Source: a virus (lineage: Duplodnaviria; Caudoviricetes). From it: a DNA stretch of 64,000 nt. A model generated the notes under the pieces. That model did no database searches. It worked only from the letters and a program-made list of their open reading frames with translations, and was not told where the DNA came from. The position numbers and the translations under genes were made by a program. Each line of letters starts with the position of its first letter. Positions within the stretch are counted from its first letter, which is position 1. Shown here in pieces: positions 1-64,000 of this stretch. The DNA lies in IMG/VR virus record IMGVR_UViG_3300029288_000060, positions 96,001 to 160,000 of that record, one strand, 5' to 3'.

Positions 1-390
1 ATTAACACCACAATTTAGTGAATCATACCCAAAAAATGAATGTTTTTCTATTTTTAGTATAATATCGTCTACTTGATCTATAGGAACTAATATATGCGGA
101 ATTCTTTTTGATGTAGATTCAATGATTTCATTTACAAGATCTTCCACAATCATCCTATCTAAATGTCTTGTTAAAATAGAACGAATAAGTTCTATTAGCT
201 CTATTTCTTTATCATCTACTCGAAAATCTATTTTTATTGGAGTTTGTTCCAATGATTCCCTAAAAACAACTTCAGCTTTGTCAACCGACATATATTTTTT
301 TACGTCTACTATTGTTTCTATTTTCTTTGGAAAAATAACTATGAAAGATGAAGAAGAAGAATTAGTTACAAAGTCTTGTTTAATTTTCAT
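1..390 (-). CDS. FVTNSSS-motif family protein, 3' end runs off the window (absent from ORF track)
   Basis: ATG at 390 reads MKIKQDFVTNSSSSSFIVIFPKK... and stays open to position 1; same N-terminus as the ORFs starting at 57537, 58092 and 58422. Confidence 0.85.
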   Translation of the reverse strand, partial: MKIKQDFVTNSSSSSFIVIFPKKIETIVDVKKYMSVDKAEVVFRESLEQTPIKIDFRVDDKEIELIELIRSILTRHLDRMIVEDLVNEIIESTSKRIPHILVPIDQVDDIILKIEKHSFFGYDSLNCGVN

Positions 391-414
391 ACTCACGCTC
401 CATTTTTTAGAGTT

Positions 415-672
415 TTATAAACCATATGTATTATGGATGAAAGATTGTTTTGCGATTTTTTCTCTATTTTTATAAGGAAGGTCTAAAAATTTTTTTAGAA
501 TGTTTTTATGTAGATTTCCATAATCATAAAGATAATGTAAGGAAACTACAACAACTTCATCTTTAGTAATATTTTTCCTTCCTGTAGCTTTTATTATGTC
601 TGCTCCAATTGTTTGCCAAACTACATTTAATGCTAGTTTGACTTTTTTCATTTCATCATTATTTAGAATCAT
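415..672 (-). CDS. hypothetical protein
   Basis: 85 aa ORF in operon context. Confidence 0.6.
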   Translation of the reverse strand: MILNNDEMKKVKLALNVVWQTIGADIIKATGRKNITKDEVVVVSLHYLYDYGNLHKNILKKFLDLPYKNREKIAKQSFIHNTYGL

Positions 673-2008
673 TATTATAACTCTCCTTCACTATGCTTAT
701 TAATTTTTCTTTTTCATTTAGATCTGGATTATCGATAACTAATTCTAACAAGAGATTTAAAATGTCACCAACTTCTTTTCCTGGAGTTAAACCAGTTATT
801 TCCATTATGTCATATCCATTTACTTTCAAATCAGAAAATTGATTGACAGGATCTTTTCTATTAGCTTGTGTTTTAAAATCTTTAACTAATTTATAAACGT
901 CTCTCAAAGTACGTTTATGTCTATTTTTTAAATTACCCATTTTATCACATAAGGAAACTCTTAAAAGACTTTGATAAGGGATTGAAAAATCATTTAATAA
1001 TTTTAATGTTCTTCTAATTCCTTTTGGTTGCAATCTTTCACTAGATATTCGCATATGTAATAATACTAAATTTGAAATTATGTTGACTTCTTCATTTGAA
1101 AATTTCAAATTCTCTAATTCTTTTTTGACAACTTTACACCCCGTTTTTTCATGCCCTTTAAACCAAATATTATCTGTTTTTGGATTTATTCTTGATGATA
1201 TAGGTTTTCCGACATCATGTAAATAAGCGGCTAATTTAACTAATGGAAATTTTGTTGATGCATGATCACCTGACATCATACAATGTTCAAAAACATCTTC
1301 TAAATGATATGGTCCACCTGGATGTAAGTAACTATTATTTAAACTTGGAAAAACATATTTTAAAACATCAATGTCATGTAGAGTTTTAAAGAATAATGAT
1401 GCATTTTTAATAGTTAATACTTTAAGAAGTTCTAATCTAATTCTTTCAGGTTTTACATAGAGAACGTATTTAGAATATTCAATTAAATCTTTTAAAGTAT
1501 CTTCTGAAAAAGAACCATTTATTTTTACTAAAAACCTACATGCTCTTATAATTCTGTTTGGATCTTCCCAAATTCTATCTTTACCATTACCATTAAATCT
1601 GATTATTTTCTTTTGAAGATCTTCTTGACCATTTACATAGTCAATAATCTTTTTTGTAATTGGGTCATAAAAAAGAGAATTCATAGTAAAGTCTCTTCTT
1701 TTTGCATCCTCTTCCGCAGATTTAGAAATATTTATATCAACATTTTTATCATTAAAACCTTTGTATGAATCTGTTCTGAATGTTGATACTTCAATATCGT
1801 TAATAAATGTGACTAGAAAACTTTTACCTAAAGTTTTTATTTTTTCATCTTTAAAAATTTTAATTAGTTCATCGGGAGTTGCAATTGTTGCTATGTCTAT
1901 GTCTTTATATGGAATATTAAGAATCATATCTCGAACACAACCACCAACAAAATAACTTTCAAATCCCAGATCTTGTAATTTAGTGATTATATCAAATGCA
2001 CTATTCAT
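659..2008 (-). CDS. cca: CCA-adding tRNA nucleotidyltransferase with HD domain
   Basis: VGGCVRD, DIDIAT, RRDFTMN and EDPNRIIRA class II NTase motifs; H...LHDVGK HD motif. Confidence 0.9.
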
Positions 2009-2285
2009 CTTCTTTTAAGCACCCACATGAAATTAATTGTCCGTGACATTTAGGACATTCTTCGACGTCACAACCTGGATGATGTATACCACCAATTTTT
2101 ACATTACAATCGTGACATCTTTTATTTTCTATAAAATCACCATTATCATATCTACCAAAATTTCCTCTGGTTTCGTAACCATATCTAATTGGATCCATTG
2201 CATAATTTGGAAAACATATTTTAATATCTTCTCTACATGAATCAACTTCTGACATATCTTTAGCACAACAATGACATATTGACAT
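2001..2285 (-). CDS. small Cys/His-rich zinc-binding protein
   Basis: CHCC, CHDC, HHPGCD, CPKC, SCGC. Confidence 0.7.
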
Positions 2286-2296
2286 TTTAATCTCCT

Positions 2297-2728
2297 TTAG
2301 AAAAGTTTATCATTTAATTTATCTCTTTTCTTCATAATTAATTTTCCTAAATGATTTAAACCTTTTCCTGTCTTTAAATTTACCCCCCAGTATTCATCTC
2401 CCCAATAGTTTCCTTCTTGAATATATTCTTCTCCTGTTTGTAAGAGCAAAGACTTAAAAGGTTCTTGGTCAAATTTTTGATTGATACATTCTTCCATAAC
2501 TTTTAATTTTCTCTTATTCCATTCTTTTAAATTGATTTCTAATTTTCTTGATTTTTTCTTAACAATTGATGCATCTTCATTTTGACATAATATTTTCCAG
2601 GACAATTCTTGGCTTTTTTCTGATTGATAAGCATGTTCAACACTTGGAAATATTAAACTATTTATTTTTATCAGACATAGATAAAAATTACTTAACCATG
2701 AATATTCATCTTTAAATTGTTTAATCAT
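2297..2728 (-). CDS. NADAR (YbiA-like) family hydrolase
   Basis: [41 protein letters not shown]. Confidence 0.9.
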
Positions 2729-2750
2729 GTTTTTCTCTCTTTTAAATGAT

Positions 2751-3797
2751 TTATATAAGAAATTGTTTAACTATTTTTCTACATAACTCATCAATTTTAA
2801 CTCTATCTGGAGAATTAGGTAATGAGGTTTTTTCATATAAATCATCAAATTTTTGATCAGAGTTTTCTAATATTTTACTTATTTCATCATATGTATATAC
2901 ACCATTTTTTATATCTAATAAAAATTTAGCATTTGGTGCCGGAAATGTAATTGTGCCAGTTGTTAATAATTCCTCGCCTTCTAAGACTAACCTACATAAA
3001 TGCAAGGCATGTTTTAAATCAAAACCATACTCATTTTCCATTTTTGCTCTTACAGGATTTCTATTCTTTTTCCAATTTTCATATTGATTATAATATCTTT
3101 GTGCTTGAGCATAAGCATTTTCTTTTTGTAAAATATCAATAAATTGTTTTGAAATTGGAATCATGGATTGAATAGCATTTATGTTTATTTGGACAAATTG
3201 TTTACATAGTTGTTTAAAATTATGTGTTTCTTCCATTTGTTCTAATTGTTCTTTTAACGGGTGAAATTCTTTTAAATTTTCAAGTTTTAATGCAAGTAAA
3301 ACATTAAATGCTCCAATTTGATCTTTAGTTAAATCTGATCTAAAAGGAGATAAACCAAAATCTTCTCTTGCAGGTTTTTTCTTTGGTGGGTTTAATAACC
3401 ATTTCCTATGAAGTTTTATTTTGTTGAATTGCATATGAGCATAACCAGAAAAAGTATGTTTTACTTTTTTAGAAATAAATAAATTTTTATTTTTATAAAT
3501 TTGTAACCATTCATCTGAATCTTGTAACCACTTGTTTTTTGGTATAAATAGTAACTCTATTATATTTGGATTATTATCCATGGCTAATTGCATAAATTTT
3601 CTTAGTTCAAAATATACTGTATCATTATTTTTATCTTCAAATTGTTCTGTTCTATATAAAAAACCATAGAAATACTTTTCACTTGGAATAAAAACACCCC
3701 TCTCATCAATATCAGAATCAGGGGAGTTCGTTCCATAAAGATGCGAACCTACGATTGCACGAAAAATCAATTTAAAGTTACCGGGAAGTGTTATCAA
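2751..3797 (-). CDS. Pol-beta superfamily nucleotidyltransferase (RlaP/NrdC.11-like)
   Basis: GSHLYGTNSPDSDIDERGVF, NPNIIELL, KHALHLCRL. Confidence 0.85.
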   Translation of the reverse strand: MITLPGNFKLIFRAIVGSHLYGTNSPDSDIDERGVFIPSEKYFYGFLYRTEQFEDKNNDTVYFELRKFMQLAMDNNPNIIELLFIPKNKWLQDSDEWLQIYKNKNLFISKKVKHTFSGYAHMQFNKIKLHRKWLLNPPKKKPAREDFGLSPFRSDLTKDQIGAFNVLLALKLENLKEFHPLKEQLEQMEETHNFKQLCKQFVQININAIQSMIPISKQFIDILQKENAYAQAQRYYNQYENWKKNRNPVRAKMENEYGFDLKHALHLCRLVLEGEELLTTGTITFPAPNAKFLLDIKNGVYTYDEISKILENSDQKFDDLYEKTSLPNSPDRVKIDELCRKIVKQFLI

Positions 3798-3829
3798 TTA
3801 TATTACCTCCAAAAAAATTTAACGAATAA

Positions 3830-3868
3830 CTTGAGGATATTAGCACTAAATTAACTAATATCCTCAAG
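3830..3868 (-). terminator. 14-bp inverted repeat (terminator or RNA-processing hairpin)
   Basis: cttgaggatattag / ctaatatcctcaag with an 11-nt loop, intergenic. Confidence 0.6.
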
Positions 3869-3884
3869 CTTTTATTACTCAGAT

Positions 3885-5771
3885 TTAACTTATTAATTTT
3901 ATTATTGTATCTTTTTCTAAGGATTCTGGAGATAAATCTATTTCACTTTCCTCCTTAGAATTAACAAATTCCGCTCCTGCTTCTGTAAGAACATCGTTTA
4001 AAGTTATGGTTCCAAAATAAAAATCAAAAAGATATTGTCTTACTTTTCTTGTTAATTCTGTTTCACTTGAACTTATTGCTCCAGTTAAATTGCTTTCTAT
4101 GTAGTAAAATTTACATATTTTTGGTGTTGTAACTAACAAACCAAGAATTTTTTGTTTTACATCTATTTTACTACTATCTGAAGCAACAATATCATTAGGA
4201 TTTATCATGTATCGCTTAGAAAAATTAGAAACACCTTTTCCAACAATTATTTTATAAGGAACATCTACATTCTCGCGATAGTTAAAATAGTTGACAAATA
4301 AAATTGCAAGGTTATTCCGATAAGATGACACATGAAACAATTCAGAAGCGCCATGAGGTTTTGGCGCAGTAGTTAAATCACCAGAAAACATAATTCTTTT
4401 TCCGTCATCTCTGTAAGCACCATCCCATCCAACCTTGTTTCCATTTAGATCAATTAAAGAAAGATCTAAGTCAATTCTTGTATCATCAACATTAAACCAA
4501 TTAATACCAAAGACCATACTTTGCGGAATTGTCACAGATGTTCCAACAGGAAAGTTTCCGATAAATTGCTTTTCAGTCGCAGGCAAGGTATATGTTATAC
4601 CTTCTGGAATATAAATCTTCTTCCCAGATACTTTTTCTTTTAAATCATCTGATATAGATTTCAGGATGATATTTAAAGGTTGCATATACAATTCTGCTGG
4701 TTGTTTATCAAAATCAGTTATGAATGATTTCCCATTTCTGATTCTATACATAATGTTATCTGGACTATATAATCTAAACTTTAAAGCATAAGCTAGTCTT
4801 ACTTTCCTAAAAATGTTTGTGTTTTTTAATTCTCTTTTAAGTTTAGTTATATCTAAACTTTTCTTTTTAATATTATTAGTAACATTATTTAGGAAATCTT
4901 CAGGCATAGGTTTATGGTGAGTAACTGCAAGTCTTCTGATCTTATTGGTTATTTTTCTCATTTCTGAATTTGTTCTAAACGCCAAAAATAAGGGTTTGAA
5001 ACGGTAATAAATTGAAGCAAGATTTTCCAATCCATACTTGTCTGAATATTGCTTAAACAATTTTGAAATTCTAATATTTCTTTTTGATTTAATTTCTTCA
5101 ATTGTTTTTTTATCTTTAATTAACAACGTTTTCTCAGTAGCTTTATAGATAGCAAATCTTAAGAATTCGGTTGGATTTTTTGGAATTTGACCCAAATAAT
5201 CATACAAAATTACCCGAATTTCTTTATTTTTAATTTCTGATAATTCTTCTTCATTAATACCAACATAGGTTATAACTTCAACCATATCATTTATGGTATC
5301 CTCTGATAAAGCAATTCCAGAATTTAGAACAACTTGAACTTTTTCTTTTAATTCTTCTTTGGTATATCCTTTTATAACTACCAAAGGTATTTCTTTAATT
5401 TTTATTTTTGGAATTTTTAATCTTTCAGTTGGTATATAAACCAAATTGTTATCATAAATACCAGCAGCTTCAAAACCATATGTGGTTATGTAATGAATTA
5501 TTTGTTGGCATATCAGATATTCCATATCAGCATCTCTGATTATTTTCCATGATTTATGAAAAGTATTGTTCATGACATTAGCATCTAAACCAATACTTTT
5601 TTTAACTATATCAATTAATACTTTTAATTCTTCATCTAAATAGTTAAAAACAACTTCTGGTGAAAAAATAAACCCATATTGAATTGTTTTTGAAACTAAT
5701 TCCTTTGATGGGTTCTTTTTTCCTATTTTCGTAATGGGTACTGCTTTAAACAAATTCACAAAACTCTTCAT
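3885..5771 (-). CDS. alpha-helical (putative ROT/TROVE-like) protein with C-terminal TerD-like domain
   Basis: C-terminal WFNVDDTRIDLDLS and FSGDLTTAP..GASE are TerD-type motifs; long helical, Lys-rich N-terminal part containing NPTEFLR; the ROT-like assignment is inferred from architecture. Confidence 0.6.
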   Translation of the reverse strand: MKSFVNLFKAVPITKIGKKNPSKELVSKTIQYGFIFSPEVVFNYLDEELKVLIDIVKKSIGLDANVMNNTFHKSWKIIRDADMEYLICQQIIHYITTYGFEAAGIYDNNLVYIPTERLKIPKIKIKEIPLVVIKGYTKEELKEKVQVVLNSGIALSEDTINDMVEVITYVGINEEELSEIKNKEIRVILYDYLGQIPKNPTEFLRFAIYKATEKTLLIKDKKTIEEIKSKRNIRISKLFKQYSDKYGLENLASIYYRFKPLFLAFRTNSEMRKITNKIRRLAVTHHKPMPEDFLNNVTNNIKKKSLDITKLKRELKNTNIFRKVRLAYALKFRLYSPDNIMYRIRNGKSFITDFDKQPAELYMQPLNIILKSISDDLKEKVSGKKIYIPEGITYTLPATEKQFIGNFPVGTSVTIPQSMVFGINWFNVDDTRIDLDLSLIDLNGNKVGWDGAYRDDGKRIMFSGDLTTAPKPHGASELFHVSSYRNNLAILFVNYFNYRENVDVPYKIIVGKGVSNFSKRYMINPNDIVASDSSKIDVKQKILGLLVTTPKICKFYYIESNLTGAISSSETELTRKVRQYLFDFYFGTITLNDVLTEAGAEFVNSKEESEIDLSPESLEKDTIIKLIS

Positions 5772-5787
5772 GCAATTCTCCTTTTTA

Positions 5788-6107
5788 AAGCGGTTAGTAT
5801 TTTTTAAATTTTAAATAGGAACTAACTATGCTTCAAAAACATAAAACAAGGCGGAGAGTATATTAATCTAAAAGGATTTTTGTATAGGAACTCTCATTTG
5901 CCTTTTTTACAAAGTATAAGCGGGAAGTAGATAAATTATCCAAAATTTTAATAGGAACTTCCTATGCTTATTATAATAGCGAGTGGTATTTATAATCTTA
6001 GCAATTATATTTTTTAGGAACCACTTATGCTATACATTTTTAAAAAATAAAGCGGAGAGTATATTTATCGCAACGATTTTTTGTATAGGAACTCTCATTT
6101 GCTTTAT
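5788..6107 (-). ncRNA. tandem array of five structured RNA units (46-61 nt)
   Basis: Units at 5788-5833, 5848-5904, 5916-5971, 5976-6033 and 6047-6107; minus-strand consensus stem-GC-(AUA/AAAU)-NNNNGU-UCCUA-variable-U-ACNNNN-C-GC-stem with compensatory changes. Confidence 0.85.
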
Positions 6108-6113
6108 CTTTAA

Positions 6114-6121
6114 TTTGTTCT
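6114..6121 (-). promoter_or_regulatory. AGAACAAA candidate phage promoter element directly upstream of the RNA array
   Basis: tttgttct on +, 6 nt from the array 5' end; the same motif precedes six other genes. Confidence 0.5.
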
Positions 6122-6517
6122 TAATAAATTAGATTTTATCTCGTTTTTTTGTTTCTTAAATAATAAATTTTCCATGGTTTTAAATTCATGCTCGCTCTCG
6201 TTAGAAAAATCTATAATTAATTTATATTTTTTAGTTAGAAAATCATTAAATTCTTTTTCATTATCCACTTTTTTTACTTATTATTCTTCAACAAAAAAGT
6301 TCTTGCAAGTAAATCATTACGTATTGTCATACCATCTTCCTCCACAATAGAATTACCTGACTTTAAAAATAAAGATATTTTTTTGAAAATTTTTTTAAAA
6401 AATAACATCTTTCCCCCTATACATAATATTTTATTTCAAATATTAATATATATAGTGCTATTCTTTAAACATAAAATCGGAAGTTGTTAAAAAAATTTTT
6501 TAACTTACATAATTTTT

Positions 6518-6525
6518 AGAACAAA
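6518..6525 (+). promoter_or_regulatory. AGAACAAA candidate phage promoter element
   Basis: Upstream of the GGAGG SD and ATG 6546, at the start of the plus-strand module. Confidence 0.5.
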
Positions 6526-6545
6526 TAAATAAGATCGGAGGGTTT

Positions 6546-7049
6546 ATGATTATTGAAAGATATCTAAATCAATTAAATAAAGAAGATGCTGGAGGATTTG
6601 CAATAGATTCTTTCCCGACTAAAGCTAAATCAAAACCTCTAATTATGTCTTATGAAAAATCAATAGTTGAAGAAGCGTATGATTTAAATACAAAAAGAAT
6701 TATGATTGATTTAGATGGCACTATACACAAATATTCAGAAGGATGGAAGGATGGTACTCTATATGATGAACCTTTTGATGGAGCTAAACAAATTATTAAT
6801 CAATTAAAAAAAGATGGTTTTGAAATAGGTATTTTTACAGCAAGGTTAAGTAAAGAAACCAATGTAGACATTACCAAACAAAAATTAATGATTGAAGAAT
6901 GGCTAACACAGAATGGGATAGAAATAGATTTTATTACTTCTGAAAAATTACCAGCTGAAGTATATGTAGATGACAGAGGTTTACATTTTGAAGGTCAATG
7001 GGATAAAGAATTATATAATGAAATTAAAAATAGAATTGGGGTGAAATAG
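6546..7049 (+). CDS. HAD-superfamily phosphatase
   Basis: IDLDGTI (DxD), FTAR, KLPAEVYVDDR. Confidence 0.85.
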   Translation: MIIERYLNQLNKEDAGGFAIDSFPTKAKSKPLIMSYEKSIVEEAYDLNTKRIMIDLDGTIHKYSEGWKDGTLYDEPFDGAKQIINQLKKDGFEIGIFTARLSKETNVDITKQKLMIEEWLTQNGIEIDFITSEKLPAEVYVDDRGLHFEGQWDKELYNEIKNRIGVK

Positions 7050-7057
7050 AGAACAAA
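7050..7057 (+). promoter_or_regulatory. AGAACAAA candidate phage promoter element
   Basis: Immediately after the 7049 stop, upstream of the endonuclease gene. Confidence 0.4.
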
Positions 7058-7094
7058 TATTAAATGGTTGAGTGGGAAGGAGCTTTTTATTAAT

Positions 7095-8282
7095 ATGGTG
7101 ATTGTTAAAGAAATTCTAAATAAAAATGAAAATTTAATATGTGATTATGGCTGTGGAAAGAAAGCAAATTTTAGATTTTTAAATGGAAAAGTTTGTTGTG
7201 AAAGTAATTATGGTAAATGTGAAGGAGTTAGACAAAAAAATAGAGAAACTCAAATTGGAAGAAATAGACCAGAATATCAAATTATAAAAATTAAAAACGC
7301 CGTAATAGAAAGAATGAAAAATGAAAGTAAGGAAGAAAAGAAAAAATATGGAAGTAAAAAAAGAAGCATAGAAACTGTTTTAAAATTATGTCCAAATTTT
7401 TTAGAATATGAAGAAATTAGATATAATCCAGGTAATAAAGATGAATTACAAGTAAGATGTAAAAATAAAAATTGTGTACATAGTAAAGAAAATGATGGTT
7501 GGTATACTCCGAATCCTAGAACAATAGAACATAGAATTTCATGTTTAAAAGATGGAAAAATGCATAATGGACATTTTTATTGCTCAAAAGAATGCAGAAT
7601 CACAGATGCAGATCAAATTAGTTATTTTTCTGAGTTAAGATTAAATTATTATAAAAATTTAGATAAAGAAGAACATAATAAATTATATCTTTATCCACGA
7701 AGAATTACAATAGAACAAATTAATAAAAGATATCCAAATTTCTCAAGTATTGAAGAAATAAGGTATCATCCAGGAAAAGAAGTAAATAAAATTATTCAAG
7801 GACATTGTATTAATCCAAATTGTCCTAACAGCAAAGAAAAAGGTGGATGGTTTGATTTAGATCGAAGACAATTAGAAAGTAGGATAATGGCTTTAGAAAA
7901 CTCAAAGTGTAAAGCTAAATTATATTTCTTTTGTAGTAGAGATTGTAAAATTACAAGTGGATTATTTAGCAGAAAACCAAATTCTTTACAAAATGATTTA
8001 GATTTTATAAAATACTCAAAAGAAGTTTGGAAATATACATATTATTCAGTTAAAGATAACAATCATCAAATAAAAAATATAGATTTAAGAAGTAAAAATT
8101 TTCATTTAGATCATAGATATTCTATAACAGAAGGTTTTAAAAATGGTGTTGATCCAAAAATAATTGCGCATTGGAAAAATTTAGAAATCTTAACAAGATT
8201 TAAAAACATTTCAAAACATAAAAAATGTTCAATTAGTTTGGAAACATTACTAACAGAAATAAAAAAAATTGAAATAACATGA
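7095..8282 (+). CDS. free-standing HNH-type homing endonuclease with Cys-rich repeats
   Basis: C-terminal FHLDHRYS...HWKNLEIL...NISK HNH-like motif; N-terminal CDYGCG..GKVCC; duplicated EEIRY-P..C-N-C..SKE..GW..FxCS domain; ATG 7095 follows an AAGGAG SD (track start 7068). Confidence 0.7.
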   Translation: MVIVKEILNKNENLICDYGCGKKANFRFLNGKVCCESNYGKCEGVRQKNRETQIGRNRPEYQIIKIKNAVIERMKNESKEEKKKYGSKKRSIETVLKLCPNFLEYEEIRYNPGNKDELQVRCKNKNCVHSKENDGWYTPNPRTIEHRISCLKDGKMHNGHFYCSKECRITDADQISYFSELRLNYYKNLDKEEHNKLYLYPRRITIEQINKRYPNFSSIEEIRYHPGKEVNKIIQGHCINPNCPNSKEKGGWFDLDRRQLESRIMALENSKCKAKLYFFCSRDCKITSGLFSRKPNSLQNDLDFIKYSKEVWKYTYYSVKDNNHQIKNIDLRSKNFHLDHRYSITEGFKNGVDPKIIAHWKNLEILTRFKNISKHKKCSISLETLLTEIKKIEIT

Positions 8283-8296
8283 TAGGAGGAAATCTT

Positions 8297-9289
8297 ATGC
8301 GCTACAGTTTTGCAGCACTTGGAGAAAATATTCTAACAAGAAAATTTGGTAAGTAAAACTGCCACTTATAGAAGAAATTCTATTCGAAAACTCCTCTAAT
8401 TCAGGGAAACTCCAGTTCATAAAATTGGACAATCCTGATCGAAGCTTTGAAGAAATTCAAAGAACGAGCAACGACTATCTCGAAAGAGAGTAGACTCAAG
8501 TGAGTCGAAACGGGGAGGACCTTAACTTTTTATACCAAAAAAGAAAGGTCGTGATATAGTCTCAACTTAATGGTAACATTAAGCAGCTTGAATAAAGCGG
8601 GTAAGAATTAACGACTCTTGCTGAAGAAATTGGGAACTTCTGTTGGCGTTGCCGACCCGTATATCACTGGGTATCATTTTGTATGGTTCGACATATTACC
8701 ACCAAGCTTAATAAATTTTACTAATGGTTTTAACAGTGGAATCGGCTCTGTCGGAGAAATTCAAAACATTTTAGCCGCGTCTTGCTTAAGCGTAACACCT
8801 CCAGGTGGGACTCTTGGTAAAGTAGAGTTTGCAGGGCTGGGTGGTGTAAAATGGTCTGTGCCATCAAATGTTGACTACGGTACAGAAGTTTCTGTAAAGT
8901 TCTTAGAATTTAATAGAACACCAATTTTGGATATTATGTCTGGTTGGGTAAAATTAATTCGTGACTACAGAACAGGTGTGACTGATTTAGTTGATGGCGA
9001 TGATGGTAGTGGGTATACCAAGAAAACATATTCAGGATTAATGTATTACTGGACCACAGCTCCTGATGCTCAAACAGTTGAATTCTTTGCTTGTTATGAT
9101 GGAGTTTTTCCAACTAAAGATCCAGCAGATTTATTTTCAAGTGATGTGGAAACTGTTGGACGTCTTGACATTGAAATTCCTTTTAATGTTGATTATACCT
9201 GGAGAGAACCTTGGGTAAAAGCAAAATGTCAGAGCTTAGCAGCTACTTTTATGACAGCTAAAGAAACAGTAAAACAATATCACTATTAA
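8297..9289 (+). CDS. tail tube protein (T4 gp19-like), spliced join(8297..8350,8633..9289), 236 aa
   Basis: AGGAGG SD, then exon 1 MRYSFAALGENILTRKFG joins in frame to GTSVGVADPY...; YDGVFPT..EIPFNVDY tube-like motif; precedes baseplate genes. Confidence 0.75.
8351..8632 (+). ncRNA. group I self-splicing intron, 282 nt, no ORF
   Basis: 5' exon ends in U with P1 UGGU/GCCA (U-G wobble); P7 GACUA (8473-8477)/UAGUC (8557-8561); several GAAA-loop hairpins; terminal G 8632; removal restores the reading frame. Confidence 0.9.
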
Positions 9290-9326
9290 TATAATATTAG
9301 AACGCGAAACGAAAGGAGATTAAAAA

Positions 9327-10118
9327 ATGCCATTTACAGGTTTCAATTTAAAGTATCCCGAGTACGAGGTAATAACACCACATACACATTTATCATTTAC
9401 TGTCAGAACTTTAAATGTACAAGATGAAGAAAGATTAAAAGGTTCTTTAATGACTCCAATTAAAGTCATAGAACATTTAAATAAATGTATCTATGAAACA
9501 ATAGTTAAAAAACCAGATAGTATTAAAGAGTATAAAGATTTTTTAAAGTTGCTGACCTTAAAAGATAGAGATGCATTGTTATATGGACTTTATCATATAA
9601 CATATGAAGATATTAGAAATTATGATGTAAAATGTAAAAATTGCAAAAAAGATTTTTCAGTTACGGTATCAGCATCTGATACATTTAATTATCTTCCTTA
9701 TCCTGGTGAAGATGTTTTAACAAGAAGAATTAGAGTTGACTTACCAAAATCACCAGGTATTTCTGCTTGGATTAAACAGCCGACCTTAGAAGATGAAATG
9801 GACACAAGTAAAAAGATGTCGAGTAGACCAGGAACAACATTAGACATTATTACAGAAACATTAATTATTGAAAAATTTGAACAAGAAATGGAAAGTATGG
9901 TGGATCCTGCTATTATTACTGAAAGAATTGATATAATTGATGCCTATAGAAGTCTCCCTGCTAAAGATAAGAGAGAAATTCAAGAGAAATATAAAGAAGA
10001 ATTTGGAAAATATGGAACTGAGTTAAAAATGCAAGTCTTTTGTCAACATTGTGGGACAGAAGATATTGTAGAAATTGATTTAGTTGACAACTTTTTTCGG
10101 ATGGTGTATTCATCATGA
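9327..10118 (+). CDS. baseplate hub assembly protein (T4 gp26-like)
   Basis: PEYEVITP..TVRTLNVQDE, CKNC and CQHC; position between tube and gp25. Confidence 0.7.
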   Translation: MPFTGFNLKYPEYEVITPHTHLSFTVRTLNVQDEERLKGSLMTPIKVIEHLNKCIYETIVKKPDSIKEYKDFLKLLTLKDRDALLYGLYHITYEDIRNYDVKCKNCKKDFSVTVSASDTFNYLPYPGEDVLTRRIRVDLPKSPGISAWIKQPTLEDEMDTSKKMSSRPGTTLDIITETLIIEKFEQEMESMVDPAIITERIDIIDAYRSLPAKDKREIQEKYKEEFGKYGTELKMQVFCQHCGTEDIVEIDLVDNFFRMVYSS

Positions 10119-10326
10119 TGATATTTTTACCTACAAAAAGAATTTATCTGAAAATATTTTTACCTTAATGGAATTAATGAAAGTAGGTTATCATGATGCT
10201 ATTTTCATGCCTGTAAAAAGATTTTATGATTTAATTAAATGGAAGAATGATATAGAGGATGAAAGAGCTAAATTAATGAAAGAACAAGAAACCAAAATTA
10301 GATCTAGTCAACAAAAGAGGAGATAA
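10084..10326 (+). CDS. small baseplate assembly protein (gp51-like); start may be 10168
   Basis: MPVKRFYDLI motif; synteny after gp26-like gene. Confidence 0.5.
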   Translation: MTTFFGWCIHHDDIFTYKKNLSENIFTLMELMKVGYHDAIFMPVKRFYDLIKWKNDIEDERAKLMKEQETKIRSSQQKRR

Positions 10327-10328
10327 AC

Positions 10329-10751
10329 TTGAACATTTTAGATAAGTTTAATAATACTTCTGTTGGTTCTTCTGGAAGAATTTTAGACTATAGTTCTAAA
10401 TTAGCCACAAGTGGTGATTTTACTAAACTCTTTGATTTAGATGCAATTATTACATCGTGGAAAAATATTCTAGTTACTCCTCGTGGAAGTATGGATCATG
10501 ATCCAGAATTTGGAAGCAATCTATATCTGTTTTTATTTGAACCTGCAGATTCTAATACAAAAAATGCAATTAAAAATGATATCATTCAATCATTAGCTGT
10601 TTATGATGATAGAGCTAGAATTGAAGATATAGAAATATCTTTTTTAAAGAATATGAAAGGTTTTAATATTAACATTATTGTAGACTATCAAGGAAATAAT
10701 ACAAATTTAAATGTAATGATTGATGAAAATGCATATCAAAATTATATTTAA
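10329..10751 (+). CDS. baseplate wedge protein gp25-like
   Basis: NILVTPRGS..DPEFGSNLY.FLFEP. Confidence 0.85.
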   Translation: MNILDKFNNTSVGSSGRILDYSSKLATSGDFTKLFDLDAIITSWKNILVTPRGSMDHDPEFGSNLYLFLFEPADSNTKNAIKNDIIQSLAVYDDRARIEDIEISFLKNMKGFNINIIVDYQGNNTNLNVMIDENAYQNYI

Positions 10752-10770
10752 TTTAATGGAGATAAAATAA

Positions 10771-11319
10771 ATGGATGGTATAATTAGATATTGTGTTGTA
10801 AAAAAATATAAAGGCATTCTAATTAAAAAACATAAGAGTAATACGCATCTATTTTTTATTCCAATAGATCCAAAAAAATATATGTATTTAGCTCTTGTTG
10901 GTCAATTAACAGAAGAGGATGATACATATGTAGCACAACTATTAGTAAAGATACCAGAAGATATTATTGATGATACAATTAGCGGTGAATATGATTATTT
11001 TGGAAATAGATTTGTTGAAATTGAATCTATAAAATGTCATTCTACAAATCCATCTCCAGGAAAATACAAAATAACTTTAGTTAAAAAAGGCTTTAATATA
11101 AGATCTAATTTAGAAATTGATTATCATGTTGAATATAGTACAGTGAATAAAAGAATTTATTTGGTCAAAGGTGATTTGAATTTAGTCACTGGTGAGGTGA
11201 CTGAAAAAGATATGAAGATGGTCGCAGCTAAGCAAGTAGCTTTTATGGGTGGAAAACAAAGATTTGAAGAAATGAAGAAAATTAATAATACCAGGAGGGT
11301 TAAATATTACCATGACTAG
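10771..11319 (+). CDS. hypothetical protein
   Basis: 182 aa ORF with GGAG SD. Confidence 0.65.
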   Translation: MDGIIRYCVVKKYKGILIKKHKSNTHLFFIPIDPKKYMYLALVGQLTEEDDTYVAQLLVKIPEDIIDDTISGEYDYFGNRFVEIESIKCHSTNPSPGKYKITLVKKGFNIRSNLEIDYHVEYSTVNKRIYLVKGDLNLVTGEVTEKDMKMVAAKQVAFMGGKQRFEEMKKINNTRRVKYYHD

Positions 11320-12028
11320 AGATAGAAGATTATTAGAACTTGCATGTAAAGAAGTATTAATGAATATAGTTAAAGAAAGTAAAACTATAAGTGAAAAACT
11401 TACTTTCTTTCAAAAAACATTAATGTATGATATGATTAGAGAAATGGAATACAATGAGGTTCTTTCATTATTAATTAACAAAGGTGAAAAAATTACAAGT
11501 GAACAAAAAAGAGAATTTGAATCTAAAACAAAAAAGACAGCAAAATATAGTGCGGCAGCTATGGGTGGTGGAATAGCTGCAAAAAGACTAAAAACTCTTG
11601 CAGCTAAAGCAAAAATTAAAGCAATTGATAAGAAAGTGGGAAAAGGTAAGTTGGATTATCAAGTTGGCAAAGATCTAAAATCTAAACTTGTCAAAGGAAA
11701 ATTAAAAAGTTTTCGTCTACAAAAAGGCGGAACTCGCGCTGGCTGGAAAGGAGCTATTGGAGCAGTTGCAGCACTGTATTTATTTAGAAAATTAACTGAT
11801 CCTTGTGTAAGAAATAATCTTGGAAATAAAAAAGCACAATTAGCATGTAGAATGGAAGCGATTAAGAAAGTAGTATCAGTTATTAAGGCAGATATGGGAA
11901 AATGCGCTGCAGCAGCAAATCCAGCAAAATGTAAACAAAAACTTGGTAAAGAATTAATTAAATGGAGAACTAAATACCAAAAATTACTTATTCAATACAA
12001 TCAAATAGCAAGGAAAAAAAATAAATAG
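11312..12028 (+). CDS. basic protein with C-terminal Cys motif (paralog of next gene), probable virion protein
   Basis: C..C..KCAAAANPAKC motif. Confidence 0.6.
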   Translation: MTRDRRLLELACKEVLMNIVKESKTISEKLTFFQKTLMYDMIREMEYNEVLSLLINKGEKITSEQKREFESKTKKTAKYSAAAMGGGIAAKRLKTLAAKAKIKAIDKKVGKGKLDYQVGKDLKSKLVKGKLKSFRLQKGGTRAGWKGAIGAVAALYLFRKLTDPCVRNNLGNKKAQLACRMEAIKKVVSVIKADMGKCAAAANPAKCKQKLGKELIKWRTKYQKLLIQYNQIARKKNK

Positions 12029-12583
12029 ATGAGCTATAAAGAAATAAGACTTCTGTTATTAAATCTTATATATGCGAGTAATACAATAAAAGAATCTATT
12101 TCTGTTGAACAAAGAGATCAAATTGCAGAATCAATTTTACTTCTTGCTAATGAAAATTTAATAAAGTTATATAAAATTATAGTTGAAGGCAAAAATTATT
12201 CAAAAATAAAAAGACAAGTTGATCGTAAAATCGGTTTAATTTCAGTAATACCAGTACCAGGAACAATAGCTTTATTTGCTATTTATAAATTAGTTTCTAG
12301 AATAAATTATAATTGTGTTATGTCATGTAATAAGTCTGAAAAAAATATAAAAGAAAAAAATCTTTGTTATAAAAAATGTAACATCTTATCAATTGAAAAA
12401 GCTATTATAGAAGTGAAAAAAGAATTAAATGATTGTTGGTATGAAAAAAATCCTAAAAAATGTAGAAAGAGTACTATTAAATATTTAAATGAACTCTATG
12501 AAAAATTGGAAAAATCACAATTATCATTAAATAATTATAAATATAAACTAACAAAGGGTCAAAATAAAAATGCAAAATTATAA
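12029..12583 (+). CDS. paralog of the 11312 protein
   Basis: C..C..DCWYEKNPKKC motif. Confidence 0.6.
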   Translation: MSYKEIRLLLLNLIYASNTIKESISVEQRDQIAESILLLANENLIKLYKIIVEGKNYSKIKRQVDRKIGLISVIPVPGTIALFAIYKLVSRINYNCVMSCNKSEKNIKEKNLCYKKCNILSIEKAIIEVKKELNDCWYEKNPKKCRKSTIKYLNELYEKLEKSQLSLNNYKYKLTKGQNKNAKL

Positions 12584-13211
12584 TAGGATTAATGATTATT
12601 TTCAAGATTATTGGACCCTAGTATACGATTATTATTCTAAACATGGACAAGCTTATTTAGTTACTTATTATAATATAGATACTGAAGAAACAGTTTGGGA
12701 TAATCAAGATTTAATGGGTGGATATTATGAAAAAATAGGTAGTCTATCTGGTGTTAGATGGAAAAAAATCTTAACTCTTCCTGTTTATTTTATCGGAGAA
12801 ACAGATACTATATTTGACGCTCAAGATATTGGTTATGTTAATGAAGGTCGCACAGAATTTGTAATTCCAAGTTCTTATGGTATTACCCCATATCCAAATG
12901 ATATAATTAAGTTATATCAAAATTATTTACATGATGATGATAGGTATGCTTTATTTACAGTTACTGGAATACAAAAACAAAGTCCAGGAGATAGAACTTA
13001 TTGGAAATGTCAATGCTTAGTTGAACAATCTCGCACAACAACTGAGTTAGATTTACAAGTCTCAGATACATTAATTTATTACGATTATGATAAAAAAATA
13101 CATCAAGTTTCAAATGCAACTTCAATGACCAATTTATTAACAAAAAATGAAATTATTAGATCAAATTTAAAGAATTTATTCGATCAAAATTCAGGACTTT
13201 ATTTTATATGA
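12570..13211 (+). CDS. putative structural (neck/tail) protein
   Basis: 213 aa ORF in the structural module; function by context only. Confidence 0.45.
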   Translation: MQNYNRINDYFQDYWTLVYDYYSKHGQAYLVTYYNIDTEETVWDNQDLMGGYYEKIGSLSGVRWKKILTLPVYFIGETDTIFDAQDIGYVNEGRTEFVIPSSYGITPYPNDIIKLYQNYLHDDDRYALFTVTGIQKQSPGDRTYWKCQCLVEQSRTTTELDLQVSDTLIYYDYDKKIHQVSNATSMTNLLTKNEIIRSNLKNLFDQNSGLYFI

Positions 13212-14227
13212 AACTATGCGAATATGGATGCGGGCAAGAAGCTAAATATCAATTAAAAAATGGAAAATGGTGCTGCAGTAAAAGTTCTAATTCATGTCCA
13301 ACAAATATAAATTCAAAAAAATATAAACGCTTTGATAATCAAGAAAATCATCTTTGTGATTATGGTTGCGGACAATTAGCTAAATTTATTTCTAAAAAAG
13401 GAAAATATTGTTGTAATGATCATTTAACAAAATGTTCAATAATGAAAAATAAATATGGACTAATTTCTAAAGGTAAAATCAGAGGCCCACATTCAGAAGA
13501 AAGAAAACATAATATAAGTAAAGCTAAAAAAGGTAAACCAGTACATAATATTGAATTTAAAGAATCTCAAAGAAATAAAATGTTAAATGGATTTTCAAAA
13601 ACTTTAAATGAAATACCAAGAGATCCTAATAAGTTAAAAATAAAAGAAGAAAAACAAAAAGAAAGAATGCTAAATGGTATGGCAAAATATGTTTCATTAT
13701 TTAGAAAACCCCATACTGATGATAGAAAAGAAAACCAAAAAAAATTTATGATAGAAAAAGGAGCAAAAATTGCTAACTCAGCACAATGTCAAGGATTTAA
13801 AAATAAAAAAGAATGGATGTTAAATGGCGGAGCATCTTATTTAAATTCTTGTCCAGTAAAGGGATTTAAAAATCATAAAGAATGGTTATTAAACGGCGGT
13901 CATTCTTATATTTCTTCTTTTATTAAAAAAATTTCAAAAGATGAAATTAAATTAAGAAATTTAGTTCAAGAATTATATTTAAATTGTATACCGCAATATA
14001 AAATTTTAAATTATGAAATAGATATTGCTTTACCTGAATATAAAATAGCAGTTGAATTTGATGGTTATTATCATTTTGATACAGAAGAACATAAAGAATA
14101 TCACAAGCAAAGACAAATAAAAATAGAAAATGAAGGATGGAAATTTTATCGCGTAACAATGTTTGACAAATTCCCAAGTTTAGAAGAAGTTAAAGAAAGC
14201 ATACAAAAGTTATCAGAGGAAAACTAA
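13208..14227 (+). CDS. free-standing homing-type endonuclease (Vsr/DUF559-like PD-(D/E)xK C-terminus, NUMOD3-like motif)
   Basis: YEIDIA..IAVEFDGYYH..RQ..IENEGWKFYR; HSEERKHNISKAKKG; two CxYGCG..GKxCC modules. Confidence 0.75.
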   Translation: MKLCEYGCGQEAKYQLKNGKWCCSKSSNSCPTNINSKKYKRFDNQENHLCDYGCGQLAKFISKKGKYCCNDHLTKCSIMKNKYGLISKGKIRGPHSEERKHNISKAKKGKPVHNIEFKESQRNKMLNGFSKTLNEIPRDPNKLKIKEEKQKERMLNGMAKYVSLFRKPHTDDRKENQKKFMIEKGAKIANSAQCQGFKNKKEWMLNGGASYLNSCPVKGFKNHKEWLLNGGHSYISSFIKKISKDEIKLRNLVQELYLNCIPQYKILNYEIDIALPEYKIAVEFDGYYHFDTEEHKEYHKQRQIKIENEGWKFYRVTMFDKFPSLEEVKESIQKLSEEN

Positions 14228-16777
14228 ATGACTAATAATTCTGTTGATACTACCTTATCAAACCAAATATATCTATCTCGAGATAATATACGTAATCAGA
14301 TAATTGAGTATATGCAATATTATCTTGAATTAGAAAATGTTGACTTGGTAAAGAGTTCATTTTTGTCATTTATGGTGGATACCCTTGCTACCCTGACATC
14401 AAACGTTTTATTCTATTCTAGCTCAACCTATAAAGAGTTCTTTCTAACTAAAGCAGCCTTGCCAGAGTCTATTTATAATTTATCTGCTTTTTTGGGTTAT
14501 AACACAAAAGAAGCTTCGTATGCAATAGCGAATGTTTTAATGACTTTTCCTTTTGGATTTACAGATTCAACCACAACTTTTACAATTCCAGAATTTTTCA
14601 AATTTTATTCTGGAGAAATTGAATTTGTCACTTATTATGAAACAACGATTAATATAACTGGAACAACAAACGTTAATGTTACAGTTTTGCAGGATGGAAC
14701 AAAAACATACAATCTTCCTGTGAATATTGATACCACATCTGCTGAGCCATCATTTTCTTTTGTTTTGCCTTTAAGACAATATAAACAAGTTGTTCAAGAA
14801 TTCCAAATCGATGAGGATATTGAGTTATATCAATTTATTACCATAGATGTTCCATTAGATGGAAAGGTATCAACAATGTCTGTTGAAGTTAGGGATCCGG
14901 ATAGTTCTGCATGGAGATTATACACTGAATTTAATAGTGTTTATTTAATGTCTTCAACAGATTATGGATTTGTGTCTAGAACAACAAGTAATGGAAGAAG
15001 GTTAACATTTGGGAATGGTTTAATAGGAGTTCAACCTTTAGGTGGATCTACCGTTAAAGTTACCACAAATATAACAGAAGGTGTTGACGGAAATGTCATT
15101 GCTTCTTCAATTAAAACGGGTGATAGGATATATGTAACAGATTCATTTGGTAAAACAACCATTGTAAATTATAGTGTAATAAATCCCTCCCCTGCAACAA
15201 GCGGAGAGGATGAAGAATCAATTCAAGAAGTTAGAAGCAATGCAATTGCTAATTTAGTTGCTTTAAATAGATTGGTTTCTGAGTATGATTATCAACACGC
15301 TGGAGCAATCATTCAAGATTCTCCAATTGCTGATAATACATTACCAGTATTGAAAAGATCAGATGTTAAATGTAATGAAGTTCAATTATTTTCTGTTGTA
15401 AAATTTGGGACAACAACAAGAAATTCTGTGATAACTGGGGAAACAGTCACAGAAGATGCTATTGTTCCTACAAGAAATGCTTTATATGAAGTTCCAATTA
15501 CAACAACTTATATTCCAAGAAATACAATAATTACAATTGATTTATATGATTATTATACTTTATTTGATATTACCATAGACTTAATTAATTCTAGTGCTTA
15601 TTATAATTATATTATGTACGAAGTTGAAGTGGTTCCAATTTTAGTGACTAGTTATGGTATTGTTTATGATATTGTTTGCTCAAAATTAGCAGTTTCAAAA
15701 TCTGGAAATTTAGCAATTTTTGAAATTAGTTATAATTCAACAGAATTAGATTATGATTTATGCGTAGCAAAATTAAAAGTTATTCCGACATCCTTAATAT
15801 ATACGATGACAAATGATTCTATAAGTAAAAAGTTTACTTATACATTTAATCCATATACATTATTTCCGACTGGAAATGTTGATCTAGAATTTACTATCTA
15901 TACAAATTCTGGTTCACCAATTGCTACATATACATCTGAAGTCACTTTTAATAAACCCTTAAATGATTTTATGATGTCAAATGTTGTAATTGATACTACA
16001 GGCGCGACTACTGTTGTTTATGACATTCCGGTTGTGGAGAAAACATATTTTGATTCTATCGTAGAAAAAGATTTTGAATTATCCGTTTTGCAAAATATGA
16101 TGACAATTATGGATTTTAAGTCTTATAGAATGTTAACAGATTTTACTAATTTAAAGTTTACAAATACAATTGGTAATATGATTAACATGAAATTTAATAG
16201 TATAACGAAAGATGATTGTATCGATATTAACGTAACAACACCGCCCACAAGTCCTTCCATTGGTGATAGGTATATTATTGGACATACTGAATCAGGACTT
16301 TGGGCGAATAAAGATGGACAAATAGCCCATTGCATTGATACGACTGGAGTAATTTGGTTTTATTTTACTCCAATCACAGATGACATTATTTATGTAACAA
16401 ACAAAGGAAAAAAATATATTTATAATGGAAATAAGTTTGTATCAATGGAATATCAAATTCCCCTTGAAATTGATGTGGAAATTTTTAAACAAACCAGTTA
16501 TTATGGTTCTGATGTAGAATTATCCAATCTCGTAAAAGATACGTTGTTAACTGAATATTCAACCAGATTTGGTCCAAATATAACATTATATAGATCTGAA
16601 ATTATTAGTACGATTCAAAGTATTACTGGAGTTAGTCATTGTAATTTAATCAAACCAGAATCAAATATTTTCTTTGAATATGAATTAGAAAGTTTATCTG
16701 AATTAGAATTGTTAGAATACAGTGCAGAATATATTTATTTTGATGAAGATTCAATTTCAGTAAAAATTTATACATAA
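14228..16777 (+). CDS. baseplate wedge protein (T4 gp6-like)
   Basis: EFFLTKA..ESIYNLSAFLGY, LTFGNGLIG..P, SGEDEESIQEVR..RLVS.YDY. Confidence 0.8.
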   Translation: MTNNSVDTTLSNQIYLSRDNIRNQIIEYMQYYLELENVDLVKSSFLSFMVDTLATLTSNVLFYSSSTYKEFFLTKAALPESIYNLSAFLGYNTKEASYAIANVLMTFPFGFTDSTTTFTIPEFFKFYSGEIEFVTYYETTINITGTTNVNVTVLQDGTKTYNLPVNIDTTSAEPSFSFVLPLRQYKQVVQEFQIDEDIELYQFITIDVPLDGKVSTMSVEVRDPDSSAWRLYTEFNSVYLMSSTDYGFVSRTTSNGRRLTFGNGLIGVQPLGGSTVKVTTNITEGVDGNVIASSIKTGDRIYVTDSFGKTTIVNYSVINPSPATSGEDEESIQEVRSNAIANLVALNRLVSEYDYQHAGAIIQDSPIADNTLPVLKRSDVKCNEVQLFSVVKFGTTTRNSVITGETVTEDAIVPTRNALYEVPITTTYIPRNTIITIDLYDYYTLFDITIDLINSSAYYNYIMYEVEVVPILVTSYGIVYDIVCSKLAVSKSGNLAIFEISYNSTELDYDLCVAKLKVIPTSLIYTMTNDSISKKFTYTFNPYTLFPTGNVDLEFTIYTNSGSPIATYTSEVTFNKPLNDFMMSNVVIDTTGATTVVYDIPVVEKTYFDSIVEKDFELSVLQNMMTIMDFKSYRMLTDFTNLKFTNTIGNMINMKFNSITKDDCIDINVTTPPTSPSIGDRYIIGHTESGLWANKDGQIAHCIDTTGVIWFYFTPITDDIIYVTNKGKKYIYNGNKFVSMEYQIPLEIDVEIFKQTSYYGSDVELSNLVKDTLLTEYSTRFGPNITLYRSEIISTIQSITGVSHCNLIKPESNIFFEYELESLSELELLEYSAEYIYFDEDSISVKIYT

Positions 16778-16789
16778 GGAATTACATAC

Positions 16790-17896
16790 ATGCAAATTCT
16801 TTTAGCAAATGCAGTTTTTAATGATGTTAAAATAAAAAATTATATTAGCAAACTTACAGTACAAGAATTAAATAACTTAACAGAACCATGTTATTCCGCT
16901 AATTGGAAAAAACATTATTATGAATTACTTCAATTAACAAACTTAGAAGAAAAAGATATAAAATCCTTTATCAAGAGATTTTATTATAATACAAAAGCTC
17001 AAGATTCAATGATTCAATCTGAAGTTGGTTCAAATTTTTTATTTATTCTAATGTATCATTTTTTACAACAAAAAGATGAAGCTACATTTTCAATTGTAAT
17101 GATATATCATATGATTAGACAATACTCGAATTTATTTAAGAAATTTTTTAGATATTGTAAACCAGAAGTTTTTTCATATACATTAACTCATATGAATCCT
17201 GCGCATTTATTTAATAGAGAAAAAACTATTTCAAATACATTATTTTATTTGTCAAAGCAGATGAAAACTAGATATACTAAATATTTTCTTTCATTAGATG
17301 CCGAAAAAGTTTCTTTATTTTTATATGAATCTAGATCTAGAATTTCTCAAAGTTTGAGAAGTTTTGCAATTGAATATTATAAAAATGAATCACAAGGGTT
17401 AGGTATATCTAGTCAAAAAGAAACTGAAATGGGAGAAGAAATTTTTAATCCTGAATTAGAAAAAGGTAATAAAATAGCAGAATTAGTTTCTAATAAAATT
17501 ACGATATATAAAGAAATAGATTATAAAGCCCTAGAAGAAGCTAGAAAGATAACAAAGATTAATACATCCTATACAACATTAATTACAAAAGGATTGCAAA
17601 ATTCTAATTTTAATAGTAGTGTAAAATTTATTATTGAATTATATTTAAGAGATATTAAATCAGTTAATGAAATATGCGGGAAAGATTCAATACCGTACAT
17701 TAAAAAACTAATGAGTATTAAAAGGACAACAAAGGAAGTTTACTTTAAACAAGAAATTAGTAATTTAATGCAAAAAATAATCAAAACCACTCCCTTAGCA
17801 CCAAAATATCAAAAACTAACCTCCCAAACACAATTCCAAATTAATTCCTTCCTTGCATTTTATCTTGCACTCTATACAAAAAATTTAGTTTGTTAA
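16790..17896 (+). CDS. hypothetical protein
   Basis: 368 aa ORF with AAGGA SD. Confidence 0.7.
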   Translation: MQILLANAVFNDVKIKNYISKLTVQELNNLTEPCYSANWKKHYYELLQLTNLEEKDIKSFIKRFYYNTKAQDSMIQSEVGSNFLFILMYHFLQQKDEATFSIVMIYHMIRQYSNLFKKFFRYCKPEVFSYTLTHMNPAHLFNREKTISNTLFYLSKQMKTRYTKYFLSLDAEKVSLFLYESRSRISQSLRSFAIEYYKNESQGLGISSQKETEMGEEIFNPELEKGNKIAELVSNKITIYKEIDYKALEEARKITKINTSYTTLITKGLQNSNFNSSVKFIIELYLRDIKSVNEICGKDSIPYIKKLMSIKRTTKEVYFKQEISNLMQKIIKTTPLAPKYQKLTSQTQFQINSFLAFYLALYTKNLVC

Positions 17897-19152
17897 CCTG
17901 GATAAAAACCAGATTTATCCAAATTTCTTAATCCGTTCTCAATTGTTCTTCTTATAGTATCAATTCTAGATGGAGGTGGGTCACTTAAATCTGAAGATAC
18001 TGAAGCTGCATTACTTACTAGTGAAGATAAACTTTGTCCCGCAGAAGATGCTCCAGATTCCTCTCCATATATTGGTTCTAGTTTAAATTCATCTAACATA
18101 TTATCTAAATAACCTTTTAAAGTAGGTCTTGTATCTATTCCATTTTTTGACAATAATAAAGTACTATGTAAGTTAACAAAATCCATTCTTACGTCTACTA
18201 TAGAAACTCTTTGATTAAAACCAACTAAACCAGCATCTCCACCTTTAACTATAGTAATATTTGAAATAGCTCCTGCATGAATTTTGAATAATCCAGGACA
18301 GTCAACTTTACAAAAGAATGGATAATTATATGAATTTACTTCTTTTGATTGAGGTAATGCTAAAGTTAAAAGCGCTGCTAATGGAGCTACAATATATTTT
18401 TTTGTTGATTCTTCGCTTCCTGGATTTGGGTTATATAATTTTAATGAGCAACTAAATGTTGGTGAGTAAGAACTTCCTTTCCATATCATTGGAAAGTCAA
18501 CTCTAGCTCCTGCAAGCAATTGATTCATGGTTGATCCAATAGTTCCTTTTAACCCACCCGCTTTTTCCCATTCTTTTGCTTTTTGGTGAGCACCTGCTCC
18601 AGCAGATTCTATCCCACCTCCAAGAGCTGACATAAAATTACCAAACATACCTCCAAAACTTTCTGACCCTTCTTTCATCATTGTTCCCATATCTTTCATA
18701 GTACTAGTCGCATCTCTATTTCCTGACATTTGTGCTAATTGACCTAAACCACCTGCAGCAACATCAGTAAGTTGATTTAAAAAACTTTCTCCATAATCAT
18801 TTTGAAAAGAATCAGTTGGGTAATTTTCAGCCTGACATACAATCGTTATACTTTTAGATTGGTTTTGTAATTCTGAGGTTTGAAAATTTACATCTTTTAA
18901 TAATTTAACATATTCATCCCAAGCTTGTTGAGAATCTAAAATGAATAAAGAAAGACCTGTTTGACTTTTAGGTACACAAGGTTGTATTGAAACTTGTAAA
19001 CCAGAATTAATCATTAAATTTTTAGTTGCCGTAACACTTGAACCAGTGTCTGGAGGCCCTCCAATATAATCTGGAATTGTGGATGGAGAAGATGATTTAA
19101 CAGCGGCAGGTGATGCTTTTGATTTTGGAGAGCTTGCTGTATATTTAAACAT
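17893..19152 (-). CDS. putative tail/baseplate structural protein
   Basis: 419 aa, downstream of tape measure; Gly-rich central segment. Confidence 0.5.
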   Translation of the reverse strand: MFKYTASSPKSKASPAAVKSSSPSTIPDYIGGPPDTGSSVTATKNLMINSGLQVSIQPCVPKSQTGLSLFILDSQQAWDEYVKLLKDVNFQTSELQNQSKSITIVCQAENYPTDSFQNDYGESFLNQLTDVAAGGLGQLAQMSGNRDATSTMKDMGTMMKEGSESFGGMFGNFMSALGGGIESAGAGAHQKAKEWEKAGGLKGTIGSTMNQLLAGARVDFPMIWKGSSYSPTFSCSLKLYNPNPGSEESTKKYIVAPLAALLTLALPQSKEVNSYNYPFFCKVDCPGLFKIHAGAISNITIVKGGDAGLVGFNQRVSIVDVRMDFVNLHSTLLLSKNGIDTRPTLKGYLDNMLDEFKLEPIYGEESGASSAGQSLSSLVSNAASVSSDLSDPPPSRIDTIRRTIENGLRNLDKSGFYPG

Positions 19153-19172
19153 TTATTTTTACTCCTTCAATC

Positions 19173-22100
19173 TTATGTTTTTCCTGTTAGAATTCTTTCT
19201 ACCACATCTCCTTCTGCGGAAGCTTTCGCCATTCCAGAACTTACAGAACTAGCTAAACTATTTACAGAAGCGGCGAGTGCATTACTGATATTATTAATCA
19301 TCACAACTGAATTTTTACTAGTTTTATTTAGAGCGTCTAATGCTTCTTGATTGATATTATCTATATTAGCTTTTAATAAATCAGATTCAGTTATATTTAC
19401 TGATGACTGTATTCTTGCTACATCCTTTTTTGTTAAGACTGGCATATTAGGAATTTCTAAAACTGGTTGTGGTTGCTGTGGAATATTTGGTATTGATTTT
19501 TCTCTTATTGATGCAGTATTATTTTCAATATTAGTTGGCACTTTTGTGATAGCAGAAGGTATTGCAGCTGGAGCTGTTGAAGCTTCTATTGCTTTTTGTC
19601 CTGCTGACCCTCCACTTTTTCCAGCAACCATTAATGCTAATTTTTCTTCTGCGTTATATCTTCCAACTTCTTTTGGCCAATATTTTTTTCTTGCTCCGTA
19701 TAGTGCGGAAACTTGTTCCGCCGCGGAAGCTTTTCTTGTATCTCCAACACTTTGTTCTAGTATATTATCTGCAATAGGAAGCACACTTGGAACAAAACGA
19801 CCATGTTGAACTGATCCAGACCAAACAGCGTTTTGTACTCCTTCATCATTCATTTTAAAACCCTTACTTCCTGCCGCTCTTGCAGCCTTATCATAATGTG
19901 TTCTTTTTATATAAAGTTTTTGTGAATTATAAAAACCTTGAGGATCTCGTTGAGCAATTTCTCTCCATTTATTTTTAAAAGCTGGAGAGTTTATAGGACC
20001 TGCCCTTAACAATTCCTCTCCATAAACATTACCTTCAGAAGATTTTAAATAGTCTCCTAAAGTTCCTACTTTACTTGCTAATTGCCATGGTCCATATGAT
20101 ACTCCACCTTTATCACCTACTCCACTAGAGATTGTTGCTAATGATTTATTAATATTATTAGTTCCTGTTTCAAATTTTTGTGATACCCAACCAATAGATT
20201 TAGAAACTCCTTCCATAATTGCAGTTTTTACTTCAGATGCTTTTTTACCGACATATTCTCCTGCTTCTCTAGCTCCAGTTCCCACAGCAGCCGCCGCGGT
20301 TCTTACTTTTTCACTTGTATTAGTTATTGCTTTTTGTGATGTATCCCTAACATTAGTGGCAACATTTCTAACGGCTATTTCTGCTTTGTCTGTTGCTCTC
20401 GCAGCGGTTTCTTTAACGGCAACAGTTGCTGCAGTTGCTTTATTTACTACATTTTCTGCAGATAGATCAGAACTTGCTCCAGTTTCTTTTCTTGGTGAAC
20501 TTATTTCAAATCCTTTTGACATACTTCTTAATGTTGATATAGTATTTATTATACCACTTTCAATCCAGTCTGGAATAAATTTTTTAATTGCTCCAGGTAT
20601 TTTATCCCATATCCATTGTAACATGTTTGACCCCAAACCTATCATTATACGTTGGGGCCATGTAACAAGATTTACCATTTGTTTTCCAACATCTGCTACT
20701 TTTTCAAACAATGATTTTTCTGGATCTGAAACCCAAGCCATAAATCTATCTTTTAAATCTGCAAGAACTTTGAATGGATATGTTATAACACTAATTACAC
20801 TTTCAGATAATGTTTTTACTTTTTCCCAGATCCAATCCACGCCTTTAGCAACATTTTTACCACCTATCATTCCAAGCAAACCACCAGCTAATGCCCCAAT
20901 TCCGGCGCCTATTGGTCCAAACATTAATCCTATTCCAGCACCTTTTAACATTCCAGACATAGCGCCAGAAGCACCTCCTTCAGTTCCACCTAACACAGAT
21001 CCAATTCCTGCACCTACTTTAGAGGTTCCCCATTCTTCAGCTTGTTGTACTCCTTCATATGCATCTAAACCTAATAAAGCTCCACCGACAACTCCACCAC
21101 CAATTCTAGCAAATTTTGCAAATTTACCTAACTTACCTAGTTTTCCGGCCTTGCCTAACTTTCCAGCTTTTTTACTTTTCTTGGATACACTATCGCCTCC
21201 AATCCCTCCGGTATCAGTCATTACTCGTCTTCCCGCTAACATGGCAGGTAATTTTGTTAACCAGGATATTCCTTTGCTTACTATTCCAGTTAATGAACCA
21301 AAGGCAGTTTTCAAAAAACCAAAAGCAATCATTAACCATGTTGTAATTGAACTAAAGGATTTCTTCATCATTGAATGAGCTATACCTAATCTTTTTTCAG
21401 TGCCTTCAGTTGCTTTTTTAATTTTAGTTAGCGATGTTTTCCCTATTTTACTATCTTTGGCCATTTCTATATTGGGTTTTAAATATTTTATCATAGTATC
21501 ATATTTTTCCATTGACATGGAATAGAAAGTTGAAAAATCTTCTGATAATCTAACTTTTGGATCTTTACTTTTTGATAAAACCCTAGAATGTCTATTTTTA
21601 AAATATTTATAAATTGCAATTCCACCTGTTACAGCACCGGCTATCATCTTCCAATTAATATATGAAACAATTCTTTTTAAACTAATATTTAGAGGTTCTA
21701 GAGCTTCAATAAAAGCTTGTTTCATCTTTGAAATTGGTGTTACTACTTCTGCGGCGTGTATTATCGCTGCGCCGCTCTTTTTAACATATCCGCCACTTTG
21801 TAGTTTTGGTAATGTTTTTTCATTTTTCTTTGTTTCTCGTTTTTTAGATACCAAATTTTTTCCGCGTTCTTTTGTTCTGGACCATATATCTCTTATTTTA
21901 TTTCCAACAAAACTTACTGCCATGGATAACTTACTTTTAATTAATTCTGAAAAATGTTTAAAAACACTAGTTTCCATAAATTTGCCAGCAAAATAACCAA
22001 AAATTGGAGATGCTTTTGCTAAAGTCATTGCTACAAAATTTGTTTTATTGATGGCAAAATCCGCACTTATAGCTTGTCTGTATTCGCTTAAAGATTCCTT

Positions 22101-22484
22101 TGTTGTTCTCGCAGTGTCAAGTAATATTTTTTTAGAAGTTTTTCCTAATATACCAATAGTATAACCAAGTTTTCCTAAAATTTGTTGCACTGATTTTTCA
22201 ACTACTTTAACTTCTTTTGAAGATGACAATTCCTTCATTCTGATTTTTTGAATTAATTGTTGTTGTTGTTTTGCAGTTGAAGAAATTGATGATGATAAGC
22301 TCTTAAATTGTTTATGAGCATCCATTTGAGTTTTTTCTAATTGTCCTGCCAATGAATTAATATTTTTATGTTCTTTAGTTACTCTAACTTTGTCATCTAT
22401 TGATGTATCGGATAGAATATTTTCCATTTTTGCATCTTTTCGAAATTCTTTGCCATACTTTATTTCATCATGATAATCTGACAT
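19173..22484 (-). CDS. tape-measure-like protein with lysozyme-like (VgrG3 C-terminal type) domain
   Basis: GGYV..AIIHAAEVV motif; Gly/Ala hydrophobic helices; SGVGDKGGVSYGPWQLAS...AVWSGSVQHG muramidase-like motif. Confidence 0.7.
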   Translation of the reverse strand: MSDYHDEIKYGKEFRKDAKMENILSDTSIDDKVRVTKEHKNINSLAGQLEKTQMDAHKQFKSLSSSISSTAKQQQQLIQKIRMKELSSSKEVKVVEKSVQQILGKLGYTIGILGKTSKKILLDTARTTKESLSEYRQAISADFAINKTNFVAMTLAKASPIFGYFAGKFMETSVFKHFSELIKSKLSMAVSFVGNKIRDIWSRTKERGKNLVSKKRETKKNEKTLPKLQSGGYVKKSGAAIIHAAEVVTPISKMKQAFIEALEPLNISLKRIVSYINWKMIAGAVTGGIAIYKYFKNRHSRVLSKSKDPKVRLSEDFSTFYSMSMEKYDTMIKYLKPNIEMAKDSKIGKTSLTKIKKATEGTEKRLGIAHSMMKKSFSSITTWLMIAFGFLKTAFGSLTGIVSKGISWLTKLPAMLAGRRVMTDTGGIGGDSVSKKSKKAGKLGKAGKLGKLGKFAKFARIGGGVVGGALLGLDAYEGVQQAEEWGTSKVGAGIGSVLGGTEGGASGAMSGMLKGAGIGLMFGPIGAGIGALAGGLLGMIGGKNVAKGVDWIWEKVKTLSESVISVITYPFKVLADLKDRFMAWVSDPEKSLFEKVADVGKQMVNLVTWPQRIMIGLGSNMLQWIWDKIPGAIKKFIPDWIESGIINTISTLRSMSKGFEISSPRKETGASSDLSAENVVNKATAATVAVKETAARATDKAEIAVRNVATNVRDTSQKAITNTSEKVRTAAAAVGTGAREAGEYVGKKASEVKTAIMEGVSKSIGWVSQKFETGTNNINKSLATISSGVGDKGGVSYGPWQLASKVGTLGDYLKSSEGNVYGEELLRAGPINSPAFKNKWREIAQRDPQGFYNSQKLYIKRTHYDKAARAAGSKGFKMNDEGVQNAVWSGSVQHGRFVPSVLPIADNILEQSVGDTRKASAAEQVSALYGARKKYWPKEVGRYNAEEKLALMVAGKSGGSAGQKAIEASTAPAAIPSAITKVPTNIENNTASIREKSIPNIPQQPQPVLEIPNMPVLTKKDVARIQSSVNITESDLLKANIDNINQEALDALNKTSKNSVVMINNISNALAASVNSLASSVSSGMAKASAEGDVVERILTGKT

Positions 22485-22510
22485 TTTTTATAAATCTCCA
22501 TATAAAATTT

Positions 22511-23458
22511 TTAAGCTAAAGATTTTAGGCCTATTCTAATCTTTGGACTCATTTTAATATCTGAGTAACCACAGATTACTTCTGATGGATACATCATTTC
22601 TTGATAACAACCTTTAAGTGGATTTTTCCCAAAGACATCTTTATATGATTGATATAATGGAACAATTAAATATTTATATTTTTCTTTTGCTAAAGCAATA
22701 AATTGTGATATTTCGTATTGAGACATTATTCTTACTGAATTTACATAATCCTTTTTAACAGTATTAAATTCATTTTTATCTAAAGTTGAATAATCTTTTA
22801 ATTTATTTAAGTTGTTTGAAATACCTGTTAATGTAATGTTATCAGCAATTTCAACTTTTAAAAATAAAAATTTATAAATCTCTTCTATAACATTTTCCAA
22901 TGTTTTTTCTTTCTTAAGTTTGAAAATTGTAGTAAAATAATTTGAATAATAAGAGTTTAAATCATCTTTAAACAAACTTAAGAATTTGTAGGGATATTGG
23001 TGAGCATACATATGCATCATTTCATGAGTTAAACTCAATGTGATAGAATTATCTACTGCAATTACAGAGAAGGTATCTGTAATATGATTACTTATTAAAA
23101 TGATAATTTTACCTGAATTAAAATCATAGAAAGCGAGTACGTAATCTAATGGATGACCAATAGGTTTTTTTGCTCCAATAATAATTCGAACAATTCTTAA
23201 TAAACCACCACTTGTGTCATGAGAAATTCTTCGTTTAAAATAACTTAGAATACCACTGTCTGCAAAGCAAGGAATTATTTGTTTTTCATCTACCATTTTT
23301 TTAACTGTACCAATAATTAATTTACCTCTTTTTGTTTTAGAAATAGCTTCAATAAATTTTTCATTTAAACCTTTGGAACCATATAGAGATATATTTCCAA
23401 AAGTAACCACTTTTTCTAAACCAATGGGTAAAGCAAATAATTCCGTAAGATTATCCAT
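22511..23458 (-). CDS. HExxH-motif protein (possible zincin metallopeptidase)
   Basis: THEMMH. Confidence 0.45.
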   Translation of the reverse strand: MDNLTELFALPIGLEKVVTFGNISLYGSKGLNEKFIEAISKTKRGKLIIGTVKKMVDEKQIIPCFADSGILSYFKRRISHDTSGGLLRIVRIIIGAKKPIGHPLDYVLAFYDFNSGKIIILISNHITDTFSVIAVDNSITLSLTHEMMHMYAHQYPYKFLSLFKDDLNSYYSNYFTTIFKLKKEKTLENVIEEIYKFLFLKVEIADNITLTGISNNLNKLKDYSTLDKNEFNTVKKDYVNSVRIMSQYEISQFIALAKEKYKYLIVPLYQSYKDVFGKNPLKGCYQEMMYPSEVICGYSDIKMSPKIRIGLKSLA

Positions 23459-23492
23459 TAATCTATAACCCTCACTTACCTTATATTTTTAA

Positions 23493-23500
23493 TTTGTTCT
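23493..23500 (-). promoter_or_regulatory. AGAACAAA candidate phage promoter element
   Basis: Intergenic, oriented toward ATG 23458. Confidence 0.5.
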
Positions 23501-23509
23501 ATTTGTTTT

Positions 23510-25150
23510 TTATCCTCTGTTATAAAATGATAAAGTATTAATTAAATTATCGTTTGGATTGGTTGTATTTTCTTTTACATGTTTCATAATGTCAGAATTT
23601 GTCATAAAAGTATCATCGCTTTTTGAATCGTTCATATTTAAAATTTTAGTAAACGCGCTTTCTGCAACTTTGTTATTATCTAAAAATAATGGAGGGTCAT
23701 ACTTTCTAACGTACATACAGAATGCTAATGTCAAAGCTAAGTCGTCATGACATCCTGAATCCCCTTCAACTCTGCCATTTTTACTAACTAATCCAATGAG
23801 TTCTAGCGCTAATCTTTGAGACTTGACCATTTCAGGAAATTGGTTTACATAAGAATATAATGCATCTATCATTAATGGTCTAGTTTTCATGTTATTTGAA
23901 AGTCCTGGAACTATTTTATTTTCTCCTCTTTTTTCTTTGTACATCATTATTGAATATTCACTATTATTTATTTCTTCCATAACTTGGTTTCCATATGAAT
24001 TATTTTCAATAACAATTGTTCCATTGTATGAAGCCGCTGCATATTTTACTACTTTTACAAAATCTTTAACCTGACATTTAGTTTGATATTCCCACACTTG
24101 GTTTAATGTCTCATAATCCCATATAGTAATAGCAGATTTATCTTCGCCAAACTCTGGAGCTGTATCAACTCCAATTATATAATGTTTTCCTGGAATTGAA
24201 TTTTCAAATTTCCAAATTTCACCTTCAAATAATTTAAAAGTCTCAATAGGAGTTATTGAACCTTCTTGTAATTTTAAACAAACTTGTTCATCAAAAAATG
24301 AACCACTTGAAGGAAGAAATTTAAGTTCAAGTTCTTGTTCAATTTTTCTATTATCATTTTCAAACATTTCACACTGATTTTTATACCAATTTGGATCATT
24401 TGCTAATTCTGGAATATCTTTCCAGTAAACAATAAATACTTTAAATATACCTTCTTTTGACATAGCTTTTTGATATCTATTAAAAAACCATGCTCCCATT
24501 CCAGTAGTTTTATTTGGTGTTGAAATAACTAAAACTCCATATGGAGTTCCTGATTTTCTAGCAGCTTTTGCAGCAGTACTAAGTGCTGGTACTAAAGCCG
24601 TCCATGCAATATCCAATTTATTTATGAATGCGGCTTCATCAATTACCAAAAATGTTACTGCTTTACCACGAAGAGTTTTTTCAGGAGCATTCGGATTTAC
24701 TGTTGCTGTAAACAATTTAGAACCGTTTGTTAAAATAAAACTTTGTTCTGATTTTTTATCAAAACAACCGCCTTCTCGTCCTTTCTTTGGAGTTAAAAAG
24801 CTTGGTAACTTTTCAATCATATTTCTAATAGCTCTTGAAAAGTCTGTGCTCTCTCGGCCATCTTTTGAGATTACCCCAATTACAACATTGTCATAAAAAT
24901 TTAATAACCAAGCACAGTAAGCTTGAGTGGTTGTGCTTATTCCAGTTTGACGAGTTTTTAAACAAATTATATTTTTATACTTTTGAATAGATCTAACGAA
25001 TTCTAATTGTTTTTGATAAGGTACATATAAAACATCTCCACCGGCTAATTCTAAATAAATATATCTAGTCGCGAAATATTCAAAATCATCTTTACATTTT
25101 ATATATTCCTCAACTTGCCATTCTACCTTATCTTTAGTTTGTTGTTTCAT
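23510..25150 (-). CDS. terL: terminase large subunit (T4 gp17-like)
   Basis: KTRQTGIST Walker A, LRG..LVIDEAAF Walker B, ISTP, IGVD and HDDL RNase H-like nuclease motifs. Confidence 0.9.
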   Translation of the reverse strand: MKQQTKDKVEWQVEEYIKCKDDFEYFATRYIYLELAGGDVLYVPYQKQLEFVRSIQKYKNIICLKTRQTGISTTTQAYCAWLLNFYDNVVIGVISKDGRESTDFSRAIRNMIEKLPSFLTPKKGREGGCFDKKSEQSFILTNGSKLFTATVNPNAPEKTLRGKAVTFLVIDEAAFINKLDIAWTALVPALSTAAKAARKSGTPYGVLVISTPNKTTGMGAWFFNRYQKAMSKEGIFKVFIVYWKDIPELANDPNWYKNQCEMFENDNRKIEQELELKFLPSSGSFFDEQVCLKLQEGSITPIETFKLFEGEIWKFENSIPGKHYIIGVDTAPEFGEDKSAITIWDYETLNQVWEYQTKCQVKDFVKVVKYAAASYNGTIVIENNSYGNQVMEEINNSEYSIMMYKEKRGENKIVPGLSNNMKTRPLMIDALYSYVNQFPEMVKSQRLALELIGLVSKNGRVEGDSGCHDDLALTLAFCMYVRKYDPPLFLDNNKVAESAFTKILNMNDSKSDDTFMTNSDIMKHVKENTTNPNDNLINTLSFYNRG

Positions 25151-25166
25151 TTTTTATTTTCCCATC

Positions 25167-26411
25167 TTATATATACTGATTTGTCCTCATAATCTCTATT
25201 ACACATGAGCTAGTCCAGTCTGCTTCTGATCTAGAAAAATTTATATCACTAGATTTTAAAACATATTTATTCCCTAATGGAACATACTCAAGCGATCCAC
25301 ATTTTACCTTTACAACTTCTCCAACTTTCATTAATTTCATCATAGGAAGATCTTTTTCAAGCGCGATTTTAACTGTTGAAAGATCTGATATTTCTTTTGC
25401 AATTGCAGCAATTGCAAAAACATCTGAGGCATCATTTCCAGAATGAGAGGTAATATATCTTTCTCTATCATCTAAATTTAAATCAAGTTTTATTTGACCT
25501 TCTTTAGCAATCAACCCATATTTTAAACATGCTTCTTTTACATCTATTGTTATTTTTCGTGATAATTCATCTTTAGGGTGTACAATATAATGAACTTTTT
25601 TACCAAGAGCTGTAATTTTTGAGCTTCCTGAATATTTATTTTCTAGGGACCCATAAGTATAAAAGGTTTTCCCATCTGTACATTTTTTAATTATTTCTTT
25701 ATTGTTTGCATTATCAGATGCTAATTGATAAACAGTAAATTCTTGTTTCTTACTCATTTTTTTTGTTAAATTTTGAATGTATACTTTATTATCATACTGA
25801 CAAAAACCTAAATTAGTTGCTCCTTTAAATAAGCCGAAATATTCATCTAAATAAGAAATTGTATAATATAATGTTTGAGGAGGCAAAACAATCTGTGAAA
25901 TTGGATCCTTGTTTTCGTCATCAGAATCATATACTAATTCCGCACCAACTTTTTTAACTAATTCTGTAATTATTTGTCTTGGAGTTTTTTCAATATATGC
26001 TTTATCAGCATCAACTTTTGACATCATTGTTTTAAAAGGTTTTCTTCCAACAGTAATTATTTTAACAATTGATCTATCTTTTGTTTTTCCTTCAGACATT
26101 TGTTCTTTCGGTTGTGCAAATGAATTATGGTTAACATATTGAAGTTCCATCTCAATATCTTCTTGGGGAATTTTTTCTAATTCTCTACCAATTAATTTGA
26201 TAGATAATTTTATTGGTTCTTTCCCCATTATATCTTCTAACGTTAAATTATTTGGATCCAAAGAAAGTTCTAACACAACTATTTGATATGGAGTATTTAA
26301 TGATGAAACTATTCTAACTGTTCGTATATCATTTGTGTAATCTAGTTTTTTAATTTTTACTTTAATATCATATGAATGTACAGGGGTATAAACTCTCTTT
26401 TTTTCTGGCAT
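25167..26411 (-). CDS. putative baseplate hub / tail protein
   Basis: 414 aa; assignment from context and size only. Confidence 0.4.
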   Translation of the reverse strand: MPEKKRVYTPVHSYDIKVKIKKLDYTNDIRTVRIVSSLNTPYQIVVLELSLDPNNLTLEDIMGKEPIKLSIKLIGRELEKIPQEDIEMELQYVNHNSFAQPKEQMSEGKTKDRSIVKIITVGRKPFKTMMSKVDADKAYIEKTPRQIITELVKKVGAELVYDSDDENKDPISQIVLPPQTLYYTISYLDEYFGLFKGATNLGFCQYDNKVYIQNLTKKMSKKQEFTVYQLASDNANNKEIIKKCTDGKTFYTYGSLENKYSGSSKITALGKKVHYIVHPKDELSRKITIDVKEACLKYGLIAKEGQIKLDLNLDDRERYITSHSGNDASDVFAIAAIAKEISDLSTVKIALEKDLPMMKLMKVGEVVKVKCGSLEYVPLGNKYVLKSSDINFSRSEADWTSSCVIEIMRTNQYI

Positions 26412-26447
26412 CTAGTTCAATATCTCCTTTCTTTAAAACTTTTTTCT

Positions 26448-26765
26448 CTATTCGTGTTCTACATATTTTTTTAATAATGTATAATAATCATCACCTTTCC
26501 CTGTTCCTGGAACTTCTTCCATATGAACAAGCGCAATCTTGCCTGTCATAATAGGATCATCATTTGTTACATTAGTTTTTGGATATCTTAACCCGTGCTC
26601 ACGTTCAACATCTAACCCAATTCTAAAATTTTTTAATTCATGTTTAGACCAATCAACTCCAATTTTATCTCCAATTTCTTTAGCTTCTTCTAAAGTAAAA
26701 GTTTCTTTGGAAGCATTTATTTCTATCAAATATTTTTCTATAATTTTATTATATTTTCTATTCAT
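26448..26765 (-). CDS. DUF5661-like protein
   Basis: GLDVEREHG..TNVTNDDP..TGKIALVH.EE..YY; ATG 26765 follows GGAGG. Confidence 0.7.
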   Translation of the reverse strand: MNRKYNKIIEKYLIEINASKETFTLEEAKEIGDKIGVDWSKHELKNFRIGLDVEREHGLRYPKTNVTNDDPIMTGKIALVHMEEVPGTGKGDDYYTLLKKYVEHE

Positions 26766-26792
26766 GCTTGACGCCTCCAAATGTATTTATAT

Positions 26793-26800
26793 TTTGTTCT
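26793..26800 (-). promoter_or_regulatory. AGAACAAA candidate phage promoter element
   Basis: Between a terminator-like hairpin and the morphogenesis gene block. Confidence 0.5.
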
Positions 26801-26836
26801 AACAAAAAAATAAACAAAAAAATAATTTTAGAGGAA

Positions 26837-26878
26837 AAATAGAGGTCAAAGATAATATAAATTCTTTGACCTCTATTT
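26837..26878 (-). terminator. 16-bp hairpin, probable intrinsic terminator
   Basis: aaatagaggtcaaaga / tctttgacctctattt, U-run on minus strand. Confidence 0.7.
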
Positions 26879-26890
26879 CAACTTTTTTAA

Positions 26891-27124
26891 TTAATCTTTT
26901 TTATTTATTAATTTTTTAAGATCATTTAATACGTCATTTGCTATAGTATTAACAGTAACATGTAAAGCTGTGTATGCAGCTGCTCTTTCTTCTGGACCAA
27001 GTGTTTCAATCAAAGAATATGCAAATTCTAATGCTTCTTTCGTATTAGGTTTTGTAGCAAATAAACCATGATTTAATTTTTTCAAAAAATTATTTGTTTC
27101 TTCTATATTCATAATTTTATCCAT
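26891..27124 (-). CDS. hypothetical protein
   Basis: 77 aa ORF. Confidence 0.55.
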   Translation of the reverse strand: MDKIMNIEETNNFLKKLNHGLFATKPNTKEALEFAYSLIETLGPEERAAAYTALHVTVNTIANDVLNDLKKLINKKD

Positions 27125-28025
27125 TTAAAGTTTTCAATGTTGATTCAATTTCAACAGGAATAACTAACACTTTTTCAGCGATATCTTCCAATAATGACTT
27201 AATGTTAATATTTCTTTCAATAGTGGAGAAAAACGTGATTGCTAAAAATAATGTCCATGCATTAACTCTTCCATTGCTTTCTTTTGTTATTTCAGTAATA
27301 TATGTTGAAACATCTTTTCTTCTTTTCTTTCCTATTTTTTCTAACATATCAAATACTGATAATAAATGCTCTTCATTGATTTCTGTATTAAAGTTTGCAT
27401 CAATAATTTGATTAATATTATTTGAAAAAACTTCCATATATTTTCCTATTGATGCAGAAAAAGAAGTTCTTGCGTGAACGTTATGAACTTGTCTTAAATT
27501 ACCGATTTTACTTTTAAATCCAAATCCGAATACTCTATCATTAGTCTCTTCAAGAACACTAAAACCAAAATGAAATTCTCTAGCTCCACTTCCATCATAA
27601 GTATTTTTAACTACAACTTGAGGATAAACATCACCAACACGTGGAATAGAGGTACTGTTCTGAATTAATATTTCATTTGACATTCTTGTTCTATGAGGCT
27701 GATTTAAGTAAATATATTCTCTAAAAATTGGACTACCAACTTCAAGAATTGATTGCCGGATTTTTTGATTCATTACCTCATTGCCTTCAAATTGATACAA
27801 ATCTGATACATAACCAGCATAGTTAAACTCTATATTCTCTACTGGAGGTTTAGTAAAAATCGCATACATAGGTACATCTTTTAAATCTTTTGTTTGTAAG
27901 TGAGCATATATCACACTACCTATTGAATCATCATATTGAAAACATTCATTCCCAATATCACGCAAACCCATTTCTACTGCTCTGGATTGAAATGTTATTC
28001 TTGACATTTTTGTACACTCCTTCAT
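27117..28025 (-). CDS. DUF932-like protein
   Basis: VKNTYDGS motif, NAWTLF; likely start at MSRITF. Confidence 0.5.
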   Translation of the reverse strand: MKECTKMSRITFQSRAVEMGLRDIGNECFQYDDSIGSVIYAHLQTKDLKDVPMYAIFTKPPVENIEFNYAGYVSDLYQFEGNEVMNQKIRQSILEVGSPIFREYIYLNQPHRTRMSNEILIQNSTSIPRVGDVYPQVVVKNTYDGSGAREFHFGFSVLEETNDRVFGFGFKSKIGNLRQVHNVHARTSFSASIGKYMEVFSNNINQIIDANFNTEINEEHLLSVFDMLEKIGKKRRKDVSTYITEITKESNGRVNAWTLFLAITFFSTIERNINIKSLLEDIAEKVLVIPVEIESTLKTLNG

Positions 28026-28203
28026 CTACAATTTTGATTGTTACATCACAACCAAGCTCTTTTTCTAAAAATTTTATTTTTTCATCAAATTCATTATCAA
28101 TTTTTGTTGGAAACAAAAGAAGTTCAAATTTTTGTTTAACAGTAATTTTTTCTAGATTTAAAAATCTTATTATTTTATCTATGTTTTCTTCGTTAACTAC
28201 CAC
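27958..28203 (-). CDS. hypothetical protein
   Basis: 81 aa ORF, operon context. Confidence 0.45.
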   Translation of the reverse strand: MVVNEENIDKIIRFLNLEKITVKQKFELLLFPTKIDNEFDEKIKFLEKELGCDVTIKIVDEGVYKNVKNNISIQSSRNGFA

Positions 28204-28218
28204 AAATTTTCCTTTATA

Positions 28219-28839
28219 TTATTTTTCTATTCTTTCAACTAAAAATCTAAGATAAATATCTCGTCCATCAAATTTATAATTTTCTTGAATATGTAAAACT
28301 TTAAACCTACCTTCTAATTCAAAAAAGTACCTTGCTCTATCTACAGTCCATATAGAACAGTGTGGGCAATAAGGTTCATTTAGTAATTCAAACGTTGTTA
28401 TTATATCTTCCGATTCAAAATTTATATCATTAACATTTTCATTTAGAATCCTTTGTGCCAGTTTTTTATAATCAGGCACAATTACATCTATATATCCACC
28501 AATTTTTACGGAAGTTGATAATAGATAAATAAAATATAACAATTTAACTTTAGGAACATGTTCCAAAAATCTATACATTGTAATACAATCAAAGAGTAGA
28601 TGATATCTTTCAAGAAAAGTATATACATCTATATCCGAATTTAATACCATTTTACTTGTAGTATTTGAAATGGAATGGGAATTTATAATATCATTTATGT
28701 CTACTGGGTTAAAATACATTTGGTCTAAGTTAAGTAAAAAATGAACACGATTATATAACAAAATATTAGTTTCTGGAAATTCAATTGGTCTAATCTTTCC
28801 GCCGCCAATATTTAGAATTGCATTGCCATGGTATGACAT
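28219..28839 (-). CDS. class I SAM-dependent methyltransferase-like protein
   Basis: LNIGGG, FLEHV, GGYIDVIVPD. Confidence 0.65.
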   Translation of the reverse strand: MSYHGNAILNIGGGKIRPIEFPETNILLYNRVHFLLNLDQMYFNPVDINDIINSHSISNTTSKMVLNSDIDVYTFLERYHLLFDCITMYRFLEHVPKVKLLYFIYLLSTSVKIGGYIDVIVPDYKKLAQRILNENVNDINFESEDIITTFELLNEPYCPHCSIWTVDRARYFFELEGRFKVLHIQENYKFDGRDIYLRFLVERIEK

Positions 28840-28850
28840 TTTTCTTCTCC

Positions 28851-29576
28851 TTATAAGAATTCAATTGTAATACTATCAAAAAATGGTTGAAAGTAATAAT
28901 CAAAATATCTTTCTTTATCTATCTCATCTGTATCTATGATATTGATTAATGTTTCACCAATTTCAAATTGACCATATTGTTTTAAGAAAATATTATATTT
29001 ATTTTCACCAATGGGTATAGCATATAACTTTCCATTAGAAGAATTCAAAATTACATCTTTTATATTTTGTAAGCTTTTAAATATTGAATCTTTGATCATA
29101 TAATTAATAGATAAAATTTTTTTATAAAAATTATCTATTTCATCATATCTATATGCAATTCCTTTTATAGTTATTTTATTACCATCGGATGCAATAAATT
29201 TTGTTCTATCTAACGAAATAATAAAAACTGAATAAATTTCTCTTAACTCTATTGGTAAATATTGATCAGTTACTATAGCTAAAGGTTTTGTTGACATAAA
29301 ACCATCGTACTGTCTAACTATAATATTATCAAGAGAGATTTTATTTCTTAAAATATATTCATCAATTAAAGAATTAGTAGTCGATCGTAAGATACTTGTT
29401 AGTTTTGGATTATCTCTCATCATTTTACCTATCTGAATATTTCTAGTAAGTTTATTTTCTTTTTCAATATTTGAAATATCCAAATTCAAGTTTTTTAATA
29501 TATTATAATGACAAGAAGAAATGTCATAAGAATATACATTATTTAAAAATAGTCTGCAATTATTATTGATGTTCAT
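28851..29576 (-). CDS. small DNA-polymerase palm-like protein
   Basis: YSYDISSCH (motif A-like), VRQYDGF (motif C-like), IKG, IDKERY. Confidence 0.45.
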   Translation of the reverse strand: MNINNNCRLFLNNVYSYDISSCHYNILKNLNLDISNIEKENKLTRNIQIGKMMRDNPKLTSILRSTTNSLIDEYILRNKISLDNIIVRQYDGFMSTKPLAIVTDQYLPIELREIYSVFIISLDRTKFIASDGNKITIKGIAYRYDEIDNFYKKILSINYMIKDSIFKSLQNIKDVILNSSNGKLYAIPIGENKYNIFLKQYGQFEIGETLINIIDTDEIDKERYFDYYFQPFFDSITIEFL

Positions 29577-29776
29577 ACACCACTATCTTTAACTTTCCAT
29601 CCACACATATTCGGATTAATACCTACTTTTTCTAGTTGTTTAACTAGATCTGGATGAACCCATACTTCTACCTGAGGATCATCTCCATCTATTTCAGTTA
29701 ATAATAAAAATATTCCTGGAGGAAGAGTTGCTGTTAAAACTCCTTTTCTTAAATTATATGGTCCTGATTTTCTCAT
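29573..29776 (-). CDS. hypothetical protein
   Basis: 67 aa with GAGGT SD. Confidence 0.55.
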   Translation of the reverse strand: MRKSGPYNLRKGVLTATLPPGIFLLLTEIDGDDPQVEVWVHPDLVKQLEKVGINPNMCGWKVKDSGV

Positions 29777-29844
29777 TACTTCACCTCTATTCTATATTCA
29801 AATTATTTCAAAACTTATTTTTAGAATATTATTGTCGGAATTTG

Positions 29845-29872
29845 GGAGAGGATATATTTATATATCCTCTCC
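29845..29872 (-). terminator. 12-bp hairpin
   Basis: ggagaggatata / tatatcctctcc. Confidence 0.55.
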
Positions 29873-29888
29873 TCTCCCTTCTTTCTAA

Positions 29889-30638
29889 CTAAATAACATG
29901 AATTAGAACATCATCAATTTTCAACAGGTGGTTTATATCTACAATACCTGATTGTTTTTGAATAAACCAATCCACTGTTTTTTCTTTTGTTGTAAATACT
30001 TCTTTGAATTTGGAAGCTTGCTTATACAATAATTGAACTTTTTCTTCGTCGACATTATTAGCAAGTTTTTCTTTTATTTCATTAGAAATCCCGTCATAAC
30101 CAACTAATTTAATAGAGGTTACATTCTTTTTAATTTTTGTTTTTTCATATGGAATAATTTTTCCATCAACATTGGCACAATATACCAAAATTAATCCTGT
30201 TTTTACTCCGTAACTTTTAATGAAAATTTCATCATTATATTGATGTAAAATTTCAAAAGTATCATTTTTAAATATTTTTAGGTAAACAGGAGGCAGATTT
30301 AATACAGGTCTTAATGAAGGATTATAAAAACTAACCAACTCCATATCATCATTGTTTCCTTTTTTAACTTTAAAAATCATATTATCTTTTGGATTAATAT
30401 TTGAAACTTCGGCTTTAACTCTTGAAATATTATGTATAGAATCTGTAAATTTTTCAAACCAGTCATAAAAATTAATTAAATTAATTTCTGGAGTACTTGG
30501 TTGATCTTCTGATTTTGAAGGTTCAGTTTGTATTTCTGTAGTAGGAATTTCCTCTTGTCCTGGATCTTGTTGGACTTTTGTTTCTTCGTTTTCAGAACTA
30601 TTAAGATTTTTTACCATTTCTTGTAAATTTTCTTGCAT
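29889..30638 (-). CDS. hypothetical protein, acidic disordered N-terminus
   Basis: 249 aa, AGGAG SD. Confidence 0.7.
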   Translation of the reverse strand: MQENLQEMVKNLNSSENEETKVQQDPGQEEIPTTEIQTEPSKSEDQPSTPEINLINFYDWFEKFTDSIHNISRVKAEVSNINPKDNMIFKVKKGNNDDMELVSFYNPSLRPVLNLPPVYLKIFKNDTFEILHQYNDEIFIKSYGVKTGLILVYCANVDGKIIPYEKTKIKKNVTSIKLVGYDGISNEIKEKLANNVDEEKVQLLYKQASKFKEVFTTKEKTVDWFIQKQSGIVDINHLLKIDDVLIHVI

Positions 30639-30648
30639 GTATTACTCC

Positions 30649-30867
30649 TTATAGAGGTTCTATTGATATTCTGTTTTTACCTGAATGAATATAAACAATT
30701 TTGTACATCATATCTTCAAATTTGATTTTTTGCCCTACTTCATGTAAAACCATATCTTCAAGATTTCCAATTTGTTCAATTCCAATCCTATTCTTTTTCT
30801 CATTTAAAAAAGTTATTTTATATTCAATACCATTATACATAAATGTGCTTCCAATAATTATTGTCAT
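30649..30867 (-). CDS. small protein made of two repeats
   Basis: YKITFLNEKKNRIGIE / YKIVYIHSGKNRISIE. Confidence 0.6.
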   Translation of the reverse strand: MTIIIGSTFMYNGIEYKITFLNEKKNRIGIEQIGNLEDMVLHEVGQKIKFEDMMYKIVYIHSGKNRISIEPL

Positions 30868-30869
30868 AT

Positions 30870-31223
30870 TTAAGAATCACCCTTCCATTTTTCTTTTATT
30901 CCATTTTCTCTCCATTTATCAACATCAATTGCTGAATAAGATTCTAACGCTGCACCAGCTAATGTAAAAATTTTAATTAATTCTTCATAACAATCTGATG
31001 GACATGAACCTTGTTCTATATATTCTTTTGTTGATAACAACCAATTTGGTAGATCGACTGTCCATTTAGAAACATAATTTTTTTTACATTTTTGTAAATA
31101 ATTATCTAAGAATAATAAAAAAGAACTTAAATTTAATGATGGATTATTTTTATATTCTCCAAAAATATTACCTTGATAATTTCTTTCTTTTTCATATAGT
31201 TTAATAAGCTCATCTCTTGTCAT
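30870..31223 (-). CDS. possible MazG-like nucleotide pyrophosphohydrolase
   Basis: EKER..Q, YEELIKIFTLAGAALE helix pattern. Confidence 0.4.
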   Translation of the reverse strand: MTRDELIKLYEKERNYQGNIFGEYKNNPSLNLSSFLLFLDNYLQKCKKNYVSKWTVDLPNWLLSTKEYIEQGSCPSDCYEELIKIFTLAGAALESYSAIDVDKWRENGIKEKWKGDS

Positions 31224-31582
31224 TAATGATCACGCCAGTTTTGTATAATATTTATATTTGCAAAAGTATTACCTGTCAATTTTAAGATTTCTTTTTCTAA
31301 TATCTTTAATACTTTTTGATTTTTTCCTCCAATATGCCATGATTTAATATCATTTGATGTAATACTAATATCACGTTCATATGATGGACCATCTTTATAA
31401 TTATAAATTGTTATAATTTCATTATCAATTTCTAAAATCCATTCCCAATCTACTTTAAAATCTCCAGAAGGAAATTTACTGCTTGGTTCACCAAAAATAG
31501 ATACAATTTCATCATAATTTAGATTTAAGTATCCTTGTAATGAAGTAATTGTATTCAATGGATATGCTTTTAATTTTTTCAT
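31223..31582 (-). CDS. phage hypothetical protein
   Basis: TSLQG..FGEP..KVDWEW..TIYNYK..WHIGG. Confidence 0.6.
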   Translation of the reverse strand: MKKLKAYPLNTITSLQGYLNLNYDEIVSIFGEPSSKFPSGDFKVDWEWILEIDNEIITIYNYKDGPSYERDISITSNDIKSWHIGGKNQKVLKILEKEILKLTGNTFANINIIQNWRDH

Positions 31583-32706
31583 TTATCTAATCCATAGTCT
31601 ATATTAACAATTTCTGATTTTTCATATTCTCTTTTTCTAATTGCTACTCCGCGCTCTCCTACTCCAGGTTGAAATAATACTAATCTCTCCCATTTAGTTC
31701 TTTTTCCGGGAATGACATAATCCTTTTCCCACTTAACATCCTTTAACCACGCAGGCAGAGTATTTGTTTTTGCATTATAGTATGATAATTCTGTTGCTCT
31801 TGTTGCAAACCTTAGTTTTGGAATTGTTTTATATACATATTGTTTTCTTAATTTTGTTAATGTAACTAGATTTTCCTGATTATGCTTATAAACTGGAAAT
31901 GTTGATTCATTTTCTGGTATATCAATTTCTACATTAAAGGCTTTTACTTTGATTGATTTGCCTTTCTCTGATACTTGTTTTGGCCACTCAACTGGAGTTT
32001 CAGATACAGGATATCTAATTCCTTCTTCTAACATCTTTTTAATTTCAATATTGTAATAAGCTGCTTCCTCTGTTAATCTATCAATTAGACACTTAGTTAT
32101 AAAATAATATTGTCCAAAAAAGCTTGTCCATCTATTTGGATGAGAAAAATTCTTAAAAGTTATATGATTTCCTTCTAAGATCTTACTTTCCATTAAGAAG
32201 TTATTTTCTTTGGCGTTTGGCATAAAGTCAATTCTTTTCCATCCGTCATACCAATTTCCCGACAAATCAGTTATAGAAAAATTTCTATAATCACCCACAG
32301 ATTCGGAAGTAACAACATTCATATCTTTAATTCTTAGTGAAAATAGAAAAGTTTCTTTATTTGCATTTAGTCCTAAAAGACAACCATGTCTATTATCTTT
32401 AGAAACAATCATCTGGCCTTCTTTAAGACGAGTTTTTCTAATTCCTTTATATGTAGGTAAATTAATTACAGCATTTCTATCTGCTAATTCATAAAGAAAA
32501 CATGCTAAATCTAAATCCGTTCCCAAAAATGTTCCGTCCTCTTCATAAGCAGGACCAGGTTTTCTAGAAAATAAATCATAAGTCCACCATTTAGAAACTT
32601 CATTAATTGTTTCAGTGATATCTAAATTTTTATTTAACACATTTACCATTACTGCATTATCTAAAATTGTTTTTAATGTTTGTGCAACTTTTTTTGGTTG
32701 GGTCAT
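31579..32706 (-). CDS. hypothetical protein
   Basis: 375 aa ORF with AGGAG SD. Confidence 0.7.
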   Translation of the reverse strand: MTQPKKVAQTLKTILDNAVMVNVLNKNLDITETINEVSKWWTYDLFSRKPGPAYEEDGTFLGTDLDLACFLYELADRNAVINLPTYKGIRKTRLKEGQMIVSKDNRHGCLLGLNANKETFLFSLRIKDMNVVTSESVGDYRNFSITDLSGNWYDGWKRIDFMPNAKENNFLMESKILEGNHITFKNFSHPNRWTSFFGQYYFITKCLIDRLTEEAAYYNIEIKKMLEEGIRYPVSETPVEWPKQVSEKGKSIKVKAFNVEIDIPENESTFPVYKHNQENLVTLTKLRKQYVYKTIPKLRFATRATELSYYNAKTNTLPAWLKDVKWEKDYVIPGKRTKWERLVLFQPGVGERGVAIRKREYEKSEIVNIDYGLDK

Positions 32707-32718
32707 ATTCAGCTCCTG

Positions 32719-32961
32719 TTATAAATCTTCTTCTAGTATTAAATAATGACAATTATATTTATAGACAACTTTTAAAGTTTTAACTTGATATTTTAGGGTT
32801 TTTGCTAATGTAACTTCATCCATTCTGTAATCTCTACCTTGATAATCTTTAATGTTAAGATTGCCATTACCAAAATAGTTTTTACATCTGCAAGATAAAA
32901 TATCATTTAAATTAAATTCATTTGGATATTCTATTTTACCTGTATAAAGACTTCTTGCCAC
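32719..32961 (-). CDS. hypothetical protein
   Basis: 80 aa with GGAGG SD. Confidence 0.55.
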   Translation of the reverse strand: MARSLYTGKIEYPNEFNLNDILSCRCKNYFGNGNLNIKDYQGRDYRMDEVTLAKTLKYQVKTLKVVYKYNCHYLILEEDL

Positions 32962-32970
32962 ATAATCCTC

Positions 32971-33825
32971 CTAAAAGTAATAACTCCCATCAAATCCGCC
33001 TGGAACGCTCTTCCAAGCTATTGCAATAGCATTTGAAGTATGTAAAGATTCTTCATGAGTACATTTAACAATATAATCATATATAAATGGTTCTTTATTT
33101 AATGCATTACAAATTCTTCTTATACTGTCCTCAACAAACTGAGGATTTTTTGCAGCAACTTCTGCGACATGTTGTTCATCCATTCTTCTTAAAATTGGAT
33201 AAACTGTATTGGATACTGATTTTTCTACTAAATCAATTAATGTCTCTAGCCATATAATATTTTCTGGTTTAACTTCAACCAACAAGTCACAAAAACTTCT
33301 TTGGGCATGTGGATAACCACCAGAACCATTTTCTTTTAAGTGATCACATAATGATGCTGAACATGGACAGTAACTTGCATATTGAACTCGAACTTTTTGA
33401 AAGAATCTAAACTCATAATTATCTAATTTTCCAATAAAACCGCATTTATAATATTGTGGAAATGTTATGTTAGATAATGGTGATTTTTTGGTGATGGGCA
33501 TATCAAAAGTAAATTTAATTAAACTATGTTTGGAATCTGTTTCAACTGCAGTTTTAAATTCTGTAAGTATTTGTTTAATAATGTCATGTTTTAACGGTTT
33601 ACTTAAATACTGCATTATTGTTCGTAAGAGCATGCTCATGCTGATCCCTTTTATTTTAGAACTTAAATCAGTAGACATTTCAATGTTTGCTACTAATTCA
33701 TGATATCCCCCATATAAGCTATCTAGAATAAATGGAACATGAACATTATCAACACCTACCTGATTAATGTATATTTGAAAATCTGGAGTTGTTGAATGTT
33801 GGATATCTGGTAAGTTGTCAATCAT
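32971..33825 (-). CDS. folE2: GTP cyclohydrolase I type B (FolE2)
   Basis: LPDIQ, VGV, KGISMS, CPCS, HAQRS, NPQFVED, HEESLH. Confidence 0.9.
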   Translation of the reverse strand: MIDNLPDIQHSTTPDFQIYINQVGVDNVHVPFILDSLYGGYHELVANIEMSTDLSSKIKGISMSMLLRTIMQYLSKPLKHDIIKQILTEFKTAVETDSKHSLIKFTFDMPITKKSPLSNITFPQYYKCGFIGKLDNYEFRFFQKVRVQYASYCPCSASLCDHLKENGSGGYPHAQRSFCDLLVEVKPENIIWLETLIDLVEKSVSNTVYPILRRMDEQHVAEVAAKNPQFVEDSIRRICNALNKEPFIYDYIVKCTHEESLHTSNAIAIAWKSVPGGFDGSYYF

Positions 33826-33839
33826 TTGTACTTTCTCCT

Positions 33840-34124
33840 TTAATAGTTAAGCGTTTCTTGGATTTTTAAATATTCCATAATACTTTTTTTAAATTTAAGG
33901 ATATTTTCATAATACTTTTTTTGTTCTTCTGGATCGGTTGTTGGATAACAACAAATACATTTATCTTCAATATTAGAACAATAAACGTTAAAATATGGAA
34001 GTTCATCTTCATTATTATCGATCCTATTTATTTTTCCATCTTCATCAATACCAAATGATTTTGTTGGAGTTATAAAATCTACATATAATTCGCTACCACA
34101 ATTAGCGCAAAACATTTTTTCCAT
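33840..34124 (-). CDS. small Cys-containing protein
   Basis: CANC N-terminus. Confidence 0.55.
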   Translation of the reverse strand: MEKMFCANCGSELYVDFITPTKSFGIDEDGKINRIDNNEDELPYFNVYCSNIEDKCICCYPTTDPEEQKKYYENILKFKKSIMEYLKIQETLNY

Positions 34125-34156
34125 ATGTAAAATCCTTTTTTTAAATTAAGGGAGAT

Positions 34157-37100
34157 TTAATTCCCCTTTTCTAACTCCATGTCTACACCTGTAACCAACA
34201 AAGAGTTTCTTAACAAATTAACTGTTTCTGGAATAGTTGAAATATCTGTATCATCTTTTAAATAATTTGAATCAATAATATTTTTTATGTATTGATTTTT
34301 TAAATCAATACAATCAGATTTGGTTGTTAAGAATTCAGTTAAATTATCCAACGCTCCATGTCCTATTAGAGCGCTTTGTTCCATTTCTCCTAAACGCTGA
34401 CCACCATGATTTTTTCTTCCACCAGGTGGCTGTAATGTCTTTCTATTATACAATGAAATAGACCTAAAAGTCATTTTATTTGCAGCAATATGTATCATTC
34501 TAAAGAAATACATAAAACCAACACATATAGGATTTAATATAAAATCATCTGAAGCATAATCAAAGAGTTTATATTCATGTTTAGTATTAGTATATTTCAT
34601 TGCTTTTAAAACCATATCATAATCAGAAGATTCAAATGGTGGCGCAAGTAAGGTAATGTTATTTAAAAAATCTTCATTTATTTTTTCATTTTTTAATTGC
34701 GCTTTAAATTGTTTATAATACCAATTATTTTTCGTATTATCAATTAATTTAATATAGTACAATAAATTCTTTTTAATTTTAGAAATTCTATCAGATTCAG
34801 ATTCATCGGGATTTAATGGGTCATTAAGCATACATATTAATTGAGTTTTTAAATCATTTAAAGACATCGCAAGGTTTGCTTCAAAAACTTGACCTACATT
34901 CATTCTTGAGATAATTCCCAAAGGATTAATACAAATGTCTACATGTCTACCATCTTCCATTTTTGGCATTTCTTCATGGGGTAAAATTTTTGATATTACA
35001 CCTTTATTTCCATGACGGTTGCCAATTTTATCACCGACCTCAATATTTTTTAAATACATAGCTGACATTTCAACATGTATCCCATTAATTTCTTCACCTT
35101 TGATTTTATACTTTCCTGAATGAGAAAACTTATCTAAATTATTATCTCTAATAAATTGTAAAGCTCTAGATTTTGGTAGTCTTGTATAAATTATATTTTG
35201 AAGATTTTTTTCTTCATCTATTTGACGTTGTTGAGTTTTTTCAACCCATTCTGAATACTGTTTAATTTCTTCATTATATTTGTTTACATATATATCTACA
35301 TTCATGACAAATAACGTATTTTTTGTTAATAATGGAATTTCTTCTTTAAAAATTGAATTATATTCTAATGGATTTCCAGACATTTCTTTTAAAATTGCAT
35401 AAGGTTGTCCACTATTAATTATGTCATATTTCTTTTTAAATCTTTTTTCATCTTGTATAGTGTAAGGTCTTGGTAAGGGTTTATATCTATTTTTTTCTAG
35501 TGATAATAAGATTTTTGATTCTGGAATATTAAATGATAAATCTTTTACATGAACAGATGTAAAAATATTTTCTTTAATTAGTCTATCTGAAATAATGATT
35601 CCATCTTCATAGTTATAACCATCCTTTGGCATAATTGCAGTAAGTAAATTCTTACCAAAATTTATTTCACTATTTTTACAATAATTACTCTCAGCAATTA
35701 TATCACCAGCTTTAACTTTATCGCCTTCATGAACATACACTTCCATTAAATCAACATTTTCTACATATATCTTTCTTGCACCTACATTAATTAAATCAAA
35801 ATCTCCATCATCATATACAATCATAACAAAATCATAATCAACATAGATAACTTCACCATCTTTTTTAGCTCTTTTAATAAATTGAGTATAATCTGTATAT
35901 AATCCTTCACAACCAGTTTTAATCATAGGTTGATCAAAATTAAATAACATTATTGCCTGTCTCATTTGAGAAGATGCCATTTGTAATCTTGTCTGGTCGT
36001 CATTCTCTAAAAATGGCACCATTGTAACAGGAATTGAAATTGGTTGTTCTTTTATTGTCTTTTCAGTAAACTTTAAATTATTATCTAAATTAACATTAGG
36101 TAAAAGACTTTGTAATATACCACAATTTTCTCTATCTGGAGTATCAACAGGACAAATTCTTCCAAACATTGATGGTTGAATATCTCTTAGATAATAAGGA
36201 ACATTTTCTCTATTAAATCCTCCTGGTCCAACTAAACTAGTTCTAGATAACATAGTAAGTTCTTCAATTGGATTAATTGCAAAATCAAACTGAATAATAT
36301 TAGACACATTACAATCAGATAAAATTTGAGAAGAATTAATTCCAAATTTTGGATTTTTTGTTGTTCTATTTGCCATACATAAATCAAAAACTGCTTTTGA
36401 AACTCTGGATAATATTATATATTCAAAACACCTTATTCTTTTATTTATAAAATCTGTATCATCAATATTATTAATTTTTATTACATTGATTAGGTCCCCT
36501 AAAACTGTTCCGGTTGTAAAGAATCTTGCTGATATTAAATCAGTTTTAAGGATTAAATCTAACCCATAAATTAAATCCTCGCCTTTAATCTTATAATCAT
36601 ACTTAGAATAATATTTTCCTGCTTCTTTAATCAGGTCTTCTTTAGTATATTTATAAACTTCGTAACCAAGATAAAACTTCTTTAAATCAAATAAAAGTTT
36701 ATCATAAATATCGTAAGTAATTAATTGAATACTTTCATCATCATTAATTTTATCTTGGTCAAACTCAAACATTTTTTCAATTTCTTCACGGGTATAATAT
36801 GAAAATATTACTAAAGATAAGGGCAATTTTTTTCCAAAAATAGAAATGTGTACATAAGGAAATTCTTTCTCTTCTAAAATCATTAAAGATGTAACATTAG
36901 TTCTCATCTTTATTGTTTTTCCTCTAGTAACAAAAGGAATATCAAATAATTGAAATAAAGGTATTTTCCTTTTACCTCCAATAACTAAATAATTATCATC
37001 CACTAATTTTGGAATAAACATAGATAAATCAATTTCTGATTCGCCTTTTTTTAGTTTAATTACTAAATTTTTCTTTAACGTTCTATATAATTCACCGGAC

Positions 37101-37267
37101 GAAAACTTGGATTCTCTAATTCCAAAATCTGTAATTATAAATCCAAGTTCCTCGGCCGGTCTAAGAATTTCTCTAATTATTGATTCTAGATTTTCATAAT
37201 CTTGTTTTCTCAATGTAAATATATTTCTTTCTTGATTAACTTCATAACCAGGATTTATAAATTTCAA
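34157..37267 (-). CDS. rpoB: DNA-directed RNA polymerase beta-like subunit
   Basis: GRICPVDTPD..NCG, GYNYEDG, GDKIGNRHGNKGV, NPLGIISRMN, GGQRLGEME. Confidence 0.95.
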   Translation of the reverse strand: MKFINPGYEVNQERNIFTLRKQDYENLESIIREILRPAEELGFIITDFGIRESKFSSGELYRTLKKNLVIKLKKGESEIDLSMFIPKLVDDNYLVIGGKRKIPLFQLFDIPFVTRGKTIKMRTNVTSLMILEEKEFPYVHISIFGKKLPLSLVIFSYYTREEIEKMFEFDQDKINDDESIQLITYDIYDKLLFDLKKFYLGYEVYKYTKEDLIKEAGKYYSKYDYKIKGEDLIYGLDLILKTDLISARFFTTGTVLGDLINVIKINNIDDTDFINKRIRCFEYIILSRVSKAVFDLCMANRTTKNPKFGINSSQILSDCNVSNIIQFDFAINPIEELTMLSRTSLVGPGGFNRENVPYYLRDIQPSMFGRICPVDTPDRENCGILQSLLPNVNLDNNLKFTEKTIKEQPISIPVTMVPFLENDDQTRLQMASSQMRQAIMLFNFDQPMIKTGCEGLYTDYTQFIKRAKKDGEVIYVDYDFVMIVYDDGDFDLINVGARKIYVENVDLMEVYVHEGDKVKAGDIIAESNYCKNSEINFGKNLLTAIMPKDGYNYEDGIIISDRLIKENIFTSVHVKDLSFNIPESKILLSLEKNRYKPLPRPYTIQDEKRFKKKYDIINSGQPYAILKEMSGNPLEYNSIFKEEIPLLTKNTLFVMNVDIYVNKYNEEIKQYSEWVEKTQQRQIDEEKNLQNIIYTRLPKSRALQFIRDNNLDKFSHSGKYKIKGEEINGIHVEMSAMYLKNIEVGDKIGNRHGNKGVISKILPHEEMPKMEDGRHVDICINPLGIISRMNVGQVFEANLAMSLNDLKTQLICMLNDPLNPDESESDRISKIKKNLLYYIKLIDNTKNNWYYKQFKAQLKNEKINEDFLNNITLLAPPFESSDYDMVLKAMKYTNTKHEYKLFDYASDDFILNPICVGFMYFFRMIHIAANKMTFRSISLYNRKTLQPPGGRKNHGGQRLGEMEQSALIGHGALDNLTEFLTTKSDCIDLKNQYIKNIIDSNYLKDDTDISTIPETVNLLRNSLLVTGVDMELEKGN

Positions 37268-37333
37268 AGTTATCTTCTCCTTTTACTGAATATTATTACA
37301 TTTCTCACGATAATTTTGTTTATTTAATAAAGA

Positions 37334-40063
37334 TTATAAAGATTCTCCACAAATAATTTTATCAAAAATACCTTTATATTTTCCAGACTTTTGAATACCT
37401 TTAATGATTTGTCTTTTAGGGTTAGAAAATCCTAAACCTAAAATCCAGCTCGCTTTTTCAGGAACAGATTGAATGCTGTAATAAACAGGAACTATTTTAT
37501 TCCTATCTTTTACCAATCTCCATAAATTTTCTTGACCATTATCAATTGCCCACATCATCTGAGATACTATACATTCAAAATGAACATGATGTATATTTCT
37601 GCTCCTGTTATATATTTCATATGAATTATCAACTAAGTCTTTATAATTTTTATCTTTTGTTTGATGAAATAGTCTTGATGCTAAAGTTAAATCCCCAACA
37701 ATATCTTTTTGTTTAGATTCTTTATTTTCCTCTTCTTCATCTTTTCCTAATTTTGCAACCCCCGAGTTGTGGAACGTACGAAGTATAAGCTGAGTATTTG
37801 TTTCTCCCAATGACTGCGCCGCGATAATTCCAATAAAATTACTATGAATATTTTTCCATAAATCTCCGTAACATTTATGACATATTTCTTGACTATTGCA
37901 AAAAATTGGACTTCTTATTTTAATAGTTTTGTTTATTAACTCTATTCTGTTTTTTTCTGTAATTTTTTCAAGCTGGTTTTTTTCATTTAGAAAATATCTA
38001 TCTAATAACATTTTTGATTTTTTATCATCGTTTACATAAACATCAAGAAAATCTTGTGTACCACAATCATCAATATCTTTACTTAGTTCTAAATTTGAGC
38101 CTGTAAATAATAATTTTCTCGATAAGTACCCGGAAGTACCAGTATTTAAGGCAACATCTAAAAGACCTTTTCTACAACCATATGTTGAATTGAAAAATTC
38201 TTCTTGTGTTAATCCCTCCAATAAACTATGTTTAATTGGTTTTTCTTTAATCATTCCATTAAAATCTGAAACAAAACCTCTAGAAAATACAATCTGGGAT
38301 GCTTGTTCCCAACTTCCCCTAGCACCTGATTCGATTAAATAAGAATAATTAAAATTATCTTTTAGGAAATTTATTGTTTCTGGGGAAGTAAGTTTTCTAA
38401 TTTTTTCCAAAATTGTTCCGTTTTCTTCATATATTTTATCTCTTAGTTTACCCGAATTTTTTATTTCAAAAGCTTTTAGGGATAATGTAGGACCAAAAAT
38501 AGTTGAATATTTAAATCCAATTTCTTTAATCTTATCTAAAGTATTTGCAACAATATTTTCCGGGTATATTTCTTTAATATTATTCAATATTTTTAAAAGT
38601 TCTTTTTTTCCAACAGGATAATTTATTAACTCATAATCTTCAGGAAAACAATCATTTAAAATTTTAAGAGATTCAGGAACTTTTTTTCCTTTGTAGTCAA
38701 TTATATTTTGCAATTTTGGGAATTGATTCGTACTTAATGTATATATACCTAAAACTATATCCTGACTTGGTAGTGTTGATAATTCATTATTGGCAGCATT
38801 CGTAAAATTTTTTGTAATAATAACTTTTTCCAATAATTCATCTTTTGTTTTTTTAGAAATAGGTACATATACTGCCATTTGATCACCATCAAAATCCGCG
38901 TTAAATCCTGAACATACCAATGGATGTAGTTTAATTACATTATCTTTAGAAATTTTAATCTTAAATGCCACCATACTTAATCTATGTAATGTTGGTTGTC
39001 TATTTAAGATACATAATTCATTTTTAGATAATTCTTCACAAATATTGTATAATGAAAAGTTAGAAAACGTAACACATTGATCTATATAATCTATTGCTTG
39101 ATTTAATAATTTAAATTTACTAAGTTCTATTAATTTTTTAGCAACTGGTAATTTAAATAACTCTAAAAAACCAACATATGGTAAAGAACATTCATCAATA
39201 TTTAAAGCAGGATCTGGTATAATAACAGCTCTGCCAGAAAAATCAATTCTTTTTCCTAGTATATTACCTCTTATTAATCCTTCTTTTTTAGATAATTTTT
39301 CAATAATATGCTCATACAATTCAGTTGCGTCTTTTTGTAATTGTTTAAAATAAGAATAAAAGAGAGTTTTATCCCTAGTAATATCAATAATAGTATCTTT
39401 CATAGATTCTTTTTTGGTAAGGATTTGCATATAGAATCTATTTATTTTATCCACAATTTGATTATTTCTTTCAACTCCTTTTGCTGCAGGCCTTAAATCT
39501 GGTGGTAAAACTAAGATATTTTGAGTAAATAATTTATCAAGATTATCTAATATATTTTTCCATTTACTATTAGGATCATCCTCAACATACGCCATAGCCA
39601 TATTACTAATTAACTCATATATTGCATCCAATTTTTCCCATCTTAAAACACCTGGCGGAACTTTATCTTCTTCAGTTACAAAATAAAAGTCATCTTTTGT
39701 GTATAACACACTTTTTTCATTTTTCATTAACTTATTCAAATACGCTTTTAATTTATTTCCTGCTATATCAATAACTAAATCATACATAATTGGATTAACT
39801 ATTTGAACTGGTAATACTATTTTAGCAAATCTTTTTCTTCTTACATCGCTATTTACAATATCTACACCACAAATTTTACATGTACCACCTGACCTGGAAA
39901 CACCATGATATACATCACATTGACAAGTATAATTCTTTACAGGCCCAAAAATTTGCTCAGAAAATAACCCTTCTGAATGAAATTTTCTTTTGTCAATAAT
40001 CTTAGAAGATGTTATTTCTTTTAAATCTTCACAAAATGCTCCTAAATCAAGAAGTTTTGGCAT
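37334..40063 (-). CDS. rpoC: DNA-directed RNA polymerase beta'-like subunit
   Basis: GLFSEQIFGP, Zn-finger Cys, LPPDLRP, GKRIDFSGR, NRQPTLH, NADFDGDQM, SGYLSRKL; ATG 40063 follows GAGG (track start 40096). Confidence 0.95.
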   Translation of the reverse strand: MPKLLDLGAFCEDLKEITSSKIIDKRKFHSEGLFSEQIFGPVKNYTCQCDVYHGVSRSGGTCKICGVDIVNSDVRRKRFAKIVLPVQIVNPIMYDLVIDIAGNKLKAYLNKLMKNEKSVLYTKDDFYFVTEEDKVPPGVLRWEKLDAIYELISNMAMAYVEDDPNSKWKNILDNLDKLFTQNILVLPPDLRPAAKGVERNNQIVDKINRFYMQILTKKESMKDTIIDITRDKTLFYSYFKQLQKDATELYEHIIEKLSKKEGLIRGNILGKRIDFSGRAVIIPDPALNIDECSLPYVGFLELFKLPVAKKLIELSKFKLLNQAIDYIDQCVTFSNFSLYNICEELSKNELCILNRQPTLHRLSMVAFKIKISKDNVIKLHPLVCSGFNADFDGDQMAVYVPISKKTKDELLEKVIITKNFTNAANNELSTLPSQDIVLGIYTLSTNQFPKLQNIIDYKGKKVPESLKILNDCFPEDYELINYPVGKKELLKILNNIKEIYPENIVANTLDKIKEIGFKYSTIFGPTLSLKAFEIKNSGKLRDKIYEENGTILEKIRKLTSPETINFLKDNFNYSYLIESGARGSWEQASQIVFSRGFVSDFNGMIKEKPIKHSLLEGLTQEEFFNSTYGCRKGLLDVALNTGTSGYLSRKLLFTGSNLELSKDIDDCGTQDFLDVYVNDDKKSKMLLDRYFLNEKNQLEKITEKNRIELINKTIKIRSPIFCNSQEICHKCYGDLWKNIHSNFIGIIAAQSLGETNTQLILRTFHNSGVAKLGKDEEEENKESKQKDIVGDLTLASRLFHQTKDKNYKDLVDNSYEIYNRSRNIHHVHFECIVSQMMWAIDNGQENLWRLVKDRNKIVPVYYSIQSVPEKASWILGLGFSNPKRQIIKGIQKSGKYKGIFDKIICGESL

Positions 40064-40406
40064 CTTTTTTATCGACCTCGCTTTCACTTTTTTCACTTAA
40101 ACAATCATCTGATTTTTTGTCGTCATCCCAAAAAATATCATTATTATTTTGTTTTTGAGTTATTAAAATAAAATGAGCTATTTCCATAAAATGTTTCTTA
40201 ACATAACTTGCTATTAAAGGATCTATTTCTTTCATTATATCTTTCATTAATATTTTAATATTTTTTTCTTTAAAATAATTTTCTTCATTAATAATACCTT
40301 TAATCATTTCTTTAAATTGTAAATTAACATTATTATTTTCACTTTGCTTTTTCATTTGTACCTCTTTTCTTTTTTCTAGATTCAAATAAACTGGTGATAA
40401 AATCAT
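40047..40406 (-). CDS. hypothetical protein
   Basis: ORF in operon; true start probably MKKQSE. Confidence 0.5.
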   Translation of the reverse strand: MILSPVYLNLEKRKEVQMKKQSENNNVNLQFKEMIKGIINEENYFKEKNIKILMKDIMKEIDPLIASYVKKHFMEIAHFILITQKQNNNDIFWDDDKKSDDCLSEKSESEVDKKDAKTS

Positions 40407-40536
40407 TGAATATTTCTTTTATGAATTCTAAAATACTATTACACCCTTTTTTAACTACTGGTTCTAAATCCTCTAAGGTTTCATTTCCTATTTTTTTTAA
40501 ATCTTCTTTATATTTTTGTTTTTTTGATTCATTCAT
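40339..40536 (-). CDS. hypothetical protein
   Basis: 65 aa with GGAGG SD. Confidence 0.5.
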   Translation of the reverse strand: MNESKKQKYKEDLKKIGNETLEDLEPVVKKGCNSILEFIKEIFNDFITSLFESRKKKRGTNEKAK

Positions 40537-40879
40537 TTTTTCTATCCTCCACTATTTTAAAATCTTGCCAAGGTTGATAAAATGCACTATCAAAATTAAA
40601 AATCTTAAACATATTTTCGATAATTTGTATTGTTTCATCATTTACAACGTTATCTTTAATAAAATCTGGAAAACAAAATTCTTTTGTTTTTGGATCACAG
40701 TTTGGATGATTGCCTTTATTAATTATTATTTTTTCAATCTTTTTCATTTCATTCGTATATATAGTAAATTCATTTATAATATAATTAGAATTTAAAATGG
40801 TAATATTATAAAGAATTGAGTTACAAATTAACTTATTTGGAACTATTGTTTTTTCTATAACATTCTGTTCAATAATCAT
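40529..40879 (-). CDS. E2/UBC-like protein
   Basis: HPNCDPKTKEFC matches the UBC HPN...C catalytic signature; overlaps the ThiF gene. Confidence 0.55.
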   Translation of the reverse strand: MIIEQNVIEKTIVPNKLICNSILYNITILNSNYIINEFTIYTNEMKKIEKIIINKGNHPNCDPKTKEFCFPDFIKDNVVNDETIQIIENMFKIFNFDSAFYQPWQDFKIVEDRKNE

Positions 40880-41745
40880 GCAGAACCTGTTTCTGGTAAT
40901 AATTCAACGTAATATTTATTATTATGGATACCAACACTAATAATGTAATAATTGAATTGATACGGAAGGTTTTTGGTAAGGGAGGAAAAACTGAAGATAA
41001 TATCTTGAATTGTACTAAAGGTATTTTTTGGAACTATTTTTGTATTATAAGGTGAATGTTTGTCTCCTAAAGAAACTAATAATTCATTATCTTTATTTAT
41101 ATCAATAAGTGAAGAATAATTATTATTTAAATTAATTAATTTTCCATCAAAATCATTATTGTCATCATAAACTATATCCACATCATTTTTGTCAACTAAA
41201 GCTTTTATTCTTTCTGAAATACAATCAATTGGTATTTCAAAAACTTTACGCTTTTTTACCATTAAATTAATCAAACCTTTTTCAAATAATGTCGTAACAT
41301 TCAAAGCAGCATTTTTTAAGTCAATTCTTGTTAATCTTGATGCGTATTTTCCTTCATGTTGCTTTAAATAATTAACATTTTTTCTGCAATCCATAATAAG
41401 ATTTCTAAAAGATATATATAATCTCATATCTATTAAATCTTTTCTATTATAAGTAAAATCTCTACAATCAATAATTAAATCAAACTTTGGGATTTTTGTT
41501 TCGCCTTCTATAAATTTTTTATTTAAAATATTGACTCGACATTTATTATTTAACTTATCGCAAATAGCTTTTGTTTTTAACTTTCCAATATCTTTTTCAT
41601 CATAAATAGAATTCTTAGTATTTTCTAATTCTACAGTATCATAATCTATTAAAAGTAAATTTTTTGTTGAGTCTAATTCTGAAAGATTTTTAGCTAAAAA
41701 TCCTCCAATAGTACCTAAACCAATTATGCAAATATCACTATACAA
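40876..41745 (-). CDS. ThiF/E1-like adenylyltransferase (second copy, divergent C-terminus)
   Basis: IIGLGTIGG, IDYDTVELEN, DLIIDCRD. Confidence 0.8.
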   Translation of the reverse strand: MYSDICIIGLGTIGGFLAKNLSELDSTKNLLLIDYDTVELENTKNSIYDEKDIGKLKTKAICDKLNNKCRVNILNKKFIEGETKIPKFDLIIDCRDFTYNRKDLIDMRLYISFRNLIMDCRKNVNYLKQHEGKYASRLTRIDLKNAALNVTTLFEKGLINLMVKKRKVFEIPIDCISERIKALVDKNDVDIVYDDNNDFDGKLINLNNNYSSLIDINKDNELLVSLGDKHSPYNTKIVPKNTFSTIQDIIFSFSSLTKNLPYQFNYYIISVGIHNNKYYVELLPETGSA

Positions 41746-41762
41746 ATATTGCCTCCTATTTA

Positions 41763-41770
41763 TTTGTTCT
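41763..41770 (-). promoter_or_regulatory. AGAACAAA candidate phage promoter element
   Basis: Directly upstream of the AGGAGG SD of gene 41745. Confidence 0.5.
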
Positions 41771-41795
41771 ATTAATTAAAGAAATTTTCTTAATT

Positions 41796-42038
41796 TTATT
41801 CATTTTCCTTCATAATTTTAATCATTTCGTCAATATTTTCTTTTAAAAAAATCATATCCTTAATTGATAATCTTCCACTAGCTGAATAACCAATAGTGCC
41901 GTCTTTTTTTTCATAACTTCTAGTAAATCCAATTTTCGATGGCCCACCATCATATGAAAAAATTGAACATAATAAACTAGATGAACCTTGTTTTAATTCA
42001 AATAGCTTTATCAATTTATCTTTACTCTCATCATACAT
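41796..42038 (-). CDS. PC4/YdbC-like ssDNA-binding protein (putative)
   Basis: SYDGGPSKIGFTR..KKDG..GRLS pattern. Confidence 0.45.
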   Translation of the reverse strand: MYDESKDKLIKLFELKQGSSSLLCSIFSYDGGPSKIGFTRSYEKKDGTIGYSASGRLSIKDMIFLKENIDEMIKIMKENE

Positions 42039-42066
42039 TGTTTGGCTCCTTTTTCTGTTAAAGAAA

Positions 42067-42114
42067 AAGGAGGATTAGAAAAGGTAAATAAAATATATTT
42101 TTCTAATCCTCCTT
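42067..42114 (-). terminator. 16-bp hairpin with U-tract, probable terminator
   Basis: aaggaggattagaaaa / ttttctaatcctcctt. Confidence 0.7.
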
Positions 42115-42122
42115 AATTGTTT

Positions 42123-42635
42123 TTATTTTAATTTAAAAATTTGTATTTCATCTCTTGTCGGTTCTGGTTTAAATTCTGATTTATACTTAAAATATTCTCT
42201 TGTTTTTTCTACTGGATAAATGTAAGGTATCGTGACGAATATTCTTTCATATTTTTCAAACTGTCTTGTAATATGAGTAAAACCTAACTTATTGATTTTT
42301 TGTAAAAGTTCACCTTTTAATTCTTCTGATTTTATTTTGAAACATTTTTGTATATTATACAAATCTCTTGAATCATGTAAATTTGGATAAATTTCATGAG
42401 AATCACTTCCTTTGAATATTGCTTCAGCTGCCCTACTCTTTGAAACCTTTCTAGCAATTTTTTTATTATGAAAGTCAATAATAGAACAAATAGCTACACC
42501 TCTTGCTAAAATCTTTTTATCTTCTGAAAACATAACACAAGCAGTAAAGATATTACCTACAAGAGGACAATTATTATAATAAAATCTGATATCATCAACG
42601 CCGCATTCTTTTAGTTTTTGAGCTAAAGTGTCCAT
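42123..42635 (-). CDS. hypothetical protein
   Basis: 170 aa with GGAG SD. Confidence 0.65.
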   Translation of the reverse strand: MDTLAQKLKECGVDDIRFYYNNCPLVGNIFTACVMFSEDKKILARGVAICSIIDFHNKKIARKVSKSRAAEAIFKGSDSHEIYPNLHDSRDLYNIQKCFKIKSEELKGELLQKINKLGFTHITRQFEKYERIFVTIPYIYPVEKTREYFKYKSEFKPEPTRDEIQIFKLK

Positions 42636-42661
42636 AATATAATCTCCATTAAATAAAAATT

Positions 42662-42695
42662 AGGAAGATGAAAATAATATTATTTTCATCTTCCT
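42662..42695. terminator. perfect 34-bp palindrome after the Ubl gene
   Basis: aggaagatgaaaataat|attattttcatcttcct. Confidence 0.65.
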
Positions 42696-42703
42696 TTCTT
42701 AAA

Positions 42704-43177
42704 TTAACCCTTTGTACCGGCTTGTCTTACAAATTCTAGTACATCGTTACTCTTTAAAATATATGAATCTTGAACTTCAACGCCATTAACAACTCCAACG
42801 CCATCAGTTTCGATATTCAAAATTTCCCGATATGTAGCTTTTATAAATCCAACAGATCTTCCAACTACAGGATAATTCGATGACGCTGCGCCACATGATA
42901 CAGAAATAAGACTTTTATAAGAATCATCCTTTTCAATAAAACTATGAAGATTGGCAGTAATATAAGGAATTTTGCTATTATCAACAGGCTTTTTTGATAC
43001 GGTTTCCTTTGAATTTGCATTTTTCAAACTTTTATAAAAAGCTCCAATAGCTTCAATAATTACATCTTTCCTTGCTTTTGCCATCTTAGGAATATCATAC
43101 ATTTTACAAATTTCGCGTAATTCAGCAACCGTTTTTTCCAAAAGCTCATCATTGTTAAATATACGGATGTTTGACAT
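42704..43177 (-). CDS. ubiquitin-like (beta-grasp) protein with N-terminal Rho-N/HeH-like domain
   Basis: KTVAELREICK..IP..ARKDVII (Rho-N-like); VVNGVEV..YILKSNDVLEFVRQAGTKG ends in Gly; ATG 43177 follows AGGAGA. Confidence 0.75.
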   Translation of the reverse strand: MSNIRIFNNDELLEKTVAELREICKMYDIPKMAKARKDVIIEAIGAFYKSLKNANSKETVSKKPVDNSKIPYITANLHSFIEKDDSYKSLISVSCGAASSNYPVVGRSVGFIKATYREILNIETDGVGVVNGVEVQDSYILKSNDVLEFVRQAGTKG

Positions 43178-43178
43178 A

Positions 43179-43880
43179 TTAAAATCTCCTTGTATTGTTT
43201 TTTGTTTTTGGTACTCTTTTTTTACAATTCGCATTCATAGTTAACAAATCAAAATAAATTTCTGAAAAATTATAATTGTTATTTTCAATTATATTGTAAA
43301 ACGCAGCACACATATAAGAAGCTACCATAAAATTGGTAAAATATAATTGAGGTTTTGAATTAGATAACTCTTCGCAAGACATTTCATTTGGTAATTTATC
43401 TGTAGCGTTTTCAATTTCTGGATGATAATCAGTTAAGCTTGGAGTTATATTTACTCCATCCTTTTTAATAAAAACTTGAACATTACCATCTGTTAATTCA
43501 TTTCCGCCAGAAATGATAACAATATCTTTCAAATTTTCAGCGTACTCTGAAATTATCAGTCTTGTTCTATGGTTATCAACCCCTACAAATACTATTGTAT
43601 TTTCATTTATAATACTAGAAATTGTATTTTCATCAACAAATACTGAATGATCTACAAAATTAATTGATGTAAATTTATCTTTTAATTCAGCACATTTTAT
43701 TTCAGCTTTATTACCAAACCCATTAAATTCTTGTCTTTTGGTATTTTTAAATTCATATTTATCTCCATCAACTAAATTGATAATGGGTTGAGTTATATTG
43801 TCTCTTGTATTAATATATCTTGAAATTGTGTTTGATAATATTGAACCAATACCGCCTAACCCTATGATTGTAATTTCCAT
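43179..43880 (-). CDS. ThiF/E1 ubiquitin-like activating enzyme
   Basis: IIGLGGIGS, DGD..KN..RQ, GVDNHRTR, SGGNE, SCEE putative catalytic Cys, PQL..TN. Confidence 0.9.
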   Translation of the reverse strand: MEITIIGLGGIGSILSNTISRYINTRDNITQPIINLVDGDKYEFKNTKRQEFNGFGNKAEIKCAELKDKFTSINFVDHSVFVDENTISSIINENTIVFVGVDNHRTRLIISEYAENLKDIVIISGGNELTDGNVQVFIKKDGVNITPSLTDYHPEIENATDKLPNEMSCEELSNSKPQLYFTNFMVASYMCAAFYNIIENNNYNFSEIYFDLLTMNANCKKRVPKTKNNTRRF

Positions 43881-43883
43881 TTT

Positions 43884-44873
43884 TCACCATGTCCATAATT
43901 TTTCACTGTCAAAAATGCTGTAATCAAGATTAAAATTATTTTTACAATCTTCCTCTTTTACTTTTTTTACCTCTTCTAAGTTTATTTTTGTAGTTCTATG
44001 GATACAATTGTTACAAACATCATATTTTTTACACTCGGACACCTCCATTTCTTTTGATTCTGTTTTTATTAACTTTGATCCATCGAACATATAAGTTGGA
44101 TATGAATTAAAATCAAATTGAGTGGTTTTATATTCTTTCTTCTTTACTTTTCTTAACCATTCTTTTTTAAAAGTTATTTGATTTGAATAATTAGTTAAAG
44201 CAAAACTAAACGTTGTTTTTACACTTTTATTATAAACTTTCTCTCCATTTATAACTTGAAAACTAGGTTTAAACATATTTGTTGAGTAATTACAATATTC
44301 TACAAATTTTAAGCCTTCAATATAGTCTTCTGAAATAACTGGAACTCTCATTCCATTAACGGCTACAGTTGCAGTTATATCAAAAAACTCTTTATCATTT
44401 AATTTCCCTACAGTAATATGAATTCCATCAAACTTATCTTCATCACTAACATCAGTAGCGGAATGAAATGCCGCCATACTTCCATGACTATGAATTGTAC
44501 CAATCAAGTTATAATTTTTTATAACTATGTTAGCTTTGTAGGATAAAGACGCGGAACTTACCTCTTGCTCTGGAACATAAATTTTGTAATTTTTATTTTT
44601 TTTATTATAGTATAAAAGAACAATTGCTTCACTGGAATATAAATTATACACTTCTCTAAAAAAAGCTAAAATATTTGCAAATACTTTTTCAGGAATTTTT
44701 GGAATATTAATTTTAGCAAAAGTTTGAATATTATCCAGAAATGATATTTTGTCAACGGGTGTGATACTTTCAATTAGATCTAATTTCTTTTTTAAAAAAA
44801 TTCCATCTTTTGCAATTATGTAGCATGTTTCATCCTGTGGTATACTTTTCCCATCATTTATATATACATTCAT
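43884..44873 (-). CDS. JAB/MPN metallopeptidase (deubiquitinase-like)
   Basis: SEA..PEQEVS, GTIHSHGSMAAFHSATDVSDE (JAMM HxH..S..D). Confidence 0.9.
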   Translation of the reverse strand: MNVYINDGKSIPQDETCYIIAKDGIFLKKKLDLIESITPVDKISFLDNIQTFAKINIPKIPEKVFANILAFFREVYNLYSSEAIVLLYYNKKNKNYKIYVPEQEVSSASLSYKANIVIKNYNLIGTIHSHGSMAAFHSATDVSDEDKFDGIHITVGKLNDKEFFDITATVAVNGMRVPVISEDYIEGLKFVEYCNYSTNMFKPSFQVINGEKVYNKSVKTTFSFALTNYSNQITFKKEWLRKVKKKEYKTTQFDFNSYPTYMFDGSKLIKTESKEMEVSECKKYDVCNNCIHRTTKINLEEVKKVKEEDCKNNFNLDYSIFDSEKLWTW

Positions 44874-47364
44874 TCAAGCTCCAAGTTGTTCTTGCAAATG
44901 TATGATTCCGCGAATTATTATCTACCAAAATATTTCCAAATATATTCATTTTTCCACGTACGACTGGTATCGATAATAATTCTTTTACAGCATATCTAGG
45001 CAGTAACAAACCATATCTTATTAAATGATTAGTATTTGTTATTGGATGTCCATTTTCAAACTGATAATCATCCGGTGATAAATGTTGATAAAAAGAACAA
45101 TAAGTACTATGGTAAGTTTTGACTAATAATTTATCACTAAGTTTAAATTTAAAAATATCCCCATCCTGAATTTTATTTATTGGTGCAGGCTCGTTTATTT
45201 TAAGTTTATGGAACATTAATTCGTTTGAGTTATAAATATTAAAGTCAGCCTCAATTTGCTCAAATAACAATGTTCTATAATTAGAAAACAATACTAAGGG
45301 TTTTAGATCATCAATAATAAAAGCTTTAATTTCATTGCAGTCTTTCATTGGAAAATCAGCAATACTTTTTTTATTTGCTTTTACCTTCATACCGATTTCA
45401 AGGTTATTTATTTTTTTGCAAACCTGTCTTACAGTGGGAAAATAATTTTTTACTCTAGATTTTTCTTTGTCAAATTTTATAATTGGGTGTTTTAAAGTAT
45501 TATTCTCGTCATCCACTAAAATTAAATAAAAATAATTGTCATCTATTTCAAAACTAGAAATTTTTCTTATGACAAACATTTCTTCTGGTTGTTCCCAATT
45601 TATAACAATTACTTCATCCCCTATATGATAAGATATATCCTTATCATAAGACATAATTGTAAAAAATTCTTTTTTATCTATGCAAATATTTTGAAAATAA
45701 TTTATACATTTATCGATATTACATTCTAAAGATTTGACCGAGTAATCAAAATCATCACTATCAATAAGAAATCCTGAAGTTTTCAAGATATTTACATTAT
45801 GTTCTTTTGATGTATTAGTGAAAAGTTGATCATTGAATCTATATACTTCCTCACTAAAAATATTTTTTTCATCAACAATACTGTAATTTGATTTGTCATT
45901 AAAGTCGATCATAAGTTTAGGGCGGTCTTGATTTTCATGGTCAAATACTAAATAAGCTTTATTATCTAATATTTCTACACAATCATATTTTGTAATATAT
46001 AATTTCACAAAAGTTGAACTAAATCTATTATGATGTTGTATATAATATTTATTATTTTTAATTAAACTAATATTTTGAAATTTAATATCAGTATTATCAA
46101 CTTTTTCAATAAATTTATTTAAAAAAGAAGATAAAAGGTAAAAGTTTGCGCCAATTTTAACCTGAATTGTGTTATCTCTTAATTTTAAAATTTTTTCAAC
46201 TGGTTGAACTGATTCTGAAGCTTTAAAATATATAATATCTCCAATATGTAGTTCTGTTTCTTCATTAATTTTTATAGATTCCATAGTATTTATTTTTTCG
46301 ATAGATTTAAGAATTTCTTCACGGTTTTCACCGTTTAAATCTATTTTTATTATATTATTTTCATTATCTTCTAATCTAACTGTGGTTATATAATTTTCAT
46401 TATCATTATAATGTTTAAAGAAATCACAAACATAGTAATTTACATCTTTGTATTTTATTTCATCTCCGCATGATAAAAATGTAGTTCCCAATGGGATAGA
46501 TTCCATCCGATATTTTCTAATTTTGTTTTTATATTTATTTTTAATTGAATTTTGTAAATTGCTAAATGAGTATTGTCTTGATTGATAAGCTTCATTAATT
46601 AAATTATTTATAGTAAGACCAGAATTTAACCATCTTGTTGAAAATATAAATAATGGATCAATTTTTGTATTGTATGCCCAGGTAAACCAATCACATAGAT
46701 GGGGATTAATTTCATATTTTTTAATAAACATTTCATAATCAGTATTAAATTCATTGAACCAAAATCTATTAGTTAATTCTTCAACTTTTTTAACAATAGA
46801 TGTAGATGACTCTTCATCCACAACTATTTCATCACCCAAACAAGCTTGATAATTACTATCAATATTTGGTAAACATGGAATTAATAAATAGTCTTCTAAA
46901 CTTGATATGGGATGTATTCTAAAAAATATTTTAAAACTTTTATATTGGTTATATCTATCCAATATAATAGCATAAACTATATGTGGAAAAGATAATGAAA
47001 ATCTATAAGGTTTTGTATGAAGAGGAAACTTGTCTAACTGGTACTCCTCATATTTTCCATTTATTTTATGAGCTTCAATTTGATAAGTTAAATCTTTATT
47101 AAGAAGTATAGTTCTTATTTTTGGAGTTTCTTCAATGATAATAATATTATTTTGATTTGGTAATGTTCTTATATATTTACAATTATTTGGCAGAATCTCA
47201 TGTTGCGGAGGAAGAGAGTTGTTATATAATCCATCAAGAAAATCTGTTGTATTCATAGAACTTTGAATAGAATAAGGTTCTGCTTTAACATAGTCTTCAC
47301 TATATAATGACGTTACATTTTTGACAATTGAATCATTAATTACTATTTCATCTATTGTATTCAT
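44854..47364 (-). CDS. prokaryotic E2-like domain fused to long repeat region
   Basis: SFPHIVY..PCLPNIDSNYQACLG..FWFNEFN resembles prokaryotic E2 family D (PRTRC protein B); adjacent to JAB/E1/Ubl. Confidence 0.6.
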   Translation of the reverse strand: MNTIDEIVINDSIVKNVTSLYSEDYVKAEPYSIQSSMNTTDFLDGLYNNSLPPQHEILPNNCKYIRTLPNQNNIIIIEETPKIRTILLNKDLTYQIEAHKINGKYEEYQLDKFPLHTKPYRFSLSFPHIVYAIILDRYNQYKSFKIFFRIHPISSLEDYLLIPCLPNIDSNYQACLGDEIVVDEESSTSIVKKVEELTNRFWFNEFNTDYEMFIKKYEINPHLCDWFTWAYNTKIDPLFIFSTRWLNSGLTINNLINEAYQSRQYSFSNLQNSIKNKYKNKIRKYRMESIPLGTTFLSCGDEIKYKDVNYYVCDFFKHYNDNENYITTVRLEDNENNIIKIDLNGENREEILKSIEKINTMESIKINEETELHIGDIIYFKASESVQPVEKILKLRDNTIQVKIGANFYLLSSFLNKFIEKVDNTDIKFQNISLIKNNKYYIQHHNRFSSTFVKLYITKYDCVEILDNKAYLVFDHENQDRPKLMIDFNDKSNYSIVDEKNIFSEEVYRFNDQLFTNTSKEHNVNILKTSGFLIDSDDFDYSVKSLECNIDKCINYFQNICIDKKEFFTIMSYDKDISYHIGDEVIVINWEQPEEMFVIRKISSFEIDDNYFYLILVDDENNTLKHPIIKFDKEKSRVKNYFPTVRQVCKKINNLEIGMKVKANKKSIADFPMKDCNEIKAFIIDDLKPLVLFSNYRTLLFEQIEADFNIYNSNELMFHKLKINEPAPINKIQDGDIFKFKLSDKLLVKTYHSTYCSFYQHLSPDDYQFENGHPITNTNHLIRYGLLLPRYAVKELLSIPVVRGKMNIFGNILVDNNSRNHTFARTTWSLNECIYK

Positions 47365-47367
47365 TTA

Positions 47368-47718
47368 TTACTCACCTCTAACATATTTTAACGTTTCCGC
47401 ATAAAATTTAAGTATCTTTTCTGCTTTGTTTTCTGTAACTTCCCATACTTTTTTTCTTTTTATTTGTTCATTTGTTTTTTTCTTAGACCATAAAGAAATA
47501 ATATAAGTTTCTTTTGATTCTCTTTCTAAACAAAGGAAATTGATTCCGATTTCTTCATTAAATTGAATTGCTAAAAATATATTAGGCCCTACAGGTTGAT
47601 CATTAGGAACTGTAAATTTTGGAGTTTCTTCTATCATAATTTGGTCACAAATTCTTTTTACTTGTTCATCCAATTCAGATTTTGATAATTGTTGAAGTAA
47701 CTCATTTAATATCGGCAT
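47368..47718 (-). CDS. hypothetical protein
   Basis: 116 aa ORF. Confidence 0.6.
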   Translation of the reverse strand: MPILNELLQQLSKSELDEQVKRICDQIMIEETPKFTVPNDQPVGPNIFLAIQFNEEIGINFLCLERESKETYIISLWSKKKTNEQIKRKKVWEVTENKAEKILKFYAETLKYVRGE

Positions 47719-48034
47719 TATTTACTCCATCTTTAATTTTTAATATTATATCATCAAGAAAACTTTTTTGTTTTTCATTATCCATTTCTGTAATTTTTGG
47801 TATTATTAATGATATTATTGTCTCTAAAAAATTACATAATTCTTTATTTTCTAATTCCCCAGCTTGCATATATACATCATTTCCATTAATGTCAATCATT
47901 AAAAACTTCTCTTCTATGTTTTTAAAATTAATGTTTTGAATTCTCATTAAGTAAGATGGACAATTTAACCATATTCGTTTATTTATTGTGTCAATATCTA
48001 ACGTGCCATAAGGAATATTTTTTGATATTATCAA
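47702..48034 (-). CDS. hypothetical protein
   Basis: 110 aa ORF, GGAGG SD. Confidence 0.6.
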   Translation of the reverse strand: MIISKNIPYGTLDIDTINKRIWLNCPSYLMRIQNINFKNIEEKFLMIDINGNDVYMQAGELENKELCNFLETIISLIIPKITEMDNEKQKSFLDDIILKIKDGVNNADIK

Positions 48035-48050
48035 CTGTAGCCTCCAAAAC

Positions 48051-48365
48051 TTATTTTAACCTTTCGATCTTATACATTTTTTTTGATGAAGTAACAACAT
48101 ATTCCAATCGATCAAATGGTACAGATCGCCAATCTTGTTTTTCTATATCAAAAACACTTAAAATTTTACTTTTTTGTATTTTTGATAAAATTTTAGTTAA
48201 ATCTATTCCTTTAGGTTTTTTCTCCTTTGGAATTCTATTAAAATCTAAAGTACATTTCATCATTCGAGTTGAACCATCTTTTTTTTCAAATTGTACTGAA
48301 ACTTCTTTTTCATTTTTTATTATTTTTAAGAATTCAATTGCTGATGTGATTGTTTCTTTCTCCAT
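48051..48365 (-). CDS. WYL_2/Sm-like SH3-fold protein
   Basis: VQFEKKDGSTRMMKCTL..VFDIEKQDWRS. Confidence 0.7.
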   Translation of the reverse strand: MEKETITSAIEFLKIIKNEKEVSVQFEKKDGSTRMMKCTLDFNRIPKEKKPKGIDLTKILSKIQKSKILSVFDIEKQDWRSVPFDRLEYVVTSSKKMYKIERLK

Positions 48366-48386
48366 TTTATCTCCATCTTTTATCTT

Positions 48387-48743
48387 TTACCAACTTTTAT
48401 ATTTATAAACTCTTTGAGGATAAATTTTATTTTTATAATTTCCTTTATCCAATACATCTTCAATCCATCTTATTCCATATTGTAATCTTGGAATAGCAAA
48501 TTTACCTACGTCTAAATCATGAACAGCAAAGAAAACATCATTTCTGTCCCCAGTATTTGGATCATCTTTATCTGGAAAAGTTTTAATTTCTTCAAGGTAT
48601 TGAATTCTTGCACCAAAAGTATCTAACATAAAACTTTCAAATTCTATAATCTTATCATCACCAACTATCGTGGCAGGCCAAACGCATACTTGGGTATAAT
48701 GTTCTTTTAATTTAACATTCTTTGAGCTAGTATTACTCTTCAT
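48387..48743 (-). CDS. hypothetical protein
   Basis: 118 aa ORF. Confidence 0.6.
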   Translation of the reverse strand: MKSNTSSKNVKLKEHYTQVCVWPATIVGDDKIIEFESFMLDTFGARIQYLEEIKTFPDKDDPNTGDRNDVFFAVHDLDVGKFAIPRLQYGIRWIEDVLDKGNYKNKIYPQRVYKYKSW

Positions 48744-49781
48744 TTATTCACCTTTTTCATTTCTTACATTTGAATGAATTAAGTTATCTGATGTTTCTTT
48801 ATCATTGGAAATCATTTCGCCCATCATGTAGCATGTATGGTTACATAATTTACAATATTTCTTTTTATCCGCAACTAAAGACTTTTTCAAATTTTTATTT
48901 ATTTCAGCGTTATGATCTAAAACATTAAGAATAGTAAAATTAAGAGCTAAATATTCAGCTCTGAGTCTTAAACATAAGCGCAAACAACCATCTGCATCAA
49001 CACACATTGTATGAAAATCTTTATCTAACTTACAATCATATTCACTTGGAAGGTAATCATACGTCATAGATAATAATGTATCTCTCATATGAACATTTAA
49101 TTTTTCATCAATAATTTTATCTAAAATATCTTTTAGTTCATTACTTTTATTTACTAATAATTTTTCATCTTCAATATTAGAGAAATCATAATATTCAGAT
49201 TTTGAAATATCAATGAACGTAATATCACTGTTAATACCTCTATTAGTTAATTCTTTAACTAATGGATATAAAAACTGATAATTATCATTTGTAACAGTTA
49301 TTTCAGCAACAACGTCATGTATTTTTTCCTTTAATTGTGTAAGTTTTTGTAAACCTTGCAAACTTTTCCTTGCTACGTCAGAATTTGCTCCTTCTATAAA
49401 AATAATTGGATCTACAGATGCAGTATATCCTTGTAAATAATCTACTTTTGATAATAATTCTTCAGTTTTCTTTTCATCAATATTATTACTAATTACTGTG
49501 TAAGCAATATTTTCATTGTTACAATAGTTAACAATCTCATAAAGATCTTCTCTTAGAGTTGGTTCCCCACCATAAAAAATCATAAAACAATCTGGATTAT
49601 GTTCTTTTAGTTTTTCTAAACCATAAATAACGGATTCTGTTGACATTTCATGTTCATGATAGTATCGCATATTAGGATATATGCCTGGTTTTGTTTTATA
49701 ATCTCTTACAAGTCTACAATAATCACACCTTAAATTACATCTTCTTGTGAGAATCCAGTTAACTATTTGAATTTTATTCAT
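48744..49781 (-). CDS. radical SAM enzyme with C-terminal Cys-rich (SPASM/twitch-like) extension
   Basis: CNLRCDYC, GGEP, C..CVDADGCLRLC..CKLCNHTC. Confidence 0.85.
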   Translation of the reverse strand: MNKIQIVNWILTRRCNLRCDYCRLVRDYKTKPGIYPNMRYYHEHEMSTESVIYGLEKLKEHNPDCFMIFYGGEPTLREDLYEIVNYCNNENIAYTVISNNIDEKKTEELLSKVDYLQGYTASVDPIIFIEGANSDVARKSLQGLQKLTQLKEKIHDVVAEITVTNDNYQFLYPLVKELTNRGINSDITFIDISKSEYYDFSNIEDEKLLVNKSNELKDILDKIIDEKLNVHMRDTLLSMTYDYLPSEYDCKLDKDFHTMCVDADGCLRLCLRLRAEYLALNFTILNVLDHNAEINKNLKKSLVADKKKYCKLCNHTCYMMGEMISNDKETSDNLIHSNVRNEKGE

Positions 49782-49784
49782 TAA

Positions 49785-50480
49785 TTAATATCCTCCTTCG
49801 CCACTAATAACAATCACATCTTCTGTCTTAATATCTTCTTGTCCAATACCAGTGTCACATAATATTGTTTGCATCAAATCACCATCTTCATCGGATACTT
49901 GAAATTTAAGTAACTTAATTTCTTCAAACATATATTGATCAAATTTATCAGGATCTTCAAATTCACCTAAAATTTCTTTTTTAAGATTTTCATCTGATAT
50001 TGTATGTATATTAAAACATTTATTTAAGTCAAATATAGTAATTTTACAGTTTCGATCCATAAAAACTTCAATTTCTATTGGTTTATTTTTATCTTTTCTG
50101 CAGTCAGCGAGTATAAATGATGTAGAACTACTATTTGTTATAAAATCGCTTTTAAACTTCATTTCATTTCCACCATCCCTAAATAAAATTCTTACAACAT
50201 TTGGTCCTGGTCCTCGTAATCTGCTACCGCGACTAATTACATTTAAATTCAGCCTTGCTTTTACTTCTGCATTAAATTCTTCTGGTATTTGCTTTTCAAT
50301 ATATTCTTTAATATTAATTATTCTTTTTGAAATCAGATGGTTTATACTTTCCATATACCACTTAAAACTTACTCCATTTTTAATTTTGTCAGCATAATCC
50401 GGTTTACCTAATAAATTGCACATATATCTTCTTATTATTTTATATTTTTCAGTACTTTTAAAACCAATTGCCCTACCCAT
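49785..50480 (-). CDS. fusion (or two overlapping genes): unknown 106-aa N-part plus FVTNSSS-family domain starting at ATG 50162
   Basis: Internal MKFKSDFITNSSSTSF preceded by SD-like GGTGG. Confidence 0.65.
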   Translation of the reverse strand: MGRAIGFKSTEKYKIIRRYMCNLLGKPDYADKIKNGVSFKWYMESINHLISKRIINIKEYIEKQIPEEFNAEVKARLNLNVISRGSRLRGPGPNVVRILFRDGGNEMKFKSDFITNSSSTSFILADCRKDKNKPIEIEVFMDRNCKITIFDLNKCFNIHTISDENLKKEILGEFEDPDKFDQYMFEEIKLLKFQVSDEDGDLMQTILCDTGIGQEDIKTEDVIVISGEGGY

Positions 50481-50484
50481 TGAT

Positions 50485-50940
50485 TTATACTCCTATAATA
50501 TCTCTCGCCATTTTTTCTAATGAAGGATCTAACCAATCTCTTTTCACTGGTAAATCATTAATAATTTCAGTAAGCACATATTCTAAATCCTCTGCCCTTT
50601 TCTTAATATAACTATCTTTTCTAATAATTTTATAATACTCCTTTTGAGTTAGATCATATTTTAAGCAAAAACATTTTAAACATTTATAATATCTTCCTAT
50701 ACTATCTATACATGGTCCATACCAATCATCATGCTTACACATTAATTGGTTAATAATTGTTTCTTTTGAACCTCCATATAAAACAAAAGATTTCTCTTCT
50801 TCTTCATCTTCAATTTTTCCTATTACTTTAATTGAAGATGATGAAATGTCTAATTCATCTAAAATAAATTGTCGACATGCTTCTTCTTGTTCTTTTTCAG
50901 TATCATATCCATCAAGAAACAAATCAATGATATATTTCAT
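50485..50940 (-). CDS. hypothetical protein
   Basis: 151 aa, AGGAG SD. Confidence 0.6.
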   Translation of the reverse strand: MKYIIDLFLDGYDTEKEQEEACRQFILDELDISSSSIKVIGKIEDEEEEKSFVLYGGSKETIINQLMCKHDDWYGPCIDSIGRYYKCLKCFCLKYDLTQKEYYKIIRKDSYIKKRAEDLEYVLTEIINDLPVKRDWLDPSLEKMARDIIGV

Positions 50941-50977
50941 ATTTACTCCTTAAATTAATTTTAATTTAAGAACTTAG

Positions 50978-53185
50978 TTAAAACAATCTCATTGCTTCAT
51001 CTGCTTCAATTGAATCAATATGTCTATGAGAAATGATATTTATTGATTTATCTTCCACTAAGCTTCTTAAAAGGTTTGAAACATAACCAATATTCTGATC
51101 GTCAAGAGTATCAAAAATTTCATCTAATAACAAAATATTAGTTTTCATATCTTGAACACTATTTTGTAAATCACATAAGGATAATAAAATAGCTATATCT
51201 ATTATTCTAGTTTGACCGCCAGATAATTGCTTTCTATTATTAGCTTTAGTTTGAGTATCCAAAACATTTACATTTATTTTATCTCGATATTCCCCTGCTT
51301 TGGTTGTGGATATTGTGTCAAAACTGGCCTTATATCTACCACCAACCATTTCAAGATAATTCTCTACTGCAGCATTTAGAAATGGAATAGATTCATCAAT
51401 TAATAAAGACGGAATTCCAGTGGACGAAAACCCCATTTTCCAAAAATTTAAAACTTCTAATTCAGTCTCTGTTATAATTTTATCATTACTTAATTTTTTC
51501 TTTTCTTCTTCTAACTTTTCTTTTTCAGAAATATATCCAGTTAAAATTGTAAGATTATATTCTTCTTTGTCCTTACTTATAATTAATTGTTTATTTAATT
51601 CTATATCAGATTGAATTCTATTTATATTTTCTTGCCATTCCTTTTTCTTTGCTAATGATTCTAATAAATTATTTTTGTAAGAAAGAAGCTTATTTAAATT
51701 AGAATTCAACCCTTGTTTTTTAGAACTAATGTCTTCTTCTATTTCTTTCTTTTTTTCCATAAAGAGGGTGTTTAATTTTTCTTTTGCTTCGCTATGTTTA
51801 TTTGTTATTTCATGTTCTTTTTGATTAAAAACGTTTTCTGTATCTGTTTTCTTTGTTTCAAAAGATAGTTTTACTTCTTGAAATAAATTTGTTAACTGAT
51901 TTATTTTTTTATTTAATTCATAAATTGAAGTACGAGAATTCTTATTTTCTTCTTCTAATTGAGAATTTATTTTAATAAAATTTTCTAATGTATCAGTTAG
52001 ATGCTTTTTAATATCATCGTCTGTTAGTTTTTTACCGCAAGTAGGACATGTAGCTTCTGTTTTATTTAATGAGGTTTTTAATTTTAGAATTTCATCTTCA
52101 TTCTTTTTTATTTCTTTTTGGTTTGCGTCAATGGAATTTGTAAGTTGGATTTTATTATTATTTAGTTCTGTTTTGTCTCTATCTAGATTACTAGAATATT
52201 CTTGAAACTTTTTGGTCTCTTCTGAAATTAAATTTGTTTTATTTAACTTCTCTGTTGATATTAATTCTAAGGATTTATTATTAAACTCAGATTCCTTTAA
52301 ACTTTTCATACTCATTAAAGCATTTATTTTACTATTTAATTCTAAATCTATTTTTTCAATTTCACTTTGAATTGATGAAATTTTATCATTTGTATCATTC
52401 AACTCTAAATCATTGATATTATCAAAAAGTTTTTGTTTGTTATTTAACTCAGATAATTCTGCTTTTAATTGATTGATTTTTTGAGTTAAGCTATTAATTT
52501 CTTCATTTTTTCGTAAATAAAAGTTTCTTTTATCTTCCTCTGAAATGCAAATATTGTTTATAACATTCTCTATAAACTTACTATTTAAAACAATATTCTT
52601 ATCAATTTCATCTAATTTTAAAGTAACCTGTTTAATTCTTTTATTTGTTTCATCTTGATACATAACATAATTATCAAGTTGTAAAACTTTTCTAAAAATT
52701 TCTTTTCTATCAGAATCAGGTAAATCAGTAAAGAAATCCTTAACTTTTTGACCAAATAATAAAGTATTAGTAAATAATTTTTGAGGTATTAATATCTTTT
52801 CAATTTCAGGTAATACTTCTTTTTGACCTTTTTTATAAGGTGCGGTCATATCATTTTTAAAAAGAAGAACTGTATCCCCAAATTTTGAGTGTTTTACATA
52901 TCTATCAACTCTATAATTATCAAGAATCCCATTTAATTCAGATGTAAATTCAAGATATGTATGACAATTCTTTCCTACTGTATTATTAATCAAATCTGAT
53001 GAACGTGCGCCTTTGTCCGTTTCACCAAATAAACTAAATTGAACGCTAGCAAACATACTTGATTTTCCTGCTCCATTGGGACCTGTAATCAAAATAACTT
53101 TATTATTTTTAAATTCATATTCCATCAACTCTTTATAACAACAGAAATTTTCCATTCCTGTTTTTATAAAATTAATATTCTTCAT
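50978..53185 (-). CDS. sbcC: SbcC/Rad50-like ATPase (T4 gp46-like)
   Basis: GPNGAGKS, coiled coil, CPTCG zinc hook, LSGGQ, LLLDE. Confidence 0.95.
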   Translation of the reverse strand: MKNINFIKTGMENFCCYKELMEYEFKNNKVILITGPNGAGKSSMFASVQFSLFGETDKGARSSDLINNTVGKNCHTYLEFTSELNGILDNYRVDRYVKHSKFGDTVLLFKNDMTAPYKKGQKEVLPEIEKILIPQKLFTNTLLFGQKVKDFFTDLPDSDRKEIFRKVLQLDNYVMYQDETNKRIKQVTLKLDEIDKNIVLNSKFIENVINNICISEEDKRNFYLRKNEEINSLTQKINQLKAELSELNNKQKLFDNINDLELNDTNDKISSIQSEIEKIDLELNSKINALMSMKSLKESEFNNKSLELISTEKLNKTNLISEETKKFQEYSSNLDRDKTELNNNKIQLTNSIDANQKEIKKNEDEILKLKTSLNKTEATCPTCGKKLTDDDIKKHLTDTLENFIKINSQLEEENKNSRTSIYELNKKINQLTNLFQEVKLSFETKKTDTENVFNQKEHEITNKHSEAKEKLNTLFMEKKKEIEEDISSKKQGLNSNLNKLLSYKNNLLESLAKKKEWQENINRIQSDIELNKQLIISKDKEEYNLTILTGYISEKEKLEEEKKKLSNDKIITETELEVLNFWKMGFSSTGIPSLLIDESIPFLNAAVENYLEMVGGRYKASFDTISTTKAGEYRDKINVNVLDTQTKANNRKQLSGGQTRIIDIAILLSLCDLQNSVQDMKTNILLLDEIFDTLDDQNIGYVSNLLRSLVEDKSINIISHRHIDSIEADEAMRLF

Positions 53186-53212
53186 ATAATTAAACCTTTC
53201 CTTTTAAAATAG

Positions 53213-53755
53213 TTAATCCCATAAATTCATATAATATTTTGCAAAAAGATTAAGACCATTTTGAAGTCTGTCGTAGTATTGATCTCTCTCTTCTTTATTA
53301 AGGTTATAGCTATCATCATATAAATCATCATGAATTTGCTGAAATGACCAAATCATTTCACCTAAAACCCAATCCCATCTTTTGAAAAAATTATCATCAT
53401 CTTCCCATTTTTCCACAGGTGCTGCTTCAGTCGATCTCAATCCAATTCCTTCTGGTACATCTTCGTCGGAAACGGGAGGAGCTCCGTGTTTTTCTTCATT
53501 GAACTTTTTTAACATTGGATAAATAATTTTTGATAATGTAAAATCCATTGACCATGTATCATAATTGTCTATTCTAATTTTTGTTTTAATTTTTTTCTTA
53601 TCTTGAATCCACTGACAAAAGTCTTTTACCCATGTATTCGATAACCATTTACCAATTTTATTACAGGTTTCTTGTGAAACACCTACTTTCTGTAACAACT
53701 CCGCAATTTGATATGGACCAATCCAATCCTTATAAGGACCAATATAAACTTTCAT
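53213..53755 (-). CDS. phage hypothetical protein
   Basis: WIGPYQIA..IDNYDTWSMD..LWD. Confidence 0.65.
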   Translation of the reverse strand: MKVYIGPYKDWIGPYQIAELLQKVGVSQETCNKIGKWLSNTWVKDFCQWIQDKKKIKTKIRIDNYDTWSMDFTLSKIIYPMLKKFNEEKHGAPPVSDEDVPEGIGLRSTEAAPVEKWEDDDNFFKRWDWVLGEMIWSFQQIHDDLYDDSYNLNKEERDQYYDRLQNGLNLFAKYYMNLWD

Positions 53756-53763
53756 AATTTCTC

Positions 53764-54765
53764 CTATAATTCACAGTTATTCATAATATCTAAAGCTATA
53801 TTCTTATATAATTCTCTTTTATCAATTGATATTTCTTTTATTTCTAAAAATCTATCTATTTTATCAGAAGAACTCATTCCAGATGTAATTCCTCTATTAG
53901 TAATATCTTTTTCTCTTTTATCAATTACATCAAAAGATTTTTCAATATCACTCATATCTAAATCATCTGTTTTATTTAACTTGATATAATGTCCTTCCGT
54001 TTTAATTTTTAATATTTTTTTCATTACATCATCTTTATTTTCTTTTGTAACATCAAATTCAAAATATTTTTTATAACCAGTACTTGGTACTGAAAAATCT
54101 GCACCTGATTCAAAATCAATTACTTTAAAAAACTTTTCTTGATTTTTATCATTCCAATCCAGTTGAATTAAAGAACCTACATATTCACAATTACCAACAA
54201 TTTGTGGAGTATGATAATGTCCTAAATATACTTTCTTATACTTTTTTAAATCTTTTAGTCCAATATCCGAAACTAAAGAAATCCCACTACTTAAAGTAGC
54301 TTCATTTAAACCTAAATGAGCAATTGCATAATCCGCATCTCCATTTTTTAAGTCGTTAATCATTGTTGTAGGATTCCACGGAACAAATAACACATTTTCA
54401 ATTTTAATTGTTTCATGTATTGTGGTTACATTTATTTCATTGTCTAAACATTTAATCGCGGAAACTCCATTGCCAGTCATTGAACTTAGATCATGATTCC
54501 CTGACATAATTATCCAATGAATATCTTTATTGTTTCTTATAATATCTAACAAAATAGACTGAGCTACTGAATAAATAATTGACTTATTATGGAATATGTC
54601 TCCTATGATAATTATTTTATTAATTTTATTATCTCTGGCATAATTGATCATATTTAGAATTGCTAAGTATATCCCACTCAATCTCTCGGGAAGACCAGTA
54701 TTTGAATCAATTTTATCATTATTATAAGCACTTAAATGTAAATCTGCACATGCTATAGCTTTCAT
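53764..54765 (-). CDS. sbcD: SbcD/Mre11-like nuclease (T4 gp47-like)
   Basis: ADLH, GDIFH, GNHD, GHYH metallophosphoesterase motifs. Confidence 0.9.
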   Translation of the reverse strand: MKAIACADLHLSAYNNDKIDSNTGLPERLSGIYLAILNMINYARDNKINKIIIIGDIFHNKSIIYSVAQSILLDIIRNNKDIHWIIMSGNHDLSSMTGNGVSAIKCLDNEINVTTIHETIKIENVLFVPWNPTTMINDLKNGDADYAIAHLGLNEATLSSGISLVSDIGLKDLKKYKKVYLGHYHTPQIVGNCEYVGSLIQLDWNDKNQEKFFKVIDFESGADFSVPSTGYKKYFEFDVTKENKDDVMKKILKIKTEGHYIKLNKTDDLDMSDIEKSFDVIDKREKDITNRGITSGMSSSDKIDRFLEIKEISIDKRELYKNIALDIMNNCEL

Positions 54766-54773
54766 ATCAACTC

Positions 54774-55892
54774 CTATTTTATTTGTGTTAATTCTGGAAA
54801 TGGTGATTTACTAATAAAAATATTTTTTACATTATGAATATTATTTTTAAGTATATGTATAAAATCTTCTTCTGAATATTCACAAAATAATTCTCCTTCA
54901 TACATAAAAGAAAAATCTTGAAGTAAATCTAAGCAAGTAACAACTAAATTAATAGGAGATTTTTTTATATAATCGTCTTTACTTATTGCGTAATTTATTA
55001 AATCTAAATCTAATATCCCCTTTCTAAAATAACCCTGAAATTCGTTATAATCATTTTTTTCATAAGCATTATCTTCAATTTTTGATTCAATATATTCAGT
55101 TGTCATTGGACCATTTCCATGTCTAGTTTGGTATGCTCTCGTAACTAACCATACTTCTGGTTTAAATCCCATTTCTAATATATTTTTACTTCCTGTATTT
55201 GATCTTGTGACATGAGGGAAAAAACCAAAATTTTGATCTAGCATTAAACCTTGAGATCCTTCAAAAATTAAAGTTGATGGTTGAAGAATTTCAATAGTTT
55301 TATATATATCATCACAACAAATTATATTTTTAGATTGTCTTATTTTTTCACATGATGATAAAAACTTATCTGTATGGTTTTCAGCTAAATGCATAGAGTA
55401 ATATTGTGCTAATAGATTCAGTTTTATTTTTAATATAGAGGGATAATGAATATCTTCAAATAATATTGAATGGTGATCTTCTTCTCTTTGAAACGTTTGT
55501 CCTACTCCAACCCCGCAGCTTCCATGTTTACGACCTAATTTATTTACTTCTATATTATATGCTTTTTCATAGGTGGTTGTCAATGGACATTTTTTATCTA
55601 CATAGAGTATTGGATTTACTTTTGTTTTTAAAATATCTAATTCATTAAGTACTCCAACAGGATCAAAAGTACAATATTTAGTCCAATAAGTAGGAATAGA
55701 TTGCAAACCCCCACTTCCAAAATTTGAAAAAACATGTTCTGAACCATTTTCTAACATAACATGGTGTCCAGCTTGTTGACCGCCTGAAAATCTAACTACT
55801 AATGATTTTTTATTTAATGAACAAAGATAACTTACAACTTTTCCCTTTCCTTCATCACCAAACCCGCTTCCAAATACTGCGACGTATTGCAT
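54774..55892 (-). CDS. adenylosuccinate synthetase-like ligase (divergent PurA family)
   Basis: GFGDEGKGK, RFSGGQQAGH, HGSCGVGVG, FEGSQGLMLD, PHVTRS, TCLD. Confidence 0.85.
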   Translation of the reverse strand: MQYVAVFGSGFGDEGKGKVVSYLCSLNKKSLVVRFSGGQQAGHHVMLENGSEHVFSNFGSGGLQSIPTYWTKYCTFDPVGVLNELDILKTKVNPILYVDKKCPLTTTYEKAYNIEVNKLGRKHGSCGVGVGQTFQREEDHHSILFEDIHYPSILKIKLNLLAQYYSMHLAENHTDKFLSSCEKIRQSKNIICCDDIYKTIEILQPSTLIFEGSQGLMLDQNFGFFPHVTRSNTGSKNILEMGFKPEVWLVTRAYQTRHGNGPMTTEYIESKIEDNAYEKNDYNEFQGYFRKGILDLDLINYAISKDDYIKKSPINLVVTCLDLLQDFSFMYEGELFCEYSEEDFIHILKNNIHNVKNIFISKSPFPELTQIK

Positions 55893-55910
55893 AATATAAC
55901 TCCTTAATTG

Positions 55911-55945
55911 AAATCATAGGGAGATTTTAGATCTCCCTATGATTT
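55911..55945 (-). terminator. 15-bp hairpin
   Basis: aaatcatagggagat / atctccctatgattt. Confidence 0.6.
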
Positions 55946-55951
55946 ATAAGA

Positions 55952-56821
55952 TTACAGTATCATATCATCATTATTTTCTTTTATATCATTTTTAATTTTA
56001 TTAACCTCAACAATATTATTACTTATTGATTTGTTTACAACATTAATTATGCTTTGAACAACATCTTCTTTTTTCTCTATAATAATAAGATTATCTTTAC
56101 CTATTAACTGCATCCAACCATCCATCACTGATTGTCGTCTGCCATTAGTACCCTGCTTCATATGAATATGATATACTTCATATTTTTCTCTTGCTTTATC
56201 TAGCAAAAACACATCTTCATATGTTTCACATTGACCAGGTCCCATTATATTTTCTAAAGATCTTTTTGGAAGACATTTCAGCGTAGGCTCATCGCCTATA
56301 GTAATAAGAATTCCTTTTTGTCCTCTTTTTTCAAAACAATCTATCGATGTATGTTTCCATGCAAAATACCAGGCTAGTAAATAACTTTCACCAGCATTTC
56401 CTCCACCGCCACTTTCAATCCATAAACTAGTCAACCAATGATCCAGTAATTTATCGCTTGATTCAAATTGTCCTATTTGTAGAGGTGACCGATCACATTC
56501 ATGATCACCAATACCAGTAAATAATACTTGTGTATCATTAATACCAGAATCCATAATTCCCTTCATAATTTCTGGTAAACCTTCTTTTACCAAATAATGT
56601 GGAATTGAACCCATTGATCCAGTGACGTCTAAGGCTAAAAACAAAGCCAAACTCAATGGATGTTCTTCAGAATCTCTGGATTCACGAATTTCTACACCAT
56701 TTGGATCCATTGCATTATTCACTGAACGCTGCTTAAATATTTCAGTTGGTGATTTAGTTGTGTATCCCATATCATGGGACCGCAAAGCTCTATCATAATA
56801 TGAATACGCGCCACTACCCAT
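55952..56821 (-). CDS. vWA-domain protein
   Basis: MIDAS-like DVTGSMG, GGGNAGESY, IGDE. Confidence 0.8.
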   Translation of the reverse strand: MGSGAYSYYDRALRSHDMGYTTKSPTEIFKQRSVNNAMDPNGVEIRESRDSEEHPLSLALFLALDVTGSMGSIPHYLVKEGLPEIMKGIMDSGINDTQVLFTGIGDHECDRSPLQIGQFESSDKLLDHWLTSLWIESGGGGNAGESYLLAWYFAWKHTSIDCFEKRGQKGILITIGDEPTLKCLPKRSLENIMGPGQCETYEDVFLLDKAREKYEVYHIHMKQGTNGRRQSVMDGWMQLIGKDNLIIIEKKEDVVQSIINVVNKSISNNIVEVNKIKNDIKENNDDMIL

Positions 56822-57177
56822 TATTCACCTCCAAATAAATAAGCATATCTTCTTTTTGCAATTTCAAGTTTGATTTCTTCATTTCTAATTTTAACACCAA
56901 GATCAAGATCTTTAATTACATAAGCATCTGCATCAAAATCTTTTGCAGGTTTGAGATTTAAAGCATTATCTGGACTAAGATCTAACATATTTTCTTGTTC
57001 TCGTCTCCATCGTTTAATTCCAATTTCAAGATTTTCAATTTCTCGTTTATAAAGTAGCTCAACATCCTCTGTTATTGCTACTGCGCGATCTCCCCTTATC
57101 TGCTTATTATTTCTGGTAAGACTTTGTACAAATGCACCTTTTAATTCTTGAGTTTCATTTTGTTCATTTGTTTCCAT
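56821..57177 (-). CDS. coiled-coil hypothetical protein
   Basis: 118 aa, stop overlaps the vWA start. Confidence 0.65.
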   Translation of the reverse strand: METNEQNETQELKGAFVQSLTRNNKQIRGDRAVAITEDVELLYKREIENLEIGIKRWRREQENMLDLSPDNALNLKPAKDFDADAYVIKDLDLGVKIRNEEIKLEIAKRRYAYLFGGE

Positions 57178-57213
57178 GATATTCTCCTTTTTTAATAGAA
57201 TTACACAATTCTC

Positions 57214-57537
57214 TTACTTTTCATTTAAAATTTTTAAAATTTTTTGTGACATAGATTTATTTCCAATATTAATATAGGTTGGTTCATTATCTGGTCCATA
57301 AGTTTCTTCAATAACATAACCCATCTCTTCAATAATTTTATGCATTTTAAAAAACTCATCATATTCAATATACTCATCAAAGTTAATATAATAATTTTGA
57401 AGCGTTCTAATTAATTCATCTGTACCTATATCTACATGTATATCTTTTAACTTATCATATAATTTTGTTGGATCTGGTATACATACAATAAATGAACAAG
57501 AACTACTATTGGTTACAAAATCTTGCTTAATTTTCAT
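57214..57537 (-). CDS. FVTNSSS-motif family protein
   Basis: MKIKQDFVTNSSSCSFI. Confidence 0.8.
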   Translation of the reverse strand: MKIKQDFVTNSSSCSFIVCIPDPTKLYDKLKDIHVDIGTDELIRTLQNYYINFDEYIEYDEFFKMHKIIEEMGYVIEETYGPDNEPTYINIGNKSMSQKILKILNEK

Positions 57538-57743
57538 TGTTTACCTCCTTGAGTAATTAACTTTATTAAATCTTTTTCAGATATAGTTAATTCTAAAATG
57601 TTTGGTACAGTACAACACCCAGCACTATAACATGAAAGGTGATAATAATACCCAAACGAATGATATGTCGCTTTAATTATTTTTAATTTATGACCTAGAA
57701 AATAAACTAATTCTCCTTTTTTATAAATGTTTTTCATACTCAT
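57534..57743 (-). CDS. hypothetical protein
   Basis: 69 aa ORF. Confidence 0.5.
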   Translation of the reverse strand: MSMKNIYKKGELVYFLGHKLKIIKATYHSFGYYYHLSCYSAGCCTVPNILELTISEKDLIKLITQGGKQ

Positions 57744-58092
57744 TAATAAGTAATTCCATTTTGTTTTTCATTCGTTCACTGTTTATGTTTATTATCATGT
57801 CTGAATAATCAGCTCCATGGTCACTACGCACTATAGAATATTTATCTAATATATTGTATATTTCATCATAGAATTGTTTAAGTTCATTATAATCAGTAAA
57901 ATAAATATTATACTCCGCGTAATCTGCTTCCATACCATAGTCAACTACCCCACCACTTTTTATATAATTCAAATATTTTTCTAATTTTATATTTAAATCA
58001 TTATCTTCAGATTTTACTTGAATATCCATTGGTAATGCAATTATATAACAGGTAGAACTACTATTAGTTACAAAATCTTGTTTGATTTTCAT
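57721..58092 (-). CDS. FVTNSSS-motif family protein
   Basis: MKIKQDFVTNSSSTCYI. Confidence 0.8.
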   Translation of the reverse strand: MKIKQDFVTNSSSTCYIIALPMDIQVKSEDNDLNIKLEKYLNYIKSGGVVDYGMEADYAEYNIYFTDYNELKQFYDEIYNILDKYSIVRSDHGADYSDMIININSERMKNKMELLINEYEKHL

Positions 58093-58422
58093 TTAATCAC
58101 AACTCAATATTTCAGCATTATGTTTTTCTAAAAATGGTTTTAACGATCTTATTTCAGCTCCTCCATATGGTATAGAGAACTGAATAATACTTCCATTATT
58201 TATTATAATATCATTCATTCTAATAAATAATTCATCCTCTTCTTCTAATTCAAAATCATCTATGATAGATTGTAATTCTTCTTTATTTGAACAAATTTTT
58301 GTATATGTCAAACAATTTAAGAGATCAAATAAAGGGTTATTCTCCTTTTCTATTTGTGTTGAACAAGAGATTATATATGATGTACTAGAACTATTAGTTA
58401 CAAAATCCTGCTTAATTTTCAT
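58093..58422 (-). CDS. FVTNSSS-motif family protein
   Basis: MKIKQDFVTNSSSTSYI. Confidence 0.8.
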   Translation of the reverse strand: MKIKQDFVTNSSSTSYIISCSTQIEKENNPLFDLLNCLTYTKICSNKEELQSIIDDFELEEEDELFIRMNDIIINNGSIIQFSIPYGGAEIRSLKPFLEKHNAEILSCD

Positions 58423-58426
58423 TGAT

Positions 58427-59857
58427 TTACTCCTTTAAAATCTCAATGACTTTAGTTTCATCCAATAACATCTTTTTTCCATCATCTGATATAAATAAAT
58501 AATTAATCCCCCAATTTTTCTTTTTATAAAAATTTATTCTATTAAATAATGTTTGACGTATTTCTTTTACTCCAATATCCACTATATCAATTATTATTGG
58601 TTGTGATTTTCCCTCTTTAATTCTTAAGACTCTCCCGCACATTTGTTCAATATTAGATATTGGGCTTGTCATAATTAAACAATCTTTTTCGACGAGGTCT
58701 ACTCCATCTCGACATTTACCAGGAGTAGAAAATGTTAATTGTGGTTTTGTCTGATCTAATTTAGCACTGCCTACAAACATTCCTTTATCAATAGATTTAA
58801 AATCTTTATATAATAATTCTAATAATTTTATTCTCTCCGCCATAAATATAATTTGTTTATCTTCTTTACAAAACTTATTTATTAAAGCTTTACATATAGA
58901 TATAAACAACTTAGATTTTTTTAATATTGTAAGATATCTAGATTTTTGAAAAAATCCTCCATAGTATAAATAATAATAACTTTTTGGTAATATTCCAAAA
59001 TTAGTTAGTAAAACAGTTACTCTTGCATCCATTGTAGATGATTTACCTTCTGGTACATAAACTTTTCCAAGATGATATTCAATTATATCACCATTACCAT
59101 CCCATCGATATGGAGTTGCGCTAAGACCGAATACTATTTTTGCAGGGATGTGAATAGAACATTCTGCAAAAGTAGGTGCCCCTACAGTGGTATGTACCTC
59201 ATCAGCAATAAAAATTCCAATTTTTGCTTTATTTAATTCTATTAAAAATTCTTCTCTTTTACTTTTTAAAATAGAAGTAAATGTTTGATCTGTACAAATG
59301 ATAATAGATTTTGATAAAACCTCTTTAAAATTATTTGAGCTTAACCTTCCAATTTCATTTTTATCAATATCTGTATAACCTAAAAAACCTTGTTTTTTGT
59401 CTTGTTCACCAGGGCCTATCCATTGTTGAACAAGTGAATCCCTATGCACTAAAATAAAAGTTTTCTTTTTTAACTCAGCACAAACATATACACTAATAAC
59501 AGTTTTTCCAGAACCAGGATTAGCTTGAATAATTCCATTATTATGTGTAAGCATATAATCTACAATAGTTTTTTGTAAATCATCTCTTAATTGAATATTA
59601 TGGTTTATGTTAATATCTAGACCATCAGGGATATTTTCATTAATTTTAAAGTCCTTAATATATTCTTCTATTGGAAAAAATCTTGGAATCTTTAATACAT
59701 TAGGACCTTCAAGAAAATAATGATTTGTGATAAATGTTGACCTTTGGTATTCTTTGCTATGTCTTGTTAATTTTCTTTTAATATCATCATACCATTGGTT
59801 TTCTTCAAATTTTTTTCTTGAAATAACTATTCCTGATGTTTTATCTAATATTATCAT
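58427..59857 (-). CDS. SF2 DNA helicase (UvsW-like)
   Basis: PGSGKT, DEVH, GLSATP, QMCGRVLR. Confidence 0.9.
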   Translation of the reverse strand: MIILDKTSGIVISRKKFEENQWYDDIKRKLTRHSKEYQRSTFITNHYFLEGPNVLKIPRFFPIEEYIKDFKINENIPDGLDININHNIQLRDDLQKTIVDYMLTHNNGIIQANPGSGKTVISVYVCAELKKKTFILVHRDSLVQQWIGPGEQDKKQGFLGYTDIDKNEIGRLSSNNFKEVLSKSIIICTDQTFTSILKSKREEFLIELNKAKIGIFIADEVHTTVGAPTFAECSIHIPAKIVFGLSATPYRWDGNGDIIEYHLGKVYVPEGKSSTMDARVTVLLTNFGILPKSYYYLYYGGFFQKSRYLTILKKSKLFISICKALINKFCKEDKQIIFMAERIKLLELLYKDFKSIDKGMFVGSAKLDQTKPQLTFSTPGKCRDGVDLVEKDCLIMTSPISNIEQMCGRVLRIKEGKSQPIIIDIVDIGVKEIRQTLFNRINFYKKKNWGINYLFISDDGKKMLLDETKVIEILKE

Positions 59858-59887
59858 ACTAATATTCCTTTATAATTCTAAATTATT

Positions 59888-60298
59888 TTATTCCTTATAT
59901 TCAGCTTTTGAATCTGGAGCTTCCCATATAATAATAGAATGAATTTCAACATTTTCTGGCAATATGTTTTCTGTTTTAAATTTATTATACAACCACTTAC
60001 AAAGATTTTCAGCTGTTGGATCTCCTTTAAAATAATTAATAAAACATAAATCCGGATTTATACTTTTATCATTTTCATTTATACACATGCCATGATCCCA
60101 ACTTGAAAGCATATTATTTACTAATACTTTTAGTTCAGAAAAATCCATAACCATATCAAATTTATTTAAAATATTTGACTTTATTGTAACCTCTACTTGA
60201 AACAGATGACCATGAAACTTAGAACATTTACTCAATCCTTCAAGTTTACTTAATCTGTGGCCCATTGGAAATGAAAATATCTTAGTCACGTAATACAT
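59888..60298 (-). CDS. queD: 6-carboxytetrahydropterin synthase
   Basis: GHRL, C..FHGH, MVMDFSELK, WDH, PTAEN, WE; ATG 60298 follows GGAGGAG (track start 60331). Confidence 0.9.
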   Translation of the reverse strand: MYYVTKIFSFPMGHRLSKLEGLSKCSKFHGHLFQVEVTIKSNILNKFDMVMDFSELKVLVNNMLSSWDHGMCINENDKSINPDLCFINYFKGDPTAENLCKWLYNKFKTENILPENVEIHSIIIWEAPDSKAEYKE

Positions 60299-61199
60299 TA
60301 ATAACTCCTCCTTCATCTTTATACTCAACAATATTATTTTCTGTCAATATTCTTATAACAACAACATTAATATTTAGTTTTCTTAACATAACAAATAAAT
60401 AAAATACCATATTTTCAACTTGAAGATTTTGATTTGTATTTATTTTTTCAACAACCAAATTTTTTAAAATTATTGATATTTCATCAAAATCTATATTTGT
60501 AAAATTATTAAAATCTACTCTTTTACCTATAGCTAATTCTAATATAATTTTTTTATCTATTGTATAAGATAAATCATAATTCATGTCCAATTCTATTTTT
60601 TTGTATATTGTAATCTTTGGACCAGAATGGATTTTCCTATGACAACTCTCACATAATAATATTAAATTTTCTTCAGTATTGTTTCTATGATTTTCATCTA
60701 AATGGTGAACTCTCAACGATTCAAAACTATTACAAATTGCACACTGATTGCCATATTTATTTCTTATTTTATCTCTATAATTATTTTTATTAGTAAGTTT
60801 TTTATTTTTGCAAACTTTTGATGCACATTGACGACTACAAAACCTAGCTTTAGACGTGATTTTTGTATAAAAAGCTTCACCGCAATATTCACAGTTTACC
60901 GAAATAATAGGTGTTTTTTTAAATTCTGCTGCGCATTTGACTGAACAAAATGCTTGATTCCATTTTATTGGATTTCCACAACACTTACATAGATTTCTTT
61001 CATTGCTGTATTGAACTTTAATTTGATTTTCTATACATATTTTTGATAATTTTTCACTTCTGAAAATCATGTTTGGGTATTCTTCTCTGAATAATTTAAA
61101 CGTTTTACCATGGGTTTTTAAATGAGCTTCTGTTATTTGTTTTGTTTTTTTACCACAATAAGGACACTCCACATAATCAATACCATTTATTTCTTCCAT
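60282..61199 (-). CDS. Zn-finger/HNH endonuclease fused to a degenerate QueD-like domain
   Basis: CPYC..H..H, FCSxxC repeats, CAIC..VHHLDENHRNN..NL..LCESCH; C-terminus aligns to the neighbouring QueD. Confidence 0.7.
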   Translation of the reverse strand: MEEINGIDYVECPYCGKKTKQITEAHLKTHGKTFKLFREEYPNMIFRSEKLSKICIENQIKVQYSNERNLCKCCGNPIKWNQAFCSVKCAAEFKKTPIISVNCEYCGEAFYTKITSKARFCSRQCASKVCKNKKLTNKNNYRDKIRNKYGNQCAICNSFESLRVHHLDENHRNNTEENLILLCESCHRKIHSGPKITIYKKIELDMNYDLSYTIDKKIILELAIGKRVDFNNFTNIDFDEISIILKNLVVEKINTNQNLQVENMVFYLFVMLRKLNINVVVIRILTENNIVEYKDEGGVINVLRD

Positions 61200-61217
61200 T
61201 TTATCTCCTTTCTTATT

Positions 61218-61225
61218 TTTGTTCT
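61218..61225 (-). promoter_or_regulatory. AGAACAAA candidate phage promoter element
   Basis: Upstream of the AAGGAG SD of gene 61199. Confidence 0.5.
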
Positions 61226-61278
61226 ATTTAGAAAGGAGGATTGTTATTTTTAATCCTATGCCCTACGCATAAAAATAT

Positions 61279-61575
61279 TTAAACCTCCTTTGAGCCATAC
61301 ATAATATTGTAGTGTTTGTCTTTAGTCTCATCGTAATTAGTTATATTAATTTCTACATGATAACCATTTGATTTACAATAATCTTGTAAACACTGCATTA
61401 AAATACTAAGATTGTTTTTTACACACTCATCCTTATATTTTGCTCTTTTACCTATGGCTTTTTCTAACCAATTTAGTTTCTTTCCGTCACCATGACACTT
61501 TTTACATGTCTCATATAAATTAATTGTTCTAATTATTTTAGTTCCTTTACCATTACATTCTTCACAAGTTTTCAT
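61279..61575 (-). CDS. DnaJ-type CxxCxGxG zinc-finger protein
   Basis: CEECNGKG, CKKCHGDG. Confidence 0.65.
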   Translation of the reverse strand: MKTCEECNGKGTKIIRTINLYETCKKCHGDGKKLNWLEKAIGKRAKYKDECVKNNLSILMQCLQDYCKSNGYHVEINITNYDETKDKHYNIMYGSKEV

Positions 61576-62875
61576 ATTGATCCACCACAAATTGTTCAAT
61601 ATTATTGATGTTATCTTTTATACTTTTAAGTTTCTCAGATAATTCATTGAAGTCTGCTTTAAAAGATAAAAGTTTGGTTATCCTATATTTTTGAAATAAT
61701 TCTTTAATTTTTATTGTTTCTTCTTTAATTTCATCTGAAATTAAACGAATTATCTCATCTGTGTCTAATTCTTTATTTGTTAAATACTTTTTTAAGGATG
61801 GTTTCACTTTTTCTAATAATTTTACTTCAATAATTGAGTCTATTAACTTCAATTCAATAGATTTTAACATTTTCATATTTACTTTTGTATAAATTTCAAA
61901 AGTATTTTTTATCATTTTATCAATAGATATATTTTTTACATTTTTTGTTTTATGATCTACAACCACCGTATCAAAAGTTAAACTACTTGTCATTACATCA
62001 TTTAATTTCTTAGCAAAAGATTTGAAAATTTGATCTCTATTTCTTGATTTTAACACTTCAAAAACAATATGAGTACCACCATTTTCAGATGAAGATTCAT
62101 CTATCCAACCAATATCTTGATTAGTTAATTCTTTTTCAAATTTACCTAAAATTGTTTCAAACTTTTTTCCAGGTGGGAATGTTTTAATTACTGCTTTGCA
62201 TTTAGATGGTTCCAATTTAAAAATTCCTTGAAAACTTATTTGTCCTTTTCCAGTCGTTAAAAGATTTTCAAAATCTTTATCAGTTGACAATAACTTACAA
62301 TTAGTTAAAGGTTTAATTATTGGATTTTCCTTTTTCTTTCCTAATAAAAATAATAATCTATCTCTTAAATCTTTAATACTATAACAAGGAATTAATGTTT
62401 TATAACCAAATCCAATTCCTGTTGTATAATCTTTTCCTAGAAAACATAAAGGAAACATAGTTGGAAAATATTCTGGTTCATCATCTAATTCTGCTTCCAC
62501 CCAGTCCACATAATCAACTAATCTTAAAGAAATATCATAAATTTGTTTATTTAATTTACATTCAGTGTATCTCATAGCAGCAGGAGGAGATGGCTCAACA
62601 CCAATATTATTTCCAAAGTTTCCTTGTCCATCTAAAAAACCTTGATTTACTAATTGACATATTGTTCCATATGAACTTGCGTGTGGATGCCATCTACCTA
62701 AAGTATTGCCATCTACTCTTGCTGATTTGACAAATTTATCTTTTGCCATTGTATACGCTGATAATAAAACTCTTCTTTCAACGGGTTTTAATCCATCAAT
62801 ATCTAGAGGAAATGCTCTAGAATGGTTAACATATTTACCATATTCTTTATATAAACTTGGAATTAATTTATCCAA
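61562..62875 (-). CDS. type II topoisomerase A subunit (GyrA/ParC, T4 gp52-like)
   Basis: DGLKPVERR, KSAR, HPH, GQGNFG, AAMRYT catalytic Tyr. Confidence 0.95.
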   Translation of the reverse strand: MDKLIPSLYKEYGKYVNHSRAFPLDIDGLKPVERRVLLSAYTMAKDKFVKSARVDGNTLGRWHPHASSYGTICQLVNQGFLDGQGNFGNNIGVEPSPPAAMRYTECKLNKQIYDISLRLVDYVDWVEAELDDEPEYFPTMFPLCFLGKDYTTGIGFGYKTLIPCYSIKDLRDRLLFLLGKKKENPIIKPLTNCKLLSTDKDFENLLTTGKGQISFQGIFKLEPSKCKAVIKTFPPGKKFETILGKFEKELTNQDIGWIDESSSENGGTHIVFEVLKSRNRDQIFKSFAKKLNDVMTSSLTFDTVVVDHKTKNVKNISIDKMIKNTFEIYTKVNMKMLKSIELKLIDSIIEVKLLEKVKPSLKKYLTNKELDTDEIIRLISDEIKEETIKIKELFQKYRITKLLSFKADFNELSEKLKSIKDNINNIEQFVVDQYENL

Positions 62876-63126
62876 TTTTCTTCTCCTCTGTAAACAATTT
62901 CATCTAAATATCTCTCTAAGGATGCTGATCCTTTTCCAGTTAAAATTTCTACATCATTTTTATAATATGTCCAATCAGACATTCTTACATCAACTTTTTC
63001 TTCATTCTTTATCCATTGATGCGACCAAGTTTTTTGACCTACCCCATTATAAGTAAATTCATATTTTCTTAAAATTTTATTATAATTTTCAATTTCAATT
63101 ATAATATCAGTAAGGTTAACATTCAT
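62863..63126 (-). CDS. hypothetical protein
   Basis: 87 aa between the topo genes. Confidence 0.55.
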   Translation of the reverse strand: MNVNLTDIIIEIENYNKILRKYEFTYNGVGQKTWSHQWIKNEEKVDVRMSDWTYYKNDVEILTGKGSASLERYLDEIVYRGEENWIN

Positions 63127-63377
63127 TCAATATCTCCATTTTCTCTAATTTTCGTATTTTCATATGGAGATACAATTCTTCTATAAAATTCTAATTTCGC
63201 GCATTCAATTTCACCTATTATAGAAGATATTGTACTAAACTTTTTATTTCGTTCAGTCAACTTCTTAAAAATTGAATATAAACAATATGTTAACTCACCT
63301 GGTTTATCAATCACTTCAACTAAATTTTCTATTTGTTTATCAAATATTTTCCTAGAATCTTCTTTTATATATGGCAT
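63123..63377 (-). CDS. phage protein (MPYIK..GEL.Y family)
   Basis: MPYIKE, PGELTY, AKLEFYRR..PYE..K..ENGD. Confidence 0.7.
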   Translation of the reverse strand: MPYIKEDSRKIFDKQIENLVEVIDKPGELTYCLYSIFKKLTERNKKFSTISSIIGEIECAKLEFYRRIVSPYENTKIRENGDIE

Positions 63378-63379
63378 AT

Positions 63380-64000
63380 TTACCCTTTTAATAATTCTCT
63401 TTTAATATTTACATCAGAAAATAATTGAGTAATTTTTTCTATATTTTCTGTATATTCAACTTTTTGTAGTTTTCTAGTTTTCTCATCAAGACAACATATT
63501 TTTAATTGCCATGAATTCAACTCTCCTAACCCTTTCAATCTTATAATATTTTTTCCTTCTTGTCTTGATTTAGTTAATTCTTCTGCTGTCCACAATGGAG
63601 TAAAAGATTTTTTTTCATTAATTGCATATAATGGAATTAATGATAGATAAAAATGACCTTGTTTAATTACTTCAGGAACTAATATTGCTAAAGCAATTGT
63701 CATTAAACAAAAGATATGTCCACCATCTGCATCAGGATCTGTTGTACAAATAATTTTATCATATTTTAACTTTGTTATGTCAAAATTTGGACCAATTCCA
63801 GTACCTAATGAACCTATTAATTCACTTATTTCTTTATTTTTTAAAATATCATCTTTATTATTAATAATGGATGGAATTTTACCCCTTAATGGTAATACAG
63901 CATGTAACCTAGAATTTCTACATTCAATAAAACCGCCACCAGCAGAGTCTCCTTCAACTACATATAATTCACCACTGTTCCCTGTACAATCTCTTAGTTT
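63380..64000 (-). CDS. type II topoisomerase B subunit, TOPRIM C-terminal part (5' end outside the window)
   Basis: Frame is open to 64000: LYVVEGDSAGG, PLRGK, TDPDADGGHI, RLKGLGE. Confidence 0.95.
   Translation of the reverse strand, partial: KLRDCTGNSGELYVVEGDSAGGGFIECRNSRLHAVLPLRGKIPSIINNKDDILKNKEISELIGSLGTGIGPNFDITKLKYDKIICTTDPDADGGHIFCLMTIALAILVPEVIKQGHFYLSLIPLYAINEKKSFTPLWTAEELTKSRQEGKNIIRLKGLGELNSWQLKICCLDEKTRKLQKVEYTENIEKITQLFSDVNIKRELLKG

Follow-up and report, generated by a model that had tools for sequence, protein, structure and literature searches.

A covarying hairpin array beside a helical-TerD protein gene of a jumbo phage: a candidate ribonucleoprotein system resembling Ro60 and its Y RNAs

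A short intergenic array in the genome of a jumbo phage consists of five copies of an uncatalogued structured RNA, which is probably the cognate partner of the adjacently encoded protein of 628 amino acids, a helical domain joined to a TerD fold (we put the probability of this reading at about 0.6). The pair is best read, by comparison with described systems, as a candidate Ro60/Y-RNA-like ribonucleoprotein that differs from the Ro60 system in its protein family and in its RNA binding motif. The array occupies positions 5785-6107 on the minus strand of the window, a stretch of 64,000 nucleotides that represents bases 96001-160000 of a 268.8-kb IMG/VR virus record. The source phage has a GC content of 27%, and the record is estimated to be 74% complete. 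The array lies in a 775-nt divergent intergenic region that separates a minus-strand operon, headed by the 628-aa gene, from a plus-strand HAD-like gene. The features of the array and of the operon are listed in Table 1.

Table 1. Features of the hairpin array and of the neighboring minus-strand genes, in window coordinates. CM R1, covariance model built from the five units.
Feature	Position	Strand	Remarks
Candidate phage promoter element, AGAACAAA octamer	6114..6121	-	6 nt before unit 1
Unit 1	6047..6107	-	CM R1 75.1 bits; inner stem GAGAGU/ACUCUC
Unit 2	5974..6035	-	CM R1 64.4 bits; inner stem AGUGGU/ACCACU
Unit 3	5915..5972	-	CM R1 70.8 bits; inner stem GGAAGU/ACUUCC
Unit 4	5846..5906	-	CM R1 73.4 bits; inner stem GAGAGU/ACUCUC
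Unit 5	5785..5836	-	CM R1 61.1 bits; inner stem GUUAGU/ACUAAC; shortest apex
Shine-Dalgarno AGGAG of the 628-aa gene	5778..5782	-	read from sequence
P0001, 628 aa	3885..5771	-	ORF; helical N-terminal domain and TerD-fold C-terminus
TerD-fold domain of P0001 (aa 415-580)	4032..4529	-	
RlaP-family nucleotidyltransferase (RNA repair)	2751..3797	-	next downstream of the P0001 gene; PF10127, E 1.3e-25; phrog_388
NADAR-domain protein	2297..2728	-	PF08719, E 2e-20
94-aa Cys-rich protein	2001..2285	-	weak zinc-finger match PF20173, E 0.005, under the family cut-off
CCA-adding tRNA nucleotidyltransferase with HD domain	659..2008	-	PF01743, PF12627, PF01966, PF13735

All five units share a common plan. 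An outer stem of 4-7 bp, the last pairs of which are G-C and C-G, leads into an internal loop with AUA or AAAU on the 5' side (motif CANA) facing one C. This loop is followed by an inner stem of 6 bp that ends in G-C and U-A pairs, then by UCCUA and an AU-rich remainder, which together with UCCUA make up an apex of 22-32 nt. Unit 1, for example, has the outer stem AUAAAGC/GCUUUAU, an AAAU loop facing C, UCCUA and an apex of 30 nt. Invariant in all five units are UCCUA, the lone 3' C and the closing G-C and C-G pairs. Successive units start 72, 63, 66 and 70 nt apart, and units 1 and 4, which are 85% identical, form the direct repeat D1. A first-pass annotation of this DNA had proposed that five minus-strand units fold identically around the inner stems given in Table 1, and the sequence, the alignment and the pair counts bore this out. 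The same annotation held that structure is conserved over sequence, as was found: 93.8% of cells within the five units are paired, with double changes at 9 of 13 pairs, and sliding the 3' partner by 1-3 columns as a control lowered pairing to 31-52%. The predicted fold of a 354-nt region comprised the five hairpins, with z = -3.9. A search of the window region with Rfam 15 at E <= 10 returned no match for the units, in agreement with the earlier claim that they belong to no known Rfam family.

The array ends 15-16 nt before the ATG (5771) of the 628-aa gene, which forms an operon together with the genes for RlaP, NADAR and the CCA-adding enzyme. NCBIfam models for CCA tRNA nucleotidyltransferases matched the last of these with scores under their cut-offs. 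On the other side, the divergent 167-aa gene at 6546-7049 (+) is HAD-like, with weak likeness to the polynucleotide kinase/phosphatase family phrog_415; judged from its sequence, it may encode an RNA end-healing phosphatase of the same repair set. No tRNA genes were found in the 64-kb window. Elsewhere in the phage record, ARAGORN reported a tRNA with anticodon CTA (G000:C1:263759-263829), a TAG suppressor labelled tRNA-Pyl, a hint that TAG is read through or recoded in part of the phage; the other three tRNAs of the phage are Gln-CTG, Leu-TAA and Pro-TGG.

The octamer AGAACAAA just upstream of the array occurs 17 times in the window against 7.4 expected (about two-fold), and none of 100 shuffles reached 17 copies. 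It recurs 10-25 nt before the Shine-Dalgarno sequence and ATG of several other genes and frequently takes the extended form T-AGAACAAA-T/A. Further sites are at 6518-6525(+), 7050-7057(+), 61218-61225(-), 41763-41770(-), 26793-26800(-) and 23493-23500(-). A sigma-70 scan found nothing at the site before unit 1. Because the octamer is enriched and recurs before gene starts, a putative phage-specific promoter, or else a leader motif, is plausible from sequence.

The linkage between the RNA and the protein gene was assessed with covariance model R1. In the first four full viral loci, whose proteins are 46-54% identical to P0001, 2-3 units lie within 350 nt upstream of the start. A further 77 IMG/VR loci (identity 38-66%; several are near-duplicates) yielded 206 R1 matches at E < 0.1, distributed over 75 of the 77 loci and all on the strand of the gene (206/206, with 0 on the opposite strand); the two loci lacking a match have less than 70 nt of upstream sequence. 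All 156 matches to a strict regular expression were likewise on the gene strand (0 on the opposite strand). Among 47 loci from prokaryotic genomes (identity 33-54%), 44 contained a total of 84 matches, every one on the strand of the gene and all but one directly upstream of it, and two of the three match-less loci have no upstream DNA. Units were also found beside the gene in three cultured phages, cyanophages S-CRM01 and S-CBWM1 and gut phage Phass-1, at protein identities of 28-31%. The gene pair ranges over phages, Bacteroidota, Planctomycetota, Chloroflexota, Bacillota and archaeal MAGs, with two to seven units per locus. The association of structured RNAs with the protein family, as first suggested from the one array, therefore held when homologous loci were scanned: similar arrays are present and always on the gene's strand. 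No conserved protein-coding partner appeared in more than 10 of 70 non-redundant viral loci, the commonest coding neighbors (DNA methylase, Pol A, RecA, gp32 and others) each being found in at most 10, and the RNA is therefore the one constant companion of the gene.

The position of the units bears on whether they act in cis. Usually the array is directly upstream on the same strand, its last unit 13-40 nt from the start codon, and in the source phage no intrinsic terminator was found by a terminator scan between the array and the 628-aa gene; a pure cis leader would look alike. The hairpins could then be operators to which the protein or another factor binds, repressing or stabilizing its own message, and no free small RNA would be made. 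The ThrRS operator is a precedent for tRNA-like operators located in leaders. The units do not, however, keep to a fixed place in the 5' UTR. They lie downstream of the gene in several loci (L086/L095, L045, L048, L024, L054, L084, L123 and S-CRM01) and 1.3-2.5 kb away, among tRNA genes or by a tmRNA gene, in others (S-CBWM1, L029, L051 and Phass-1). In L051 the units are 1.3-1.5 kb upstream of the gene, and in S-CBWM1 the array sits between tRNA-Pro and tRNA-Glu, 2.5 kb from the gene. The autoregulatory reading is weakened because arrays occur downstream of, or kilobases from, the gene, and the two to seven units per locus and the YrlA-like apices of some relatives (see below) fit trans-acting RNAs better. 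We regard exclusively cis-acting operators, the chief alternative to our reading, as unlikely. The two roles are compatible and could coexist, and the units nearest the start codon may also exert feedback on translation of the gene.

Two of these phages provided further observations. In Phass-1 (L098, code-15 clade) four units at 7013-7416, 1.3 kb downstream of the TerD-family gene, directly precede the phage tmRNA (7488-7926, 77.9 bits). In S-CRM01 an annotated 48-aa hypothetical CDS, g173 (L096 3641-3787, minus), overlaps two opposite-strand units (3596-3658 and 3664-3729) and is probably not a real gene.

Conservation across the relatives is concentrated in the base of the hairpin. In an alignment of 147 R1 matches the inner helix is paired in 99.5% of cells, compensatory double changes occur at all 13 pairs, and the covariation score is 0.646 versus 0.10-0.19 in slid controls; the alignment was fitted to the model, which favors structure, but the score exceeds that of the controls by a very wide margin. 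Little or no variation was seen at the unpaired positions, namely C-A-N-A, UCCU(A), the bulged C and the U that immediately precedes the 3' strand of the inner stem, and this conservation holds in phages, bacteria and archaea whose genomes range from about 20% to 60% GC. Such a set of conserved unpaired bases fits a protein-recognition surface, as far as can be judged from sequence. It also bears on the suggestion that the units are generic repeats, such as terminators, RNase processing or stability hairpins or a mobile palindrome, with no specific partner. Tandem intergenic hairpins, some of them followed by U-runs, would look much like this. Invariant unpaired bases over so wide a range of genomes and base composition argue against it, as do the negative terminator scan in the source phage, the strict strand bias of the viral matches and the finding that only these five copies exist in the 268.8-kb record, all at the 628-aa gene. 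Generic repeats are therefore considered extremely improbable.

An anti-Shine-Dalgarno role of UCCUA was considered separately and rejected. The motif is equally conserved in Chryseobacterium, where no Shine-Dalgarno sequence precedes the ATG, and it is kept in units far from any start codon.

The conserved part of the units is the basal stem with its loops and not the apex. Among relatives the apex has a median length of 29 nt and most are short. The apex as a consistent hairpin was rejected, since about half of the units lack a stable one (an apical hairpin is present in 66 of 138 units, with a median z-score of 0). A fixed scaffold carrying a variable apex resembles the architecture of guide RNAs, and the first-pass annotation had entertained a guide function in which the variable loops would pair with nucleic-acid targets. 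This idea did not survive comparison with the phage genome, where the longest exact matches of the loops elsewhere were 13-15 nt against a mean of 12.8-14.0 for shuffled loops, no better than chance. The loops are also short and AU-rich, and in some relatives they are replaced by folded tRNA-like domains. A guide role is accordingly rated as very improbable.

The surroundings of the gene point to tRNA metabolism and RNA repair, and the proposal of an RNA-related setting was supported by the RlaP and CCA-adding enzymes here, by RtcB in Chryseobacterium and by tRNA genes. Of 60 viral loci, 22 have tRNA genes at a distance of up to 5 kb, in every case on the strand of the gene; 11 of the 22 have 5-26 tRNAs, often abutting the array. 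In S-CRM01 and S-CBWM1 the gene is inside the phage tRNA cluster. Over the loci RlaP is a neighbor in 9 and the CCA enzyme in 7, and RtcB is directly upstream in about 48 Chryseobacterium chromosomes and 2 viral loci. RNA-repair neighbors are found in a minority of the viral loci only. The order in Chryseobacterium is RtcB, a terminator-like hairpin, three units and the gene, amid ordinary chromosomal genes.

This context would also suit tRNA-related decoys or substrates, minihelix-like RNAs acted upon by tRNA-directed enzymes (host anticodon nucleases, RNase P/Z, the CCA enzyme or RtcB), in which case the neighboring protein would not be their binding partner. Units embedded in same-strand tRNA gene arrays, tRNA-like apices in some units and the CCA enzyme, RlaP and RtcB as neighbors are all consistent with such a role. 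The constant linkage, however, is with the TerD-family gene and not with tRNAs or any one enzyme, and it is the basal stem and loops that are conserved. The apex hairpin loops of the window units are 3, 6 and 7 nt and without U33, as read from the sequence, and so are not anticodon-loop-like, and a stable hairpin is missing from half of all apices. Decoys or substrates are thus judged quite improbable, and a cognate RNA of the TerD-family protein is preferred.

Some tRNA features near the units are unusual. At locus L088 ARAGORN reported a tRNA with a four-base anticodon (ctat) at 4654-4729, about 90 nt upstream of two gene-proximal units, with a third unit upstream of the tRNA; it is possible that this is a frameshift or stop-suppressor tRNA. 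Downstream of the TerD-family gene of S-CBWM1, at a distance of about 350 nt, are two features annotated as tRNA-pseudo (L097 6030-6206), which Rfam scores as ordinary tRNAs (53.7 and 45.5 bits).

A minority of the relatives carry an apex in which T-arm, acceptor-like hairpin and D-arm follow one another in this permuted order. These tRNA-like apices (L004/L006, L019, L025, S-CRM01 and L116, from Ktedonobacter) fold as T-arm, hairpin and D-arm and matched the Rfam YrlA family (RF02553) at E 4e-8 to 1e-3 and 34-52 bits, below its gathering threshold of 69 bits. In seven related loci searched with Rfam, the matches were confined to tRNA and to YrlA below threshold. The earlier description of the RNAs as Y-RNA-like is therefore partly upheld: a YrlA-type tRNA-like module is found in some relatives and is absent from the five window units. 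Other traits of YrlA were not seen. Near its base YrlA has the conserved motif GNCGAA(N)G / GGUCCGA, to which Ro binds (PMC4201824); this is not found in the units, which carry GU-UCCUA and a CANA loop facing one C. Proximity of a few kb to a Ro60/TROVE gene is likewise missing, the neighbor here being a TerD-family gene; no TROVE match was found in the source phage record, nor a TROVE protein in five records of related phages that carry the tRNA-like apices, which include contigs estimated to be 99% and 91% complete and the complete S-CRM01. The sub-threshold YrlA match of S-CRM01 (L096) is at 3472-3586. In Ktedonobacter racemifer DSM 44963 (L116) the YrlA-like tRNA-like segment is at 2300-2366, and the protein match at 2501-5322 spans 2.8 kb with 23 stops in straight translation, so that the gene is interrupted or frameshifted.

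One chromosome holds both kinds of RNA. In Bythopirellula sp. (L184, G007:C1:4914000-4932000) a TerD-family gene, immediately preceded by a UCCUA unit, is 1.8 kb from a genuine Ro60 gene (TROVE and vWA_Ro60) on the other strand, beside which there are two YrlA matches. Both RNA-protein pairs and about 35 tRNA genes on one strand fall within 12 kb. The island also contains a PcfJ-like gene. R1 run without filters gave matches solely next to the TerD-family gene; each RNA type therefore lies beside its own protein gene.

The protein itself belongs to a large family that is poorly covered by existing profiles. P0001 received no assignment from Pfam, PHROG or PDB-sequence profiles, and its one match in NCBIfam was weak, to a TerD-like region (NF041916, E 7.6e-7). 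Among the best 25 of 42 weak Pfam families for 45 family members, no family was common to more than 4 of the 45, and neither TROVE nor TerD was present. The family includes at least 1422 representatives of 50%-identity clusters at E <= 1e-3, and nearly all members are about 620-660 aa long. No longer fused forms of the protein were found, which is weak evidence. The AlphaFold2 model of P0001 is a confident single body (pLDDT 90.2, pTM 0.86). Its N-terminal domain (aa 1-390) is mostly helical and has no assigned family, and a large number of its Lys, Arg, His and aromatic positions are invariant. In the predicted structure the C-terminal 165 residues form a TerD beta-sandwich.

The protein had first been described as a ROT/TROVE-like-TerD fusion, and of this the TerD part stood and the TROVE part did not. 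Foldseek of the whole model against the PDB returned only TerD, apart from spurious long toxin alignments (TM-score ~0.1), and the TerD fold of the C-terminus was confirmed in this way; no vWA domain with MIDAS was found in that position. The N-terminal model gave nothing under E 0.03 against the PDB. The matches in BFVD were solely phage proteins of the same architecture, from Campylobacter virus IBB35, Lactobacillus phage LpeD and Siphoviridae ctFn287. Ro60 was not found by Foldseek in either database, and hhalign of P0001-family alignments A2 and A3 with 23 genuine Ro60 proteins gave a probability of 0.1-0.3%. The predicted N-terminal domain bears at most a weak resemblance to the HEAT-repeat ring fold of Ro60. 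Given no detectable Ro60 homology and this weak resemblance of fold, the analogy to Ro therefore rests on the RNA features and the gene context. The link between TROVE-like and TerD architectures and RNA processing that had been cited as established was not found in the literature searched.

From these observations we infer a two-part RNA and a mechanism. The outer stem, the CANA/C loop, the 6-bp stem ending in G-U, UCCUA-W-W-A-A and the U before the 3' strand would form a fixed recognition module, and the second part would be a free apex, short and AU-rich here and sometimes a permuted tRNA-like domain in relatives, as in YrlA. The array would be co-transcribed with the gene, the AGAACAAA element being the probable promoter in this phage, and its units would be released as small RNAs of about 50-60 nt that bind the protein through the fixed module (CANA/C and GU-UCCUA). 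The resulting particle might serve as a scaffold or gate for tRNA/RNA repair and quality control during infection, in the company of RlaP, NADAR and the CCA enzyme in this phage and of RtcB or tRNA arrays elsewhere. Such a role would parallel that of Ro60 with Y RNAs in the rsr-yrlBA-rtcBA operon. A wider proposal, held tentatively and at slightly less than even odds, is that TerD-capped proteins with UCCUA-stem RNAs constitute a distinct class of ribonucleoprotein, non-homologous to Ro60/TROVE, that converged on the Ro60-Y RNA system or exchanged RNA modules with it. Its role in phages, bacteria and archaea would be to repair tRNAs and other RNAs or to control their quality, and in phages it would probably counter host tRNA-targeting defences.

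Phage and bacterial Ro60-Y RNA systems, and jumbo-phage RNA repair with ROT/TROVE proteins, are already known. The protein family, the RNA motif and their pairing had no description in Rfam, Pfam, PHROGs or the literature searched, the scope of which leaves out Burroughs and Aravind 2016. A protein family of at least 1422 clusters with no Pfam or PHROG entry and a very strongly covarying RNA with no Rfam entry form a near-obligate pair. The pair occupies the niche of Ro60 and Y RNA, by RtcB, RlaP, CCA enzymes and tRNA arrays, and should the protein have no true relationship with Ro60, the pair would be a separate ribonucleoprotein class. The function of Y-RNA-type particles in RNA repair can thereby be studied in a second system, independent of the first. 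The pair also suggests that different, putatively protein-binding stems can exchange tRNA-like modules as cargo. For phage biology the pair points to an unexplored component of tRNA maintenance in infection, and experimentally tractable hosts exist in Chryseobacterium isolates and cyanophage S-CRM01.

Several known systems offer comparisons. SPFH/Band-7 proteins reportedly occur with tRNA-like RNA in RNA-repair systems (Burroughs and Aravind 2016). That proposal shares with the present one a scaffold protein and a cognate non-coding RNA amid RNA-repair genes, and differs in both the protein fold and the RNA. The C-terminal beta-sandwich fold of P0001 is like that of TerD from ter operons (PDB 2KXT, 2QZ7, 3IBZ). 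Unlike ter-operon TerD, P0001 has no Pfam TerD match and carries a fused helical domain of 390 aa, and its context is tRNA and RNA repair instead of a ter operon.

Among phages, ROT/TROVE proteins, RlaP and CCA enzymes are known in jumbo-phage RNA repair, and Ro60 occurs in mycobacteriophages, CcrColossus and Bacillus phage G. Thermus phage phiLo encodes a Ro60 with the Y-RNA-like Yrl1 and Yrl2 (PMC12135203; PDB 9L5Y). Like phiLo Ro60, P0001 is a phage-encoded protein, here a putative RNA-binding one, with candidate cognate small RNAs just upstream.

The closest parallel is with bacterial Ro60. In the rsr-yrlBA-rtcBA RNA-repair operon Ro60 (Rsr) is encoded with YrlA and YrlB (PMC4201824, PMC7790460), and yrlBA is co-transcribed and processed to small RNAs (PMC7790460, PMC4201824). 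In both systems structured RNAs, in one or several copies, adjoin the gene of a helical protein of about 500-600 aa with a second domain, and both kinds of locus are linked with RtcB and other RNA-repair genes. Like Y RNAs, the units combine a basal stem bearing a conserved, partly unpaired motif with a variable module, which in some cases is a permuted tRNA-like domain. The differences lie in the components. Unlike Ro60, P0001 has no similarity to TROVE profiles and is capped by a TerD fold in place of vWA/MIDAS. In place of the GNCGAA of YrlA the motif here is CANA/C and UCCUA, and most units here are 50-60 nt, without the tRNA-like part and with a sub-threshold score or none in Rfam. In Bythopirellula the Ro60-YrlA system and the TerD-protein-UCCUA system stand side by side, each with its own RNA.

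Follow-up and report, generated by a model that had tools for sequence, protein, structure and literature searches.

The window, a 64,000-nucleotide stretch of a 269-kb record that is 74 per cent complete, carries a cassette that is probably a ubiquitin-like protein-tagging system of the PRTRC type (ParB-Related, ThiF-Related Cassette; NCBIfam TIGR03734-03742). Rather than being an accessory set, it forms a conserved core block shared across a large, uncultured clade of huge phages. All six open reading frames that an earlier note had named are present on the minus strand (Table 1), and its claim that the phage carries a whole conjugation and deconjugation set holds at the level of components: an E1, an E2, a JAB peptidase and a candidate tag are encoded by genes packed as in one operon. 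The catalytic residues (E1 Cys169, E2 Asn167 and Cys175, and the full JAMM motif) are conserved. The cassette does lie just ahead of the RNA polymerase genes, with those for RNA polymerase beta' and then beta downstream of p116.

Table 1. Positions of the cassette genes and their features within the window.
Feature	Positions	Strand	Remarks
Four-gene core E2-JAB-E1-Ubl	42704-47364	minus	tightly packed
Giant E2-like protein, 836 aa	44854-47364	minus	first gene of the four-gene unit
E2/UBC-like domain, aa 1-262	46579-47364	minus	N-terminal; Prok-E2_D type
E2 Asn167	46864-46866	minus	invariant
E2 Cys175	46840-46842	minus	invariant; eight residues after Asn167
E2 beta-barrels, aa 284-836	44857-46515	minus	about six, small, SH3/Tudor/BAH/KOW-like
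JAMM/JAB metallopeptidase, 329 aa	43884-44873	minus	PRTRC_A-like
JAMM stretch of JAB, H128-D141	44451-44492	minus	
Minimal ThiF-type E1, 233 aa	43179-43880	minus	
E1 GxGxxG loop	43845-43862	minus	
E1 Cys169	43374-43376	minus	candidate thioester Cys
Candidate ubiquitin-like tag, 157 aa	42704-43177	minus	C-terminus AGTKG
Tag SAP/HeH/Rho-N domain, aa 7-54	43016-43159	minus	helical
Tag C-terminal domain, about 88 aa	42707-42970	minus	ends A-G-T-K-G-stop
Terminator-like hairpin	42662-42695	minus	15-bp stem and U-rich run; 8 bases past tag stop codon
p170, 170 aa	42123-42635	minus	conserved; between the two modules
p80, 80 aa	41796-42038	minus	conserved
ThiF2, 289 aa	40876-41745	minus	second, divergent E1-like protein
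p116, 116 aa	40529-40879	minus	HPN-x8-Cys
p116 HPN (aa 58-60) to Cys69	40673-40708	minus	

The four-gene core

The E2, JAB, E1 and tag genes are spaced by -20, +3 and +1 nt, the first figure being a 20-nt overlap between the E2 and JAB genes. Past the tag gene, five of six loci have a hairpin (about -20 to -22 kcal/mol) at the same place, with differing stem sequences; it is likely the end or an attenuator of the four-gene unit.

The E2-like label given earlier to the 836-aa protein is borne out through its family and not through a direct Pfam match, as neither Pfam nor family-profile searches found a direct match of the window E2 to Prok-E2_D or PRTRC_B. The protein has 19 close homologues, and a profile of its N-terminal domain gathers 1,697 clusters at 50 per cent identity, nearly all of 800-900 aa. 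The AF2 model has a mean pLDDT of 78, and the array of beta-barrels (about 550 aa) may act as a built-in target- or partner-binding module.

The call of a JAB peptidase is upheld by matches to Prok-JAB (3.4e-5) and PRTRC_A TIGR03735 (7.7e-13, 48 bits against a cut-off of 101.8) and by a complete JAMM motif (E82, H128-x-H130, S138, D141), whose residues are invariant, also in PRTRC_A, phage Arash gp247c and a Sporosarcina plasmid homologue. JAB scores 26.4 bits in a six-frame search, above the cut-off, and carries a CxxC-x-H motif in a C-terminal extension. The 233-aa frame was rightly read as an E1/ThiF protein: it matches ThiF at 8.7e-15 and PRTRC_ThiF at 7.5e-8, and shares G7/G9/G12, D38/D40, R49, Q50, D102, R107 and C169 with PRTRC ThiF and Arash gp246c, C169 being kept in at least 90 per cent of 54 IMG/VR homologues.

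The tag frame is Gly-terminated and ends in AGTKG, as claimed, but it starts at 43177 and not at 43234. Translation begins at Met20 of the listed frame, the same start as in all 45 homologues, so that the gene spans 42704-43177 and does not overlap the E1 gene. An N-terminal SAP/HeH/Rho-N domain is followed by a linker and a C-terminal domain with an invariant terminal G-x-K-G. Between one and five extra residues past the terminal Gly are present in 16 of 62 tag copies, about a quarter, which suggests a trimming job for JAB. A GTKG end is found in 117 of 120 PRTRC_C proteins, and hhalign joins the tag family to the PRTRC_C family at E 4.5e-4; with a deeper tag profile this match drops to E 0.12 and is confined to the tail. 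The PRTRC_C model, run across the 269-kb record, returns one candidate, the C-terminus of the tag (E 0.42). The C-terminal domain alone folds with low confidence (pLDDT 38-55), and its beta-grasp fold is therefore putative.

A model of the E1 and tag complex scored 0.72 (best of three controls, 0.00); the mark that it thereby passes was attained by 58 of the 80 solved complexes and by 2 of the 110 mismatched pairs. Since E1-Ubl complexes are already solved, this pass means likeness to them and not binding. Three runs agree in at least 98 per cent of contacts, with a partner pLDDT of at least 79. Tag residues 150-157 contact E1 residues 7, 9-12, 100-104 and 107, which make up the nucleotide site, and the tag tail is thus modelled as entering the E1 adenylation site.

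Conservation and the second module

Of 63 IMG/VR loci, about 50 have the block E2-JAB-E1-Ubl-(p170)-(p80)-ThiF2-p116, on contigs that reach 527 kb; it always has DNA-repair genes on one side and the genes for the phage RNA polymerase on the other. Syntenic contigs share the genes and their order at 33-48 per cent identity, and the order is retained in one member of only about 28 per cent (about 28-30 per cent). Such agreement in syntenic contigs and in most of the 63 loci is far beyond chance.

The second ThiF reported near the core is there: ThiF2 matches ThiF at 1.2e-13 over residues 3-104 only, its N-terminal half, and over the same stretch matches CBASS E1-E2 models (3e-12) and BilD (4.8e-5), while hhalign aligns it with E1 at 94.7 per cent probability over 93 columns. 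This Rossmann half is kept, with the ATP-site Arg-Gln replaced by Asn-Ser. The other half is unrelated to E1 and ends in YVELLPETGSA, a C-terminus with no variation in 7 loci and with about 60 per cent conservation in 52. In 59 of the 63 loci ThiF2 is found downstream of the tag gene, and in 58 p116 follows ThiF2; the two genes overlap by 4 nt in the window. For p116 the frame and the HPN..C motif stand as described earlier, HPN and the Cys nine residues on being kept in at least 90 per cent of 50 homologues (Cys61 is not), but the UBC label is one of motif only. When p116 is aligned by hhalign with the E2-domain profile, HPN falls on L-x-N and Cys on Cys at an E of 0.015-0.13, which is not significant; p116 is a candidate minimal E2-like partner of ThiF2. 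The ThiF2/p116 pair is as conserved as the core and probably works with it: it may form a second E1-like/E2-like relay or be a partner without catalytic function.

Both small proteins between the modules have homologues, those of p170 being syntenic and 43-57 per cent identical and those of p80 59-74 per cent identical. p170 occurs in 30 of the 63 loci, with no family match in Pfam or NCBIfam, and p80 in 17 at E <= 1e-5, with no family match in family-profile searches.

A possible tagging cycle and its alternatives

In the cycle that we propose, the 157-aa tag would be made with a free Gly157 or, in some relatives, with the one to five extra residues trimmed by JAB. E1 would bind the C-terminal domain of the tag, thread the A-G-x-K-G tail to its ATP site and adenylate Gly157, as the complex model suggests. 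From there the tag might be handed on in thioester linkage, first at E1 Cys169 and next at E2 Cys175, a route read from the conserved residues. The SH3/Tudor-like barrels of the E2 may pick the target, the tag being joined to a lysine with no separate E3, and JAB may remove it again. Given the SAP/HeH DNA-binding head and the position between DNA repair and RNA polymerase genes, one might speculate that targets are on or near DNA.

Host Bil and CBASS systems employ E1, E2 and JAB proteins against phages (PMC11601603), and a cassette that jams or reverses host Bil or type II CBASS, its JAB stripping host tags or its E1 and E2 soaking up or mis-tagging host components, would be consistent with the similarity of the ThiF2 Rossmann half to CBASS Cap2 (3e-12) and BilD. 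There is nevertheless little reason to prefer it, as a tag of its own and a complete forward pathway would be superfluous for a pure antagonist, and the BilA, BilB, BilC and Cap3 models gave no match to the window proteins. Moreover, the cassette is a fixed core feature over a wide range (1,697 clusters; order at about 28-30 per cent identity), unlike patchy anti-defence genes, and this core status makes a function in the phage's own cycle more likely than counter-defence alone.

It is very unlikely that the tag is a sulfur carrier, adenylated by E1 to give a thiocarboxylate that supplies the sulfur of a thiolated cofactor or nucleoside, with conjugation absent or incidental. The next-best matches of E1 are ThiF and MoeB adenylyltransferases, the C-terminal domain of the tag has weak ThiS and TGS matches, its Cys95 is invariant, and every locus has a radical SAM gene some 1.4 kb upstream of the cassette. 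However, known sulfur carriers end in Gly-Gly and the tag in an invariant Lys-Gly, the radical SAM protein is of the SPASM peptide-maturase type, and the sole Aminotran_5 match, which lies in a sugar-modification cluster, belongs to a sugar aminotransferase of the PseC type (1e-82). No rhodanese was found in the 269-kb record (74 per cent complete; host enzymes could serve), and an E2-like protein with invariant Asn and Cys sits with JAB in the same tightly packed four-gene unit.

A further reading, to which we give an equally low probability, is a non-conjugating assembly factor, in which no transfer of the tag takes place, E1, E2 and JAB serve as scaffolds or chaperones, and the protein with the SAP head binds DNA with its tail held by E1. 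The low-confidence fold of the C-terminal domain of the tag, the loss of an ATP-site motif from ThiF2 and the lack of a direct significant match for the window E2 domain among the solved structures and profiles searched could all be accommodated in this way. Against this, the JAMM motif, E1 D102, R107 and C169, E2 N167 and C175, and the terminal Gly are strictly kept across hundreds of diverged sequences; that it is precisely the catalytic residues that are so well kept speaks for chemistry and not for binding alone. Least probable is phage-carried exclusion by Bil-like tagging of competing phage or plasmid proteins, of benefit only in co-infection: PRTRC-type cassettes are found on plasmids, ICEs and megaplasmids, and addiction or protection roles have been suggested for such mobile operons (Iyer et al. 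2006, PMC1779556), but a fixed place among replication/repair and transcription genes, near-universal in the clade, fits housekeeping better, and 185,579 bacterial and archaeal species genomes yielded no relative and hence no sign of a mobile defence island.

Relation to known systems

The closest family of the putative tagging system is PRTRC (Prok-E2_D, PRTRC_A JAB, PRTRC ThiF and PRTRC_C tag) and not the anti-phage systems Bil, Bub or CBASS, which refines the earlier reading. PRTRC_B corresponds to Prok-E2_D (1.5e-29) and PRTRC_C to Prok_Ub (3.6e-16). The window proteins fall below the curated PRTRC cut-offs (48 against 101.8 bits, 32 against 144.75 and 9 against 45.95), and equivalents of ParB, PRTRC_E and PRTRC_F were not found in the 269-kb record; the low scores and missing ParB indicate a distant branch and not a member. 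PRTRC is probably the operon type that Iyer, Burroughs and Aravind (2006, PMC1779556) called 6d, and as no experimental test of any PRTRC system was found in the literature, conjugation by such operons is itself a 2006 prediction (PMC1779556). PRTRC and the phage cassette share the gene order B-A-ThiF (here E2-JAB-E1) and the nature of the four parts: an E2 of the Prok-E2_D type, a ThiF-type E1 in which a Cys is conserved, a JAB to which an N-terminal domain is added, and a small tag with G-T-K-G at its end. The phage cassette differs in having no ParB, E or F proteins, about 550 additional residues of beta-barrels on its E2, an extra ThiF2/HPN-Cys pair, and a SAP/HeH-headed tag placed after E1, whereas the PRTRC tag precedes E2; its carrier is a lytic-looking huge phage and not a plasmid or ICE.

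A trio of Prok-E2_D-like, JAB and ThiF genes in the window's order is present in Salmonella phage Arash (gp248c-gp247c-gp246c) and Bacillus phage vB_BauM_KLEB27-3 (gp196-gp195-gp194), and in Arash an unannotated 66-aa frame ending in GTKG lies upstream of it. These proteins are 25-32 per cent identical to those of the window, their E2s are stand-alone (about 250 aa), and the SAP-headed tag and second pair were not seen; no functional description of the trio was found in the Arash paper.

Among the defence systems, Bil, of which there are types I and II, likewise has separate genes for Ubl (BilA), E2 (BilB), JAB (BilC) and E1 (BilD), and type II Bil tags can bear variable N-terminal domains (PMC11601603). 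Bil is, however, a host anti-phage system and the phage cassette a core block, and PADLOC Bil models matched none of tag, E2 and JAB, BilD matching only on the ThiF2 Rossmann half. Type II CBASS shares E1/E2 chemistry (Cap2) and a JAB that trims a C-terminus (Cap3), and Cap2 E1 models match ThiF2 and, at 7.9e-5, E1, in the Rossmann region only; but the phage has no CD-NTase, and its E1 and E2 are separate where Cap2 is an E2-E1 fusion. Bub operons (formerly '6E'/DUF6527) encode a bacterial E1/E2/Ubl pathway with architecturally diverse tags (PMC11601603); their fusions (Ubl-E2 or E2-E1) and their DUF6527 serine peptidase have no counterpart here.

The sulfur-carrier pairs differ from the cassette in their Gly-Gly ends, in place of the Lys-Gly of the phage tag, and the cassette has an E2-like protein, with no sulfurtransferase found in the phage record. 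In ThiS-ThiF, MoaD-MoeB, TtuB-TtuC and the archaeal SAMP/UbaA/JAMM1, as is proposed here, the C-terminal Gly of a small protein is the substrate of a ThiF-type E1, and the modelled complex of the phage E1 and tag resembles these solved pairs.

Components of the cassette

The earlier note had claimed a complete phage-encoded set for ubiquitin-like conjugation and deconjugation just ahead of the RNA polymerase genes, and at the level of its components the set of ubiquitin-like modifier, E1, E2 and JAB is supported. All of the open reading frames that had been named exist on the minus strand, including that of the Gly-terminated modifier candidate (here the tag), for which only the listed start was wrong: the protein begins at Met20 of that frame, the start that all 45 tag homologues use, and its gene opens 1 nt after the E1 stop. 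The four cassette genes are spaced by −20, +3 and +1 nt, and a terminator-like hairpin with a 15-bp stem stands 8 bases past the tag stop codon. Hairpins of like strength but other sequence occur at the same site in five of six related loci, marking what is predicted to be a conserved unit boundary. We infer how the system works from the conservation of its catalytic residues, the gene order and a single complex model.

The 329-aa JAB peptidase has a perfect JAMM/MPN+ motif of the form E ... H-x-H-x7-S-x2-D, with E82, H128, H130, S138 and D141 unchanged across an alignment of 8 proteins and present in at least 90 per cent of 54. It matches PRTRC_A (7.7e-13) better than Prok-JAB (3.4e-5) and, as in PRTRC_A, bears an extra N-terminal domain. 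The 233-aa E1 matches ThiF at 8.7e-15 (PF00899, 54.9 bits against a cut-off of 28.1) and keeps G7/G9/G12, D38/D40, the ATP-site residues R49/Q50, D102, R107 and an invariant C169; these conserved residues are common to true PRTRC ThiF and to gp246c of Salmonella phage Arash. The N-terminal Arg-finger helix of ThiF/MoeB is missing from the E1, as judged from the Pfam match, which begins only at profile position 22.

The E2 assignment of the 836-aa protein comes from its relatives. The window protein itself has no direct family match in Pfam, NCBIfam, PADLOC or PHROGs, and Prok-E2_D (PF14460) and PRTRC_B (TIGR03737) have zero matches in the window genome. Close homologues number 19; a profile of residues 1–262 reaches 1,697 clusters at 50 per cent identity (930 at 1e-10 or better), and among the 150 matches listed nearly all are 800–900 aa long with the domain at the N-terminus. 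Across the alignment of these 150 sequences (25–55 per cent identity) solely P59, R84, P127, N167, C175 and W202 are invariant. Asn167 lies eight residues ahead of Cys175 in the motif L-P-N-I-x6-C-L-G, a spacing that is the E2 active-site pattern with the His substituted, and a Pfam scan of the same relatives finds Prok-E2_D in 71 (best 8.2e-9) and no second recurrent family. In hhalign comparison with PRTRC_B the N-x7-C motifs are superposed, weakly (E 0.0098); against a single PRTRC_B sequence or Arash gp248c the E2 family gives motif-level alignments alone (probability 0.2–4 per cent). A search of PDB sequences with the E2-domain profile returned no match, and in a Foldseek search of the PDB with the whole 836-aa model barrel-array matches dominate (Spt5, WD/IFT proteins; TM ∼0.1), with nothing informative on the E2 domain. 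The protein is read as an E2 with a built-in module that would serve to read partners.

The tag combines a SAP/HeH head with a highly conserved C-terminal domain of ∼88 residues whose G-x-K-G end is invariant. Among 62 IMG/VR copies, 44 end exactly at G-x-K-G and 16 continue for one to five residues (one residue in 13 copies, two in two and five in one); by its sequence this variation is typical of a modifier that would sometimes need trimming. AF2 models of the tag family give the C-terminal domain alone a pLDDT of 38–55, with a strand-strand-helix-strand-strand order compatible with beta-grasp, and the weak Pfam matches seen across 22 members (TGS in 11, ThiS in six, Ub-Mut7C in one) are all to beta-grasp families. 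A VIA search of the tag classified solely the SAP head, the tag profile matched only SAP and Rho-N among PDB sequences, and tblastn of the C-terminal domain against plasmids and phages gave nothing significant. By hhalign the tag family aligns with the PRTRC_C family over 38 columns (E 4.5e-4 to 7.8e-4), and with a deeper phage tag profile the tail alone aligns (E 0.12). Across the 269-kb record the sole candidate for the PRTRC_C model (TIGR03738) is the tag C-terminus, which with 9.1 bits stays below the cut-off of 45.95 and is not significant (E 0.42); PF14454 (Prok_Ub) gives no match.

A complex model of the E1 with tag residues 66–157 scored 0.72, against 0.00 for the best of three controls, a mark that 58 of 80 solved complexes attain, as do 2 of 110 mismatched pairs. 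Between runs at least 98 per cent of contacts agree, partner pLDDT is at least 79, the tag domain included, and tag residues 150–157 are placed against E1 residues 7, 9–12, 100–104 and 107, the nucleotide site. Because comparable E1–Ubl complexes are solved, the model shows a likeness to known complexes of this kind rather than proof of binding by this pair.

A second E1-like/E2-like pair lies between the tag and the polymerase genes. In the 289-aa second ThiF (ThiF2) the Rossmann half does match ThiF (1.2e-13, first 104 residues only), and homology to the E1 is limited to that half (hhalign probability 94.7 per cent, 93 columns); the ATP-site Arg-Gln is replaced by Asn-Ser and the C-terminal half is different. 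The end, YVELLPETGSA, is invariant in 7 loci and ∼60 per cent kept in 52. The C-terminal part was also considered as a fused tag, which is unsupported (hhalign to the tag family, E 0.5–0.6). The 116-aa gene that overlaps ThiF2 by 4 nt had been called UBC-like. Its HPN and a Cys nine residues on are indeed conserved in at least 90 per cent of 50 homologues, and the Cys directly following HPN is not; the protein has no match among Pfam and NCBIfam families, and hhalign to the phage E2-domain profile, which sets HPN on L-x-N and Cys on Cys, is weak (E 0.015–0.13, probability 0.4–3 per cent), so that the name remains a motif-level reading. The second pair is considered a putative part of the tagging system because it is as well conserved as the core. 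The conserved 80-aa protein has a pattern reminiscent of PC4/YdbC-type single-stranded-DNA-binding coactivators, to which no Pfam or NCBIfam match points.

Genomic setting and spread of the block

The window spans bases 96001–160000 of an IMG/VR virus record. The record is 268.8 kb long, an estimated 74 per cent complete, with a GC content of ∼26 per cent, and the window holds genes for terminase, tail-like, Mre11/Rad50-like, PurA-like and radical SAM proteins along with unsplit RNA polymerase beta' and beta. By its sequence the carrier is a huge phage without a close cultured relative: a nucleotide search of the region against the phage collection and a tblastn search of cultured phages with the E2 domain gave no match, and identity of the beta' subunit to any phage record is at most ∼30 per cent.

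Five syntenic contigs (33–48 per cent E2 identity) carry an identical gene run, namely radical SAM, WYL_2, two small genes, E2, JAB, E1, tag, a 170-aa and an 80-aa protein, ThiF2, the 116-aa protein, two small genes, beta' and beta, and a relative at ∼28 per cent identity retains the stretch from radical SAM to tag. Among 63 IMG/VR loci collected by tag search, E1 and JAB lie upstream of the tag in 59 and the E2 domain in 54, ThiF2 lies downstream in 59 and the 116-aa gene in 58; the complete order is found in 50, the remainder being mostly interrupted by contig ends. Carrying contigs are as long as 527 kb, and relatives of the tag were sought in 185,579 species genomes of bacteria and archaea, where none was found. 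Given this syntenic order, the locus counts, the contig sizes and the lack of tag relatives in cellular genomes, the cassette is a core block of a big phage clade that apparently does not integrate. The features with coordinates, side observations included, are collected in the table.

Features of the window, of the rest of the record and of related loci (window positions unless another sequence is named)
Feature	Position	Strand	Remarks
ThiF2	40876-41745	-	End holds a sortase-type LPxTG pattern, Gly three residues from the end; also in related loci L004, L006, L007, L014-L016
Conserved 80-aa protein	41796-42038	-	No Pfam/NCBIfam match
Tag, 157 aa	42704-43177	-	Coordinates from the Met20 start
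JAB peptidase	43884-44873	-	C-terminal extension (residues ~290-300) with conserved C-x-x-C-I-H-R/K, absent from PRTRC_A; may be a small metal-binding element
WYL_2 protein (Sm-like SH3 barrel)	48051-48365	-	1.6e-11; with the radical SAM gene always just upstream of the cassette, even at ~28% identity
SPASM-type radical SAM enzyme	48744-49781	-	Upstream of the cassette
Sugar-modification cluster, outside the window	G000:C1:245080-248900 (the record; L020)		AsnB-like amidotransferase, PseC-type aminotransferase (1e-82), GalE/dehydratase-like enzyme
RNA polymerase beta' of one relative	L007:14139-18164		1,341 aa, with intein (Intein_splicing)
Unannotated 66-aa ORF of phage Arash	L008:107-304; OQ632216.1 ~180513-180713	+	End YFSRRTGTKG; other frame than gp251c, upstream of gp250c-gp246c
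gp196, gp195, gp194 of Bacillus phage vB_BauM_KLEB27-3 (217 kb, cultured)	L018 2660-5708		gp196 Prok-E2_D (2.7e-4); gp195 annotated PRTRC_A domain; gp194 ThiF, a kind also in phages Edson and vB_BceM_WH1
PRTRC-like set of Sporosarcina psychrophila plasmid pSP10-266k	L010 2344-6538		362-aa Prok-E2_D protein, with a JAB-ThiF pair following two genes later; adjoins dnaX and holB, embedded in replication module; megaplasmid non-mobilisable

Possible roles of the system

To our knowledge, the only bacterial systems in which ubiquitin-like conjugation has been demonstrated to date are defences of the host against phages, namely CBASS, Bil and Bub. A cassette that served the phage purely in counter-defence or in exclusion of competitors would fit poorly with a pathway that appears self-sufficient and holds a fixed core position across a wide clade. 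That the tag acts as a sulfur carrier is unlikely, for ThiS/MoaD carriers end in Gly-Gly and are linked to a sulfurtransferase or cysteine desulfurase, whereas the phage tag ends in Lys-Gly in all copies, shares its operon with an E2 and a JAB, and belongs to a record, ∼74 per cent complete, in which neither a rhodanese nor a cysteine desulfurase is found. An Aminotran_5 match taken up as a possible cysteine desulfurase proved to be the PseC-type sugar aminotransferase.

A further reading is that a pro-viral ubiquitin-like system, a phage counterpart of ubiquitination linked to chromatin or transcription rather than a means of defence or counter-defence, is a core function of the whole huge-phage clade; as a whole, this reading is held to be improbable. 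Here the DNA-binding, SAP-headed tag would be joined covalently to proteins associated with host nucleoid, phage genome or transcription machinery, the giant E2 would read its targets via built-in Tudor/SH3-like barrels, and the second E1-like/E2-like pair would recall eukaryotic E1s, where an active half is paired with an inactive one.

Ubiquitin-type chemistry appears here to be fixed throughout a very large group of huge phages, to judge from the 1,697 sequence clusters, the contigs of up to 527 kb and an order unchanged down to ∼30 per cent identity, and it comes with unusual additions: the DNA-binding head of the tag, the putative target-reading barrel array of the E2 and the second pair. 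If the cassette conjugates, it would be a case of ubiquitin-like tagging in bacteria that works on the side of the virus, and it would offer a route toward the function of PRTRC, one made testable by the gene trios in the culturable phages Arash and KLEB27-3. Since an invariant Lys precedes the terminal Gly, modified lysines should be recognisable after trypsin digestion by the +57 Da of one remaining Gly.

Comparison with PRTRC and other known systems

Likeness to the Bil and CBASS models of PADLOC is confined to the Rossmann stretch of the two ThiF proteins. Among the Bil models (PADLOC BilA–D) BilD alone matches, at 4.8e-5 over ThiF2 residues 4–78, with none for the tag, E2 or JAB. The E1–E2 models of type II CBASS, which comprises Cap2/Cap3 with a CD-NTase, match only the Rossmann stretch (ThiF2 3e-12, E1 7.9e-5), and the ten cassette ORFs contain no E2–E1 fusion and no other CBASS match.

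PRTRC was predicted in 2006. Its families are NCBIfam TIGR03734–03742, and membership was judged here against their curated cut-offs. The window JAB reaches 48.4 bits with PRTRC_A (TIGR03735), below the cut-off of 101.8, with clear homology (E 7.7e-13, residues 16–178 against model positions 27–190); the E1 reaches 32 bits with PRTRC ThiF (TIGR03736; E 7.5e-8), below the cut-off of 144.75, and generic ThiF/MoeB models score equally. The PRTRC_C (Prok_Ub) tag has ∼68 aa and ends in GTKG, whereas the phage tag shares the G-x-K-G end and, with its additional SAP head, is 157 aa long. In a Sphingomonas plasmid PRTRC_C (Prok_Ub 3.6e-16) ends R-R-A-V-G-T-K-G, and 117 of 120 of its relatives share the GTKG ending; the plasmid order is ParB, E, C, a 370-aa protein, B (Prok-E2_D, 1.5e-29), A (JAB) and ThiF, and this B-A-ThiF order is the E2-JAB-E1 order of the phage.

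Similar trios occur in cultured phages. Arash encodes gp248c (weak Prok-E2_D), gp247c (JAB, 1.4e-7) and gp246c (ThiF, 7.8e-15), and the unannotated 66-aa ORF is probably the tag of this PRTRC-like cassette, in which case gp251c would be a mis-called gene; the Arash paper does not discuss the PRTRC-like genes. The KLEB27-3 genes gp196-gp195-gp194 form the same trio as E2, JAB and ThiF of the cassette.

In the classification of Iyer et al. (2006; PMC1779556), PRTRC is probably type 6d, operons in which a Ubl and an E1 accompany an E2 without the classical His and a JAB that has an additional N-terminal domain. A literature search found no experimental work on PRTRC or its function and no paper on phage-encoded E1, E2, JAB and Ubl, on which a 2021 survey of jumbo phages is silent. 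No ParB_N domain (PF02195) was detected at E ≤ 1 in the 269-kb, ∼74 per cent complete record, against 11 positives among 14 control genomes, and an NCBIfam scan of the ten cassette ORFs with the PRTRC_E and PRTRC_F models gave none at E ≤ 1. Because ParB_N is lacking and all window proteins fall far under the curated cut-offs, the cassette is filed outside PRTRC, as a distant ParB-less branch that would work like it. Compared with PRTRC, the phage set has no ParB and has instead a domain-expanded E2, a SAP-headed tag, a second E1-like/E2-like pair and core status in huge phages.
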